A stretch of 64,000 nucleotides of DNA from Chlorokybus atmophyticus (lineage: Eukaryota; Plantae; Mesostigma and Chlorokybus algae), in contig RHPI01002533.1 in assembly GCA_009103225.1 (NCBI GenBank), forward strand, positions 1,171,842 to 1,235,841, given 5' to 3'. Position 1 is the stretch's first letter. Each line of letters opens with the position of its first letter. This document shows positions 1 through 64,000 of this stretch, piece by piece. Below the pieces are notes generated by a model. The model did no database searches. It saw only the letters and a list, made by a program, of their open reading frames with translations, and had not been told where the DNA came from. A program made the position numbers and the translations under genes.

Positions 1-1304
1 AACATAGAAAGGTAGGTTGCTGGCAGTGGTTTGGCAAGCGTACACAGGCATTAAACACGCCAGTTGGTCGCCGCGCTGCACAGTTGTGCATGCGGCGCCG
101 TACAGCGCGCGTGAGCCTGTCATGTCAGCCTGCGACTTGCAGGACTGTGCTTCTATTTTAAAAATCTCTGACTGCAGCGACTTACCGGAGAGCTTGTGGC
201 TCTACGGCATCTGCATCGTTAACCATCGATGATTGCAGCCGCCTTTGCCAGACGGCCCAGATGGACGCCAGCGCCACTAATTAAAGATCTGAGACTCGCT
301 GGATCCCCCTGCGTCATGAAAGCTTGCCAGTTTGGGCCAACTGTGAGCCAATTAAAGACTCAAGTGCTGGGTCGGACATCAAAAGCTCTGCGCGTGCGGC
401 TGATGAACGCCCGCGCGGCCTGACACCTTCTGGAACATAGGGGGATTTACCACGCGTTTTGCATGAACTGACGCAGGGGGCGGGTGGGAAGCCAGCTCTG
501 CTAGGGTTTCGACAATCTTGCGCATTGATTGTGGCGACTGACCCTTAAGTTGACTGTGAAGGGCACACTCCCTACTGTACCGTGGCATATTTCTGCTGCT
601 CCGTGCACTTGTTGCTGTCGCTGTCTCTGTCTTTGGGGTCGTCTTCGCCGTCGTTGTTCCCATTGTCGTTGGGTGTTCTCTTTGCCTACGGCAAGGAGCG
701 CTGTTGTGCGCTGCTGGGTGCAGCTGTCAAGCTGGCGTTGCTTTGGACCACGTTATCAACGGTGAGTTGTCAGCTGGTTGCCAAGCAACTGGCCTATCGT
801 TGATGGTTGCAGACTCCTTATGCGTTGGGTTGCGTCCGTTTACGCATTCATGCTGCTGAGTTTGCCCTACTTGATGTGAACATTGCTTGGGGTGCTTGTA
901 GTGTTTGTCTTGAGGCATGACAGTTAGGGTTGAGGTCAAAGGATGGTACTGGTGTGTTTTGGGTAGGCGTACAGTGGTGTTAACGAGTCGCTTATTATTT
1001 TGGGGCGATGCGTTTACAAACCTGTAGAATTAGTTGCAGCGGTCAGTTTTTTGCATTGTGCAAGCGCAGCGGTCTACTCGGTTACACTGCTTGCACGCTT
1101 GCTCTTGTTTGTCGCATATATGTACAAGCACATGAGAGTGGCATCATGTCACCATCCATCATAGGTAGTTGCATAGTCTTGCATACGCAAATGACGTTGC
1201 CACCGCTGCAGAGTAAGAACTGCGCGCTTGCTCTTCTTTGTCATATTGTATGCAAGCACATCATAGTAGCATTCTGTCACAAATGGTAGTTGCACAGGCA
1301 GCTG

Positions 1305-1334
1305 ATGACGTTGTGGCCGCCGCAGAGTAATTGA
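1305..1334 (+). promoter_or_regulatory. Candidate 'tiny' upstream ORF (MTLWPPQSN*) ending 2 nt before the small-uORF ATG
   Basis: ATG ACG TTG TGG CCG CCG CAG AGT AAT TGA cc ATG. It is in the mRNA only if the acceptor at 1297 (ttgcacag) is used rather than 1325 (ccgcag). Its position resembles the plant AdoMetDC tiny uORF. Confidence 0.3.
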
Positions 1335-1336
1335 CC

Positions 1337-1576
1337 ATGGAGACCAAGGGTGGCAAGTCAAAGACCACGTACTCTGAGTTTCGCCTGCAATATATTGTGG
1401 AAGACGTGCGCGCAGACGGAATCCCTAAGTTTCACACTGCTGCATACGCAGACGTAAGTGATGTGGTATTACGCAAGCTTCTTGGTGTGTCTGTTTGCAC
1501 GTTTTCTCAAGCTGAAGATCAATCACGGGTACTGACATGGTGTTGTATTGTGCAGTGTGTGCGAAAGCCTTCCTGA
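1337..1576 (+). CDS. Conserved 'small' uORF peptide of the plant AdoMetDC 5' leader, join(1337..1453,1556..1576), 45 aa
   Basis: Spliced product METKGGKSKTTYSEFRLQYIVEDVRADGIPKFHTAAYADCVRKPS*. It matches the land-plant consensus MExKGGK...LGYxIEDVRPxGGIKKFRSAAYSNCxRKPS. The intron is GTAAGT(1454)...TGCAG(1555). Confidence 0.93.
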   Translation: METKGGKSKTTYSEFRLQYIVEDVRADGIPKFHTAAYADVSDVVLRKLLGVSVCTFSQAEDQSRVLTWCCIVQCVRKPS

Positions 1577-1732
1577 TAGCGGTTAAGTAGTTTAGCTTTT
1601 TCCCCTGCTGAGGCTATTTAGGAGCAGCCCGCGCCAAGACGGCAGCGGGCCAAGTCCGGGTCACCCCACCCACCCATCCACCCTTTGTCGGGTGCTATCG
1701 CTTCGTGTGTGTCTGTCTAGTTTCCAGCTGCC

Positions 1733-4501
1733 ATGGGAATGCCTGACATTCACGGAGACGAGCCGGTCGCTGTGCCTCCCACTTCGGTGGTGGAGTGCCT
1801 CCCGGCTCCAGGTTTTGAGGGTTTCGAGAAGCGCCTCGAACTGGATTTCTACCCGCCCAAGTCACGATCTGACAAGGGCCTACGACAGTTGACTCGACCC
1901 CAGCTGGACAAGATGTTACAGATTGCCGAGTGCACCATTATTTCCCAGCTGAGCAACGACTTTTTTGACTCCTATGTGTTGTCGGAGTCGAGTCTCTTTG
2001 TCTACCCGACAAAGCTGGTGCTGAAGACATGTGGCACTACGGCACTGTTGAAGGTACACTTTGTTTTTGCCTTGCTTGTTTTTGGCCTGTTGTGCTTAAT
2101 GGCTCTGTAGCTTACTCTGCAAGTCTCATGGGTTTTTTGTTGTATAGTTTGGCCAGTTGCACTTGTTGACATTGCAGCTCAGTCTTCTGCGAGTCTCATG
2201 GTTGTTCTGTTGTAGGCTGTGCCAAGCATCCTGGAGCTAGCAGGCCAGTTGAAGATGCCAATTCGCCGCGTGAAGTTCTCTCGTGGAACTTTCATGTTTC
2301 CTCAAGTCCAGCCATACCCTCATGGTAGCTTTGAACAGGAGACGGAGTTCCTGGAACGCTACTTTGGCAAGTTGGCTGGCGGCAGTAGAGCATTCGTGCT
2401 AGGTGATGCGCTAGGTGGGGGGCCGCACTGGCATGTCTACACTGCTGATGCCGAGGAAGTGGCAACTGAGTGCCATCGCACAATTGAAGTCTGCATGACG
2501 GAGCTGGACGAAGCCAAGGCTGCACAGTTCTTCCGCGGTCCAGACTACGTCAGTGCTGCAGAGACTACGAGGACCTCCGCAATCAATGAGCTTATTCCAA
2601 GTATGGAGATTGATGCCTTCATGTTTGAGCCATGCGGCTACTCCATGAACGGAGTTGACGGTGCAGCGCACAGCACCATCCATGTGACACCTGAGTCTGG
2701 CTTCAGCTATGCCAGTTTTGAGGCCAGTGGCTGTGGCAGCGATCTGGACATCCATGCACTGCTGGCAAGGGTGCTGAGCGTTTTCAAGCCAGGGCGTGTG
2801 TCTGTGGCAGTCACCATTGATGGTGCCTTGGCTGCAAAGCAGGGCATGTGGCCCATGGCTGTTTCTCCTGCGGGATACAAGGCCTTGAACGGGACACAGC
2901 AGTCGCTGCTTAATGGCGGAAGTGTTGCCTTCTATAACTTCACTCTTAATGACGGACGCCCCCTGCGCGCAGCTCGGCGCGAACTGACGGCTACTGGCAC
3001 TGCCTCCAAGGGAGGCAGCGGATCTGCTAACTGTGCCACTGCAGTCACCTCCGTGGCAAAGAAGGCCCAGCTGGAGGAGCAAGCTTTGCTGAAGCAAGTC
3101 AGCAAGCATGTTGATGCAGGCGACCTTGAAGCTGTGTATGATGCGTTTGGTGCTGTGCGCTTGGGCGGGAAGTCCATGTCTGCCGAGTACGATCGCTTCG
3201 CCAAGAGTTGCATTGTGGAGCAAGACTTGCAGGAGACATTCTATGTCATGGATTTGGGTGCAGTAGAGCGGCGCTGGGCGGAGTGGACACGTCTGCTGCC
3301 ACGGGTGCAGGCCTATTATGCTGTCAAGTGCAACCCTGACAATGCTTTGCTGGCTGTGCTTGCTGCCCAAGGCGCCGGGTTCGACGTTGCCAGCAAGGCC
3401 GAGCTGTGCAAAGTCATGCAGCTTGGAGTGACTTCCGATCGCATCGTGTTCTCCAACCCCTGCAAACTTCCGGCGCACATTGCGCATGCTGCTGCAGCTG
3501 GTGTCCACCTGATGTCTTTCGATGCTGAGTCGGAGTTGCACAAGGTCAAGGTGTCAGATCCGAACGCAAGGATGTTGCTGCGCATCCGAGCGGATGACAA
3601 GCATGCCAGGTGTCCACTGGGCGTAAAGTACGGTGCGGAGCTGGCGGAAGTTGAGCACCTGCTTCGGACTGCACAGCACCTCGGTGTGAGAGTGGAGGGT
3701 GTAGACTTCCATGTCGGCAGCGGGGCAAGCGATCCAGGTGCATTCTCTGCAGCGATTGAAGCTGCTCGCCATGTGTTTGAGCTTGCGGAGCAGCTCGGGC
3801 TCCCCCAGATGACTGTCCTCGACATTGGTGGTGGATTTTCTGGTGGTGGCATAGCTGATGGTCTTTCCTTCGCGGACGTCGCCCATGCTATCAATGTTGC
3901 CTTGGATCTGCACTTCCCGACCAGCTCCGGGGTGAGGGTGATAGCAGAGCCAGGCAGGTTCTTTGCAGAGTCGGCCGCAGCATTGGCGAGCAACATCTTT
4001 GGAACGCGCCTCAGGCGCAGCAACTCTGGCGAGCGCGTCCAGGAGTACTGGATCAGTGACGGTCTGTACGGTTCCATGAACTGCCTTCTGTATGATCATG
4101 CCACTCTCTTCGTCCGACCTCTTCAGCCTCATGGTGACACTGCCACTGGCTCCAAGCTGTACCGCTCCACTGTTTTTGGGCCAACTTGTGATGGTCTGGA
4201 CACGGTTCTGAAGGACACCTGGCTGCCTCAGCTTGCTTGCGAAGATTGGCTTATGTTTTCTGACATGGGAGCCTATACCATGGCTGCTGGCAGCAATTTC
4301 AACGGCTTCGACAGCACTGCTGCTCCGGTGTTCTATGTTCGCTCCAGCACTGCAACCGCAGGGGACAGTGACAGTGACATGGAAGACGGCGAAGTGGACT
4401 ATAACAGCGAGGGACCTGCAGTGTCTGACCGCGGCCAGTTTTCCAGTGATTCGGGCGCAGACAGCGATGGTAGCGAAGGCAGTGACGTAACCATGGTGTA
4501 G
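1733..4501 (+). CDS. SAMDC/ODC: Bifunctional S-adenosylmethionine decarboxylase - ornithine decarboxylase fusion, join(1733..2053,2216..4501), about 868 aa
   Basis: N-terminal half: [10 protein letters not shown], the pyruvoyl self-cleavage site [27 protein letters not shown] and [14 protein letters not shown]-terminal half: FYVMDLG, the PLP lysine in [54 protein letters not shown] and MGAYT. The junction between the domains lies inside one uninterrupted exon. Confidence 0.96.
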
Positions 4502-6179
4502 TTGTACAACTGTTGTGATAGTTTTGTTTTGGCCAGTTGCGACTATTTTTTGTTGTGATTCTTACTTGGCTCGAGTTGAAGCCGTCAGCGTTTTTGTACG
4601 TTGTGTCGTGGGTCTTGACTGTCAGTGTCAGTGTTGTCGCTACTCAAGCCACATTGTTGTCTGTGCATGATGGCATTTGCTGCTGCTCGCACACGGAAAG
4701 GTTGGCAGTTCTACATCACTGGTACCATGTGTAGTACAATGCACCGCAACTAACATGTAATGCAGCCTTTCCATGCGTGGCCTGCAGCAGGCGCAGGCAA
4801 CAGCACTGCAGCAATGGCGCCACCAGTGCAATGCAGTGTTGCGCTATGTTGAAGGCAGCCGCTGTTGAGGCCAGCCACCATTCTGGCAGCTGCGGCATAA
4901 ACTGTGCAGCGTCGAGTCCTTTCAATGCACGTATATAATGCCTTTGCCTACGTAGAACATCAAAGCTTGCACGCTTGTGGAATGCGTGTGCCTGTGGGCA
5001 GGGCTGCTGCGGGTGAGCGCGTCTACAGTGTAACACCAATCATGATACAGCTCTTTGATAATGTCTAGCAGCGCTTACAAATGCACATACTATCACCAGG
5101 TCAAATATGCTACCACACATGGCAACAGAGCATGCACCATGACAAGCAAGCATGCATGCTCCATTGACAAACTACGAGCACTGCTAAGCGTTGTACAGCG
5201 ATGACAACCTGTGAGAGACATCCATGTTATGTTACATGCAAACTGCAACCGACTGCACTGGCAACAAGTTGATAAGCTGCTTCATCTGAACAAGGCGGTG
5301 CTAGACTCATGGAAGTGTTTGCTACATGCTGACGATGACCATAGCTAGACGTACATCTTGTCATTGCCCTACTCAAGGCTATCACTCTATATCACTCCAC
5401 CCAATCTGAACCCTCTCGCACGCGGTAAGGCAGCAGCTTGCTGGCTAGCTGCCGCTTGAGAGTCTGCAACTCATATTTTTGTGAAGCATACACGCAAGTG
5501 TTGTATAAAGCATATTAAGGTAACACAGATGATGGGAGTGTGACATACAACAGCAAGATGGGTGCCTGGTGCAGGCAGCTGTGGGTGAGATGCAAGCGTG
5601 TGTGGGCGTGGTGACAGCGCAGGATCCTCCAAGTTTATTGAAGTATTTTGAAGTATTTTTGAAGTTCAAGCAGTGCTGGATGAAGCTGCCAACAAGAAAA
5701 TGATCATAAGCGCTTGCATCCTCGCTCAAACTGACAAAGATGTTTAGGCTAAGACTACGTGGTGTGCTAGATAAGAATGACATTACCTGCCGGCGCTGTA
5801 TTTGCAAGAGAATGACATCTGACTGGCGCTTTGCCTCAAGCAGCAATTGCAGCTCTTCTTTACTTCTTATCACGACTGCGATTCCACAACACGGGGTTAT
5901 TAACTCCTAAATGCTCATCATTGGCAGTGCACACTTGGTGTCCATGCACATCAGCTTTCTTCACACAAACATCAAGCTAACAACCATTACAATCACACCA
6001 GAACCACATACGTCGAGCGTCGAACACACTCCTTGTGTCCGTCAGTGCTGAGCGCTTGAGTGGCGAGAATGCCAAGCTGCAAAAGGCGAGTGCAACAATG
6101 TGGCCTTCTAAGTCGTTATGGAATCCATGAATGTTGAATTGTACTGCTAAATGATTCAGCTATGTTTTTGTTGTGCATG

Positions 6180-6790
6180 CAGGGAGCGCTTGCATGACGG
6201 GCGTGGAGGACATCTGCTAGCATGCACGTTGGAGGGCACCGCATCCGCATGCATGACACTGTGCGTGATGTCGTCGAAGTGATCACATGCGAGGCGGGGT
6301 TTACGGTCATACGGGAGCAGCTGGGTTGTCAGCCCGTGAGTCGCACGGTAAAGGCGAGGCACATGGTCGGCGCATGAACATGATGGCATCAGAGCCAGGC
6401 AACGATGCCAGATTGCTGTTGGACATGACGATCATTGTATCACTAGCCGTAGCTGATGCAGGCGCACGCGCGGCCTATTAGGGGAAGAGGCGGAAGTATC
6501 ACGACCACTATCCCGCTGACACATTCGTCCCGCTGCAGCTGGCTATGGAGACTTGCGGTTGGGTGGGGGAGCCATTCGTGTGGCTGCTCACAAATTGTGC
6601 GCGCCGAGTGGTGCAGCTGCGGGGCATCGAAGTGCGATACATGGTGCGCTTCGTGGCCAAGTATTGCCAGCGAGTGTCGGTAACACTATAGCAAGCACAA
6701 GCGACGGCGGTGCTGGCGCTCACCGTCCGCCTCACCAGGAGACGCCAGGACGACACGCTCCCCGTGACGGCTCTGGCTAACGTTGATGCT
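6180..6790 (+). mobile_element. 3' fragment of an RLE-type (CRE-like) non-LTR retrotransposon, decayed
   Basis: Across frameshifts it reads RMHDTVRDVVEVITCEAGFTVIRE...LLLDMTI...AY*GKRRKYHDHYPADTFVP..METCG...QRVSVTL*QAQA. This is the RHD / D / K..KY / P...E..G pattern of restriction-like endonuclease domains. Confidence 0.7.
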
Positions 6791-7479
6791 CCAACTCATG
6801 ATGATGTAATGTAGTGATTATACACATGTGTGGTAGTGATGATGTTAGTGGTTAAATTAGGCGTGATACTACTAGCCCACGGACCCATGCATTTCCATGT
6901 AATACACTTCTCCATTTTTGCTGCCCATAGTTTGCTTGGGTTGTTGATGGTAAGTTAAACATGTTGCTTTGTGGATGGTAAGGTAGACATCTCGCGAGGT
7001 GTTAGCTGCCCCCATCGTTCATTTGGTCGTTATGGACAATTTAAGGTTGACAGCGGCTTGATTGTCCATCGTTCAACAAAGTTTAATTGGTTGTGTAAAA
7101 GCGGCATGCAGTGATGCAGCGGCACGAACCACTGTTATCCGTCTATTGCACTCTTGATGTTGTGGAATTTGTGCTATTTAACATGTATTAAAAGGTATTG
7201 CCGTATCAATGGGTGCATGCATAATGTTTTTACAATGAGCTGGGAGGGATTGGCAAGTATTTGCTATTGTCACTGCACACACACGCTTAAGCACTCCGCT
7301 CGTAAGCTGCAAACGCACGATGCTTGTCAAAGGCCTTGTTGGCCTGGTTTGTGATGAGGGTAGACTGCTACAGCTGTCCCTCGCTGCTGATGTACAGCAG
7401 TAACGACCGCATTGAGCGCATCCTCCTCTTGACAGGCAAGGTGATCCTCTAGCCTGTCTACTATACGCGCTCGTGCATG

Positions 7480-7665
7480 CCCGCGTGGTTAGTGATGTCA
7501 TTGCCCACTACACCACCGTGTTGTCTCCCATGTACGTCGATGACACATTCTTGGTTGGCCCGGCTGAGGACGCAGCGGCGGCAGCAGCGAAGGTGCGCGC
7601 TGCTTTAAAGGCAGTGGGCCTGCATGTGCGTTGGAACATATCGTGCGCCTTCAGCCGTTTTGAGG
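7480..7665 (+). mobile_element. Non-LTR retrotransposon reverse transcriptase fragment (YVDD), interrupted by the Ty3 fragment downstream
   Basis: MYVDDTFLVGPAEDAAAAAAKVRAALKAVGLHV matches the catalytic YxDD motif and the following helix of LINE RTs. Confidence 0.7.
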
Positions 7666-7689
7666 TTCCTAGCATCTTGTTCACTTAGA

Positions 7690-8850
7690 ACCAACCCAGA
7701 TTAGATTCACGGGTGAAGATTTCGCCCATGCATTTTTCAAGAGATGGTATTCACAACATGGTATGCCCATAGACATAAGCTCGGATAGGGATTCGCGGTT
7801 TACCTCGGCATTTTGGTGAGAATCGTGCCAAGCCTTAAATATTGAGGTACAAATGTCAACCGCGTTTCATCCTCAAACGGATGGGCAAACCGAAAAAGTG
7901 AATTAAACGGTAGAACAACTTTTGAGGCATTACTCATTAAAGAACGTAAGGGATTGGGACACATATCTCCTTTTTGTTGAGTATGCCATAAATGACTCAG
8001 TGAATGAGTCAACGGGGATGACTCCCTTTTTGCTTGGAACCGGCCGTCACCCATTGAGCCCAATTGAAGCTATGGGCAAAAGAATGGGTGGGAAGAAAAG
8101 GGTGAACCCATCAGCCGAAATATTGGCCAATCGATTAGGGCAAGTGCAAAATGAGGCCACAAGGGCCTTTAAGGCCACTCAAAATCGTATGCGCCAATAT
8201 GCCGATGCTCATAAGGCGGAGGCCGTTTTTCAAGTAGGTCAGCACGTCCTACTTAGTGAAAAATATTCAAGTGCATTGGCTCCTACAATAGAAGGGGTCA
8301 GAAACTTATTACCACGATGGCTTGGACCATTTAAAGTAATAATCAAGATAGGGAGGTAAGTTATGAATTTGACTTGCCATCAGCCTTGAAAATGCATAAT
8401 GTTTCCATGCCTCGGCGATAAGAAATTACCGCTCAGATGGGTTGGTGAAACCACCACCACCCCCAATATTTTTTGAAGGAGATTGGGAGTATGAAGTCGA
8501 AGGAATTATGACTTATAAACGCTGAGATAATACAGGCGGCCGATCTCTAAATTATTTTATGAAATGGAAGGGCCACTCGGTGGAAGCGTGCCAATGGGTT
8601 AACAAACCTGACATGCATTGTCCTCTTCTAAAATAAAGATATTGGAGAGACCTCACAGCGGGCCAACAATGTAGTCCAGGTAGTCCATTTCTTGAAAAGA
8701 TATCCACCTTTGGAAGAAAACTACACGATGTAACCTATTAAAGTATTGATCATGCTTTGCGTGTCCTATGTAAAAGAAGCGTGTATGCACTCCGCGTGGA
8801 CGCGCAGTGATTAAGTTGAGCGGGACGCTCAACACCTAAGGTGGGAGCAT
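7690..8850 (+). mobile_element. Ty3/gypsy (chromovirus-like) integrase C-terminus plus chromodomain, decayed
   Basis: LRHY...DWDTYLLFVEYAINDSVNESTGMTPF, WLGPFKV and LKMHNVFH, then WEYEVEGI...YFMKWKGHS..CQWV (chromodomain). A polypurine tract, aaggtgggagcat, lies at 8838-8850. Confidence 0.85.
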
Positions 8851-10535
8851 TGTTACGGCATAGCTATTTAGCTAGCCATGTACAGTGTGTAAATGAATGT
8901 TAATTAGCGAAAGACAAAGGTTTAATAACCTTGTTTATATCTCAGTTTGTTACAGCTTGTAACATGCATGATGCTTTGTGAATGCATGTGTTTGTGTTTA
9001 TGCTTTGGCATGAATGCGTGACATCGCTAATTAAAGACCTGGCTAATTAAGATGCATGAAAATGCTTTTAATTAAAATGATTAGACTAGGAATAACCTTA
9101 TGTATGTATGTATGGGCATCTTAAACAGGAAGATAAGAGCACATTGACTTGAATATTGTGATCTATTTGGGTGATGTAGGGTTATGGGCTCAATCACTTG
9201 AAGCATCAGGAAAAAGAGCATGTATAATTATAGGGTTCATTTGAGGCCTTCCAAGGCGGCCCATGTGAATCATGAAAACATGTACCTAATATATAAGAAC
9301 GCGCTACCTACTTACCTACTTAATAGATTGCTAATTAGTGAAGTAGCGATTACCCGAAAATGCAAGGAATAACCTAAATAAGCGCCGCGAGTTATTCACG
9401 CGGCGCTCCTTTTTTTTAGGTTAAAATGCCACCCGCGACTGGCAATCGCGGGCGCCTACCAAGTAGGTATGAAAGGCATTCGCGAGAACTAAGGTTAGTT
9501 TATGAGTGAACTAACAGAACAGTTCACAAGTGAACTAAAGTGAATCAACCGATTAACTCACTTAGGACAATCCTAGTTCGCCAATTGATATAAGGGCGAA
9601 TTAGGCCTAATTATTTCAAGCAAAGGGTACTAGGTTATTCGCGAAAAAAGTGAATCAAATTAATTCATTGAACTATTCGTGAAAGTAAATTACAAATAAT
9701 TCATGTACCTTAGAGAGCTAAGCGAACCAACGAGCGGCAAAGATGAAACATGATGAATTAATGAGTTCACCTGTGAACTAAATAGTTCATAAGTGAACAA
9801 AACTTTAGTTCACAGTATCGGGGGAAGATGCCGCGAAAACGGCTAAGTCCCCAAGGGCCGCTAGGTGCATATGTAAGGGGGGCCGACGCCGCCCCCCATC
9901 ACCGCACGCAAGAAATCGGTTGTTGTAGAATACCAAAGGGTGTTGGTTTTTAAAGTGAATTAACAAACAGTTCATAGACTTTAGTTCACTAGTGAATTAA
10001 TGCTGAAATTAAAAATTAAACGATAGGGCAATAGGCGGTGCCTAAGCCAAGTATTAAAAGATGAACTATAAAAATAGTTCGTTCACACGCGACAAATTGT
10101 CGCGAAAATGGCTAAGGCATAGAGCGACGTACGCAAAGCGCGCGACGCCAGCTCCCAGTACAGCGGGAGGAATTTGCCCTTAAGAAAATTGTTGGGTGCA
10201 TTAAAGGTTGCTAGTGAGCAAAGTGTCCAAGGTTTTAAGGGCTCTAAGTGGGCTAAGAGTGAACTAGCGACAGGCTAAGAGTCTGGAAAAGTTCCTAGCA
10301 AAGCATAGGTTGATTTTCTCAACCTTAAGTGGGTAGCTAGTCGCAGGTCAGCAGGGCCGACTTGGGGGCGCGGCAAAAGCTTGGGACTAAGGTGAGGCCC
10401 AAGTGATTCATGTTCCCATAACCCCTAGTTACTTAGTAGTTGTTAATTCAACGACCGGTGGTTAGGAGGGTGTACGGTCACATGTACATAAGTTTGGGTT
10501 TGTATTATGTGATACCCTACAATGCCGTCGTAACA
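8851..10535 (+). repeat. 3' LTR (1685 bp) of the chromodomain Ty3/gypsy element
   Basis: Begins TGTTACG directly after the PPT and ends CGTAACA, a perfect 7-bp terminal inverted repeat. It is AT-rich, and LINE-like coding sequence resumes directly afterwards. Confidence 0.8.
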
Positions 10536-11700
10536 GGCCCCTTCAACAGCTGTTCGCGATCAGCTTAGCCTTGAACAGGGCTTTGCTAGACTGTTTTGCC
10601 CACGTCATGCATATGGCGGACGTTCCAGAGGTGCTCAGCTCGGGCGTACGTTAGTAACTAGCATTGCCTCATGCTATGGGCGGCGTTGGCCTGCGCGACG
10701 ACCACGGCCAAGGTGGCGCCGGCAGCATTTCTTAGCAGTTGAGCGATGGCGCGCCATCCTGCGCGGCTATGCTCATTTGTCGCTTTGCATCGGTGGGGTC
10801 TACGCCTAATTTCAATCTTATGGTTGACATTATCACTTATTCTAGCCCTTTTATCACTCTCTGAGTGGTTAGAGGGCTCAACCGCTCGCTGAAAGGGGCC
10901 CCCTTTTAGCGTTGCGTGATTCGGCTTCTTAACTGACACAACACTTTGCACCAAAGTCTTTGGGTGCTTTCACAACGTCACAGAGCCTGCGTCTGCAGCA
11001 GAATCTCACCACAGCCATTGACACCACAGCTCGCGCTCAGCATGATTTCGGTCGCGGACGCTGCTCGCTTGCAGTCGGCTTCATTGGCCACACCCATTCC
11101 TGGCATACGTGCAGCTTTATTCATGTGGTTATTAGCTCACCAGTACCCGAGACGAGCATATGACATCTTGTATGCGCCACGGCCATTGCATTGTGTCACA
11201 TGATGCTGTGCGCAAAGCTGTTGATGGCATCATGCGGGAGGCGAGCAACGTCATCTGTTGCGAGAAGACAAGGGTACTGCCTATCGGAAAGGGTGAGCGT
11301 CAAAGTCGTATGGACATCGATGCCTTTGAGAGGGGTCGAGACTTGCACATGCTGCTCGTTGTTACCATCACCATCACCGGCAACCACTACCTAGCGGGAT
11401 GAGCTGCGCGGAGCGCAAGAAGCGCTCAATGTACGCCGACGATTTTTCTACAGACACACTGACCTCGTTGGTAATCGAGTCGCGTTTGGATGGGTTGCTT
11501 GTTGATGGACTTGTTCGCCACTTGTGCTCGCGCCGAGCGTTGAATGCTCGTGAGTTGGAGACGCGATATCTATTACGCATTGTGATTGCCTTACGGAAGG
11601 CGGCGCATATCCGTCACGTTCCAGCATGTGCAGGCCACATCCATTATGGCTCTAGCTGCAGCTGCAGCGCATGCAGCCCTCTCCTTGCATGTGTACGATA
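10536..11700 (+). mobile_element. Downstream part of an RLE-type (CRE-like) LINE, decayed
   Basis: LPHAMGGVGLR (thumb motif LP..GGLG), SHDAVRKAVDGIMREA, RMDI, AERKKRSMY...LVIES and RYLLRIVIALRK, which together give the RLE signature. Confidence 0.65.
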
Positions 11701-12186
11701 AGCGACATGTAGCGCTTGAAGACATTGCTCGTGTACAGCCTATCTTATGTTTGTGTTTCAATAGGGTAGCGTTGAACTACACACCGCAACCGCCAGTTGG
11801 CACCCGTGTACTGTATGCTTTCAGATGGAGAGAGCACACAAGCACCCTATGTAGCGACTGTGTGGACGTGTGCGGGGATAGTTAAGCTTTACTGTGCCCT
11901 TAAATCCTACGGCCGGCCCCATGCACAACAGCCAGAGTGGAACGCCATGTAAGAGACGACGCATGGTAATGGTTAAGCTCATCATAGAGCATCCATCACA
12001 CACGTCATGCTTTGCAATGTCTATATGAGAGTGCTGTATGCTACTCAATGCAGTAGCAAGTATTGCGTTTGGCAGCACACAACTTGCCCGGATGCGTTGG
12101 TAGTTGTATGTTTAGTCTTCATAATGCGTATAGCATCCTTGTGTACGTGCAAGTAGTAAGATTGCACCCATTGCACCCACATTACA

Positions 12187-12857
12187 TGTAACAATCGAGG
12201 CCAAGTTTCGTGATCTTAGGACCTTTTGGCCCATTGGCACATAATCGAGCACCACGTTTCCATGACTTGGGACGGATATCGGCGAGTTGTGAGTCTGCTG
12301 CAGATATCAACCGGAGCCTAGGACCAGTCCGGAAGGTGCCAGAAAACGGAGGGCCAGTTCAGAAGGACTCGACCAGATTTCTGGAAGGGCCTGGCGCCAA
12401 ATAGTATAACTTTGCCATATGGGCATCTTTTGAGGTGTTCCTTGGTGCGTCGGAAAGTTCTAGAAGCGTACTACAAGGTTTTAGAAGAATATCTGAGCTT
12501 ATAATTACGCCAAACCCGAAAAGCGTCTGGACAGTAGCATGTGAAGACTGGTAGGTATACAGGACATTTCACTTTGTGCAATACAACCTTTAGCTCCCTA
12601 GTTTCTTGTGTGCAAGCTTGGTGGTGGTTAGCAGGGGTTGCTAGCGTGTGTGCACTGGTGTGTGCTTCCTTGTGTGACGATCCAAGGCGCTACACAAGTC
12701 GGTGTGTAGCTTTAAGCGCATGCGCGTGCATACGCGAGTGGCGGGGCGCGTGTGTGTGTTGGCAGAGGGGGCAAGGTTCCGGTGTGAATACCGTGTCTTG
12801 GTGAGACGGTTGTTGATCGGACCAACTCATAGGTGACAAGGCACGAGCACCGTCACA
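12187..12857. repeat. Possible solo LTR
   Basis: Non-coding block bounded by TGTAAC...GTCACA. No target-site duplication was found. Confidence 0.25.
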
Positions 12858-14469
12858 ATGTGTCACAATGCGCGGGTGAGCACAAAATGCCAGCACGCTG
12901 ACCTGTGGATTAAGCATACTACAATGCAGCCACATGAACAAGTCTACTGCAGTTTGCTCTCCACCTGCTATCCACAAGGCAGCGAAAGACTTTCGTCAGT
13001 GACCACATGGATAGGTTGGAGCCAATACTGCTCACGGCTTGCATTAGGCCTTGCATTGTTACGAGCATGCAAGCAAAATTTTTGCCAGCTTGTTGTATAA
13101 GCGGGAAGTAGATGACACTCCTTGTGCATAGTGTTTGCGCAACAGCAGACACTTGACAATTGCTTCCCGCACAACCATGCCCCCCCAAATGCGCACAAAC
13201 AGCGGTGTAATCAGCGATGTCATGTAAACTAGCATTGAGTATAGTTGTGACGCTTGTCAATGTGTTGTACATGTGTATGACAATACCTGCGGCTGGGCAA
13301 TGTGCAGCCGCAACAATGCATGAGTACTGCAATGGTGGTAGTACAGCGTGTGTTTACTCCACGCGATCTCCGCTCCTAGCTTTCAACTGCGAGCATACTG
13401 TGCGGTATAGTGTGCCAGTTTCTGCAGTGTGTGGTGTTGCTGGTACATAGGCCCCCGTAATAAAAGGTCAAAGAGCCTCAACAACTTATGATTCTATCAG
13501 TATTGGAGTTGCGCTGTGCAGCTTGATGGACTCTCGTTGGTTCATATCGCAAAGCTTACCTCACGCCTCGGGTGGTATTGCAATTGAATAGAGCAGCCTT
13601 CCTTTAAGAATGGTAGTGAAATCGTGTACAGATTCCTCTCAGTTGGACTGGCCTCCAGCCGGTCACCATTTCGTTGCTGGACGCTTCCCGCTCTAGCCAG
13701 TCAGCAATGCCCCTGCCAATCGTGTACAAGTAATAAGTCACAAAACATGGTTAATGGGTTTGATCGCAAGACACACCCAACGTGTCTCACACCATGACAG
13801 AACAACCGTACGATAAATTGCTGATAAACTGCTTGCACAATTGGTTGAAGAAGCTTCTTGACAAACCGCTTACTTATTGAGATGCGTTGACAAACCTACA
13901 CATGCACATGTGTGCACGCCACCCAACACCAACGCTAAGAGGCTGCAACAACAAGACTAAGACCATCTATTGCCATCATGTCCGCGGGTTTTATACCCGC
14001 CAGGAATACACCTGTCTACTCTAGAAGCCACCACGTTCGCTACACTTATTTCAATTCTGCGTTCTAAGAAGCATCTTGTAGCTACTTCCAAGGGCTATCT
14101 ACCAAGCTCTAGAACACCAAAATCGGTGCAGTAACCACCGAGTTATGACGATTCTCGTGCAGGCCTTGAAGTCGCTAGACTCCGGACTCGAGTCCTCGCC
14201 TAGAGCCTTCTCGCGGCCATTCCTATTCAGAGGGCAAGCTGACCGTCCGCCTGGATGTAGGAATATCTTCAACATTACTAGGGTGTGCAAGTTTTGTCAG
14301 AGCAATAGCCGTACAGCTGATGAAGAAACATACAAACATGCACACACGGTCACGCACATTCCTCCCCCCCCCCCCCCCCGCCCACCAAGGATTCAACAAA
14401 CAGNCCCCTTCTGCGCACGCTCACGTTCATGCGCATAGATTGCATTGATTGCGCACTGATCCGTAATGC

Positions 14470-14993
14470 CATCAGCTGAAGGACCTTCACAACGAGAATG
14501 ACGAGCTACGCTCGAAGCTGTGCCAAGTGCTAATTGCAAAAAATTCATCGGTTGCTGAGGTTGAAAGTTAACAGACAGCTTGGCTGCGGCACAGCAGCAG
14601 CGTGACGAGCTATGCACCCAGTTGTCGGCACTGCGGGTTGAGGCACTCGCGCATACTTAAAAAGTGGAGGAGTTTAGCAAGGAAGTCAACAAGCTGAGCT
14701 CCTTGAATCGCGAGCTAACGAAAAAAGTTGCCATGGAGAATGTGGAGGTTGACCGTAAGTGCCTTGGGTGCTCAATTTGTATTGAAGCACATGTGACCAG
14801 TTTGCTTGTGTGTCCTGCTTGCGGGCATCACATTTGTGAGAAGGATTTCGGGCTTTTCCAAGTGTGGAGGAGGCATGGCCGGAGGTGTTACATGTGTTGC
14901 GAGCCTTCTGAGGAGGTGGCGCACGAAAGCGCCATGCTGCCTGTCCCTCTCGAAGTTAGGATATGGTCCTTGCAAGCGGATAAGCTTTGGTAG
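14470..14993 (+). pseudogene. Coiled-coil plus RING-finger gene remnant
   Basis: A heptad-rich segment with in-frame stops, followed by CSICIEAHVTSLLVCPACGHHICEKD...CYMC. Confidence 0.45.
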
Positions 14994-15449
14994 AAGGTTA
15001 AATCTTTAGTTGAGTTGTTGCTGGAATTGCTGTCATTGGCGACAGTACTTGATACAGTATATATCACAAGATTGCGCATTGACAAAACGATTATGCAAAA
15101 ATTGGGTTTCCCGAACACAAGTTCTTCAAGTCAGATGCCGAGCAAAGGGCTAGCAATGAGCTTAAACCCCAAAAAGCATCGGCTGCGATGAAGGTATGAC
15201 CATTATGGACTGTGTGACAGTGCTAACATATAAGAAATGCAACCACTGTTGTCTTTTATGTAGAACGTGGCCGATTAGGAAAAGACCCAACAACTTCTGG
15301 CTATATTGTCGTTAGCAGACATCAAGCTCCATGTGCATCATGAAGCCATCACAAAGGTCGAGATTCGTACATATATAGGCAAAAAACGTGTTAGGACTCT
15401 AGGATTAATGATGCATATAGATGCCATTAAGTGCAAAGTATTGATGATA

Positions 15450-16850
15450 TTAATTGCATTTTAAAACCCATTTAATTGCAACGTCCCTTGGCAATAACGC
15501 AGGGAACTTTATATGGTTGCGGAACCCCCCCACCCCCCACCCCCCCTCCTTCCCCTTTGCCACAAGTGCGCATGTCTTGCAATAACCATCGATAACGATC
15601 GCCCCGGGGGCGACCGTTATCAATGTATACAAGAAGTGTTTGAGCTTAAGCTGCTTATGCTTATTCATAAGGTTGGTAGCATAGCTTATAGCGCTTTGAG
15701 GCGTGTAAAGCTCAAGGCTTTGTTGATTGAAATATATAGTAGTAGTAGCTGTGAAAAGCTGGTGATATAAGATGGCACTGTATAGCTTAGCTGAGCTTTT
15801 TCTTATCGCTCTCGAATGAAACATACGGATTTCATTACGCATCTTTAAAATTGCACAATAAAGCCTCAAACAAATTGTTATATGCTGACAAGCAATGGTC
15901 AATGTTTGTGCTCGTGTTATGTGCAAGGTGTTTATTTTTCGATTGCCCTCATTAACGTTCCATAGTCTACCCATGCTATAACTCCTAGCTTAAAGCGATT
16001 TTAAATATCTTTGCTAGTATCATAAAAGTTAAGGTGATGAAACGCATCATACGCAAAAGTTATGATTTATGGCTCTAACAATATTCTTATCCGCGAAGAG
16101 CATATTAGTTCAAGTATAATACTTGCAAGTGAGGGACATGCTGATATCAGGGGGAGCAGCGCATGACGAGTATAGCGTAGGGCATGATGTGCGTGTGTTG
16201 AGTTTATCGTGATGGGTAAGATGTCATGTACGATAATCGTGATGACGACGTAATGCATGGTGCGATGAGGCACACCGTGTACAAAACGTGTAACCGCAAG
16301 TATTGGGACAGACCAATTATGTTCCTTTACAAAGAACAATCTTTGTTCGTTCATACATCAATGGTTAACAAATAAAACGAAAAAAGGGTTGAAAGAACGT
16401 TCTTTATTGGTTCTCTATGCATGGCGCATATAGTAAACAAACCTTTTGCAGTCATGCAATATCATGCATAGTCACGCTGTATTGATGCGTGATTTGGTGT
16501 ATTATATGATGCAGCGTGGCTCGATGTCACAATAATGTTCAACACACGCTGTTATATACATGTTGTGTAGCGAAATACATGCTATTGATGATGCCATGCT
16601 TTATGTTGGATGATGCATGTGATCGTGTTAATAAATGCATGCCTTTTAAGAAATTGTGAAGGTTTTATTATGAGTATAATGCATATCTTTGTTCGTTATC
16701 GACGGTTCGTTTGATGTCAGTCATAAATGTCCTTTATTTTATTTTGCAAGAACAACACAAGGTTAGATGGACTTGAAAACAAGACTATTCATATTCTTGT
16801 GTTTTTTTCGTTTGATCACGCCTCAACCTAAGCTTGGCCCCAGCTGTACT
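15450..16850. other. AT-rich non-coding block, probably repeat-derived
   Basis: Sharp drop in GC relative to the flanks and no credible protein motif. Confidence 0.3.
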
Positions 16851-17199
16851 AGCTGGCCATTTTATGCTCAACATCAAAGAACATGAAATCTCAGACGTTA
16901 AGAGATAACCTCACCACGAGTACACGATTGCGCTATACAAATAGTATGCTGTTACCGGGGGTACAGTCCTATCGACGGCAATACGCGGCAGCGAGGCTCC
17001 CTGTCGCGCATATCGCGTCACTCAATTTCCAGCAAGCACCTCCCCCCAGCATGCCTGTTCTATGAGGGTGCTGCTGGCATACAGCTGAGGAAGGGCATGC
17101 TTACATGCTTGCTTTGGCAGCAGTGGCGGTGGCGGCGTAGTGATGGGCGCCAAGCCCGAGGTGAGTCATGTAGGTAGCTTTTTGCACCTGTAAGCAGGC

Positions 17200-20100
17200 G
17201 GTCTTGCTTGCGTGCATTGTGTCACATGGACTGGTTAAATGCATCACGTTCGCCGCGGAATCCTACCAGCCTGTCGCAGCAATGGCAACTTGTTCTGGCA
17301 AGTTGAAGCTTCCGTGTTGTAGGGTGAGCGAGGGGATAGGTGCTATGTGGTGCGTGCGGGATAGCTGGCTGTGCATTGCAAGGCTGACAGAGCAAGATGC
17401 TGTGGCCTATGAAAAACCAGCGGCTGGCGTCACAGCCATTGTCGATGCTGAACAGCTTTATGGGCCGCCATGACCGCTCATGTGCAGTCCAGTTGAAGTT
17501 ATCCATTGTCCTCGCAGGAGTACAATTGCACATTTTGCAAGCGCATTATCTGCATGCCGATGCTTGCTGCGTGCCTTCAAAGCCTTACTACTGCACCAGG
17601 TACGTGCTCGATCTCTTGTTCCTTATATGCTGTACAGCGTTGTTATATACTTGTGAGTGTCAATGCATTGCATATGTGGTCACTTTATGTCTTCCTCAAC
17701 CGTTAACCGGCAGGCAAGAGAATGCACAAGCATATGGATGTTGCAAGTTAGGTTTTACAATGGCATCTATTCTTTCAACAACAATCACCAGCTACAATTA
17801 TGTTAGTTTGTTGCGTTTTGCGGTTGGATGCATTGCCTCATGGACATACAACTTGTAGGTCTTCCATTGCAAGCTTGCGATTGACCACCCTTCCAAAGGG
17901 CACCTTTCTGTACACTCAGGTATTGCATCCAATGAAAGCAATTTGTCTTTATTACACACGCAGTAACTGCCGCGCGAGTTGTGCTAAACAAATGCATGCT
18001 CTTGCCCCCCNNNNNNNNNNNNNNNNNNNNNNNNNNNNNNNNNNNNNNNNNNNNNNNNNNNNNNNNNNNNNNNNNNNNNNNNNNNNNNNNNNNNNNNNNN
18101 NNNNNNNNNNNNNNNNNNNNNNNNNNNNNNNNNNNNNNNNNNNNNNNNNNNNNNNNNNNNNNNNNNNNNNNNNNNNNNNNNNNNNNNNNNNNNNNNNNNN
18201 NNNNNNNNNNNNNNNNNNNNNNNNNNNNNNNNNNNNNNNNNNNNNNNNNNNNNNNNNNNNNNNNNNNNNNNNNNNNNNNNNNNNNNNNNNNNNNNNNNNN
18301 NNNNNNNNNNNNNNNNNNNNNNNNNNNNNNNNNNNNNNNNNNNNNNNNNNNNNNNNNNNNNNNNNNNNNNNNNNNNNNNNNNNNNNNNNNNNNNNNNNNN
18401 NNNNNNNNNNNNNNNNNNNNNNNNNNNNNNNNNNNNNNNNNNNNNNNNNNNNNNNNNNNNNNNNNNNNNNNNNNNNNNNNNNNNNNNNNNNNNNNNNNNN
18501 NNNNNNNNNNNNNNNNNNNNNNNNNNNNNNNNNNNNNNNNNNNNNNNNNNNNNNNNNNNNCCCGCCCACCACCACCACCACCACCAAACAAACATGCGCT
18601 ATGCCTCCACAATGCGCACAAAAGCACACGTCGATACCTGCACGCCCGCACGCACTCACATGCACGTATTGTATGCCTAATGCATGGACAAAAGCTCACT
18701 CTCTGTACATCATTGTGTCGGGTATGGTCCGCTTGCACACTTATGAAGACGCAGGTGACGCCGCAAAGAGCATACAGCTAGGAACGCCACAAACTTTACA
18801 ACCACAAAAGTAAGTTGAATGCTGCTTATTTCCCATCCCTTACTCTGTTACTCTCGCCGAGCAAGCCAAGATGCCACTGGTTGTATGCCCCCATGGCACA
18901 TCGCATTCCCAAGTGCACGGCCACGATGTCACGTGAGGTGATACAAATCTCAGCAACTTCTGGCACAGTGCATCGCAGGTGACGCTATCGGTATAGGGTT
19001 GATGGTGAGTTAACACATTTGGTGTTGACTAGCTGTGTCAATAAATGGTTCCTAGTTTAGATGCATCCCATGCAGGGCCATGCGCCAAGGCATAGCTGGC
19101 GCACTGTGGTTGCTGAGGAGGCAACAAAAGTGCTCGTCTTGCATTTTCATAAATTTTTAGTCCGTTTTTGTACATGGCAGCATCGCTTCAGACGCAAATC
19201 AATGACGATGCAATGCCTCCAACCGTGATATACTCCTTGCCAGGTGGCGGAATTGAAGACGCTGGTGTTCCGTGCCGCAATGCGCCAGCTGTGTCTTAGC
19301 ACACTGGTATTCTGTCGCACACAGAGTTGCATCGCGAGCCTGAGGTATGAGTTACAACTGGCATCCAACTTACCCCTGTGCAGTGCTTTATTAAGGACAT
19401 GGAGGCGTTGACTATGTTTGTGACTGTTAAAAAGCTACAATTGAGTCTCTCTCAGCATTGTCGTTGCATCAAACTTGCGCAACCAACGGCTTGTTATTGC
19501 GCATCTGTGTTTCAACCACTGAAAAGCTCATCAGCATTTCACGATTGCACGTCTGCAGAAGTCTCATCTACTGACAGGTGGATGCTTGCGACATCATCGT
19601 GCGGCAGGCTCATCGTTTGAACGCATTCCATCCGCTGGCAGCATTTTACCATCAGTTAAAAAAGGTTTGCTGCTGATGGTCGCAGAATGAGCAAGGAAGT
19701 TCCTGTTTGTTGAATCCTTGGTGGGGCAGTCCGTGTGCGTCAGCAAGATTAAGCGAAATCAACCACCTTAGCTAGATTGAGTCCTTCCAACAAAGTATTT
19801 GAAGAAAAGCTGTTTGGCAGATGCCTTGCCGTGCTTCATGCAGGGAGCTGCTTTGGTGAAGCCTCCCTTCTGCAGATTCGTTGCTTTCTTGTGTATATAT
19901 AAAAAGTCAAGCTTTGAAAGCAAAGACCGGCTAGATTTCAAATACATCCTCACAGCGCTGTCCATTAATGTAGGGCGCTCCCAAAATGCCACCGTCGTAG
20001 AACAGCAGCGCAGACAACCACTCGAGATGAATGCAAAAGATTACATGCAGGCGCATGTCGACTCAAGTAAGGTATTTGATGGTGTTTAACAACATATTAA

Positions 20101-20400
20101 TGTCTTGGCGTCACTTGACATATGGCAAACAACTCCTCACACAGGAGGGTGAGTTGGAGAAGAAGCTTAAGATGCTGCAGCGCATTGTGTTGCTCCTAGA
20201 TGGGCCAACGCCGCAGCTGTTGCGCCTGTATGCATTGCTGATGCTTGCGTGCATGCTCAATGTACGAGTGGCGATGACATGCTGAGTGTTTTTGCATGTT
20301 ATTGCGGATCCTACTTCTTTCAGGTGCGAGCTTATAGCAATCAACCAATCATCATCAATAATGGCGAGATGCCTCTCATGTGTTTATTGTGCGCATGGGC
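17200..20400 (+). CDS. Multi-exon gene with cyclic-nucleotide-binding (cNMP) domains; spans an assembly gap, may be a pseudogene, abuts an LTR at 20418
   Basis: Exon-like segments LYIIVSGMVRLH (about 18700), LAQCIAGDAIG (about 18960), RTVVAEEATKVLVL (about 19100), VLHAGSCFGEASLL (about 19830) and EKKLKMLQRIVLL (about 20160). The exon structure was not fully resolved. Confidence 0.5.
18011..18560. other. Assembly gap (550 N)
   Basis: Run of N. Confidence 1.
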
Positions 20401-20417
20401 ACTTGCCAGGTGAGCGT

Positions 20418-20789
20418 TGTTAGCATGCTGCTACTCAAGCCAGGACTTCACATCAACTGACGTGAAAGGACCATGAATGCTCCGTGGCTTCGGACCGGGA
20501 TTTTCCCCTGTTAATGAAATCGGTGGACCATGTATGGTCCAGATGTCATTGGCAATCCGACCATGCATGGTCCAAATCTCATGTAAACGTGTAATGGAGG
20601 AGCCGCCAAGTGACCCCACGGGTCTTACTAGTAATCTGTTAGGACCAGCTACGGAGGAGGTTTCCAGCAGTATATAAGCACAACTAAGATCCGCAAAAAG
20701 GCAGTTGTAATCAGAGTTGTCCTGGCCGACATCTGTGGCGGCGTTATGCTTGTCTCTGCGCTTGTCTAACCCCGCTTGAGTCGCTAACT
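20418..20789 (+). repeat. 5' LTR of a Ty3/gypsy element
   Basis: TGTTAGC...GCTAAC(T) termini, a TATA-like tatataa at about 20672, and a primer-binding site just downstream. Confidence 0.6.
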
Positions 20790-20796
20790 GTTTCCT

Positions 20797-20812
20797 TGGT
20801 GGAGACACGGGG
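20797..20812 (+). promoter_or_regulatory. Primer-binding site, probably tRNA-Ala type
   Basis: TGGTGGAGACACGGGG is complementary to a tRNA 3' end ...CCCCG(C/T)GTCTCCACCA, as in eukaryotic tRNA-Ala. Confidence 0.6.
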
Positions 20813-20829
20813 CAGGCAAGCGTGAGAGA

Positions 20830-23800
20830 GTGGCTGGAGGAGATAGAAACCGGCCGAACACAAGGCAGAATTTGACGGACCCCCTACCTACCCCAACCGA
20901 CCCAGAAGCTGGGACGACGACAGCTGACGCCGCAGCAGAGGAGTTAGAGACGAGGACGCCGACCCCGATCCAAATGGAGCCTTGGAATCTGAGCCGCATT
21001 ATTGCAGAAGCAGCCGCAGCCGCCATAGCCTCGTACCGCCAACACCAATGCACGTCACTAACAGCGTTGTCTGCTGCTGCTACCGGCCCAAACCCTCATG
21101 TGCGTTCTGTCCCCTTCACCGGAGCCCCGGCGCAAGACGTGCGCAACTGGCTGGATCATTTTGAGAACGTGGGACGGTACCATAGCTGGACTGATGAAGA
21201 CAAAGCCCGGGAAGTAGCTATGAGCATGCAAGGCATAGCGGCAACGTGGTACAATAATTTAAATTAAGCTGTGAAAAGTTCTTGACCGCTTGTACATAAA
21301 AGCTTGCGTAAGGTTTTCGGGCAGCGATCAGCCGAGCAAGCAATGTTGCAGCTGTTGTACGATGTGAGACAAGGAGCTGATGAGTCGGTGGCTGCATTTG
21401 CCATCAGATTCAGCAGCCTAATTATCAGGACAGCCGGAGATGCCCCAGATGGTCCTGTTTTTATGGCAAGCTCTAACCTGGTCCATCACCACTTCCGTGA
21501 GGATGCACGCCCCGCACCAGGCAATAGCTTTGGCGAAGAGGGCGGAGCAATCACAAGCACTGAGGCGACCGCGCTCAACTTCGTCCCTGATACCGGTCAC
21601 TCAGAGTCCAACCTCATTTCTGCAAGCAGCAGCAGCATGACCTTCAACAGTTTGTTCCCGCCGATCGACCTCAGTTGGGGGCCGCCCAACTCCGTCCCTA
21701 CCCTCCCGTGATGCTGAAGGGAGGCCCCTGTGTTTTAACTGTAAGAAATATGGCCACGTCGCCAAGCATTGCAAGCAAGTACACCAGTGGCGACAGACTA
21801 GACGTACTGTTCCGGCCTCTCAAAACGTTTAGCTCCTTAAGCCAGAAGATGACACAGTTGTCCCTGTCGCCAGTGACGCAAAAGATGCTCAGGACATCGT
21901 CACGTTTCCGCAGGTAAACAAAGGGGCATGATCGATGAGCAAGGGTCAGCCACGCCTGTAGCAAGACAGGTTAGCAAGAAGCCTTATAGAGTATGCAGCG
22001 TGTTAGTGCGAGATCAGGGCAGCCGGACAACAACGCTTGCGTTGGTTGATACTGGTTCGTCACTCTCAACTATCTGTGAAGCATATGCACGTTCTGTGGG
22101 TTTGCGCACACACCGTTCTCCTCATGATGTCCGCAATATATTTGGAGATGGTGATGCTAGCTGCCTGTCTACCTGCTACGCATTGGTGCCATTATTATTC
22201 AGAGGTAGAACACTTATGTGCAAGCTATATGTGCTACCCGGGCAACTCTTTTATGTCACGTTGGGGTGGGATTTCGTGGAGAAGCGCCAAGTGCATATTA
22301 GCCCAAGAAAAGCAGTCATTCCCGGCATAGCCACATTGCCCGCAGTGCACCGATACCAGCTGCTACAAACCATAGTGCCGCACTAACCAGCCCTGAAGAC
22401 CACGTAATTGACATCGAGATGCTGAGACTGTACACAACTAAAGCAGTTACGGCTCCACAGTCAACCAGAACCGCCGCCACTACTCATCGCATTGATACTG
22501 GTACCAGCATGCCCGCGTAGGCCAGCCTATAGAAAGTCGCTAAAAGAATGGGAGATCATTAGCAATCAAGTGCAGGAGATGCTTAAAGCTAGTGTAGTCA
22601 CCCCATCATGCAGTCCCTACTCCTCAGAAGTCCTACTACAGAAGAAAATACACAGCTCTTAGCTTCGTTACTGCGACTTTCGGAAGCTAAATTCAGTTAC
22701 TAAAAAAGACACCTACCCGCTTCCGCGGATCGATGACATGCTGGATAAAATGGGAGGCAGCTGGTACTTTACAAAAAATGATCTGGCGTCGCGGTACTGG
22801 CAGATCCCAATGGACGCCGCGGCGAAGGAGAAAACAGCTTTCCGTACATATCGAGGTCTGTACGAGTTTTCTGTTTTGCCATTCAGGTTGTGCAATGCAC
22901 CCGCGACATTTCAGAGCTGCATGGATGACATGTTCCGAGGGGTCCCCCGCGTACAAGCATACATGGATGATATCATCATCTTCTCCAAAGACTGGGAGCA
23001 GCATGTAGCTGATGTCAAATAAAAAATCGATATCTTGAAGCTGTACAACTTCAAAGCGCAGAGGAGTAAATGCAGCTTCGATCTTACGGCTATTCAGTAC
23101 CTCAGCTACATTAACTCCAGCTGCCGGCGTTCATGTGGACCTTCAAAAGACCATGGCGATCAATGCATTCTCTCAACCCCAAAATAACAAAGCACTTATG
23201 AGGTTTCTAAGCATGTGCGGGTTTTAAGCCAGATTTATTCCAAACATGGCCTCCAGGGCCGCACCTCTGCGCCAAAACCTCCGCAAAGGACAGCCGTACT
23301 AGTGGACACCAGCCGCTGACAAGGCCTTCAAGCTACTCAAGCACAGCCTCACTTACGCCTCGGTGTTAGCCAACCCAAACTTTTCAAAGCCATTCATGAG
23401 GTTCGATGCTTCTAAGGTGGGCGTCGCCGCTGTCATTTGTCAGCAGTACCCCGAAGGTCAGCGCCCACTACACTTTGTCAGCCGTGCCCTGTCAAGCCCT
23501 GAGACCCGCTACTTAGCCATAATGAGCTGCTCGCTATCGTTTGGGCTTTTTAAAAGTTGCACTGCTACCTGTATGGCAGTGACGTAGTACTGGAGACGGA
23601 CCATCAACCACTCCGCGGGCTATTCAATTGACGAGATCATACAGGCCGGCATGCGCGGTGGGTACTGGCGTTACAGCCATACCGTTGTACAGTAGTTCAT
23701 CAAAAAAGGAGCTCCAATTATGACGCAGATGCCCTGACCAGAGCCTTAGTTGTTGAAGCCGTACAAAGCTCAGCGCTCCATAGGGCCGAGCCTGGAAGAG

Positions 23801-24240
23801 TACTAAGCCGCGCGATAGGATGACCCGTGGTGCCAAGCCATCATTGCCAAATTTCACCAACACCTTTTTGGCTGATAGCGACCCGCCGCCGCCGCCAAAT
23901 CTTGCAATGATTGCAATACCCTGTACTATGTTGGCAAAAAAGGGGACGAGGAGCCGCGTGTGGTGGTACCTACAGTTTTGAGGGATCGTGTGCTATAAGC
24001 TGTGCATGAGGCGAGATACGGAGGAGGGCATGTTTTGGCGCGAGCGGACCTTGAACAAGGTATGACGCAAGTTCTTTGGCAGATTTGCGCGCGGATGTTC
24101 ATCGGCACGGTGACACCTGTCATCATTGTCAGCTGCGATAATCTCGCAACCGGCAGGCTGCGGGGGAGTTGCAAAGTATCTCTGTTACTAGGCCTTTGCA
24201 GTCGGTGGCATGGATGTGATGAGATCTCTACTGGTTAGCC
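20830..24240 (+). mobile_element. Decayed Ty3/gypsy internal region: gag, protease, RT, RNase H and the start of integrase (truncated)
   Basis: Gag FTGAPAQDVRNWLDHFE; protease LVDTGSS; RT KKDTYPLPRIDD..LYEFSVLPFRLCNAPATFQ..YMDDIIIFS; RNase H FDASKVGVAAV; integrase H-H-C-C region at about 23990-24140. Many stops and frameshifts. Confidence 0.92.
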
Positions 24241-25281
24241 TGTCATGCCAGCGGTCCACGAGGGGCCAACTTCCTCATAGATGCCTACAGCCACGCATCG
24301 TTCCCGTGCAACCAGCAGCAACAACCATTTTGATTAGTCATGCCTACAGCCAGACATCGACCCCGGTTACCGGCATGAGTCCCACGCGACACGAAGCAGT
24401 TGTCAGTCAGTCTTCGGGTATTAGTATAAGCGGTACTAGCTGATTTGTTGCGAGATGTGACTTAGGCTTGATTCGGGTCATTTCGTAAACTAGCCGTTAT
24501 CTTAGAACTGAACAGATGTCACTTGACTATATGAGACGCTTAGGACTTTGTCTCTGTACGTTGATGACACTGTAAGTGAGAATTGAAAGAATTGGAACTA
24601 AGAAATACGGATGTTCATCTTTGGAGTGCTCGGGACTTGCTCTTCAAAGCTTGTGGCTTGATGTGACTGCATCACCTCACCGCCCCGGCCAACACACATC
24701 TACACGTGCGGTGTATGCACACGTGCATTGCATATCACTTGATGTGATTGTGGTCATGTGAGTGCACGTTATGTGGTCCGCATCAGAGTATGGTATCCAC
24801 GAGTTGCCGCATTCATACACCTCACTTAACAGTGGAATGGCATCTTGACCTCATTCAAGAAACTGTATAAGCAGCACTACCTCTGGTAGTGGCTTGTTGA
24901 CTTACAGTGTCATCCACCTTGTACAAGTGAGTGTCGTGCATCAGCGTGGCTTGCATTCTTGCAGCGGCGTTGGTTGCATCAGTGTTGGGTTATCATTGCC
25001 AGCACATAGTGCATTCACAAGCACTAGTGTGTTGAGTGGTAACATTGGGGGGGCACCAGTAGAGCACACACACTCTGCCTTGCTCTCTGCTGCGCTCACC
25101 GTGCGACTTGCATGAGTGAGTTTACACCGGTCAGGGAGTCCACTCATCGGTACGGGCTTTCCCCTGTGGCCGAGGAGACCACGAGCAACTTTGGCAGTTG
25201 GTTGGGCTCGAACCTATCCTACGGACGATATGGCGAAGAGGAGGGTGACAACAACAGCGATAGCCCCCGGTCTTCACCAGT

Positions 25282-25665
25282 ACCCCGTTCCGGACATACT
25301 CAATCTCGTCATCAAGTTGAAAGCTTCATCGATTAACTCGATAGCGTTGATATGGAGGCATCCAGTTCCACTCATGGTCTCACCTTCATCGGACGTCCTG
25401 GCACAAGACCATTGGACGAATGGATCAACAAGTTCGATTCCAGGATGAGCTACCAAACGATCAAGACTCCCAACCCCGTTCCGGACATGCTCAATCTCGT
25501 CATCAAGTTGAAAGCTTCATCGATTAACTCGATAGCGTTAATATGGAGGCATCCAGTTCCACTCATGGTCTCACCTTCATCGGACGTCCTGGCACAAGAC
25601 CATTGGACGAATGGATCAACAAGTTCGATTCCAGGATGAGCTACCAAACGATCAAGACTCCCAAC
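25282..25665 (+). repeat. 191-bp tandem duplication inside gag
   Basis: 25282-25474 is repeated almost identically at 25473-25665. Confidence 0.95.
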
Positions 25666-28600
25666 TGGTTAGATGTAATTTCTTTCTTGTCGCATGGCTG
25701 CAACTTGCTTACTACGAGGCACATGAGGTGTATAGGTCAGTTGCTGCACAGCATGTGATTGGAGGGTACGGAGTTCTGCCCATGGCAGCATCAACTCCTG
25801 ACTTCCCTGCCACGCCCATTATTCCAGCTGCCCCATTGCAAGGCCCTACTCTTACGGAAGCTTTGGCCGCAGCACAGTTGATCCTGCCTTGGTCGACCGC
25901 GAGTTGTCGGCGGCGCAACAAGCACGTTGGTCCCAGGTGCAACTCTTGGCGTTCAGGCTAATAACAAAGCAGCAAACTGCGATTGAGGAAGCATAAGCAC
26001 GATAGCGCGTCACCATACCTGACACTCCAATCCGGACAAGGACTTAGGGAATCCGAGACACAGCTGCAGGCAGCACATTGTCTTCAGGCTCGGTCAGCAT
26101 GCGAGAACCCGCTGTCACCGTCAGGGTGGACCGTACATTTTCACCCTTGCAGGACTTGTATCTGGCGCTCCGGCGCACATTCCCACCACAGACCAGTCAG
26201 AAGGTGTAGGAGTTGCGTCACTTCATGCGTAAGGCAGGGGAGGATCCTCTGCGCACTTACACCCGTATGGTTAAGCTGCTGAAGGACACCAACTACAAGA
26301 TCCTCAGCGACGAAGCTGCCGCCGCGGTGTTTGTCAGCCAACTTGAGCCTTCACTGAACAGAACGATGGACAACGCTCTCAACAATATCCGACCACAAGA
26401 GTATTCGCTGCTTCAAGCCTTTGAAACAGCCCAGGCAATCCATGACCGCCATGTGTGGATGAGAGCAGTGTTAAATATAAACTCTAGTCCCTTACGTGCT
26501 CCTGCCTCTGCTCCAAACCCCAGCCGACGTGACCACAAGTTTTATCCCACCAACACACCCCGATCATCTGCGAAGTAAGCTAACACAGCACTACCTGCTC
26601 CTGTCGTCTGCCGTCGGTGTGGTCAACACGGCCACTACCAGAAGGACTGCACGGAGGAGTACGGAAACCTGGTGTGTGACCACTGCCACAAGACCAAACA
26701 CTTGAAGGCAGTCTGGTACGCCAAGCACCTTAAGTTGAGACCCTCAGGCAGCTACGGTGGCAGCAGGGGGTTACAACAACAACAACAACAACGGCAGCAA
26801 GGGCAAGGGGCCAGCCAACAACGGCTATTGGGGGAAGAACAACCCGCTGAAACTAAAACAGAACCATCGGGTTGGAGCTAAAGCAGGCAACGCCGCCCGC
26901 AAAGCGCCTGTTGCGGAGAACACAGAGGTGGTTGCTGCCCTCACGGTACGGATGGATGAGCTTCACGCGAAGCTGAAGGGCATGGAGGATGAATACCGCA
27001 CATGCTACACGGCAGGTTGGGCAGCAATGAGAGTTGAGCGTAAGGAAGCCACCCCGCCTACGCGCGTATAGCCACCACGGCGAACCCAAGGGGATGTCGG
27101 GCCATCCTCCGCAGGTGGAACATCTGGTTCTGCTGGCCAAGCGGCAATAGTAGCAGCAACAACCACAGCGCCTTCATCGGCCGCCACCATTGGTGCCTCG
27201 GAGTCATTGTCTGCGTCGGCAGGAGCCCTCGCAGATCCCATTGCAGCTGCTGCAACACAAGCCACGAAAGCCGCCACCGCCGCCGTTGGTGAAGGTCTCG
27301 CGGCAACTATCGCTGCAACCTCAGCTGTCCTTGCCGCCGACTCGATGGCAGCAACCTCATCAGCAGCAACCATTGCCGTTGTTGACCCCACTGCGCAGCC
27401 AACTAGTACTGTAGCTATCACCCAGTATTGCTGCCTTGGAAACAACCATGGCCGGACCATTAATGTCCACCATGGCTGCCACAGGGTCGGGGCCCTCCAC
27501 GTCCACGATAGCGGAGGCAATGTCAACCGGCGCAGCTGACGTAATAGCAGCACTGATCCCGCTCGGACAAAGACCAACGCGTACAGCCGTTGGCATGCCA
27601 TTCACCCCGGCGCACGCTGCAGGTGACCACCCTGTTCATGTGGCGCATCCACGAAGATGCCCTGCTATATGGCGATAGTGATTATCTCCATCGTCAGCAG
27701 CTGGGCCACGACACGAACAAGGCCCGGAAGGCGTCACACTCAGAGGGATGCTGCGACTACAGCAAACCACGGGAGAACGGGCTCAAGTATCACCTGGTTG
27801 ATCAACAACCACCCTGCAGTTCCACTATTCGCGTTCCCATCGAGACTGCACTAGATGAGTGCGTTCATGCGCTCTGTACGGCAAGCCTACGACCAAGTGG
27901 TGGACTGGTTGCGTCCCTATAGCACTCGTGACAGAGTCACTATGAAGGTCGCCCTCATGCATCTACCAGGCATCGAGGCAGCACGGCAACTCCGGCACAT
28001 CGCGCGGGCCTATGACAACCAGCGTCGACAGCAGGACTCGCCCGACACCCTAAAAGGGCGAGCCATGACAGAGATCGATGTAGGGGTCACTGGAGGTCGG
28101 TGGGACACGTATATGCCCTCGTCGCAATCCACCACCGGCGCCGGCACTACCAGGGCAGGGGCCAGGGCAGGGGGGTGAAACAGAACAAGGGAGTGCACCA
28201 GGACATGGCACAGCTCCTGCTGCAGGAAGAGGAGCCATGGCAGCCTTGAAGACCAGCACACTGGAGCAACACCCCACCGCAAATACTGTTCCTCGACGTC
28301 CTAACGATCGCGCACGGCTCAACGCCAACGCCGTCATGGTTGCCAACTAGGGCAAGCATGTGCAGATCAACGGACGTGCACCCAAGCGCGTCATGCTGGA
28401 TGGAGGGGCACAACCATGTATCATCAGCCGACACTTGGCTACGGCCTTGGGTCTCACAGCAGCGGCGCTGGACAGCTGCCCCTTCGAGATTGACACCGCC
28501 ATGGGAGGACGAGAAAGCTCGTTGGCATCACCAACGAAGTCCTCACCATTACCCTAATTGGGCTGGACCCCACTCACACCACTCAACGGGCTCAACGGTG

Positions 28601-29034
28601 TGGTCACCAACGCCACCAGCTATGACCTGCTGGTTGGGCAAGACTTCAGCTACCCTGTAGCCATCGGCATGGGCAACTGGACTGAACAAGCGTGGTTCAG
28701 ACCCGGCTGTTGCAGCGGAGATGGTTCCACCATCGGGTTCATCCCCCTCGACCTGGTGCTGCCTGCACGAGCACGCCAACTCATGGGGGCCACCGCTACA
28801 ACTGTCACGCCACCCATGCCCGAATCCAACACACAAGACACGGCAACCAAGGAGGTGGCCTTGCAAGACCTTGCAGAGCGCCGCTGGAGAGCAGAGGTGG
28901 TCGCACATGCGTTGCTGAACAAACAGCCGCTCCCCACACGTTTTGCAGATTACCACAAAATGGTCCCGGTTGCAGAGCAGTTCACCGTGGCCACCGGAGT
29001 CAAAGACTTCAGTGCGGCGCGATGCCAACAAGGA

Positions 29035-29369
29035 GTCACCTTGTTGGAGCTGTTCGGCGGGATTGGCAGCGGCTTGGCAGCCCTTCTCAACACCGGTGTC
29101 AAGGTAACATAGTACCACTACTGTGACCCTGATCCGCATGCCCAACCCGCTGTTCGCCATCATCTGCGCCAGTTGCACTTGCGCTATCCACACCTCCTGC
29201 CGTTGTCTGCATTGCGTGAAAAGCCTCAAGGCGCTGCCTCAAGATGTTCGCCTCATTTCGACTGATCATCTCATTGCTTTGGGCAATTTGAACCTGTTGC
29301 TTGCGGGATGGGGAGTGCCAGGGTCACTCTAGGGCCGGCACAGGACAGGGTCTACACGATCCACGCTCC
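29035..29369 (+). pseudogene. N-terminal half of a C5-cytosine DNA methyltransferase within the pol region
   Basis: Motif I VTLLELFGGIGSG, motif II YCD, motif III QDV, and motif IV/V LLLAGW-ECQGHSRAGTGQGLHDPRS (reached by a one-base frameshift). It has a stop at 29110 and is truncated at about 29370. Confidence 0.85.
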
Positions 29370-30323
29370 CCACCGGGCGGGCCTGGTCAATCAGGACGCA
29401 AACGGCCTCAGTCGCAACCCCCACCTTTCCACCAACGACGCCATCGGTGCCCGACATGAGCTGGGTCCAGTGGCACCACCACCACAGGTGGTCACCATGT
29501 TTGCCAGCTGCATTGCGCTCGAGACGGGACACCATTATAGGAGCGGCTCCGACAATGCCGGAAACAGAAGAGATGCCAACGCTCACCCACGTCGATACCG
29601 ACCCATCTGAACAGACCACGCCAGCAGATGCTCAACTCCCGGCTGCAGACTTATGTCCAGACATCTGGTTGGACAAGAACTCCATGGTCTACCTACAACA
29701 TCGACAACAGGTGGCAAAACCAAGCGCGCGCGGGCGTGACCGCGTCAGGCAGCCTGGCCAAATTTAACACGGTGACTGACGAAGGACTGAGGGACTGACT
29801 GGTGCGTGAGCCTGCCTGCCGCTGCCTAAAATGTTACTTTTGAACTGTTGGGTTTGCCGTTGGCTTGAGTGGACTGAAGCAGACGGCCGCGGGCCGAAAT
29901 TGGTTGTCAATGGCACTAACCGGCCGAGAGTTGTCAACCCATTACCTTTTGGTCGATGTGCACAAACGGCCGTTAGCCATTGGTTACGGACAGCTGACAG
30001 CAATAGCGGCAGTTTCTTTGCCGTTACACTGCTGTTAATATGTGACCCTTGCCGTTTGACAAAAGTTGGCAATTTTTGCCGTAAGCCAACACTAACATGC
30101 CATGCAGCTTGTACAAACCTTTGACTGATTGTTTGGTCTTGCAAGTATAAGCTCACAATAGATACAATGTACCGGTAGTGCTGAGAGTATGTCCACTGGC
30201 AACTGAGCAGCCGACTTGCGCATAAAACTACCTACAACATTGAGTCTAGCTGTCGCACTCATGCGCAGCTTGTCAATTAGTGGTGCCTGCCTCAGAACTC
30301 CTCACCNNNNNNNNNNNNNNNNN

Positions 30324-31260
30324 NCCCCCCCCCCCCCCCCCCCCCTCCTGTTCCTCCTCCAACAAGTCGTTTGCTTCAACATCGGAGTCATCTTCTGCCT
30401 CGCTCGCTGACAATACAACGGCTACTTTGTCCTTCAGCTTGAATGTCAGCACCTCGCCGCGCACGCGCATGCGCTTGATGGTCGCTTTGAGAATGACCAC
30501 CTGCATTGGGTAATGCTGTAAGAGTGGCGTGCTGCAAGAGGACTAGCCCATCAGCATACACATGCTTACCTCGTCTTCCGCTTTGTTGCAGTCCGCCAGG
30601 CAGACAGTCTGCCGTGCTGCTCTTGGTTCACTCTGACCAACATGGCAATCTGCAAGCATATTGCTTAATTGCCGCTAGAAACATTAAACTAGGTCATGGA
30701 TTACCCGTTCGTTGTACTCGGCAGCTTCTCTTTTGCGACTTGTGAGCTCCCGCAAGTAGAACTAGGCTGTGCATTTGCGAGATTGGTCATGCTGTCCATG
30801 TACATGACACTGGAGGCTGTGCATGAGGGTGTGCATGTGTTATGACAGTGTATGTCATTTGCAAGATACTTGAGGCTGTGCATGTGCAAGACAAAAGAAC
30901 CCAAGCATGGCATTGACAGTGCATCATAACCCACCTTGGTTATGCCAATCTTGTTTGGTCCCTTCAATAATGTCGCCATGGTCGCAGCTGCTGGTGGGTC
31001 GGACGTTCTTAGAGGCAGTTTTGTGGTGTGCCTTTGCCCACTCGGAGGGGGAGCCTGGTAAGATATCGCCCGAGTCACTGTTGTCATTGGCTGTGCCCTT
31101 GGTAGGCATGGTGGGGTTTATCACCTTGTACACCCCACCGGCACCTTGCCCGCCCTGTGCAAGGATACGCTTCATCCCGGTCCTCAACCACAGTGCCGAC
31201 TACGCCCCTGGCAGCACCGCCAGCGATCCATCAAATGCCACATACCCTCGGCATCACTGC
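30324..31260 (-). pseudogene. Unknown multi-exon gene at the left end of the insertion, divergent from the transposase
   Basis: Reading frame VAFDGSLAVLPGA*SALWLRTGMKRILAQGG... and a later exon QVVILKATIKRMRVRGEVLTFKLKDKVAVVL with an acidic tail. No family recognised. Confidence 0.35.
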
Positions 31261-31357
31261 CATGTAAGGGCATAGCTTGGCGGAGCTATTAATGGTGTTT
31301 ATATGCGCAGGGACTGGCATTGTCAGACTTGCGAACTGCCATTGCCACTGTACAAAG

Positions 31358-31490
31358 GTACCATTTTAAGGGTACTTTTTGGCATAGGCATCTTCGTACC
31401 ATTGAAACGGTTCAATCAGGATATATATGCAGAGACTCACCCTATAAGTACAATGGCTCGATCGTACCATAATAATGGTACGACGGAGCC
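31358..31490. promoter_or_regulatory. Cluster of (TC)GTACCAT/ATGGTAC(GA) motifs in the divergent intergenic region
   Basis: GTACCAT at 31358, TCGTACCAT at 31394, and the inverted repeat TCGTACCAT-aata-ATGGTACGA at 31462-31483. Confidence 0.55.
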
Positions 31491-31634
31491 AGAGAATGGC
31501 GGCCAAGTTTCCCGCCTCTGGCATGCCAGGGTAGCAGTGGCGGTGGCGGCGGCGGCGGTGGCGGCGGGTGTGCGTGTTGCTGGATATGATGCAGGTTACA
31601 TTGGCGACACCTGTATCGACATTAGTAGTGAGAT

Positions 31635-34600
31635 ATGAGAGTCTTTTGTCCGTATTGCCACATGCGCTTCGCCACACGCAGCTCGGTCTACATGCACATT
31701 ACTAGCAGCAGGGTGTGCAAGCAAATCAAGCTGTATGTCGGCCAGCGTCCATTACAGTACGATGCGGGTCATGTTGAACCGGGGAGTTCGATCAAGGATG
31801 CGCACATGCTTGATGCTGAAGGATTCCTCCGGGAGACACACGCACAGCAGCAACAGGAGGAGGAGGAAGTGAACGAGGGCTTTCGATGTGTGCGTGTGCC
31901 TGAAATACCGGTGGCACGCTAACATGGAAGTGGAGGCGTCCCTTCGCACGCATCGGAATCCAGGTAGTATGGCTCGGAGCATGCTCTTGCAGTGGCATTC
32001 GTGCAATGCAACAACGGCCAAGGCCTGTCGGCCTCCGACATGGGGCGGATCATCAAGTGCATCCAAAATGCACACTTCCTGACGGAAGAGCTCCAGTGGG
32101 GGACCGGTGTGCATGTGGCCATCTACCTCCGGACCACAATTGCTTTCTCTCAGTAGTGAGGTGTGTTCACGGTGTGCGGTGCATGTGCTTCAACCATTAG
32201 AGCCATGTCACATATGCTCATGCGAGTGTGCTGCCGTATCAGAACTACGTGACGGCTGACCTGCGCAAGCCTGAAGACCCTGAGGATCAAGACATCAGCG
32301 TCACATATATGCCAGCCAAGGTCTGTGAAATGCAGTACCTAATGCAGTATTAATGCAGTATCCATTCTGAGGCCAGCATGCCTGTTAATGCTCTTGGTTG
32401 GAGCAGGTGTAGCTCGCGCGGTTGTATGGCGATTCACATGCCGCCAATGGCTTCAATCTCCAGTACAGTGGTGACGAGCACAGCTTTGACCATCCTTCCA
32501 CTGGCGATTGGTGGAAGGATGTGGAGGTGGATTTGAGGAGAGAGGTGGGGGAAGCATCCTACTTGGCGCCTGCCATTCTGTACAGTGACAAGACCACGCT
32601 AGGCAGCGCGGGCAAGCGCTGTGGCTACCCTCTAATGGCATCACTTACCAACTACAGTTGGGACATGTATGCTAGCAACATGGGGGTTGTTATGATAGCG
32701 CTTCTGCCGGTGATTCACGCAGTGGCCGGGCATCCCACCTGGGTGCAGGGCAAGGAATCGTTCTCCATTCAAAAACGTGAGATTTTTCATGACGCTTTGA
32801 ATGTAGTGTCAGGGGATGTGAAGCGGGCGAGTTGGGAAGGTCTGCAGCTCATCGACCCGAATGGCATCGAGCGTCGTGTGTTTCCCACGCTTGCGAACTA
32901 CATTAGCGACTCGCAGGTAGTGGGCATGCATGGTTGTAACCGGATGCAGCCTGCCAGCAAACAGTGCATGGAGGCTGTTGTTAGTAGAGCATCTGAGTTT
33001 GTCGTGTTGTAGGAGACTGTCACACTCACACGCACTGTGTTGGGCAACCAAACACGACATCTTTGCGATGTTTGTCTCGTCACCGATTATCAGATCTGTC
33101 AGAGATGGATGAGGACCGGGAATTGCGAACCGAGGCCTTCTACACACCATCAATGCGTCAGCTGCGGGCGGACCTGCATAGCGGTGTTAGGAATGCACGC
33201 CAGACAATCAAGGCTTTCAAAGAGCAGCACTCCATGCATGTCGAGGAGGTAATTGTCAAATTACCGGCATTCGTGAGGATGAAAGGCTTTCCGTGAAACC
33301 AGGCAATGTGGCTTGGCAACAGAATGCACTGTGGGGTTGGCGACAGTCGCGGGTGCCGGGAGGTGACTGCTATCCTCGTCTTGCCCCTGACGCAATGCAT
33401 GTGCTGGGAGGCATCATAGACCACCTGCTTGCTGCTGTGTACGACGCTGCAAAGGAACGAATGCGTCCATCCACGAGACAAATTCTGCAGGCCAGGCACG
33501 TCATTGGTGTTGCTTTTGTGTTGAACACAAAAGCCAACGACACGTGCTCACAAGCAGATGTGCACAGGCTGAATGCATGCAAGGCGACTCTACGGGTTTC
33601 GCACTTCAAGGCACCCGCAAGCACAGTAGATTTCTTCCTTTCCGACCACTTCTTTCAGGTGGTGGAGAAAGTGGCGATGCTGCAGCTGCTGCCGGTCCTT
33701 GCAAACGGTTTGCTGCTCGACAATGAGGGCAACAATTTCTTCACCATTGCTGCCGCATCGCTTGCCTAGTGGAATAAGAAGTTGCTTAAAGCGCATGAAC
33801 ACACAAGAGAGACCTTGACCACAGCCGACAACGAGCTGGCTGCCTTCAAAGCTGCAGTGTTTCATCCGATACTGTCGTCATACTCTGCACAGAAGTCAGG
33901 TTGAAAAATTGAGAAGATGCATCAGCTCACTCAGTTTGGGCCGGCAATTGTCAGCAGTGGACACCCAGATTTGTTCAGCGCCAACCACATGGAGCAGACA
34001 CACGCCCAAAATATCGAACGGTGGGCGCGTGGTGGCAACAACCGGGACTACCATGCACGTATCCTGAAAGCATGGAGCTGTGCGGAATATGTGAGAGAGG
34101 ATGGCATGGTCGTGGATCCCGGGATGCGCCCGATCATGGCGCAGTCGCGGCAGCAGGGCTGTAATGTAATAAAGAAGACGGACGAGTTGCTATGGATGAA
34201 TGTGCTGACAAGGAGGGAGTCCAGCCCGTACTGGAGCGGATTTGCGCGTAGCCGCCAAGTCGCCCGGAAGACTCCATTCGCCGACAAGCTGCCTGCCACC
34301 CTGGACAGCTGGTTGAGGAGGGAACAATTGGAGCTGGCCGATGGGTGGCGTGCTGTTCGCATGGTGAACGGAGGCGCCGCGGTGTACATGACGTCAAGAG
34401 TCAGCATGGCGCGTGCAACTGGGATGTTCCATGGGCGGCCTTGGTTCTCTACACTTGAGTTGGAAGGTGATGAGGACGGTGTAAACGTGACGTGGTGGGC
34501 TCAGGCACTCCTTTTCCTGCGCGTGGTGGTGTGGGGTGGTAGCGGCGAGCGCGTGTGGAAGGAGGTTGTGTTTGTCCGCTGGTACACGAAGCTTGATGTG

Positions 34601-34780
34601 ACAAGCGACACAAAGTGCATCGCTCTGGAGTGGGAAAAGCGTCGAGGGGGTCCACATCTCAATGTCGTGACTCTGGAGCAAGTAAAAGGCATTGTCTAGC
34701 TGCTCCCCATGTTTGACAAGGACAGCGCCCGTGTACAAGAGGGCAAGTATTGGGTGAATGTTTACTGCACTTCCACGTGA
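31635..34780 (+). pseudogene. Plavaka-family transposase with an N-terminal zinc finger and a C-terminal BAH-like region; intron-containing, with premature stops
   Basis: CPYC...H...C finger; HPSTGDWW; APAILYSDKTTL; YPLMASLTN; LLPV; IDPNGIERRVFPTLANYISD; CDVC; KIEKMHQLTQFG...EQTH; WWAQALLFLRV..VFVRWY; *LLPMF..YWVN up to a stop at 34778-34780. Confidence 0.82.
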
Positions 34781-34998
34781 CACATGTACTTGTCTCACTA
34801 CTCTGAGTTTGGAGCACATCAGTCAGTTAGGCATTGCTAATCGTATGCTAAGACTTTTGCATGTGGACGTGTACAATACCGGGTTGCTGTCACTGCACAA
34901 CTGTCACCACAATCGAATGTGCCATGCAACATTCAACAATCAGTCTGCCGTGTGGCATTCAGCATCAATACAGTGCACCACACTCAAGCCTCATATTT

Positions 34999-36700
34999 TC
35001 ATGACACAGGAGGGTAGTCACAGCGCATATCCATTGTTTCAAGCATGAGACGCCCTATGCACTCCGCCATTGCGGGAGGAACTGCATTCGCTATGGAAAC
35101 GGCCGAGGTCATCTATGGCACTCCCAGCGCTGTTTGCCACGCAGCAATGCCGCCCCTGGTGCTTGGAAGGCCATAGACCGGGTACATTTGCTGTGGCGCG
35201 TTTCATGTCACGATTATCTTCTTCGCGCTAGCGGACAGGTGCGGCGATAGCAGTCCAGCTGCCTTGCCCGCGTGCGAGCAGCGTGCTAGTGGGGTAGCTA
35301 CCACTGGCTGTGTCTCAAACAGATGCTGTCGAAAAGTTGATTGGCCAAACATCGTGCCACAAAGGGACAGATTGGGTCTGAATGAAGAAGCTGCTCCTGG
35401 CACATTTTCAATCACAAACTTGACCTGGCTTGCAAGCAGCAGACGTCGGACGAGCGGTATCGTATCCTGGTGTCTCCAGGATGTGCCATGTGCCGCCCGT
35501 TGAGGTGCCGCGATAGCACCTGAATAAACCTGGCATGGTGGACTGGCCAAGATGAGCTCGTACTCGCTCAGCTCTCCTGCACTCAGGGTGCATACATCGC
35601 GGTGTATAACAGGCAGCAGGTACTCAGAGGAGGGACTTGTGTCCATCCCGGTCACGTCAAAGCCTGTGTGGTATAGAACGACACTTGCACCGCCACCGCC
35701 GCAGGATAAGTCGAGTGCCTTTGGTCTGCGTGTGCGTCCAAGCTTATTGTCAAATGGTGTGTATGTGGTCAAGGCTGGCCGTGGTGCTGGCCAAGGACTA
35801 ACAATAATGCCGTCCGGGCTTACTTTGCAACTGACATTCTCCCCTCCGGCGCGCAAAACATGGCGTGCCCCGTCGACTGATGTGTACGCGAATACGTCGT
35901 GCCCTTTGAAGTTGATGGTTTGTGGTCGATCACCGTCATCGAATACTATATGGTGCTGCCCTGCAAAGACATTTTCCATTGCACCGTGCATATATGATGC
36001 GTCCTCAATCTCGCACGCCACGAAGCGATGTTGACCTGACGCTTGCTTCAATGATTCCACAACGCCCGCATACCATTCCCCATCCAGCGGCCAATGCACC
36101 ATGACACTCACACCAATCAGCTGCTCGCATCCCAACTTAACTACGTTCCGCAGCCGATGCGGTGCGCTGTCCAACAGTCGATGCTCTGCCTCCACTACAG
36201 CGGCCAGGGGATGGAACTGCCCACGCCCACAGCGTGGAAGATTGCTCTGCATGCGACAACAGCTTCAACATGCATGAAATAAGCATACGCCCAACATAAC
36301 ATGCAGTGATACGTCGCGGTCCACTCTGCCGAATTACCTCCGCAGCATCCACCACCTGTCCACTAACCATATGTCCCGGTGTTGTTCATGAAGAAGCGCA
36401 TGGGTTCCCCTCGCCACTGTCGAAGCATGAGCGCGAGCACGATTCGCACACGCACTGCACGCAATGGAAAAACTCGGGTTCCTTGCACAACACTTGGCCG
36501 AAGCGGCAGCCAAGCACGTCGACGTTGTGTGTGGTGTGATGTCAGCAAGCAGCACTAAAACCGTGGCACACTGTCTGCACTCGCTGGCATTCGGTCAAGT
36601 GTGCTCGCATTTGCTGCCTACGGCCATTGGCACATACGTACGCATTGCATTATGGGCACCAAGCATAGTCTTCTAGGTGAGGGGGATTCAACTGCTGCCG
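34999..36700 (-). pseudogene. Cys-rich region + Tudor-like domain + phage-type C5-cytosine DNA methyltransferase (near complete; one frameshift and a few stops)
   Basis: Tudor-like GVSVMVHWPLDGEWYAGVVES..HHIVFDDGD. DNMT motif I KALDLSCGGGGAS, II MD, III DV, IV ILASPPCQVYS, VI FVIENVPG, VIII LCGTMFG..RQHLFET. In the next frame: WQTALGVP*MT..IANAVPPAMAECIGRLML (motifs IX/X), with the stop at 34999-35001. Confidence 0.88.
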
Positions 36701-37193
36701 CCGACATCATGCAAAATATGAATCGGCACGGCTACCCACAAACCGAGCGAGACTTTAGAGTATGGGCATCAATTTAGGGTTGCCAGCTTACGAACCCAAA
36801 ATGGGTCAAACTTCAAGTGAAGCACGACTGTACCATGGACGAAATTGCAAACCCATGCATGGTACTACATCAACATGAATGATACATCATCTGTTCATGG
36901 TACTACAGTACAAGGATACTCGCATACTACCACGATCGTAGGGTAATACCGTGCTGTTATTTCATGGAACCTAGAGCGCTGTCCGAGTTTGTTGCTGTCA
37001 ACCACGCTGAGAATCAGCGCGGTATGAAAGCCATGCACTGACGCATGCGCCAGGCAGTCATCATACACATGTACAGCCAATGCTTCTGACAACAGCAAAT
37101 CTCGGGTGCACCATGCACCATGCTGCAACTATACATGTACCTACATGGTTCACAGGAAGCCAACACAAAACTACAATACATGCACAATTGTCA

Positions 37194-40100
37194 TCAAGGC
37201 GGGGGCCAAATCTCCGCCGACACGTTGACGTCTCGCATCAGGCGTGGCGACCAAAACGGGTGAGGTTGCTTGCAGAAGGGACACGCTTGTAGATTCCTCG
37301 ATTATTTGCCACGGTCGTCTGATGTGCTATGATGCAGACATGGCACATCGCTTTCTTGCAACAGGGCGTCTCCCCATCCGCTGGGGGGGGTGGCTCTTCA
37401 ATGCGACAAATCAGCACACATGGTGCACGCGGGTGTGCAAGCCGCCTCTGCCACCAAACTCTGTTATCGCGTTGCAGGCGTAACGACTCCCATCTAAATG
37501 GCGCAGCATAACGCTCCTCTGCCTACTCGATCACCTGTTGCCCATCCTTCGCCATACACCACCTGCTGGTTTTGGTGGTCTCGTCCAGCATGCGTTCATC
37601 AAGGCCCTCGACATGGCTGTCGTCACTCGTGTACTCCCCCGCAACGCCATTTTCTTCGAGCTTCCACAGAATCAGCTCAACGTGCCGTATGACATACAGC
37701 CACTGCCAGCCAAAGCATGCCAAGTACAGCTCGAATGGTTTTACTTGCCACCCAGTATGTTTGCTCAGGTAGTGGCACACATCTCGACCCGCATCAGTCG
37801 ACATCGACAGTACATCTGCTGCAGCAGATCAAAGATCTGCTCCGCGGATAACTCTTGCACATTGCCGGGTTGCTGCGGCAGCAACAACACCATCATATTG
37901 AGAATGGCGAGGGGCAACAACGTACTACGGATGGCCATATTGTATCGTGTATGGGTTCCAACCACGGCCAATCCCCAGAGGTCTATTTAGACCGCACTCT
38001 CCGCGTTTGCTGCCACTTATTGCATACTTTTGTCACCCACCTCGAGGCATGCCGCATGCGGTGATGCAGCGCGTCTTGGGCATATTGTAGGGCGATCAAC
38101 TCCTTTGCACTACGAGTCAGCCCCTTAAAGCGTCTGTGCGTCGGTGCTTTGAGCTTAGGCAGCTCGTGCCGCACCGGCTGTCACTCTGGACAATGCTGAG
38201 CAGCCACTTGACGCTGTAAACCCGCCTGTGCCTACTCAGGACACACAGTAAGCCCCAGTGAGGCTTCAAGGCGCTGTGCTTCTTTTAACGTTGTAACAAT
38301 GCCTCACCTTTCCTTTTTTGGTCCTGTCAGCGTCCTTGGTTCAACAACCTTCTTCTTTTGTTTTTTGTCAACCTACACATCCTGGCAGGCGCTCTCCGTG
38401 GCACTGTCACTCTGAGGAGGCAAGGCGTTATCTTCTTGCTCGACAGTCTTGCGCTTGTTGGTTGCCTCCCGTTCCTCCACGACCTCATGTTGCTTCATGA
38501 GGTCGAGCATGAAGCCTTTGTCTTTCAGCGCAGCTTACAAGACACCTCGATCAATCTCTTTACCACCAAGACAGGCTGGGATCAATGTGGCAAGCTTAGA
38601 GGGAGAGGGCGAGCTACAGCTGCTTCTTGATGGAGATGCCGCAGGATGGTCAGAATGCGGTGGCAAGTGAGTCTCCGCGGCAGGAAGGGAGGGTGCTGAA
38701 TTGTTATTGCGAGCATGTGGCTGTGGTTGAGGGGAGGCAAGATGTGCAGAACACTCGGCTACTTCTTGCCTAGCACACGAAGGTGAGGCCTGAGGCGTTG
38801 GCGCAGCACTCTGGGTCACAGCCGGTGGTAGCGGGGAATCGGCAAAGCCATTCCGCCACTCTCCGATCAGGTGTGTTACCTCCGGTGGCACTTCATGCAT
38901 AGGCCACGACCACTGTTCGGTGCTTGCAGGCTTGAGAAGCCAAAAGTGTGCTTCTGGCTCATCAGGAGCAGTGTTGCCCACCACCAGAACTGAGTCGGGG
39001 GCTTCTATATTTCCAACCCAAAGTGCGCTGCTGGGCCGTGGCACCCACTCCCCAGGCTTGCGCTGAACGGTCACGCAGCCAATCAACAAGCCCAGCTTGT
39101 TGGCAAACATGGTCATCTGTAGGTGCTCGACGTACACATCTTTTCTCCGCACGATCTGTCGCACCTTGGCCATGGCTATGTCAATGTTGCAATTGACATC
39201 AGCCAGCATGGTCGCAGGCAGATTGTCGTAATACTGCGCCATCTCTCCCGCGGCACCAGTGGCTCTGCAGAAGTTTAGGATTCTGCTCGCCACGCCTGCA
39301 TCGACAGCCTTGGCGGTGATGTTGCGGAGAGTGTCCCCCCTGCCGTCGTCGTCCATGGTGTCCAGCCCTGGCCCAAAATTTGCTCGAGCTGGGGCACTTG
39401 TGATCATCCAGGACACTTTGCACTATGGATGGCCTGGCGTGAAATACACAATGGTAGAAGCAATTACCATCCGTTGGCGCATTGAAGTGGTCCCATGAGG
39501 CGAGCTGGCCACCTAGCATGACTGATGGCCGTATGCGAGTTGCGGCCAGCTTCTTTGATGACTCGCGGGCAGGTGGTGACCCTTGCTGCATGCGTATACA
39601 GCACTCAAATGGTGTGTCCAACTGTGGACGGCAAGAATCACAGTAACTGATAAAGTACCTGAGTTTGGGGCAGACTGCCGGCTTCAACTTGCAGCGGGTG
39701 GGGTAAGGTAGGTGCAGAAGCCACATCGGTTGTTGCATTGTGCTGTGGTCTTGCCGGTGGCGGCATGAAGGATTGTTGCCCCGCAATCACCGATGCTGCT
39801 CGTGGAGGAGATGGCAGTGCATGAAGGACTGGTACCGCAGAAGGTGGTTGCGCTCTGGCTGCGAGGGGAGCATGAGCGGCAGGTGAGACCACTTGTGCAT
39901 GCAGCAAGGGGGGCTGTATACTGGGCCCAGGATAAGATGGCTCACAATGTTGCAAAGGACGAATATAAGCTTATGCAATGCCTGACGCATTGTTACCAAG
40001 GCATGAGCATAAAAGACAGCGACTTACCTCAATGGCCCGTGGGCTGCATGGAGCAGGGGAAGCCATGGGGGCTGACAAGGTGGTATTGGGTGCAGTCTCT

Positions 40101-41220
40101 CTGCCACCCTCGATCGCAGACTCGTCATGGAGCTCGTGAGCCATGGGCACATCATGCGCCACTACCCCAATGGACATGTCGGGCTTGAACACGCCAACAT
40201 GCATGTTAAACTGATGCCGCATTGCCGCCGCGCCCATCAGCAAGTGGGATTGAAGGACCGGTTCATGGGATGAATCCAGGCTTGCATAGGAGCTCCAACA
40301 GGCCATATTGCACTGTGGTGCTGTCAACCAATCACATGTGGGTTAGCTGCATGCTTGCGACTGCAATTGCAATAGTCAACTGCGTCACACCATCATCAGT
40401 TGGTTGCTTCGAACAATCACCTGCGGCATTGCTGGTTGATGCACGAATGATTGCATGGACTGCGTCATTGCTGGTTGATGCACTATTGGTTAAATGCCGG
40501 ACGAATGGCCACGCGCTCCTGTGCTCAAACCCAGCATACTACGTTCGGCACACGCGCGCGACTTCGCACGCTCACGCACATCCTAGCATGCAAAGGTAGG
40601 CATGCATTGGAGGTGCATGTGGTCAACATGCACAGCGAGATTGGCAACAACATGCCGCCCAGCTCTGTCTATCTGCTCTGGCTTCCAATGTCGGCTTGAC
40701 TGTAGGGTGGGTATGGGTGAATAGTGGAGGCCTGCAGCCACGCTACATGTATCACATGGACTGCGCTAAAAAACAAATTGCTCTTGCAAGGAATTGCACG
40801 TGATTGTTGAGCGTACCGCTGCATTCCTTTGTGCTTGTTTCCACAGCCGCAATTGGTCCCGCATGCTTCTGACAAGGGGCTCCAAGGACTGCAGCTCCTG
40901 ATCCACTCCTTTTTGCAAAAAGCGAGCCACCAAGCAGCTCTATGTGTGAAGATGGTCCTTAATGGCTTGCCTGCTGGTTTGTCCAATGTTGGTGATGCAT
41001 GTTGGACAGCCCCATTGCTGACGCCTGCCATGATCCATGACGTGGCGTCCGGTAGTAGCTGGCTTCGCTGCTTGAACTCTTACGACCACAACTTCTCGCA
41101 AGATGCGCCACGCCACCGCCGCCGCCGCCTCCTCCGACTCCTGGTCCTCCGCCTCCTAGTCGAACCCAGGCCCACTATGCCTGACATTCGACTCGTCATA
41201 GACTTGGTGCCCCTGCGTGC
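37194..41220 (-). pseudogene. Large multi-exon gene: zinc finger - Pro-rich linker - OTU-like cysteine protease - basic/NLS-like region - C-terminal RING-like finger
   Basis: CPTC...KDHLHT*SC (about 40950-41000); APTDGNCFYHCV (Cys at 39460-39462) through EAHFWLL (His at about 38946); KKQKKK; C-terminal CVLIC...TPCCKKAMCHVC...CPFCKQP. The frames read through isolated TAA/TAG stops. Confidence 0.6.
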
Positions 41221-41293
41221 TATCATCCGACCATCAATGAAGCGTGTTTGGGTGAATGCACGCTAACTCCCATTTGGACTGATCGAGCAATGC

Positions 41294-41449
41294 CTCTGTC
41301 GTACCATGAATGGTACGACAGAGCCATTGTACGGCAATGGCTGGGGTTGGACAAGAGATGCTTCTGTCGTACCATAAATGTTACGACACAACCATTGTTA
41401 CCAATGGTTGTACGAAGCATGGATGGCACGAATGCATAAGTCGTACCAT
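41294..41449. promoter_or_regulatory. Second cluster of GTCGTACCAT/ATGGTACGAC palindromes in a divergent intergenic region
   Basis: Perfect 14-bp inverted repeat CTCTGTCGTACCAT-ga-ATGGTACGACAGAG (41294-41323), a near-perfect copy at 41365-41388, and a half-site at 41440. Confidence 0.6.
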
Positions 41450-41616
41450 TAACCACAGGAGCAAGGACGCACTACAAGTGCAACTCTAGTGCGGGACACT
41501 AGACGTTCAAAACCGCCTTATTTTCGTTTTCGCGCCTCGTACATTCGGGCGGGCCAACTGGAGGCGGCAGCGCCACCATCAGCTAGACAGGCGGCACCCG
41601 ACTATTAGTTAGAGAG

Positions 41617-43447
41617 ATGCCTCGTGGTCCATCCGTAGGTGCACCTCGTCGTGGAGGTCGGCGCCAGTTGTTCACATTGCCCCCAGTGTTCAACCAGGCA
41701 ACCGTCGTCGCCAACCAATCGCAGCAAAACCCCGCGCTAACCCCCAGCACATCACAACAACTCCACCTGACACCGCAGTAGCAAGGGCAAGCTAGACTGC
41801 ATGCGTTTTTGATGCACTGTGCACGTTGCTTCTTGCTCAACTTCTAAGTTGGATGCTTGCTTCTTTCATGACCGGCACAGTGACTCACTCAATGCGTTTC
41901 GGATACATTGTGCACATTGTTCTTTCGCAATTGTGAGGGTTGCATCTTTCATGGCTGGCAGCATCTCATGTGGTTGTGCTTGCAGAGGGTCGATTGGAAC
42001 CCCCAACCCAAACTCGTTTCGCCGTGACGTGGCAACCTCGGCCTGTCAGCAACCCTTCCCCAAGCAAGTGGAAGATTGGCAACGAGGTAAGCACTGTGTG
42101 ACACTATGACACCGTGTGTATGTGTGTAACGGATTGTTCTTCTGTGGACAGCATTTGCGAGATGCCGTCGTTGAAATCATAAACGGCTACTGGGTAGAGA
42201 GCCACGTTTATCCCAAGGAGGACACTATTCGTAACGTCATGTGTCAGGTGCTGTGAATGCTTCATGACCGCACTGCACCATGACACTGACCAGCCTGCCC
42301 GTGACAGGTAGTTGGCTTCGACCATGACGACGAGGCCGATGCGGCCAAGTCCTATGAGGTGTACTGGACTCCCCAGGAGTGCCCCTTCCACTGGAGTGTC
42401 GCCTTGAAGAAAGCTATGCAGGTCCGGTCTGAGAACGTCACCAAGATCAAGCATGTCATTGAGAAAGAGTACAAGTGAACACTTTTTAACAGCAACAAGC
42501 GCAAGTGAGTTGGGTCCCTCACCACCATGTCTGCTATGCAACACTGCCTTCTTACTCAGCCTCCATACACACGTACGCATCTCGCATATTGTAACCGATT
42601 CAATCAGGCACATTGACGCCCTAATGGACCCCGAGACCCAAAAAGCCCAGATGCGCAGCGCGCTCCAAAGTAAGTCACATGCACTATTCTAGCCTAGTGC
42701 AGGCTCAACTTGAACTATCTATAACGTGGCCAATGCCTTGTTGGTATGACTGTCGCAGACAAGTCATGGCGGAGATTTGAGGTGATCGACAATGCAGACC
42801 CGGAGCGGAAGAGATACATTCATGAATGAATGGGGCAATCCCATAATTTGGCAAATAATCGTGCAATGCTGGTCTTACGCCGTCACTACACCTGGTCGCC
42901 GGCAGCTGACAGCCAACCACCTTGCATACCTGTTGCTTACGGTGAGCACACTGAACTCCATCATTAGCAATTCCGGAATGCTGTAGCCCCAAACTACAGG
43001 CTTGCAGACGCGTTGCAGTGAATAGTGGCTTGCGATGCCACTAAGACATGCATGTAAACTACGCAGGTGGAGCGCATCCTTAAGGGCAAGGATAAAGACC
43101 CTCTCCTAGCTGCCAGCATCGACACACATGAAGAGTACCTCAGCGAAATCAACACCATGATCATGTTAATGATGCGGGAGATGAGGCAACGGTACGCAGC
43201 CCTCCAGCCATTCACCCTTGTGAAACGCCGCACTGCATCTTGTGTCGATTACCTAAAAGATCTCAATCGGCGTCGGGCGCAAGAGACAGCAGCTCGTGAC
43301 CCGCTCGCAAAGGCAGAAGCGGCATTTGATTGGCTGACACAACCGTTTGAGGAGGAAGAGCAAGCTCCGGAGTCTCCTCCACAGGCCCCAGCACGTGGTG
43401 CTTTGTTCCATGATGACGAGCAAAGCGACGATGGAGAGGAGCTGTAG
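41617..43447 (+). pseudogene. Unknown multi-exon gene at the right end of the insertion (weak resemblance to DUF6532-type transposon-associated proteins)
   Basis: GT-AG-bounded exons HLRDAVVEIINGYWVESHVYPKEDTIRNVMCQ, YEVYWTPQECPFHWSVALKKAMQ, FMNEWGNPIIWQIIVQCW..HLAYLLLT and VERILKGK..EEYLSEINTMIMLMM. The family assignment is only a pattern impression. Confidence 0.45.
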
Positions 43448-43817
43448 CGCAGTTGGTAGTCCGTTTAGCTGGTAGTGTACATAGCTACACGTGTCTTGTG
43501 ACTGAGTGTTGTGCATCGTAAACCAGCTCAGTCAATCGCCATTATGCTCATGCATGTCAATATTTGCATCCTTATGATACACAACGAAACTGCATTCGAG
43601 TCATATAATCGAACTACAAGCCTTGGCAAGTGACTGAGAGACATTGTACACATTTCAGGTACATGTACACAGCACAGGCACATAACAATGCTGGCAGTCA
43701 GTAACAGTCGCGTGTAGTCAAGGTATGCAAATACATATGATGACAGTTAGGCATTGGTCACCTTCAGTTGTTAAAGAATGCCTTAGTTTGTCAATAATTA
43801 CCTAATTGGTGCTTGTG

Positions 43818-44070
43818 AATTAGGCTTAGTCGCCTGCGCTGGACTGGTGTGTATCCTGCAGGTGCCTGTCACATAGGCTGAGTCACCTAAGTAAGATTGA
43901 TGTGTAATTTGCAAGTGCATGCTAATTAGGTGTAGTCACCCGTTAAAGCCTGATGTGTAACTTACAGGTGCCCGTTGATTAGTTGTAGTCACTTAGTAAG
44001 GCCTGATGTGTAACTGACAGGTGCCTGTTAATTAGGCATAGTCAACTGTCAAAGACCTATTTGTAACAAA
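43818..44070 (+). repeat. Degenerate 53-bp tandem repeat (about 4.7 units) near the right end of the insertion
   Basis: Unit approximately aattaggYRtagtcac..gcctgatgtgtaactkacaggtgccygtt. The aattagg anchor recurs at 43818, 43924 and 44030 (period 53). Confidence 0.85.
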
Positions 44071-44205
44071 AAGGGCCTGATAGTAACGGAAGTTACTACT
44101 AGGTCCCTGTATCAAGATTACAGATGGATTGAGCTACGACAGTCTAATTAAGTATCCTCAGGTGCACGGCTGTTGCCAATATTTAGCCGGCAGGGAAAAC
44201 ATATT

Positions 44206-45603
44206 GCTCTGAGAACTACCGATGGGAAGATGGACTCGTCTTTCGGCATGTCCACATCCATGACAAGGATGTTCCAGCGCCGCACCGGCGCGAGGGCATC
44301 ATCTCTGCACTCCACACAGAGTTGGGACACTCTGGTATCAAGCGCACCATCAGCTTGGTGAGTGCCCAATACTGGTGGCATGGCATGCACACCCAGGTTC
44401 GCACCTTTGTTGCAAACTGCACGCATTGCGATCCGGTGCGTGCCAGCCTCAACACCCGCACGCTGCATCCACTGCCTATCGCCGGCATGTTCTATCGGTG
44501 GGGACGAGACATCCTTGGAGATCTAGCACTCTCAGCTCGAGGCAACAAGTACATTCTCGTCATGATCGAGCACTTTTCCAAGTGGGTTGAGCTGGTCCCC
44601 CTTCCCGACAAAAGCAACAGAGGAGCCGCTCAGGCTTTCCTCCACCATGTGCTTAGTCGCTTCGGCTTATGCACTGAAGTCATCACCAACCAGGGAGCGG
44701 AGTTTTGCGGCAAGTTCGACACCTTGCTAAATCGCTCCTACATCGACCACCGGCGCACCTCCCGTGACCATCTACAGGCGGATGGGCTGGCGGAATGTAC
44801 TGTCCAGACAATCAAGAAGGCCTTGCGCAAGTACGTCATCGACCACGAGTAGCGCACCTGGGATGACTACCTCCCCTGGATAGGATTGGGCTATCGGCTT
44901 TCCAGGCAAGCTGTTTGCGCATGTACAGCCCGTATCAGCTGCTGTTTGGCAGGGAACCCTTACTCCCCTTCCACGCACGAAAGGAGGTGGGACGCGTGCT
45001 GGACAACCTCGACAACCCTGTGGCTGCACGACATGCAACAGCGCGCCTACCTGTTCGCACACGTCATCCCCATGGCCATGGGCAATCTCCGCATCGCTCA
45101 GCCCCGGGACACACTGCGCTATGAACGCGTCCGCAGTGGGTTCTACAATTAGCGCAGTTGCCGCTTCAAGGCGAGCGACTATGTCTACCGCATGAATCAA
45201 ACCAAGGACACCCTTGACATCAGTGTCGAGCGTGTCGTCTACAAGGTCTTGAAGGTACTCCCCTCTGGTATGCTGCATTTACGCGGCAACAACGGCGAGC
45301 GCCTCAAGGACAGCATGGAGAACTGTGCTCCATGTCAGCTGCCACACATTGCAGGCTTCGACGTCATTCAGCACCCTCGACCCAGTCGCAGCAAGTGTTG
45401 CGTGAAGGGTGGCAATGCCGATGACGCACTCATGATGTTGTGCGGTGGCTGCAACAACGGTATGCACTGCTACTGCCTCGACCCGCCAAAACACTGTGCC
45501 TGTGGAGGCATATTAGTGTGAGGACTGCCGCGTCCGTGGTCCTCCTCATTCTCGATGAAGACTGCTCACTGAAGCAGAGACTTCCCCAGTTCACAGGGGG
45601 GGG
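44206..45603 (+). mobile_element. 3' part of the DNMT-bearing Ty3/gypsy: integrase, C-terminal PHD finger and PPT
   Basis: ENYRWEDGLVFR; HTELGHSG..YWW..CTHC; FYRWGRDILG; EHFSKWVELVP; TNQGAEF; QADGLAEC; PHD-like C..C...LMMLCGGCNNGMHCYCLDPP (45390-45520); AGGGGGGGG at 45595-45603 followed by TG. Confidence 0.88.
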
Positions 45604-46699
45604 TGGCTTGTTGACTTGCTCTTGTTAGCATTATCAGCCACGCATTTCCATCACTTAGGGCGCACAGCACCACATCGTACCACATGTCGTCAGCCTCACA
45701 TGTGTTTCCCCCACAAGTAGGTATAGGCAGGGGGGGATTCTTTGCCTTCCGTACTGTGCAGCTACACGACCAACAGTCCACAAGGCTGGCCTCATTCCCC
45801 ATCATGACAATACGATTGAGAGCGACCTGGAGGGGCACGCGACCCTGCCAGGCCCAACACCCCTCCCCACTAAGAAAAACCGTATTGCGAACGATCATAT
45901 CTTGCATTAGTAAAACAATCAGGCCGAGAATAGTAAGCAGACACATTGGTAAATCATGTTGAATTCGCACACAAGAAGATTGTCGGTATGTTACGATAGT
46001 CAGGAGCTGGGTGTAATACATAAGCATATAAACATCCATAATTACCACCATGGTCTTTTATGGCTTGGATGGCCGGACCCCTACTATAACACGGTATGTA
46101 CGATGCGATGTTGTGACGTCACAAAGTCACGTCATACATACATCATAATTGTTTACAAATGGTGTGTATCTAATAGCTTTGCATTATTAGATCAAAAGGT
46201 TGTCATGTATTTGTAAAAATATGTGCACATGTGCAACATATAGCTGTCCGCAAACGTGGATGAACGGTTTAATGACATGTGCTCCTCGATCGGCTTCATG
46301 TTACCATGTTCATTACGTGCTTTAGTACAGCACGCTACATATGGACTACCACTTAATTTAAGTGATACACAATCACATCAGCATGCTACATGTGCTCGGG
46401 AGTGATGTGTCACAACAAGGAACGCAAGTTGCTTTCATATAAGTCCTGGATATTGCGCCAGCTTGCTATGTCAACTCGTTCGACAACGGGGTGTGATAAC
46501 CAACCACCGAGCGATTTTAAGTGTTGTACACTTGCATGTAGCATGCATGTATATATACATGTTCCGCTGTACATACAACCTATCAACCCAAACCGCTTTA
46601 GCGACCTGCTTGATATCGAATCGAACACCAAGGGAACACTTAGTCACAAACTAAGGCTTGACCGACGTCCACCACTAGCAGCACCCATATCATCGTGAG

Positions 46700-49600
46700 T
46701 GACACTCAACCACCAGCACACCCTTTTGCACATACGAGGAGATAGTCAGAGTGGAGCGTGCAAGAGTAGTGAATGCTACCAATGGCAAGCTGGGCATTAT
46801 ACACGCGCAATCCCATGAACGTCTGTTTATCCCACAACAAACAGATGCATCCCTGCACGTGCGCAAGCGCCGCCTCTTAGTCCTCATGTTGCTGGTGGCA
46901 CCACCTGCAATGTCTGGCATGTACACCGCAACCGCCTTGTAGAAGTGGTGCTTGCAAAACCCACTCTGTTGCAAGTCCTGCGTGCGTGCAGCATCTTGCG
47001 ACAAGTAGCGGTGCAGGTGCCCCGTCCAGTCTTGCGGGAGATTGTCCCATGCGGCCTCCACGCGCAAGATGCTCATCATCACCTCCCTGGGAGCACGCAA
47101 CATGGCACGAGGATCGACAACTCCGGTCTGCATATGCAGCACTTCTCGGTCATGCGCCTGTGCTCCTTCTGACCACAGCCGTCACAGATATAATGACCGC
47201 AGCCAGGATAGACAAGCCATGTGCTGGCGTCGTCCGACCAGCAAATGGGGCACTGACAGTCTTTGTTGGCAACCTCGCACTCTGATGCTGCTGACTTGGC
47301 TGCCTGTTCGGTCTTAATTGCAGACAGCTCCTCCCGCAGCTTCTAAATGGCAGTTCTCTCTGACTCCAGCTGCGACATACTTGCATCCGCCTTGCTTTTC
47401 ATCGCGGTCAAGTCCTGGACAAGTGCAGCAAGCCTTTGTTCAGCAGTCTTCAAAGCCCGCAGGACTGCCTTCTTTTCGAGGCGTGCAGCAGCATCTGCGT
47501 CGGCTTGCGCCTTGCTGTTGCGTTCCAAGTGCTCATTTTGCGACTGCATACGCTCGAGCTGATGCGCACAGACACAAAATGGGACAAAATGAGAACAGTA
47601 GCAGTGTTTAGTGATGATTCAACTAACTGCTAGACCAGTAGTACCTGCTTTTGCAGCTGAGACCAGTGTTGGGACTCTGAGATCCTTTGCTGGCGTACTC
47701 CTGCCAGCTGTGCGTGTTGCAGGTCTTGCAGCTGATGCATCAGCACCGCGGAGTACCGTTGCGCCTGCACTTGACAACACGGTCATGGCCTGCATTGGAT
47801 GCAATGCATCTTGACAGAGCACGACACATGTGCACGCAAGCAGGCATGCATGCACGCACATGCATGCACGCGTGTGTGCACGTGCAACTGCGCATACACG
47901 AACACCTCCGGGAGCAGGCATGGGCACGCGCATAGGGGGCATTATCAGACAAAGCCCAGTTAAAACAAGGAACCCATGTACTACTGAAATTTGGCATGCA
48001 TGCAAGATGTTACCTGCTCGACTTCGTTTTCGAGATGCTTGCACCCTTCAGAAGAGCGATGTGCGGAGCTCTCAGCCAGGTGCGCCCTTTGCTCGCTTGC
48101 TTGAGCTGCCAGCATGCCTCTTTTGCCTTGTTTGTGGCTTCCTCAAGTTCCATCGATAGCGAAGCCTCGCGCTGTCCAGCATGCCTCAAGCAGGCATTCA
48201 AACTCTGTGTTTGAACAACACAGCCAGTCAGTCAACCATAATCAGTGACTCACAACACACCCAAACAGCGCAAGTCTTCAGCACCTGCACTTCGGCATCA
48301 ACGAGCACTCGCAGGCGTTGTGCGTGATTACGCTCTGACGTGGTCAGAAAGTCTTCCGATTCAACGCCCTGGGGCTTATGCAGGCGCACGTAGCACACTT
48401 CACCCGTGCTGTTCGGACGCACCTTCACTTTGTGTAGTTGTTCCACAGCTTCTGCAAACGGCTCTACCAAGCCCAAGCATCAGTCATGCGCATGCGCACG
48501 TGCACGCACACACATATGTGCACGCGCGGGCACCTGATGTCAGCTCCAACAACGCTTTGTACGGTACACTCGCCCTGCTGTATAGGACCTTCGCCTTCAG
48601 CACCGTCACCACAGGCACCGGTAGAAATTGATTGTCAGGCTGGTGAGACAGCAGCACCTGTCGTTTGGTGAACAATATTACACATAGTGCAGCGCACTAC
48701 CAAACAATGTCCGCCAATGCTGCGTCAGTCAACCTGCAGGGCAGAGGAGTTGAAGTCACGGCGCAAGTCTTGAGGGCCATACCTGCATGACACCACATAC
48801 ACATCAGCCTGAGGCCCTGAGCGTGCTTTCCGAAACAAGTGTACGACTTGGCTCACTACCTTTCATGCATCAACAGTTCTAACAGCAGACCAGATTTTGC
48901 AAACACCAAAGTGTGCACTGCAGTTTTTACCCATCAGGTGGGTTGTCAAACACAAGCCTGCGATTACTGCCACCGCTGCCACTGGGAGGCATCTCCACGG
49001 GGTCGTGCGGTTGTTGCGCAGGACCTGCTGCAGATGCAGCTCACACATCCAAGCAATGTGCTTTTGTGTGATTGCGCACTCACCCGCTGATTGTTGGTGG
49101 AGACCGAGTCCTTGCACGGATGGAGCCATGACAGTAGCACCCAACTGCTTAGCCTCTGCTCTCCACCTGGCCAATGATGTGATTGGCTACTGGCACTTGT
49201 CTCCTGAGCCAACATTCTTGCAAAGGAGTTGACACTATGGCATGCTCTTAAACGTGTGCACCTTTTTGCTTACTCTTGATGCAAGCGCCTCATCTTTGTG
49301 ACTTTGCTGCTCACATGGTCGTAGAGAGCGAGTGCGCTCTTCCTGCAGGGCATTAGAAGATTTGCTGAGCGATGTTTTGACTTTACAACGCCCTGACTTG
49401 CAAAACAATAATGACTACCTCACGCTAAGAGGAGCATGCATGCAAACCAACACACGCACGTGAGCACCAAGTCGAGTAATTTGTGTTAGTGCGTGTGATG
49501 CCCAAATCCTCTGGTATGATACTGCTTTGCTCCACCACACGCAATGGCATTGCAAGCCAACTTTGGGCAAGTATCACATGCACAAGAGGTACTGGGGCAC

Positions 49601-50300
49601 ACTGCACGAAAACAGCACTCACTTGCGCATTTTGCCAGGGCATAGAGGGCATCTTTCAGAAGCCTCAGCAAGCGTGGTAGCAGTGCTGTCCAGCAACTGT
49701 TCATCCTCTGTTGCGTATAGGCTGCACTCTGAGTCAGTCATGGCGTGGCGATTTCATGGAATCGTTGGAGTGTGCCTGGCTCATCTTTGAGTACATGCAG
49801 AAGGCTTCAAAAGGCAGTGCATGCACAGCGGAGTGAAGGTGTCTGTGCCCAAAAGATGCTAAGCGGCAGTTTCAACAGACTGCGCAGCCGACTGAGCCAT
49901 GCATTTTTGCATTGTAGATATGCATGCGTGCAGATCGTTGTGGAATAGCACAACACTCCTTAAGTTAACAAGCTTACCACATTGAGAAACTACTAGCAAA
50001 CAACCAGTTGCCTTACCAAGATCCACGCAGTGCACCTCCAGCGTCCCCCAACCAGCGCATAGACAATAGCGGAGACAAGCTGCAGCGGTGCATGCCCCAA
50101 TCCTCTGCATACAGTTCATTTCTTTGCCGCGACGCCCGGCTGCTGTCCGCTCTCGGATGTGACAGAGCGTTCTGCAGGCTGTGAAAGGCTCTCAACATGG
50201 GTGCGCTGGTGGTGTTCATGCCCCAACGCCATGCAGTGCGCAGAGTCAAAAACCCAAGTTAAAATTTGACCCAGGCAGCTGCCTGAACTGGCTTGGGCCC
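46700..50300 (-). CDS. Probable multi-exon host gene with coiled-coil segments; function unknown, structure unresolved
   Basis: Exon-like frames such as 47343-47549 (AEQRLAALVQDLTAMKSKADASMSQLESER) and 48010-48201, separated by intron-like TGCA-rich sequence. Confidence 0.3.
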
Positions 50301-50609
50301 AGGCCTCTGCACGTGTGCCTTGTTTACAACTGAAGCTGTACTGAGTGTAACGAGCGCAGGTTGCGCCGAACATGACTAGTACGCACTTGTATGCGTGTCA
50401 CACTGGTCAAGCAACACTACTGGCCTAAGCTTTGCCTTACCTATGTACTGCACAGGTTCATGCCACACGTGCAAGACTACACATTGGTACAAGTTAAGCA
50501 GTGTATAAAGGAGTATGGTGCTGTACTTCATATTGTAAACTTGGCATTAACCACCGCACACCTTTATGCCCGTAACATCACAAACAATGCAGCTGAAGTA
50601 TGCAGTGCA

Positions 50610-52497
50610 TCAGTTGGCTCGTCTCCGAGGGCCTCCACCACCAGCACCACCAGCGCCGCCAGCAGCCTGCGCGACTTCTGGGTTTGCTTGTGATAAAATA
50701 TTCAGCACCAGCAGCACGCCCGGAACAAGAACCATCCACTGCACCAACAAACCACATCAGGAGTTGTTAGGTAGGATATTGGAACGGGAACTCAGGGTTT
50801 GGCGAACTATCTCAAGCCCGCAAGATCTGCACACAGGCCTATAACACATGCCATGCACGCCACACAGGTTGCACACTTACATATTTGCGGAAGAAACTGG
50901 GCTCAGGTGCTGGTGGCAGCGGCTTGCCGTCCGGCCCTACTTGCTGTGCTCCTTCAAGTCCTGCTTGACTGCCTGCTTGCAAGCCAGCGGGCTGCCTTTG
51001 CACAATATGCGAGTTCAATCTGTGCAAGCGCACGCATGTCAGCCCGCATGCTCTCAGCTGTACAGTCAAGGTTCAGGAACAACATGCATCATTCCATCTC
51101 ATAGCTGCTTGGCAACATACTTTGGCGCTTGCACTGGCGTCTTCACCATACAAGTGCTGTCGAACTGCCAACTTGGTGGCTGCAAGTAACAAAGTGAACA
51201 TCATTGAACTGCACAAGGGCTGGAGGATGACCCAACCAGGCTGATTGGGGATGCATTGTTAATAAACACCACGCATGCACAAATGCCTAACCTCAACCAC
51301 AGCATTTGCATCACAGACGCCGTCTGCGCTTGAGTACTGCAACGAAATCGCATTGCCATGATCATCCTGTTCGCAATAATGCGCCCTTGAGTCAGCCAGC
51401 AGCGCACTCACGTTGCAGTCAATGTGTCATAGTGTTGTGTGCGGTCATTGCTGCTCTGCAGTGTGCGCGCACGGGGAATGCGTACCATGTTAAATGTTAG
51501 CCGCTCGCGCAACCCTGCTTGAGCGAGGCACCTCTGCTCAAGCACAGCACTGTCAGTCACACGCAATGTTGACAACTTCTATGATGTGCCCATGTAACAC
51601 TTGTTGAGGATAATAACATACTGCTTTGATTGACGCCATCAGGTTGCCAGTTGACTCTGGTGATATCAGGTTGACCGGCACGCGCAAACGGTAGAACCCA
51701 TTGCTTTCAATCAGGGCCTGCCACAGTTCTGCAAGCGATCAGCCCTCGTCTCAACTGCATTTGCAACATCTCAACGCATGCACCAACACAAAGCAAGCCA
51801 TACCAGGAACTGAGACTTCTCATCGGACGTCAATGGCTTTCGCGTCAATGTTATGCTCTTGATTGGTACTCTGAAAGCGGAACTGGAGCCCTACGCATAG
51901 CATGCATTGCAAAGCTGACGCGAAGCAACAACAAGCAATGCTGTGCAAATGTGCATTACACAACACCGTCATAATAATAGCGCATGTACTCACATCAATC
52001 GCAGAAGCGGAAGCAGGAAAGTACTTCACGACCAGTTCGCCAGCCTCCGTGAAGTCGCTTGCTCCGCTGGTCAGGTCGTGCTCCAGTGTAAGCAGCGCGG
52101 TCTGCGCTTGCGGAGCTGTTGCTTTGCCGCGGGCGGGATTGCGTGAGGCAAGAGTGTCCAGCTGCGCAACATGAACACAAGTTGGTCGAATCAAATCACA
52201 TAACACAGCTAACTCACGGTTGATATACAAAGTGGCACAGCGGTTTCCCGGAAAGGACTCTAGAGAACGGGCATGCCGGACTAGTCATATTCAAGCGATT
52301 GTGTGCCCAGTGTTGTTAGAAGGCCAAGCATGGAAAGCATAGTGCGGCACTGAACGCTGTCCTGCCTGCGTGCGCGGGGCCCAGTCCTCATCGTCGAAGC
52401 CATCCGCCGACGCGGCTGTCGTCACAGACACCAGCAATGCGAGCAAGCAGAACGAGACGGCCACCGGCACCACCGCCGCCGCCCGACGGCACCTCAT
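50610..52497 (-). CDS. EMC10: ER membrane protein complex subunit 10 (multi-exon)
   Basis: Signal-peptide-like start MRCRRAAAVVPVAVSFCLLALLVSV; LTLEHDL...FTEAGEL; PEPSFFRKY|W followed by a TM helix and a Gly/Ala-rich basic tail ending PRRRAN*. Confidence 0.78.
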
Positions 52498-52776
52498 CGC
52501 CACAATGCCGCTGCAGATGCTATGCACACAGCATGCCTTTCTCTTTGTTGGGAGCGGTGCCCGGGCGTGCTACTTCCATGCTAACCCACAGCGCGCATCT
52601 CTCTCGCAAGCGCTTTAGTGTGTGGCTTCAAGGCAGTGGCGGCACCGGCGGAGAGCGACGTAGCGCAGGGTGCAGGCATACAAGCGCTGAGGTGTTGCTT
52701 GGTTTCTGCCCTCAGGAAGGAAAGGTCACTTGTCTCGGGACCTAAGGGCTAGCTCGCTGCAGCAGCACCAGCAGCC

Positions 52777-53616
52777 ATGTCTAGCAGCAGCGACCGGTGC
52801 ATGAAGACTGTCATGCGGGGCGCTGCTCTTGGCGCTGGGATTGGGGGTGCTATAGGTATGCTTCCTACAATTTGCGTCGTTGCGCGCAGTTCTTTTGTGC
52901 AGGCCAGTAAACAATTGTTCGCAGTGGCCACTGGTATTGCATGCTGATTCGTTGATTGTTGCTTTGGCATTCGCTGCCAAACATGTTCAACAAGTGCAGT
53001 TGCTTGTGAAGGTTGCATGCTGGCACGTTTTCCTGACGCAAACAGTATGCGTCGGCGCTCGTTGACAAAACAACTGAAACAATTAACATCACGTTCCTGT
53101 GCGTACATCCTGCTTGCAAGTCAGCCGCATGCGTACGTGTATATATGATTTCGTTGCTGCCAGCCATTTGCTGCAAGGCATCACGCAAGCAGAAATGATA
53201 GCATTGCATGCACATAGGCCGTCTGCTGGTTTCACTTGACTGGACCCATGCGCGCATGGAATGCTTACCCACCTGCCCCTGCAGGTGTGATGTATGGCTC
53301 TTTTGAAGCGTTTCGCTACAAGGTACGCAGTAAAGCTATGAAAGTATCACTAACGTGATGCACAGTGAGGTGCACTTACAACGTCATCAAGGCCCCAAGT
53401 GGTGAAGTCTTGGATGCAAATTGGGGAGCGCGTTGCATGCATTCAAGTGCATGAGATGCATTGTGGCAGCGAAACTGACAACCAATGGCATGCACTGGGC
53501 AGGTGCCAGGCTTGTTCAAGCTGCGCTACATTGGGCAACAGACTTTGGGGACTGCCGCTGCTTTCAGTGTCTTGCTAGGAGCAGGCTCGATTATCCGGTG
53601 CGGGCGTCACGATTGA
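52777..53616 (+). CDS. ROMO1: Reactive oxygen species modulator 1 / Mgr2 (TIM23-associated), join(52777..52855,53285..53322,53503..53616)
   Basis: About 76 aa: MSSSSDRCMKTVMRGAALGAGIGGAIGVMYGSFEAFRYKVPGLFKLRYIGQQTLGTAAAFSVLLGAGSIIRCGRHD*. Splice sites are canonical and the G..IG...G..F and FL..GS.IRC patterns match the family. Confidence 0.9.
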
Positions 53617-54576
53617 TGTAGCTGCAAACTCAACTTTGAACACTGCATTCCAAGCTGATGCCGCCGTCGTAAATGCCAACTCGCCTTGACGACAAAACCC
53701 CCTCAATGTTCCAGCCATTGCAAACGGTTTGCTCCAAAGGATGTAGCGACCGTCAATGACAACAAGCCAAGGTGGTGGTTCAGCATTTTTGGGATGCAGC
53801 TGGGGGCATGCTGACAGCGGTTTCATGCTTAGCTTAGAAGGGAACAGCAATAATTGTTGCTAAGTTTAGTGCAGTAACGCCTGGAGTCTGGTGCAGACCC
53901 ATGCTTGGATGAAAATGCCTCAATCTAGGCATGTTTCCCTCCCATTGGTGCCGGTGCGGGTCATTTGCACAGCCTTTTGTTGTGAAGTGTCTATTTGCCT
54001 GTCGGCAACTGTTGGGAAAGTGTGGAGCTGTTGCTGGTGCTTGCAAGGGTGTCCACTGATGTTGTGAAAATAAGGGGCATGGTGCTGTGCCAGCATGGAT
54101 GGTATACAAAAGGGGTGTGCTGGTATGCGTGTAGATCAGCCTGCGCAAGGGTGTGGCGTGCACACGAGTGCTTTTTGAGCCGCATGTGTGGCTCTGTGCA
54201 TCAGAATGAGCAAACTGTCATGACAATGTACTTTGCCATGTTGGAGGTAGCACACCAGGCAGTCGCCCTGGTTCTTTAAGTATCAAACACAACTGCTCCA
54301 AGAAACCAGCAATCGGCAACTCTTAATTACGGGATCGTTTATACAATTATACTAGGGAGATAGCTGCTAGCCTTCCATGCAAGGAGAGCTTGCATGTGGC
54401 CATGACTACGCAGCTAGTGAACCGCTACAACCTCTATCACTATCCACCTCTATCACTACCCTTGTACTGTAGCATTACATAGTTTATGGAAGCCCTTCAA
54501 CCAAAATCAACTAACAAACCTCCGGCCGGCAACATGAGCGCCTCATATCTCTCCCCAGATGCACCTGGTACCAGTC

Positions 54577-56255
54577 TCAGCGAAACCACTGGTTGGCAGC
54601 CTGTTGCGGAGGATACTCCTGCAAAACTTGCTGCTGGTAGACAAACAGTGAGTGCAAGTGCTGATGCTCTTGCTGCTGCTGTTGTTGTTGCTGCTGCTGC
54701 TGTTGCTGCTGCTGCAACTGTTGTTGCTGCAGCTGTAGCTGTATTTGCTGTTGTTGTTGTTGTTGTTGTTGTTGTTGCTGCTGCTCTTGTAGCTGCTGCT
54801 GTTGTTGAAGTGACAAGAAGCGCTGGGCAGCAGCAAGGCGCGCATGATCAACATCATCTGTGCTGACCAGTGACGGGCATGATGCTACCCGGAACATGCC
54901 GCCCATGCCCTGTCGCACAGCTGCGGACGGGACTGCAACATTCACCGCCGGCATTCTTGCCAAATCGCCTGCTTCTGGATGGAAGTAGGGCGAGGAACCA
55001 ACATAAGAAGGCGCAGCTCCTGACTCATCAGCGCGTGCAGCTGGTGCAGCCTGTGCATGGACAAGCGCGTTAGTACAACTTATCACCAGCCAGCAGGACA
55101 ACCAACCAGTTTGCAAACACCCATGACAATTGCATGTTTGTTTTTTTGTTCACCATATGGTGTGCTGCAGTATTGCAACCTCGCTACTGAACCGTGCTTA
55201 GTGTGTTGGCTCGGCGCAGCGGCGCACTCATCACGGTTGTATGTGCTTGGCCTAACGAGTTTTGTTTTCGAGCATCTTGTTAACGAATTGCGCACAAGTT
55301 CTGACACTCATCATCCCATGCAAAACTGCATGAATTTGTCAATCTGCCTGCCCTGAAGCTGCGCTAACTTTCATCTCTGAACTATCAACCACAGTGACAC
55401 ACATGGAAGGTCAGATATGCATGACCCTTGCATGCACACAGCTGAATAAGGCCCTTGCTTAGCCTTCCTTGCAGCAAAACTCCTTCATTACTGAATGCCA
55501 CAAGTCAATTCACTCACCGATAGGCACACATAACATGCAATTCACACTCGCCTCCAATGGACACCAAGCTGTCTATTCCCGAAACCCTGTCCAGCTTAAC
55601 ATGATGTGCCGGCTAGTCTACACATCTCTACTGACAAGCTGCACCATGTCATGGGCAATAGCGCAACATCACAGTACCCACGGACGACGACAATGTGTTG
55701 CTTGCCGCTAAAACCGCAAACAGACGTACATGTAGCTCAAGGGTTATGCGAGTTCCAAGCAGCACACTTCTTGATGTGTACTTATGAAGCAAGACTTGCA
55801 GCGCCATGGTATTGCCAAATGAGTTCCATTCAGCTCACCAAAAAGTTTGGTGACCTGAGCCTGGCCATCAGTGCTACTAGAGCTCAAACACTCTCACAAG
55901 ACCGTTGTTTTGCGGAGTCTGTGTAGAGAGCAAGAGCAAATGCGGACAATGCAGCACAGTCTGGCAAAGTCTTGCTTACAGGTGGTTGTTGCTGCCACGT
56001 GGCAGGCGCGGGCGAGGGCGAAGGGGAGGGGGACGGCGAGGGGAAAAGGAGCGGGCTGTCGGGGCTGTTGGCGCTGCCAACAGACGCACGATAGCGCTTG
56101 GCGAAAGGCCCCGGGGAGGAAGACGAGGCGTCTTGCTGCTGGCGCTGCAGCAGCTGCGCCTCCAGCAGCTCCGCCTCATCCCCCTTGCGCTTCGATCCGG
56201 TGTGGGCCGAGGCGGAGGCGGAGGCGGAGGCGGAGGCAGACGCTCCGCCCCACAT
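54577..56255 (-). CDS. Low-complexity, poly-Gln-containing protein of unknown function (multi-exon, NLS-like SKRK and AKRYR)
   Basis: CpG-rich first exon MWGGASASA..GSKRKGDE..FAKRYR; last exon with a long Q-run ending ANQWFR*. Middle exons not resolved. Confidence 0.55.
54660..54810. repeat. (GCT/GTT)n trinucleotide repeat encoding poly-Gln on the minus strand
   Basis: Directly visible microsatellite. Confidence 0.95.
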
Positions 56256-57029
56256 GATGGCGGCCGCCTGCATTGCCCCGTTTCCGCCTTCGCCCAACAC
56301 CGCCGCCAGCCTCCGCCCGTTTCAACACCCCAGCCCGCCTACCACCATGTGCCCCTCGTCCTTGCTTACGGGACGCCCCCACCACCCCACCCCCTCTCCC
56401 ACGGCCCTCTCCAACACCAGCTCCGCTCCTCCTCCCCCTCCTGGCCGGCGGCAGCGGCGGCGACAGGGACACCAGCGAGCTAGCTGCTGACCTGGCAAAC
56501 TATAGCCACCAAAAGCCCTGATAGCTGTTGGGGTTGGGGCGGGTCGCCAGTAAGGAAAAGGCAAGTCTGACAAAGTTTTGCGGATATCGGCTTGCTGTGG
56601 CTCTATAGAGCGCCGACAAACCGCGGATCCTCAAAAACGTTTACTGGATTTGCTGAATGCCAGGCCGGAGATAATCCGAGCGCTAGCTGTGTCCCTCGTT
56701 TCAGGGCCTGAGCTTAGCTGTTTGCTCAGCAAAAGTTACCTGTGCACGCGCGCGCGAGCTGCTCCCTTCGATGCATTCTGGCGAGTCTAGTCTGCAAGCA
56801 GCGCCTTTTTGTGCGCAGCGTGCGTTGCGCGGCCAATTGCGCCCCCTCAACTTGTGCGCGCCACCGTTCTATGGAGACGAGGTTTCGCGCGATACGGCCA
56901 CAGATCTGGCCTGCAATGACTGCATGGATGTCCGCAGTGACATGGACGAGGTCCTTGTGGCCCATGACTCATGGCCGATACCGCCTTTGCATGTTTGCAT
57001 GTTAGCCTTTTTTCGCTAGTTAAGAACAC

Positions 57030-58930
57030 TGACTCAAGAGTTCTACAAATGTCAGTGAGGCTCCATGTCAGTGTGAGCGATTGAGTTATCGAGTCAATGA
57101 TTTGTTACCCCAATAATGTCAGCGGTAATAAGTAAGTTGAGCAAGCGAGCCTGTGCTTTGGCGTTGACATTCATTTGTTTCAAAAACATCTAATTATAAT
57201 AAACATATCAAATATACATAGACGATTTTAATTATTAACAGATTGCTATATCAATCACAAGTGACATAATTATGGTATTGTTAACATATATTCATTACGA
57301 GCTTTAGCAAAGTTTAATTATTAATAATGTCTTGTCTGTTAATGCGGCTTGTGTATTTTTTGAGTATACAACTTATGTATACAAGTGTACATAAGTTGTG
57401 ATCGACATTGTGGATGCGTATAATTTTAACATTTACGAAACTTGCGCACAATTATCGTCACGTACAAAGGACTGGCTTAAGTTGCTTTCTGTTTCTTACT
57501 TCTGTGGTGAGTAAGAAAATCTAAGTGAGATTTTCGTGTAGTCATGGTGTGCACCTGGCATACGTGCTCCTAAAGTTACTTCTTATCATGATGCACTTAG
57601 TGCATAAGGACATAGCAGCCACACAAGGCACTGTCTACCAGTATGTACAGGACTGGTCAGTGCCAATGCGCATTGCCGCACAGGCAGCATGTGTGCTACC
57701 TATTTTGATGTGTCAAAGGGTGGACAAAGTCAGCCTATGCATAAAAAGCAAGACCTTGTTAGACTTCCTATATGCTTGATCGGAGAACAGAGGGTAGTAC
57801 AAAGGCTACCACCTTGTGATGGCAATCAGTTGCTGGCCTTGTCGAGCTACTTATGTGTGGGGTGCCTGCTGAAGCTGTTGAAGGGTGCTCTACCCAATTA
57901 AGTCTTTGTAGGGTGTTGCTTGTTGCAAGGTGTGCTATAAATTGCACTGCTTGTGCGGAGATTATTTGACCCTCGCTAGCAAGTAAATGGGGGGTGAATG
58001 TGGCAATTATAAATTAATTTAACTTTTTACCACTCGTACATATAATGTTGTAATACATGCTTTGGCTTCAGCCAATGAACACCCAATTGGTAATTGACAT
58101 TAACTGCACTAACGTGAGATGCCAAGGCTTGCTTGTCACTCCATTTTAAACTAAGTATATCATTACATGACCTAACGAGAACTTACAAAAACTTACTGCA
58201 CGTACGTGTACACGCGCAAAATATTTACAACCGCGTGGTTATTCACAGTTTATGGGTACTTAAAACCCAATGCAAGATGTTCACAAGTTGCGTGTAAATT
58301 AGGTTAATCCATACGAAATGCGTTGAGCGCAAGTAGCTGAGTAAAGAGCATTGCTTTTTATCTATTTGCTTGTTAAACCAGCAACATCTCGCATATATTT
58401 GCGTGGTATATGATAAACATGGAATACATGTATCAAGATCAATCGTACAGCATTTTGATTACATAATGCCGGGTTATAAAATTTTTTCCCTTACGACTGA
58501 TCATCAAATGTAATCATCGTAAAATTCAATGATATTCATTATAGCATACTCACATTTACATGTTTTATGCATGTTTATGTTTAATGTGATTTAATCCCGT
58601 AATTCTTGCAATACTTTCACGTGTGCATAGTTTTGAGGGCACGATACAACACGTAAATGGGACATCAAACATAAGGCTCATAGTGAGTTGACTCCAAATG
58701 TTATACATATTATATAATTTATTGTGTGGACCAAAGTTCACAAATAACATTAGTTGTAAACTTCACACAAGGCTTGTATGTTACGTCATGTCATCATCAT
58801 TTGTCTTCCAACGAAAGCCCTGCTGTATGTGCACGTGCTTAGATGTAAAGCAATCTCATCAACGTTAAGCATCACACTTGTAAACTCATGTATCAAAACC
58901 TTTGGATGGTACGAGACTTTGGTTGTCAAT
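57030..58930. other. AT-rich non-coding block, probably repeat-derived
   Basis: Abrupt GC drop between two CpG-rich gene-start regions; no recognisable domain. Confidence 0.3.
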
Positions 58931-59639
58931 CCCCCCCCCCCGGCTCAGGGCGCATAGGCGCACGTGCATGGCCCAATTTAGCTTGCGACGTGGCATTAAG
59001 CGCGTTCACCCGTCGACGCTTGTGACACAGCCACCGTCGGTCAACGCCTGTCGACGGTGACGGCGATGGCGATGGCGGACGCCCCGCACCGTGCTGCACC
59101 GGCGGATCTCTCTGTCGACCCTCGGCAATCAAGCAGTCAGTCAGTCGCTTCAAAATCAGCGCCATTTCTGCGCACTGAGGCGTTGACTGGCAGCAGCAGT
59201 GGTGGTGGCGGCGACGGCAGTGGCGTTGGCAGAGGAGGCGGCGGGGGTAGAGGTGGGGCTGGAGGCGGTGACTGAGGTGCAGGCGGCGGGAGCGTTCAGT
59301 GGGTCGCTCTTTAGCGGATTGAAGTGGGAAGGAGGCTGCGCGGACACTCGTTCAGTACAGTGTCAACCAGTGCGGTGGTCGAGCGCATGTGCGTGCTTGG
59401 GGCTAGGGTATTTTGAATCAGGGGTAGGTTTGGCTGAAGCAACCTGTGCGTGGCGTAGATCACACGGACCAGCAGTACGTAGACTGACAGATGACCTGTG
59501 TTGCAGAGAGTCACCTGGCCGATGGTGTCCTGCAGTAACACCTTGGTGACAATTGGACTGCGGTGACATTGCCGAGCCTGGTGAGTGATTGGGCTCGTAC
59601 TACTGCTACAACCAGAGTGCTACGATTGATGTAACTACC

Positions 59640-59880
59640 ACTACCACCTGTGCTAATGTGCAACCATATTGCTGCTAATACTCATATTACCATTAATACT
59701 GCAACAGCTGCTGCTGGTACTACGACTACAACCAGAGGTTGCTGTTACGAGTACTACCATTGATATAATTACTAAAGCTATTACTAATAATTACTAAAGC
59801 TATTACTAATACTACAACTAGTAGTAGCACCAGTACTGTTACGACCACTATACTGCTACTGGTGCTACTGCTGTTACTAC
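59640..59880. repeat. Low-complexity (TAC/ACT)-rich tract with a short tandem duplication (taattactaaagctattactaa x2)
   Basis: Directly visible. Confidence 0.8.
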
Positions 59881-60090
59881 CAAGTCGTTGCCACAAGAAA
59901 TGAACCCGCTCCATCACCATGACATATGTTTATTCGTCACAGTAGCAGTACCCTTTGCCATACTTGAGCCTTGTCCCCTTGTCCCCTTTCCCTCTGTGCG
60001 CGTGTCTGCGTGTCTGTGGGGTGGGGCGTGCTTGTGCTTGGCTGTATTTGGGAAAGGTGCGGAGAGCATACAAGTGTTTCATGTCCAAAC

Positions 60091-63000
60091 ATGGCACCGG
60101 CGGCAGACACTCCAGCGAGTCCGACCGGGACGGTCGCAAACCCTACGGTGCTTGCGCCCCTGGACATGACCGTGAACAGCCCTAAGAACCCTGATGAGTT
60201 CGTCGAGAGGCTGCTCACCCGCACAGCACATGCCAAGAAGAAAATCTCGCTTGACGACCTTGCCGCGTGCCCAACAAGCCGTAAGTGTCTCTATCTAGTT
60301 GCCCAAAGCATTAGGCCAGTTGCAGCACTTGCACAGGAAGCGAGGAAAATTCAATTGGTGTACTTGAGTTGCGTGAAGGGAGCGATGAAGTTGTCTTGTA
60401 TGTCTGAACAACAGCTACTGGCGGAAGGCCTCTCATAGTCACAAGCCCGCGCTCACTGGAAGCATGCCTTATTCACGGCATTGACCCGGAGGAGTTGGTG
60501 TACAGGTGCGTGACTGTGTGCGATTGGCTTGCTCAATGCTGCAATGCGAGTTGATTGCAAGCTGTGTTCAAACTGTGTACAGATTGTCAACTACTAACAA
60601 CGCACTGCGGCCACCAGGCCAGTTGAGTCCTTTGCTGAAAGGAATCTAAGCGTGCAGCTTCAGGAGCTCAAATTCCAGCACCATGAAGAGAAGCGCAAAG
60701 GTCAGTGACGCATTTGTCATCAGTTTCAGCAATGCTATGCGCTGCCTTGTGACTGAACAACACACGCGCTGCAGAGAAGCTGCACAAGGTGCAAAAGGAG
60801 CGTGAGCAGCTCATGGCGGAGGAGATGGCTGGTCACACAGTGTCTCACACTGACCGCAGCCCTGGCTCGCCTGGCCCCAACTCCCCGAGCAACATTGACA
60901 GGTCATCAGATATGGTCGAAAAGGTGGGTCAACGCTGGTATCAGAGTCATTATATTACTACTTGTATTGTAGTACACGTAGTACTATATTCTGTATACTA
61001 TATGTTGGTAGCACAGAGTTCTTTGACCCCTGCGGTTAATTCGACACACTGGCACAATCATGCTGTGAACCACCATATCAATTTATCTGCTTTAAGTGTG
61101 TTGAATAAGAAGAACTTCTGATGCCGCACACTGTGCAACCTGCAGGAGAAGAAGCGGCTAGAAGCTCTGCAGCGGCGACAGCAGAAGGAGATAGAAAACA
61201 TGATCAACTATGAGACACGGCGGCAGGTAAGCACTCGTGCATTGCTGGATATTTCGTGCAGCTCTTGCTGCTGCGATGATGTGAATGACTGGCGCTTGAT
61301 GTGTCGCAGGCACTAAGTCATGAAGCGCAAATGAAGATTGAGCGGCAAAAAGAGAAAGAACAGCAGCAGGTCAGCGCATGACATGACGTAGATTCATCTT
61401 CAATTGTGGTGCTTCTTTGGCGGCATTGCCTGCTGGGAAGCATGTGTGTGATAACCGCTGCTTCGCAGATTGCAGAGCTTGCCAGGAGAGAACGAGAATG
61501 GCAGGAGCAAATGCGACTACGGGACCTGCAGCGCTTACAAGAGGTCTGTACTGAGAAAACCTGCAAGGTATCAGCAGCTGTCCTTTACAGGCTTTCAAGC
61601 AAACATACGGTTGCAGGAGGAAGAGCTTGAAAGGCGCGCAAAGCAGATGGCTGCCGAGCAATACATGCAGGAGCTGGCACGTCAGAAGGCGGAGATTGAG
61701 AAGCAGAAGCAACGCCAGCGGGAAGCTGCAGCACGCCAGACCGAACGCTCAGCAAAGCAGGAGGCCCTTCGTCAGGTCAGAAGACTCATTCTGGAGGCAC
61801 ACTTGTAACAGACACTCTTGTGACAGTTGGTGTGAACTGGACGCTTGGAAGATGAGATTCTGATGTTGCCTCTGTTGCTCTGTTGCAGGCCAACGAGCGA
61901 GCGCAGGCAGAACAGCAGGAAGCGCTGCGCAGGCGGCAAGAGGAGATTGCAACAAGAGATGAGGAGAGACAGAATGCGTTGGAAGAGCAGCGCCGACAGC
62001 GCAACCAAGCCAACCAAGAGGTGTGCACAGACAGTTGGCATCTGGTGGTCCAAAACATACATGCTAGGAGGGTGCATCCATACTGGTTCTCTGCGCATAA
62101 CAAGGATTCGTTGCAACTGACGCTGGCAACACTTGTGCTTGCTGCCCAGGCGCGGGAAAAGGCGGAAGAGCGCATCAAAGGCGCGCTAGACAACAGTCGA
62201 CGCATCATGGAGAAGCGGATGGAAGAGTATGAAGTGAAGCAGCGCGCTGCAGACCAGAAGCAGGTTTGTGCTTGACCATATGTTACTGGAAGGTGTAAGT
62301 GCTGAAATGACAGGCTCACAACCAATGCGCCTTGTGCAGCAAGAGATGGAGCAAGAGCGGCGCGAGTTGGAGATGCAGAAGAGGCAGCAAGAAGCAATGA
62401 AGGCTGAGCAGCGCAGGTACGCCGTTGGTTTGATGACCTGCGAGTCAGTGCCATAGCAACAGAAGTGTTTGCCTGACTCAAACTATATGGTTGCAGGGCT
62501 GTGTACTTTGAAGCCCAGCGTGAAGAGCAACGACGAAAAGAGATGCTTATTGCAAAGGTAACCTTTGGCTTGATCTCAACAGAAATCTGTGTTGGTTGTG
62601 CAGACTTGGCTAATGCAGTCTAGTTTGCACCCTATGCGCAGGCTGCGGAGGCTGAAAGGGTGCTGCAGCAAGTGAAGGTGGCCACTGCCCGTGAAATCCA
62701 GCAGCGGTCAGTAGCACGCCGGTTGGACCGACAAGATAAGCAGGACAAGGTTGAGAGCATGAAGCGCATGCAGGTGCGAGGACACGGCCCGTCGTAAAGC
62801 ATGAAGCTTGGGTGCTATCTGCAGGAGTTGACGCATACACATGTCTCAGCTAACCACTTGCAAGCCTTCTTTGGTCCTCTGTTTGCAGGCGTATCAGCGG
62901 CGTCTCATGCTAGAAAAGATTGAGAGCGAAACAGATCGCGCTCGTTCACTGCTGGAAGCCAGAGCCGCCCTTCAAGAACAACGCAAGCTAGCAAACGTGA

Positions 63001-63344
63001 TGTCTTCAATCCATCGGCAGCGACTCATTGAAAGAATGGAGCAAACTCAGGTATTCGGCGTGTGAGCAAGTTATGTGCTATACTGTTTGAAGCAAGTCGC
63101 ATGTAGAAGGTTCATCGTGTTGGCTTTCAAGAATCTGGGCTTGTTGTCCTTGAAATGTTGCTGTCATGTTTCATGCACGCCTGTGTGCAATGGCTTTCTG
63201 TTCACGACACGTCCAAAGGAGAAAAGGATTGCTGCATTGTGTGCACAGGTCACAAAGAAGTGGAGACAACTGGATGCAGACTTGCGACAGCTCAACGCGG
63301 ATGCATTCAACCCTCTGGCACAAAGCAAAAGCCACAACAAATAA
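60091..63344 (+). CDS. Long multi-exon E/Q/R/K-rich coiled-coil protein (trichohyalin-like, possibly cilia-associated)
   Basis: MAPAADTPASP..; S|PRSLEACLIHGIDPEELVY|RPVESF; many short GT-AG exons with charged heptads; ends KWRQLDADLRQLNADAFNPLAQSKSHNK*. Confidence 0.75.
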
Positions 63345-64000
63345 AGCAGCAAACAGGCATTGAGAGGACAGCACTGTTCGTTAACTCGATAGTACCGTTA
63401 GGTTTAGAACATACCATAGCTACATTACCATGTATTAAACCTACCAACTAACTTGTCTGGCCGCATTGGCCTGGTAGGGAGGCTGTCCTTTAGCTGAGGT
63501 GAACATGCCCTACGAAATTCAAATAGCTCGCTGTTTTACCCCACAACTGAATGCGCGTAAAAAGAACGACATACGCACACAACATCATGAAGCAATGTAC
63601 AGTGTATAACCAACAAGCAGTGTGTACGTACATACACGCTCCATGTTGGTTATAAGTTCGCAATAGCCATGGGCATCACTCGGTATCATCATGCCCTGAA
63701 TGCATCAATGGATCCGTGTTTACATAAAAGTGAAAGAGTATCAGATTTGTGCATATATAGGAATTTCACGCTTTTAACTTCATGATGCTGATTACTAGTA
63801 ATTATGCAATTTTTCTCTCAATGATTATTATCCGTAGTTGCAACGTACGTAATTAAGACTGTAGCGGATTGGCCACTGCAATTATCACAACAGCATCAAC
63901 AAGCTTGTTACAATGTGTGGATTCAATGTTTATGATTTTGCGTTCAATGCGTCATTGATTGCCAATGTGAATGCAAACAAGTACGTTCATTGGCAGCTGA

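Follow-up and report, generated by a model that had tools for sequence, protein, structure and literature searches.

Positions 1337-4501 (+) of the window, the stretch of 64,000 nucleotides of Chlorokybus atmophyticus DNA that was analysed, carry a small upstream ORF (uORF) and then a single ORF in which AdoMetDC is fused to ODC, the two rate-limiting enzymes of polyamine synthesis. The gene probably gives rise to one mRNA for a uORF-gated bifunctional AdoMetDC-ODC, inherited from an early ancestor of the green lineage and not invented locally; we infer the enzyme activities and the polyamine control from the sequence. Every feature named in the preliminary description was found where it had been placed (Table 1). 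The main ORF, which starts with the ATG at 1733 and consists of two exons (1733-2053 and 2216-4501), encodes a protein of 868 aa (93.1 kDa) composed of a complete eukaryotic AdoMetDC, a variable linker of ca. 90 aa, a complete ODC and an acidic tail, in this order.

Transcripts and gene structure

Table 1. Features of the fused gene of C. atmophyticus, in window positions, and the evidence for each.
Feature	Positions	Strand	Evidence
5' leader exon 1 (minimum extent, transcription start unmapped)	584..761	+	X2 contig of 259 nt, spliced 761/1326, reaching ca. 116 nt past 700
Leader intron, 564 nt, GT..AG	762..1325	+	Joint seen in X1, X2 and X4
uORF exon 1, 39 codons, METKGG...KFHTAAYAD	1337..1453	+	PF08132 match
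uORF intron, 102 nt, GTAAGT..GCAG, in frame, stop-free	1454..1555	+	Joint 1453/1556 in X1
uORF exon 2, CVRKPS-stop, conserved C-terminal stalling segment	1556..1576	+	Spliced PF08132 match; cross-species comparison
Spacer from uORF stop to main ATG, 156 nt	1577..1732	+	RNA contig 1622-2026 covers part
Main ORF exon 1, aa 1-107, AdoMetDC beta chain and start of alpha chain	1733..2053	+	Pfam profile 3-85/343; alignment to potato 1MHM and human 1JL0
Main ORF intron, 162 nt, phase 0	2054..2215	+	Joint in X3; loose ends in X1, X2 and X4
Remaining AdoMetDC domain, aa 108-352, with F244, S250, H263 and E267	2216..2950	+	Pfam 88-342/343; 1MHM_A E 5.6e-55; human alpha-chain alignments
Linker, aa 353-442	2951..3220	+	Alignment among fusions; RNA contigs without joint or indel
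ODC domain, aa 443-818	3221..4348	+	Human ODC E 2e-102; PF02784, PF00278
50-aa tail, Asp/Glu/Ser-rich, and stop codon	4349..4501	+	Alignment among fusions; composition
3' UTR (minimum extent)	4502..4570	+	X1 and X2 contig ends at 4565 and 4570

The three introns were confirmed by contigs assembled from transcriptome runs, and since these contigs contain spliced joints, the runs, whose nature could otherwise only be guessed, are RNA. The first two introns, with joints at 761/1326 and 1453/1556, are seen in contigs of X1 and X2, which come from two studies and agree at 100%. For the third, a contig of X3, a related run, has the joint 2053/2216, and X1, X2 and X4 have loose ends that read CTGTGCCAAGC... 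at 2054. One spliced contig runs from leader exon 1 through the uORF to position 1645, and its neighbour (1622-2026) crosses the main AUG; both ORFs sit on the same contig path, which is assembled and not one read. The RNA evidence as a whole consists of short contigs overlapping by 25-30 nt, not of single long molecules.

The preliminary description had placed the linker inside one exon and held that the fusion is not an artefact of the gene model, and both statements were borne out. The linker falls within exon 2216-4501, whose reading frame runs through 761 codons without a stop. RNA across the linker had been proposed as a check, and contigs from the two studies (2747-3166 and 3142-4565) run through it with no mismatch, joint or indel; no splice joint was present in the RNA contigs anywhere within 2216-4565. 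The fusion could nevertheless be an artefact in which neighbouring genes were joined by mis-assembly or read-through while the cell makes the enzymes separately, given that no single contig covers the whole ORF and that the public JGI model of the gene is demonstrably wrong in other respects. Besides the stop-free frame and the linker contigs, a contig of the related run X4 differs in the linker by substitutions only, 11 of the 18 at third codon positions, and the architecture is shared by a paralog with a 92% identical protein and by more than 90 orthologs from independent genomes and transcriptomes. An artefact is thus extremely improbable.

The leader intron contains a diverged duplication of ca. 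128 nt (repeat families D1-D3), within which the 3' splice acceptor is repeated. It was visible only in a separate repeat search, Tandem Repeats Finder having found no repeats over 700-4700.

Catalytic domains of the fused protein

The AdoMetDC half had been described as complete and eukaryotic with an intact cleavage site, in agreement with the profile matches and the comparison with solved structures. Pfam SAM_decarbox (PF01536; cut-off 22.2) matched with 120.9 bits (profile 3-85) and 204.7 bits (88-342 of 343), and TIGR00535 gave 103.3 and 198.8 bits for the two exons scored separately, its cut-off of 233 referring to the whole protein. The self-processing motif YVLSE85/S86S is present, and E85/S86 (nt 1985-1990), encoded like C100 in the first exon of the main ORF, aligns with human E67/S68. 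C100, S250, H263, E267, E29 and E32 align with human C82, S229, H243, E247, E8 and E11, respectively.

In the ODC half, which had been characterised as a complete fold-III enzyme with the PLP Lys, the TCDG Cys and an ODC-type YDH, both Pfam domains (Orn_Arg_deC_N, PF02784, E 1.5e-71; Orn_DAP_Arg_deC, PF00278, E 5.9e-17) and these residues were found. The match to human ODC (E 2e-102) covers aligned residues 34-412, and chance is irrelevant at such E-values. The motifs AVK478CN, PTC765D766G and YDH at 733 are accompanied by D497, K578, H606, GGG645-647, the Glu and Arg of AEPGR684, the Asp of SDGLYGS721 and the Tyr of GAYT792; the equivalents of human K69, D88, K169, H197, E274, R277, D332, C360, D361 and Y389 are all present. 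The residues of this half are consistent with ODC, and a preference for ornithine is predicted. Every residue of either domain that was checked against solved structures is there, as expected from the claim that all catalytic motifs are intact.

These residues also bear on whether one half might be a non-catalytic regulator, comparable to the trypanosomatid AdoMetDC prozyme or to antizyme inhibitor, or whether the ODC half might prefer lysine or arginine. Close homologs of the ODC half include the arginine decarboxylase A207R of PBCV-1 and lysine/ornithine decarboxylases, and lycophyte relatives are annotated as lysine/ornithine decarboxylases. However, all of the residues checked in both halves are the catalytic ones, and no stand-alone AdoMetDC or ODC of Chlorokybus occurred among the best 120 matches of either domain search, so that the fused genes are probably the sole source of both activities. 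We consider a regulatory half or another substrate improbable and a bifunctional AdoMetDC-ODC the preferred reading.

In such an enzyme, the proenzyme would cleave itself between E85 and S86 into a beta chain of 9.5 kDa and an alpha chain of 83.6 kDa (predicted), and the alpha chain would carry the pyruvoyl group and, by the flexible tether of ca. 90 aa, the ODC domain. The earlier proposal that ODC rides on the pyruvoyl alpha subunit after self-cleavage stands on this site and this chain. The ODC domains would pair head to tail with shared active sites (K478 of one chain, C765 of the other); since the sites are shared between chains, the smallest possible particle would be a dimer to which two AdoMetDC units are attached, as in Plasmodium. 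Its products would be putrescine and decarboxylated AdoMet, i.e. both substrates of spermidine synthase. The 1:1 stoichiometry claimed earlier holds for the polypeptides but does not extend to the fluxes, which equal domain numbers do not guarantee.

The bifunctional AdoMetDC/ODC of Plasmodium falciparum, reportedly described by Muller et al. in 2000, has the same order in one ORF, with AdoMetDC N-terminal, a hinge and ODC C-terminal, and both sets of active-site residues are retained. To our knowledge, no PF08132-type uORF is associated with it. The Plasmodium polypeptide measures ca. 170 kDa and contains parasite-specific inserts (PMC3253432), as against 93 kDa in Chlorokybus. The plasmodial fusion is presumed to keep the supplies of putrescine and decarboxylated AdoMet in balance rather than to serve channelling, and it has been presented as 'unique' to malaria parasites (PMC3253432); the green-lineage fused genes contradict this status. 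As the Chlorokybus gene and its many relatives show, a compact, insert-free fusion already tied to the plant polyamine sensor is what green algae and non-seed land plants commonly have, and a protein of this smaller size makes it easier to examine the structure and kinetics of cross-talk between the domains.

The leader uORF

The small uORF of land-plant SAMDC was reportedly described by Hanfrey et al. in 2005, and the plant literature views it as controlling AdoMetDC alone. The claim that a conserved uORF of this plant type precedes the fused ORF of Chlorokybus was upheld by the shared contig path and by a match to the full profile of PF08132 (AdoMetDC_leader; cut-off 25). The match improved from 33.2 bits for the unspliced to 52.4 bits for the spliced uORF (E 4.8e-14, profile 1-51/51). 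After removal of its 102-nt intron the uORF encodes 45 aa, as compared with the profile length of 51, and ends in CVRKPS-stop, with the penultimate Pro that was remarked upon in the leader peptide by Ivanov et al. 2010 (PMC2811004). Its AUG is the first of the spliced leader, as no ATG occurs within 584-761, and stands in a strong context (gaccATGG). The peptide is homologous over the full profile to that in the AdoMetDC mRNA leader of land plants (e.g. the Arabidopsis AdoMetDC1 CPuORF), with the same ...RKPS-stop; unlike the land-plant uORF, it precedes a fusion and would gate ODC too. When polyamines are high, ribosomes on the uORF would stall at ...RKPS-stop and scanning to the main AUG would be blocked, so that one sensor would throttle both enzymes.

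A second difference from land plants concerns the tiny overlapping uORF of their dual-uORF circuit, which is absent here: there is no ATG in the at least 178 nt of exon 1 or in the 11 nt before the uORF AUG. A candidate starting at the ATG at 1305 was ruled out by its position inside the leader intron. Since the tiny uORF is missing also in Chlorella and prasinophytes (PMC2811004), it is not a defining trait of the leader-peptide family; its absence means that the regulation cannot equal the Arabidopsis version exactly.

The lack of this element, which lies behind the two-state switch of land plants, would suit a uORF kept as an inherited relic, or one that damps expression constitutively and is insensitive to polyamines in Chlorokybus, and no algal experiment was found in the literature examined. 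The conservation of the peptide argues against this. The uORF variants listed in X4, which represents a related strain or species, (1360, 1393, 1402 and 1423) are synonymous third-position changes in four of four cases, and the Chlorokybus paralog has the same uORF with 36 of the 39 exon 1 residues identical (three differ). Judging from these comparisons, the uORF peptide is under purifying selection. Roughly the entire green lineage shares the last six codons and the intron before them. In plants, repression depends on the peptide sequence; the mechanism of the plant uORF and the occurrence of the uORF among green algae have both been described (PMC2811004). A relic or simple damper is therefore unlikely, and a polyamine-responsive uORF is preferred.

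Distribution and origin of the fusion

Databases contain more than 90 proteins of the same architecture, among them complete transcriptome ORFs; they belong to chlorophytes, streptophyte algae, liverworts, Selaginella and ferns. The orthologs from Marchantia polymorpha (P0005), Klebsormidium nitens (P0012), Selaginella moellendorffii (P0021), Mesostigma viride (P0057) and Micractinium conductrix (P0060) have the same domain order and are 42-49% identical to the Chlorokybus protein over more than 90% of the length, and where examined they have the same uORF with its intron at the same position. Chlorokybus differs from the other Viridiplantae fusions in having two copies; the second, Chrsp13S02157 (P0002), lies at another locus and is the paralog mentioned above. 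The preliminary description had stated that land plants encode the two enzymes separately, which is true only of some lineages, e.g. mosses and seed plants; the gene is fused in Marchantia, Riccia, Calypogeia, Selaginella, Adiantum and Ceratopteris.

The conserved uORF of land plants had been said to control only AdoMetDC; Marchantia and Selaginella carry it directly upstream of the fused gene. Klebsormidium does so too, Cymbomonas also has it upstream of that gene, and in all four an intron precedes the last six codons (CVRKPS-stop). In Micractinium the uORF is represented only by its last mini-exon (CVKKPS-stop), no N-terminal part having been identified, and the combination of uORF and fusion probably occurs there as well. 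The C-terminal mini-exon and the intron position are conserved in six species, Chlorokybus and five others, among both chlorophytes and streptophytes. The preliminary description knew of no earlier account of the combination; the combination is visible in public annotation and is present in Klebsormidium, Closterium and Cymbomonas. No description of the green-lineage AdoMetDC-ODC fusion was found in the open literature, to which the search was confined, and subscription papers may contain an earlier one. The Chlorokybus gene is an ordinary member of an old, under-described family and is not peculiar to its genome.

In trees that have no secure root and include no apicomplexan sequences, both domains largely follow the species tree. 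This pattern suggests that the fusion is ancestral and that the stand-alone SAMDC genes of plants may be repeated truncations of it. The wider scheme has about an even chance of being right. In this scheme, the green lineage would have begun with uORF-AdoMetDC-ODC, the SAMDC genes of mosses, ferns and seed plants would be repeated truncations, the stand-alone plant ODC would be a duplicate of the C-terminal half, and in Chlorokybus one peptide sensor would gate both rate-limiting steps. If this is true, Chlorokybus would be a natural system in which to ask why the control of AdoMetDC and that of ODC were later uncoupled. The family also provides an evolutionary setting for the assembly of polyamine control in plants and its subsequent splitting.

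Among the fusions, the linker varies in sequence and length (64-176 aa), and the acidic Ser-rich tail is confined, among those aligned, to streptophyte algae and liverworts. In the JGI model Chlat1/221 (P0001, 866 aa), uORF exon 1 is joined by a splice to the main ORF, and the YVLSESS segment is lost; this model was rejected, as no joint from 1453 to ca. 1720 was seen in the RNA contigs. The model of the paralog reads through the leader (948 aa), and in Closterium the uORF has been absorbed into the public model of the fused gene. Public models of this family often swallow the uORF into the protein or excise catalytic segments.

Structure and transcription of the fused gene

Three forward-strand ORFs were the starting point of the gene model. 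The 81-codon ORF matched AdoMetDC_leader in Pfam, the 125-codon ORF matched SAM_decarbox (profile 3-85), and the 760-codon ORF matched SAM_decarbox (profile 88-342 of 343), Orn_Arg_deC_N and Orn_DAP_Arg_deC; the AdoMetDC part was also recognised by NCBIfam. Direct reading of the DNA showed that the splice sites of the model are canonical. PF08132 scored 33.2 bits against the unspliced uORF translation and 52.4 bits, over the entire profile, against the spliced peptide, and this rise supports the splice. Assembly gaps (N runs) lie at 14404, 18011-18560 and 30307-30324 of the window, none near the gene.

Coordinates of the features of the fused gene (window positions unless a locus is named; X1-X4, sequencing runs; L001-L005, fetched loci of other green-lineage species)
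Feature	Position	Strand	Basis or remark
ORF, 81 codons	1331-1576	+	six-frame ORF list
ORF, 125 codons	1733-2110	+	six-frame ORF list
ORF, 760 codons	2219-4501	+	six-frame ORF list
Leader intron, 564 nt	762-1325	+	joint 761/1326 in contigs
uORF	1337-1453 + 1556-1576	+	45 aa, C-terminus CVRKPS-stop; model from canonical splice sites
Intron inside uORF	1454-1555	+	joint 1453/1556 in contigs
Main ORF	1733-2053 + 2216-4501	+	868 aa, 93.1 kDa; model from canonical splice sites
Intron in AdoMetDC domain	2054-2215	+	joint 2053/2216 in X3; loose ends in X1, X2, X4
C-terminal tail, 50 aa	4349-4498	+	about half Asp, Glu, Ser
Mini-exons	window 1556-1576; L001 5796-5816; L002 5808-5828; L003 4856-4876; L004 4758-4778; L005 4906-4926		...cag acceptor + last six codons

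Contigs of four public runs (X1-X4) were compared with window 700-5000. The run records only guess RNA, and the contigs are short assemblies with overlaps of 25-30 nt; X1 and X2 stem from two studies, match the window at 100% and carry spliced joints, so that they are transcript assemblies. X4 derives from a related strain or species (95-99% alike); its uORF differences, at 1360, 1393, 1402 and 1423, are all third-position and synonymous, and 11 of its 18 linker differences are at third positions, with no indels. Between 2216 and 4565, the contigs of X1-X4 contained no joints, insertions or deletions, and the transcript ends near 4565-4570. The gene is real and expressed, and the uORF and AdoMetDC-ODC fusion ORF of the preliminary description were borne out by the ORFs, the Pfam and NCBIfam domains and the spliced contigs. 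The splicing or transcript end between the domains for which it advised a check did not appear, as contigs 2747-3166 and 3142-4565 cover the linker with neither joint nor mismatch.

Leader exon 1 reaches at least ~584 and contains no ATG from there on. In the spliced mRNA, the first AUG is that of the uORF and stands in a strong context (gaccATGG); the main AUG follows 156 nt downstream of the uORF stop. An ATG at 1305 was rejected as the start of a tiny uORF because it falls within the leader intron. Since exon 1 lacks an ATG and that at 1305 is intronic, the overlapping tiny uORF is absent from the Chlorokybus leader (exon 1 and spliced leader examined), consistent with its distribution in Ivanov et al. 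2010, who found it in Chlamydomonas and Volvox and not in Chlorella or prasinophytes, and who also remarked on the penultimate proline of the uORF peptide.

The leader intron holds a diverged tandem duplication of ~128 nt (1092-1216 and 1221-1330; matching blocks 82-91% alike) that includes a second 3' splice acceptor, CTGCAG|AGTAA, at 1211/1212; the contigs show splicing at the downstream one, 1325/1326, alone. The uORF intron is 102 nt long, a multiple of three, without an in-frame stop, and the unspliced leader would still encode a peptide of 79 aa that retains the conserved regions at both the N- and the C-terminus. The Marchantia and Klebsormidium uORF introns contain stops, and the open frame in Chlorokybus may therefore be due to chance (roughly 1 in 15).

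Catalytic residues and predicted processing

In alignments to potato (1MHM) and human (1JL0, 3EP3) AdoMetDC, the residues F28, E29, E32, E85|S86, C100, F244, S250, H263 and E267 were present (human F7, E8, E11, E67|S68, C82, F223, S229, H243 and E247, respectively). R34 and K127 align with potato R18 and R114, positions that fill the putrescine site in the potato structure, suggesting that the AdoMetDC half is plant-type and putrescine-independent. Alignment to human ODC (E 2e-102) located K478, D497, K578, H606, the GGG loop at 645, E and R in AEPGR684, D in SDGLYGS721, C765-D766 and Y in GAYT792 (human K69, D88, K169, H197, G235-237, E274, R277, D332, C360-D361 and Y389). The earlier impression that all catalytic motifs look intact thus holds at the sequence level. 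Predicted cleavage would yield a 9.5-kDa beta chain and an 83.6-kDa alpha chain bearing ODC, from which the proposal that ODC would ride on the alpha subunit follows. A mechanism in which one polyamine-sensing uORF would gate a self-processing bifunctional decarboxylase appears well grounded by homology.

The linker ranges from 64 to 176 aa among the fusions and shows little conservation except for a stretch belonging to the ODC N-terminus, which fits a flexible tether. Mesostigma, Klebsormidium, Mesotaenium, Closterium and liverworts have tails similar to that of Chlorokybus (41-94 aa), whereas chlorophytes, Selaginella and ferns lack them; whether the tail serves in turnover or phosphorylation can only be guessed at.

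Distribution of the fused gene and its uORF

A protein word search returned two entries from Chlorokybus atmophyticus, an early-branching streptophyte alga: jgi/Chlat1/221/Chrsp1S03129, which is 100% identical, and the paralog Chrsp13S02157, at 92% identity. It also listed more than 90 proteins with PF01536, PF02784 and PF00278 (38-57% identity). The fused gene was found in streptophyte algae (Klebsormidium, Mesotaenium, Closterium, Mesostigma), chlorophytes (Cymbomonas, Micractinium, Coccomyxa, Trebouxia, Auxenochlorella and others), liverworts (Marchantia, Riccia, Calypogeia), and lycophytes and ferns (Selaginella, Adiantum, Ceratopteris), as well as in many transcriptome ORFs; a protein atlas lists a eukaryotic cluster of 77 members in which all three domains are combined. 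Given the liverwort, lycophyte and fern genes, the earlier statement that land plants encode the enzymes separately holds only for some lineages, such as mosses and seed plants.

The uORF was sought at five fetched loci. Klebsormidium and Selaginella have an annotated small PF08132 gene immediately upstream of the fused gene, Marchantia has a peptide MEAKGG...AAYSN ~560 nt upstream, and Cymbomonas has a recognisable copy; at the Micractinium locus, the N-terminal part of the uORF was looked for and not found. In these five species and Chlorokybus, the last six uORF codons (CVRKPS-stop or the variants FVRKPS, CLKAPS and CVKKPS) form a mini-exon that is preceded by a ...cag acceptor and lies a short way upstream of the main ATG. 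Judged from these sequences, the position of the uORF intron is conserved across chlorophytes and streptophytes, and since the mini-exon occurs in all examined loci, the intron splitting the last six codons is as old as the arrangement. This conserved intron is an addition of the present analysis, as is the corrected gene model. The public JGI model (P0001, jgi/Chlat1/221) was rejected: compared with window 1733-2216, it fuses uORF exon 1 with the main ORF and drops, as an intron, a 46-residue segment holding the AdoMetDC processing site. The paralog model (P0002) runs straight through the leader, absorbing the uORF, and the Closterium model (P0067) does likewise; PF08132 within a long protein is a handy flag for this error.

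With more than 90 green-lineage fusions listed and the uORF upstream in several, the combination, of which the preliminary description knew no report, is not special to Chlorokybus. No description of the green-lineage fusion was found in the open literature, and subscription papers might mention it. The Chlorokybus gene is neither a new kind of system nor genome-specific; it belongs, as an ordinary member, to a family that is widespread but poorly described.

Origin of the fusion and comparison with other systems

The per-domain phylogenies that had been proposed were run for streptophyte algae and other green lineages; both trees are unrooted, with putative outgroups on long branches, and some 'stand-alone' entries are probably truncated models, those of Closterium being nearly identical to fused genes. 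The maximum-likelihood AdoMetDC-domain tree (48 rows) largely tracks the species tree. Stand-alone SAMDCs (Chlorophyceae, mosses, some liverworts, Diphasiastrum, Ginkgo, ferns plus angiosperms) are nested at several places among fused genes, and the branches with good support require six state changes or more. In the ODC-domain tree, a single group with good support and a branching order like that of the species tree unites the fused domains from Klebsormidium to ferns; its sister (100/98) comprises stand-alone ODCs of Klebsormidium, Sphagnum, lycophytes and seed plants. Fused and stand-alone ODCs are paired likewise in chlorophytes, and Mesostigma carries a duplicate of its own. The simplest reading of these trees would be that the fusion arose once, long ago, and that duplications and the loss, several times over, of one half came later. 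They suggest, as a further addition of this analysis, that the fused gene gave rise to the separate plant genes. Stand-alone paralogs, which the preliminary description advised looking for, were not seen for Chlorokybus among the best 120 matches of either domain search, suggesting that the two fused paralogs supply both activities.

In Plasmodium, the enzyme shares the domain order and has a hinge, with a chain of ~170 kDa (PMC3253432) versus 93.1 kDa in Chlorokybus; its ODC domains dimerise, and balance between the two activities, not channelling, is the accepted view (PMC3253432). The same paper calls the plasmodial enzyme unique, a status that the green-lineage genes contradict. The protein atlas also lists an actinobacterial cluster (90 members, ~506 aa) combining ODC-type PLP decarboxylase domains with bacterial AdoMet_dc (PF02675); as a lead only, analogous enzymes may have been fused independently in bacteria.
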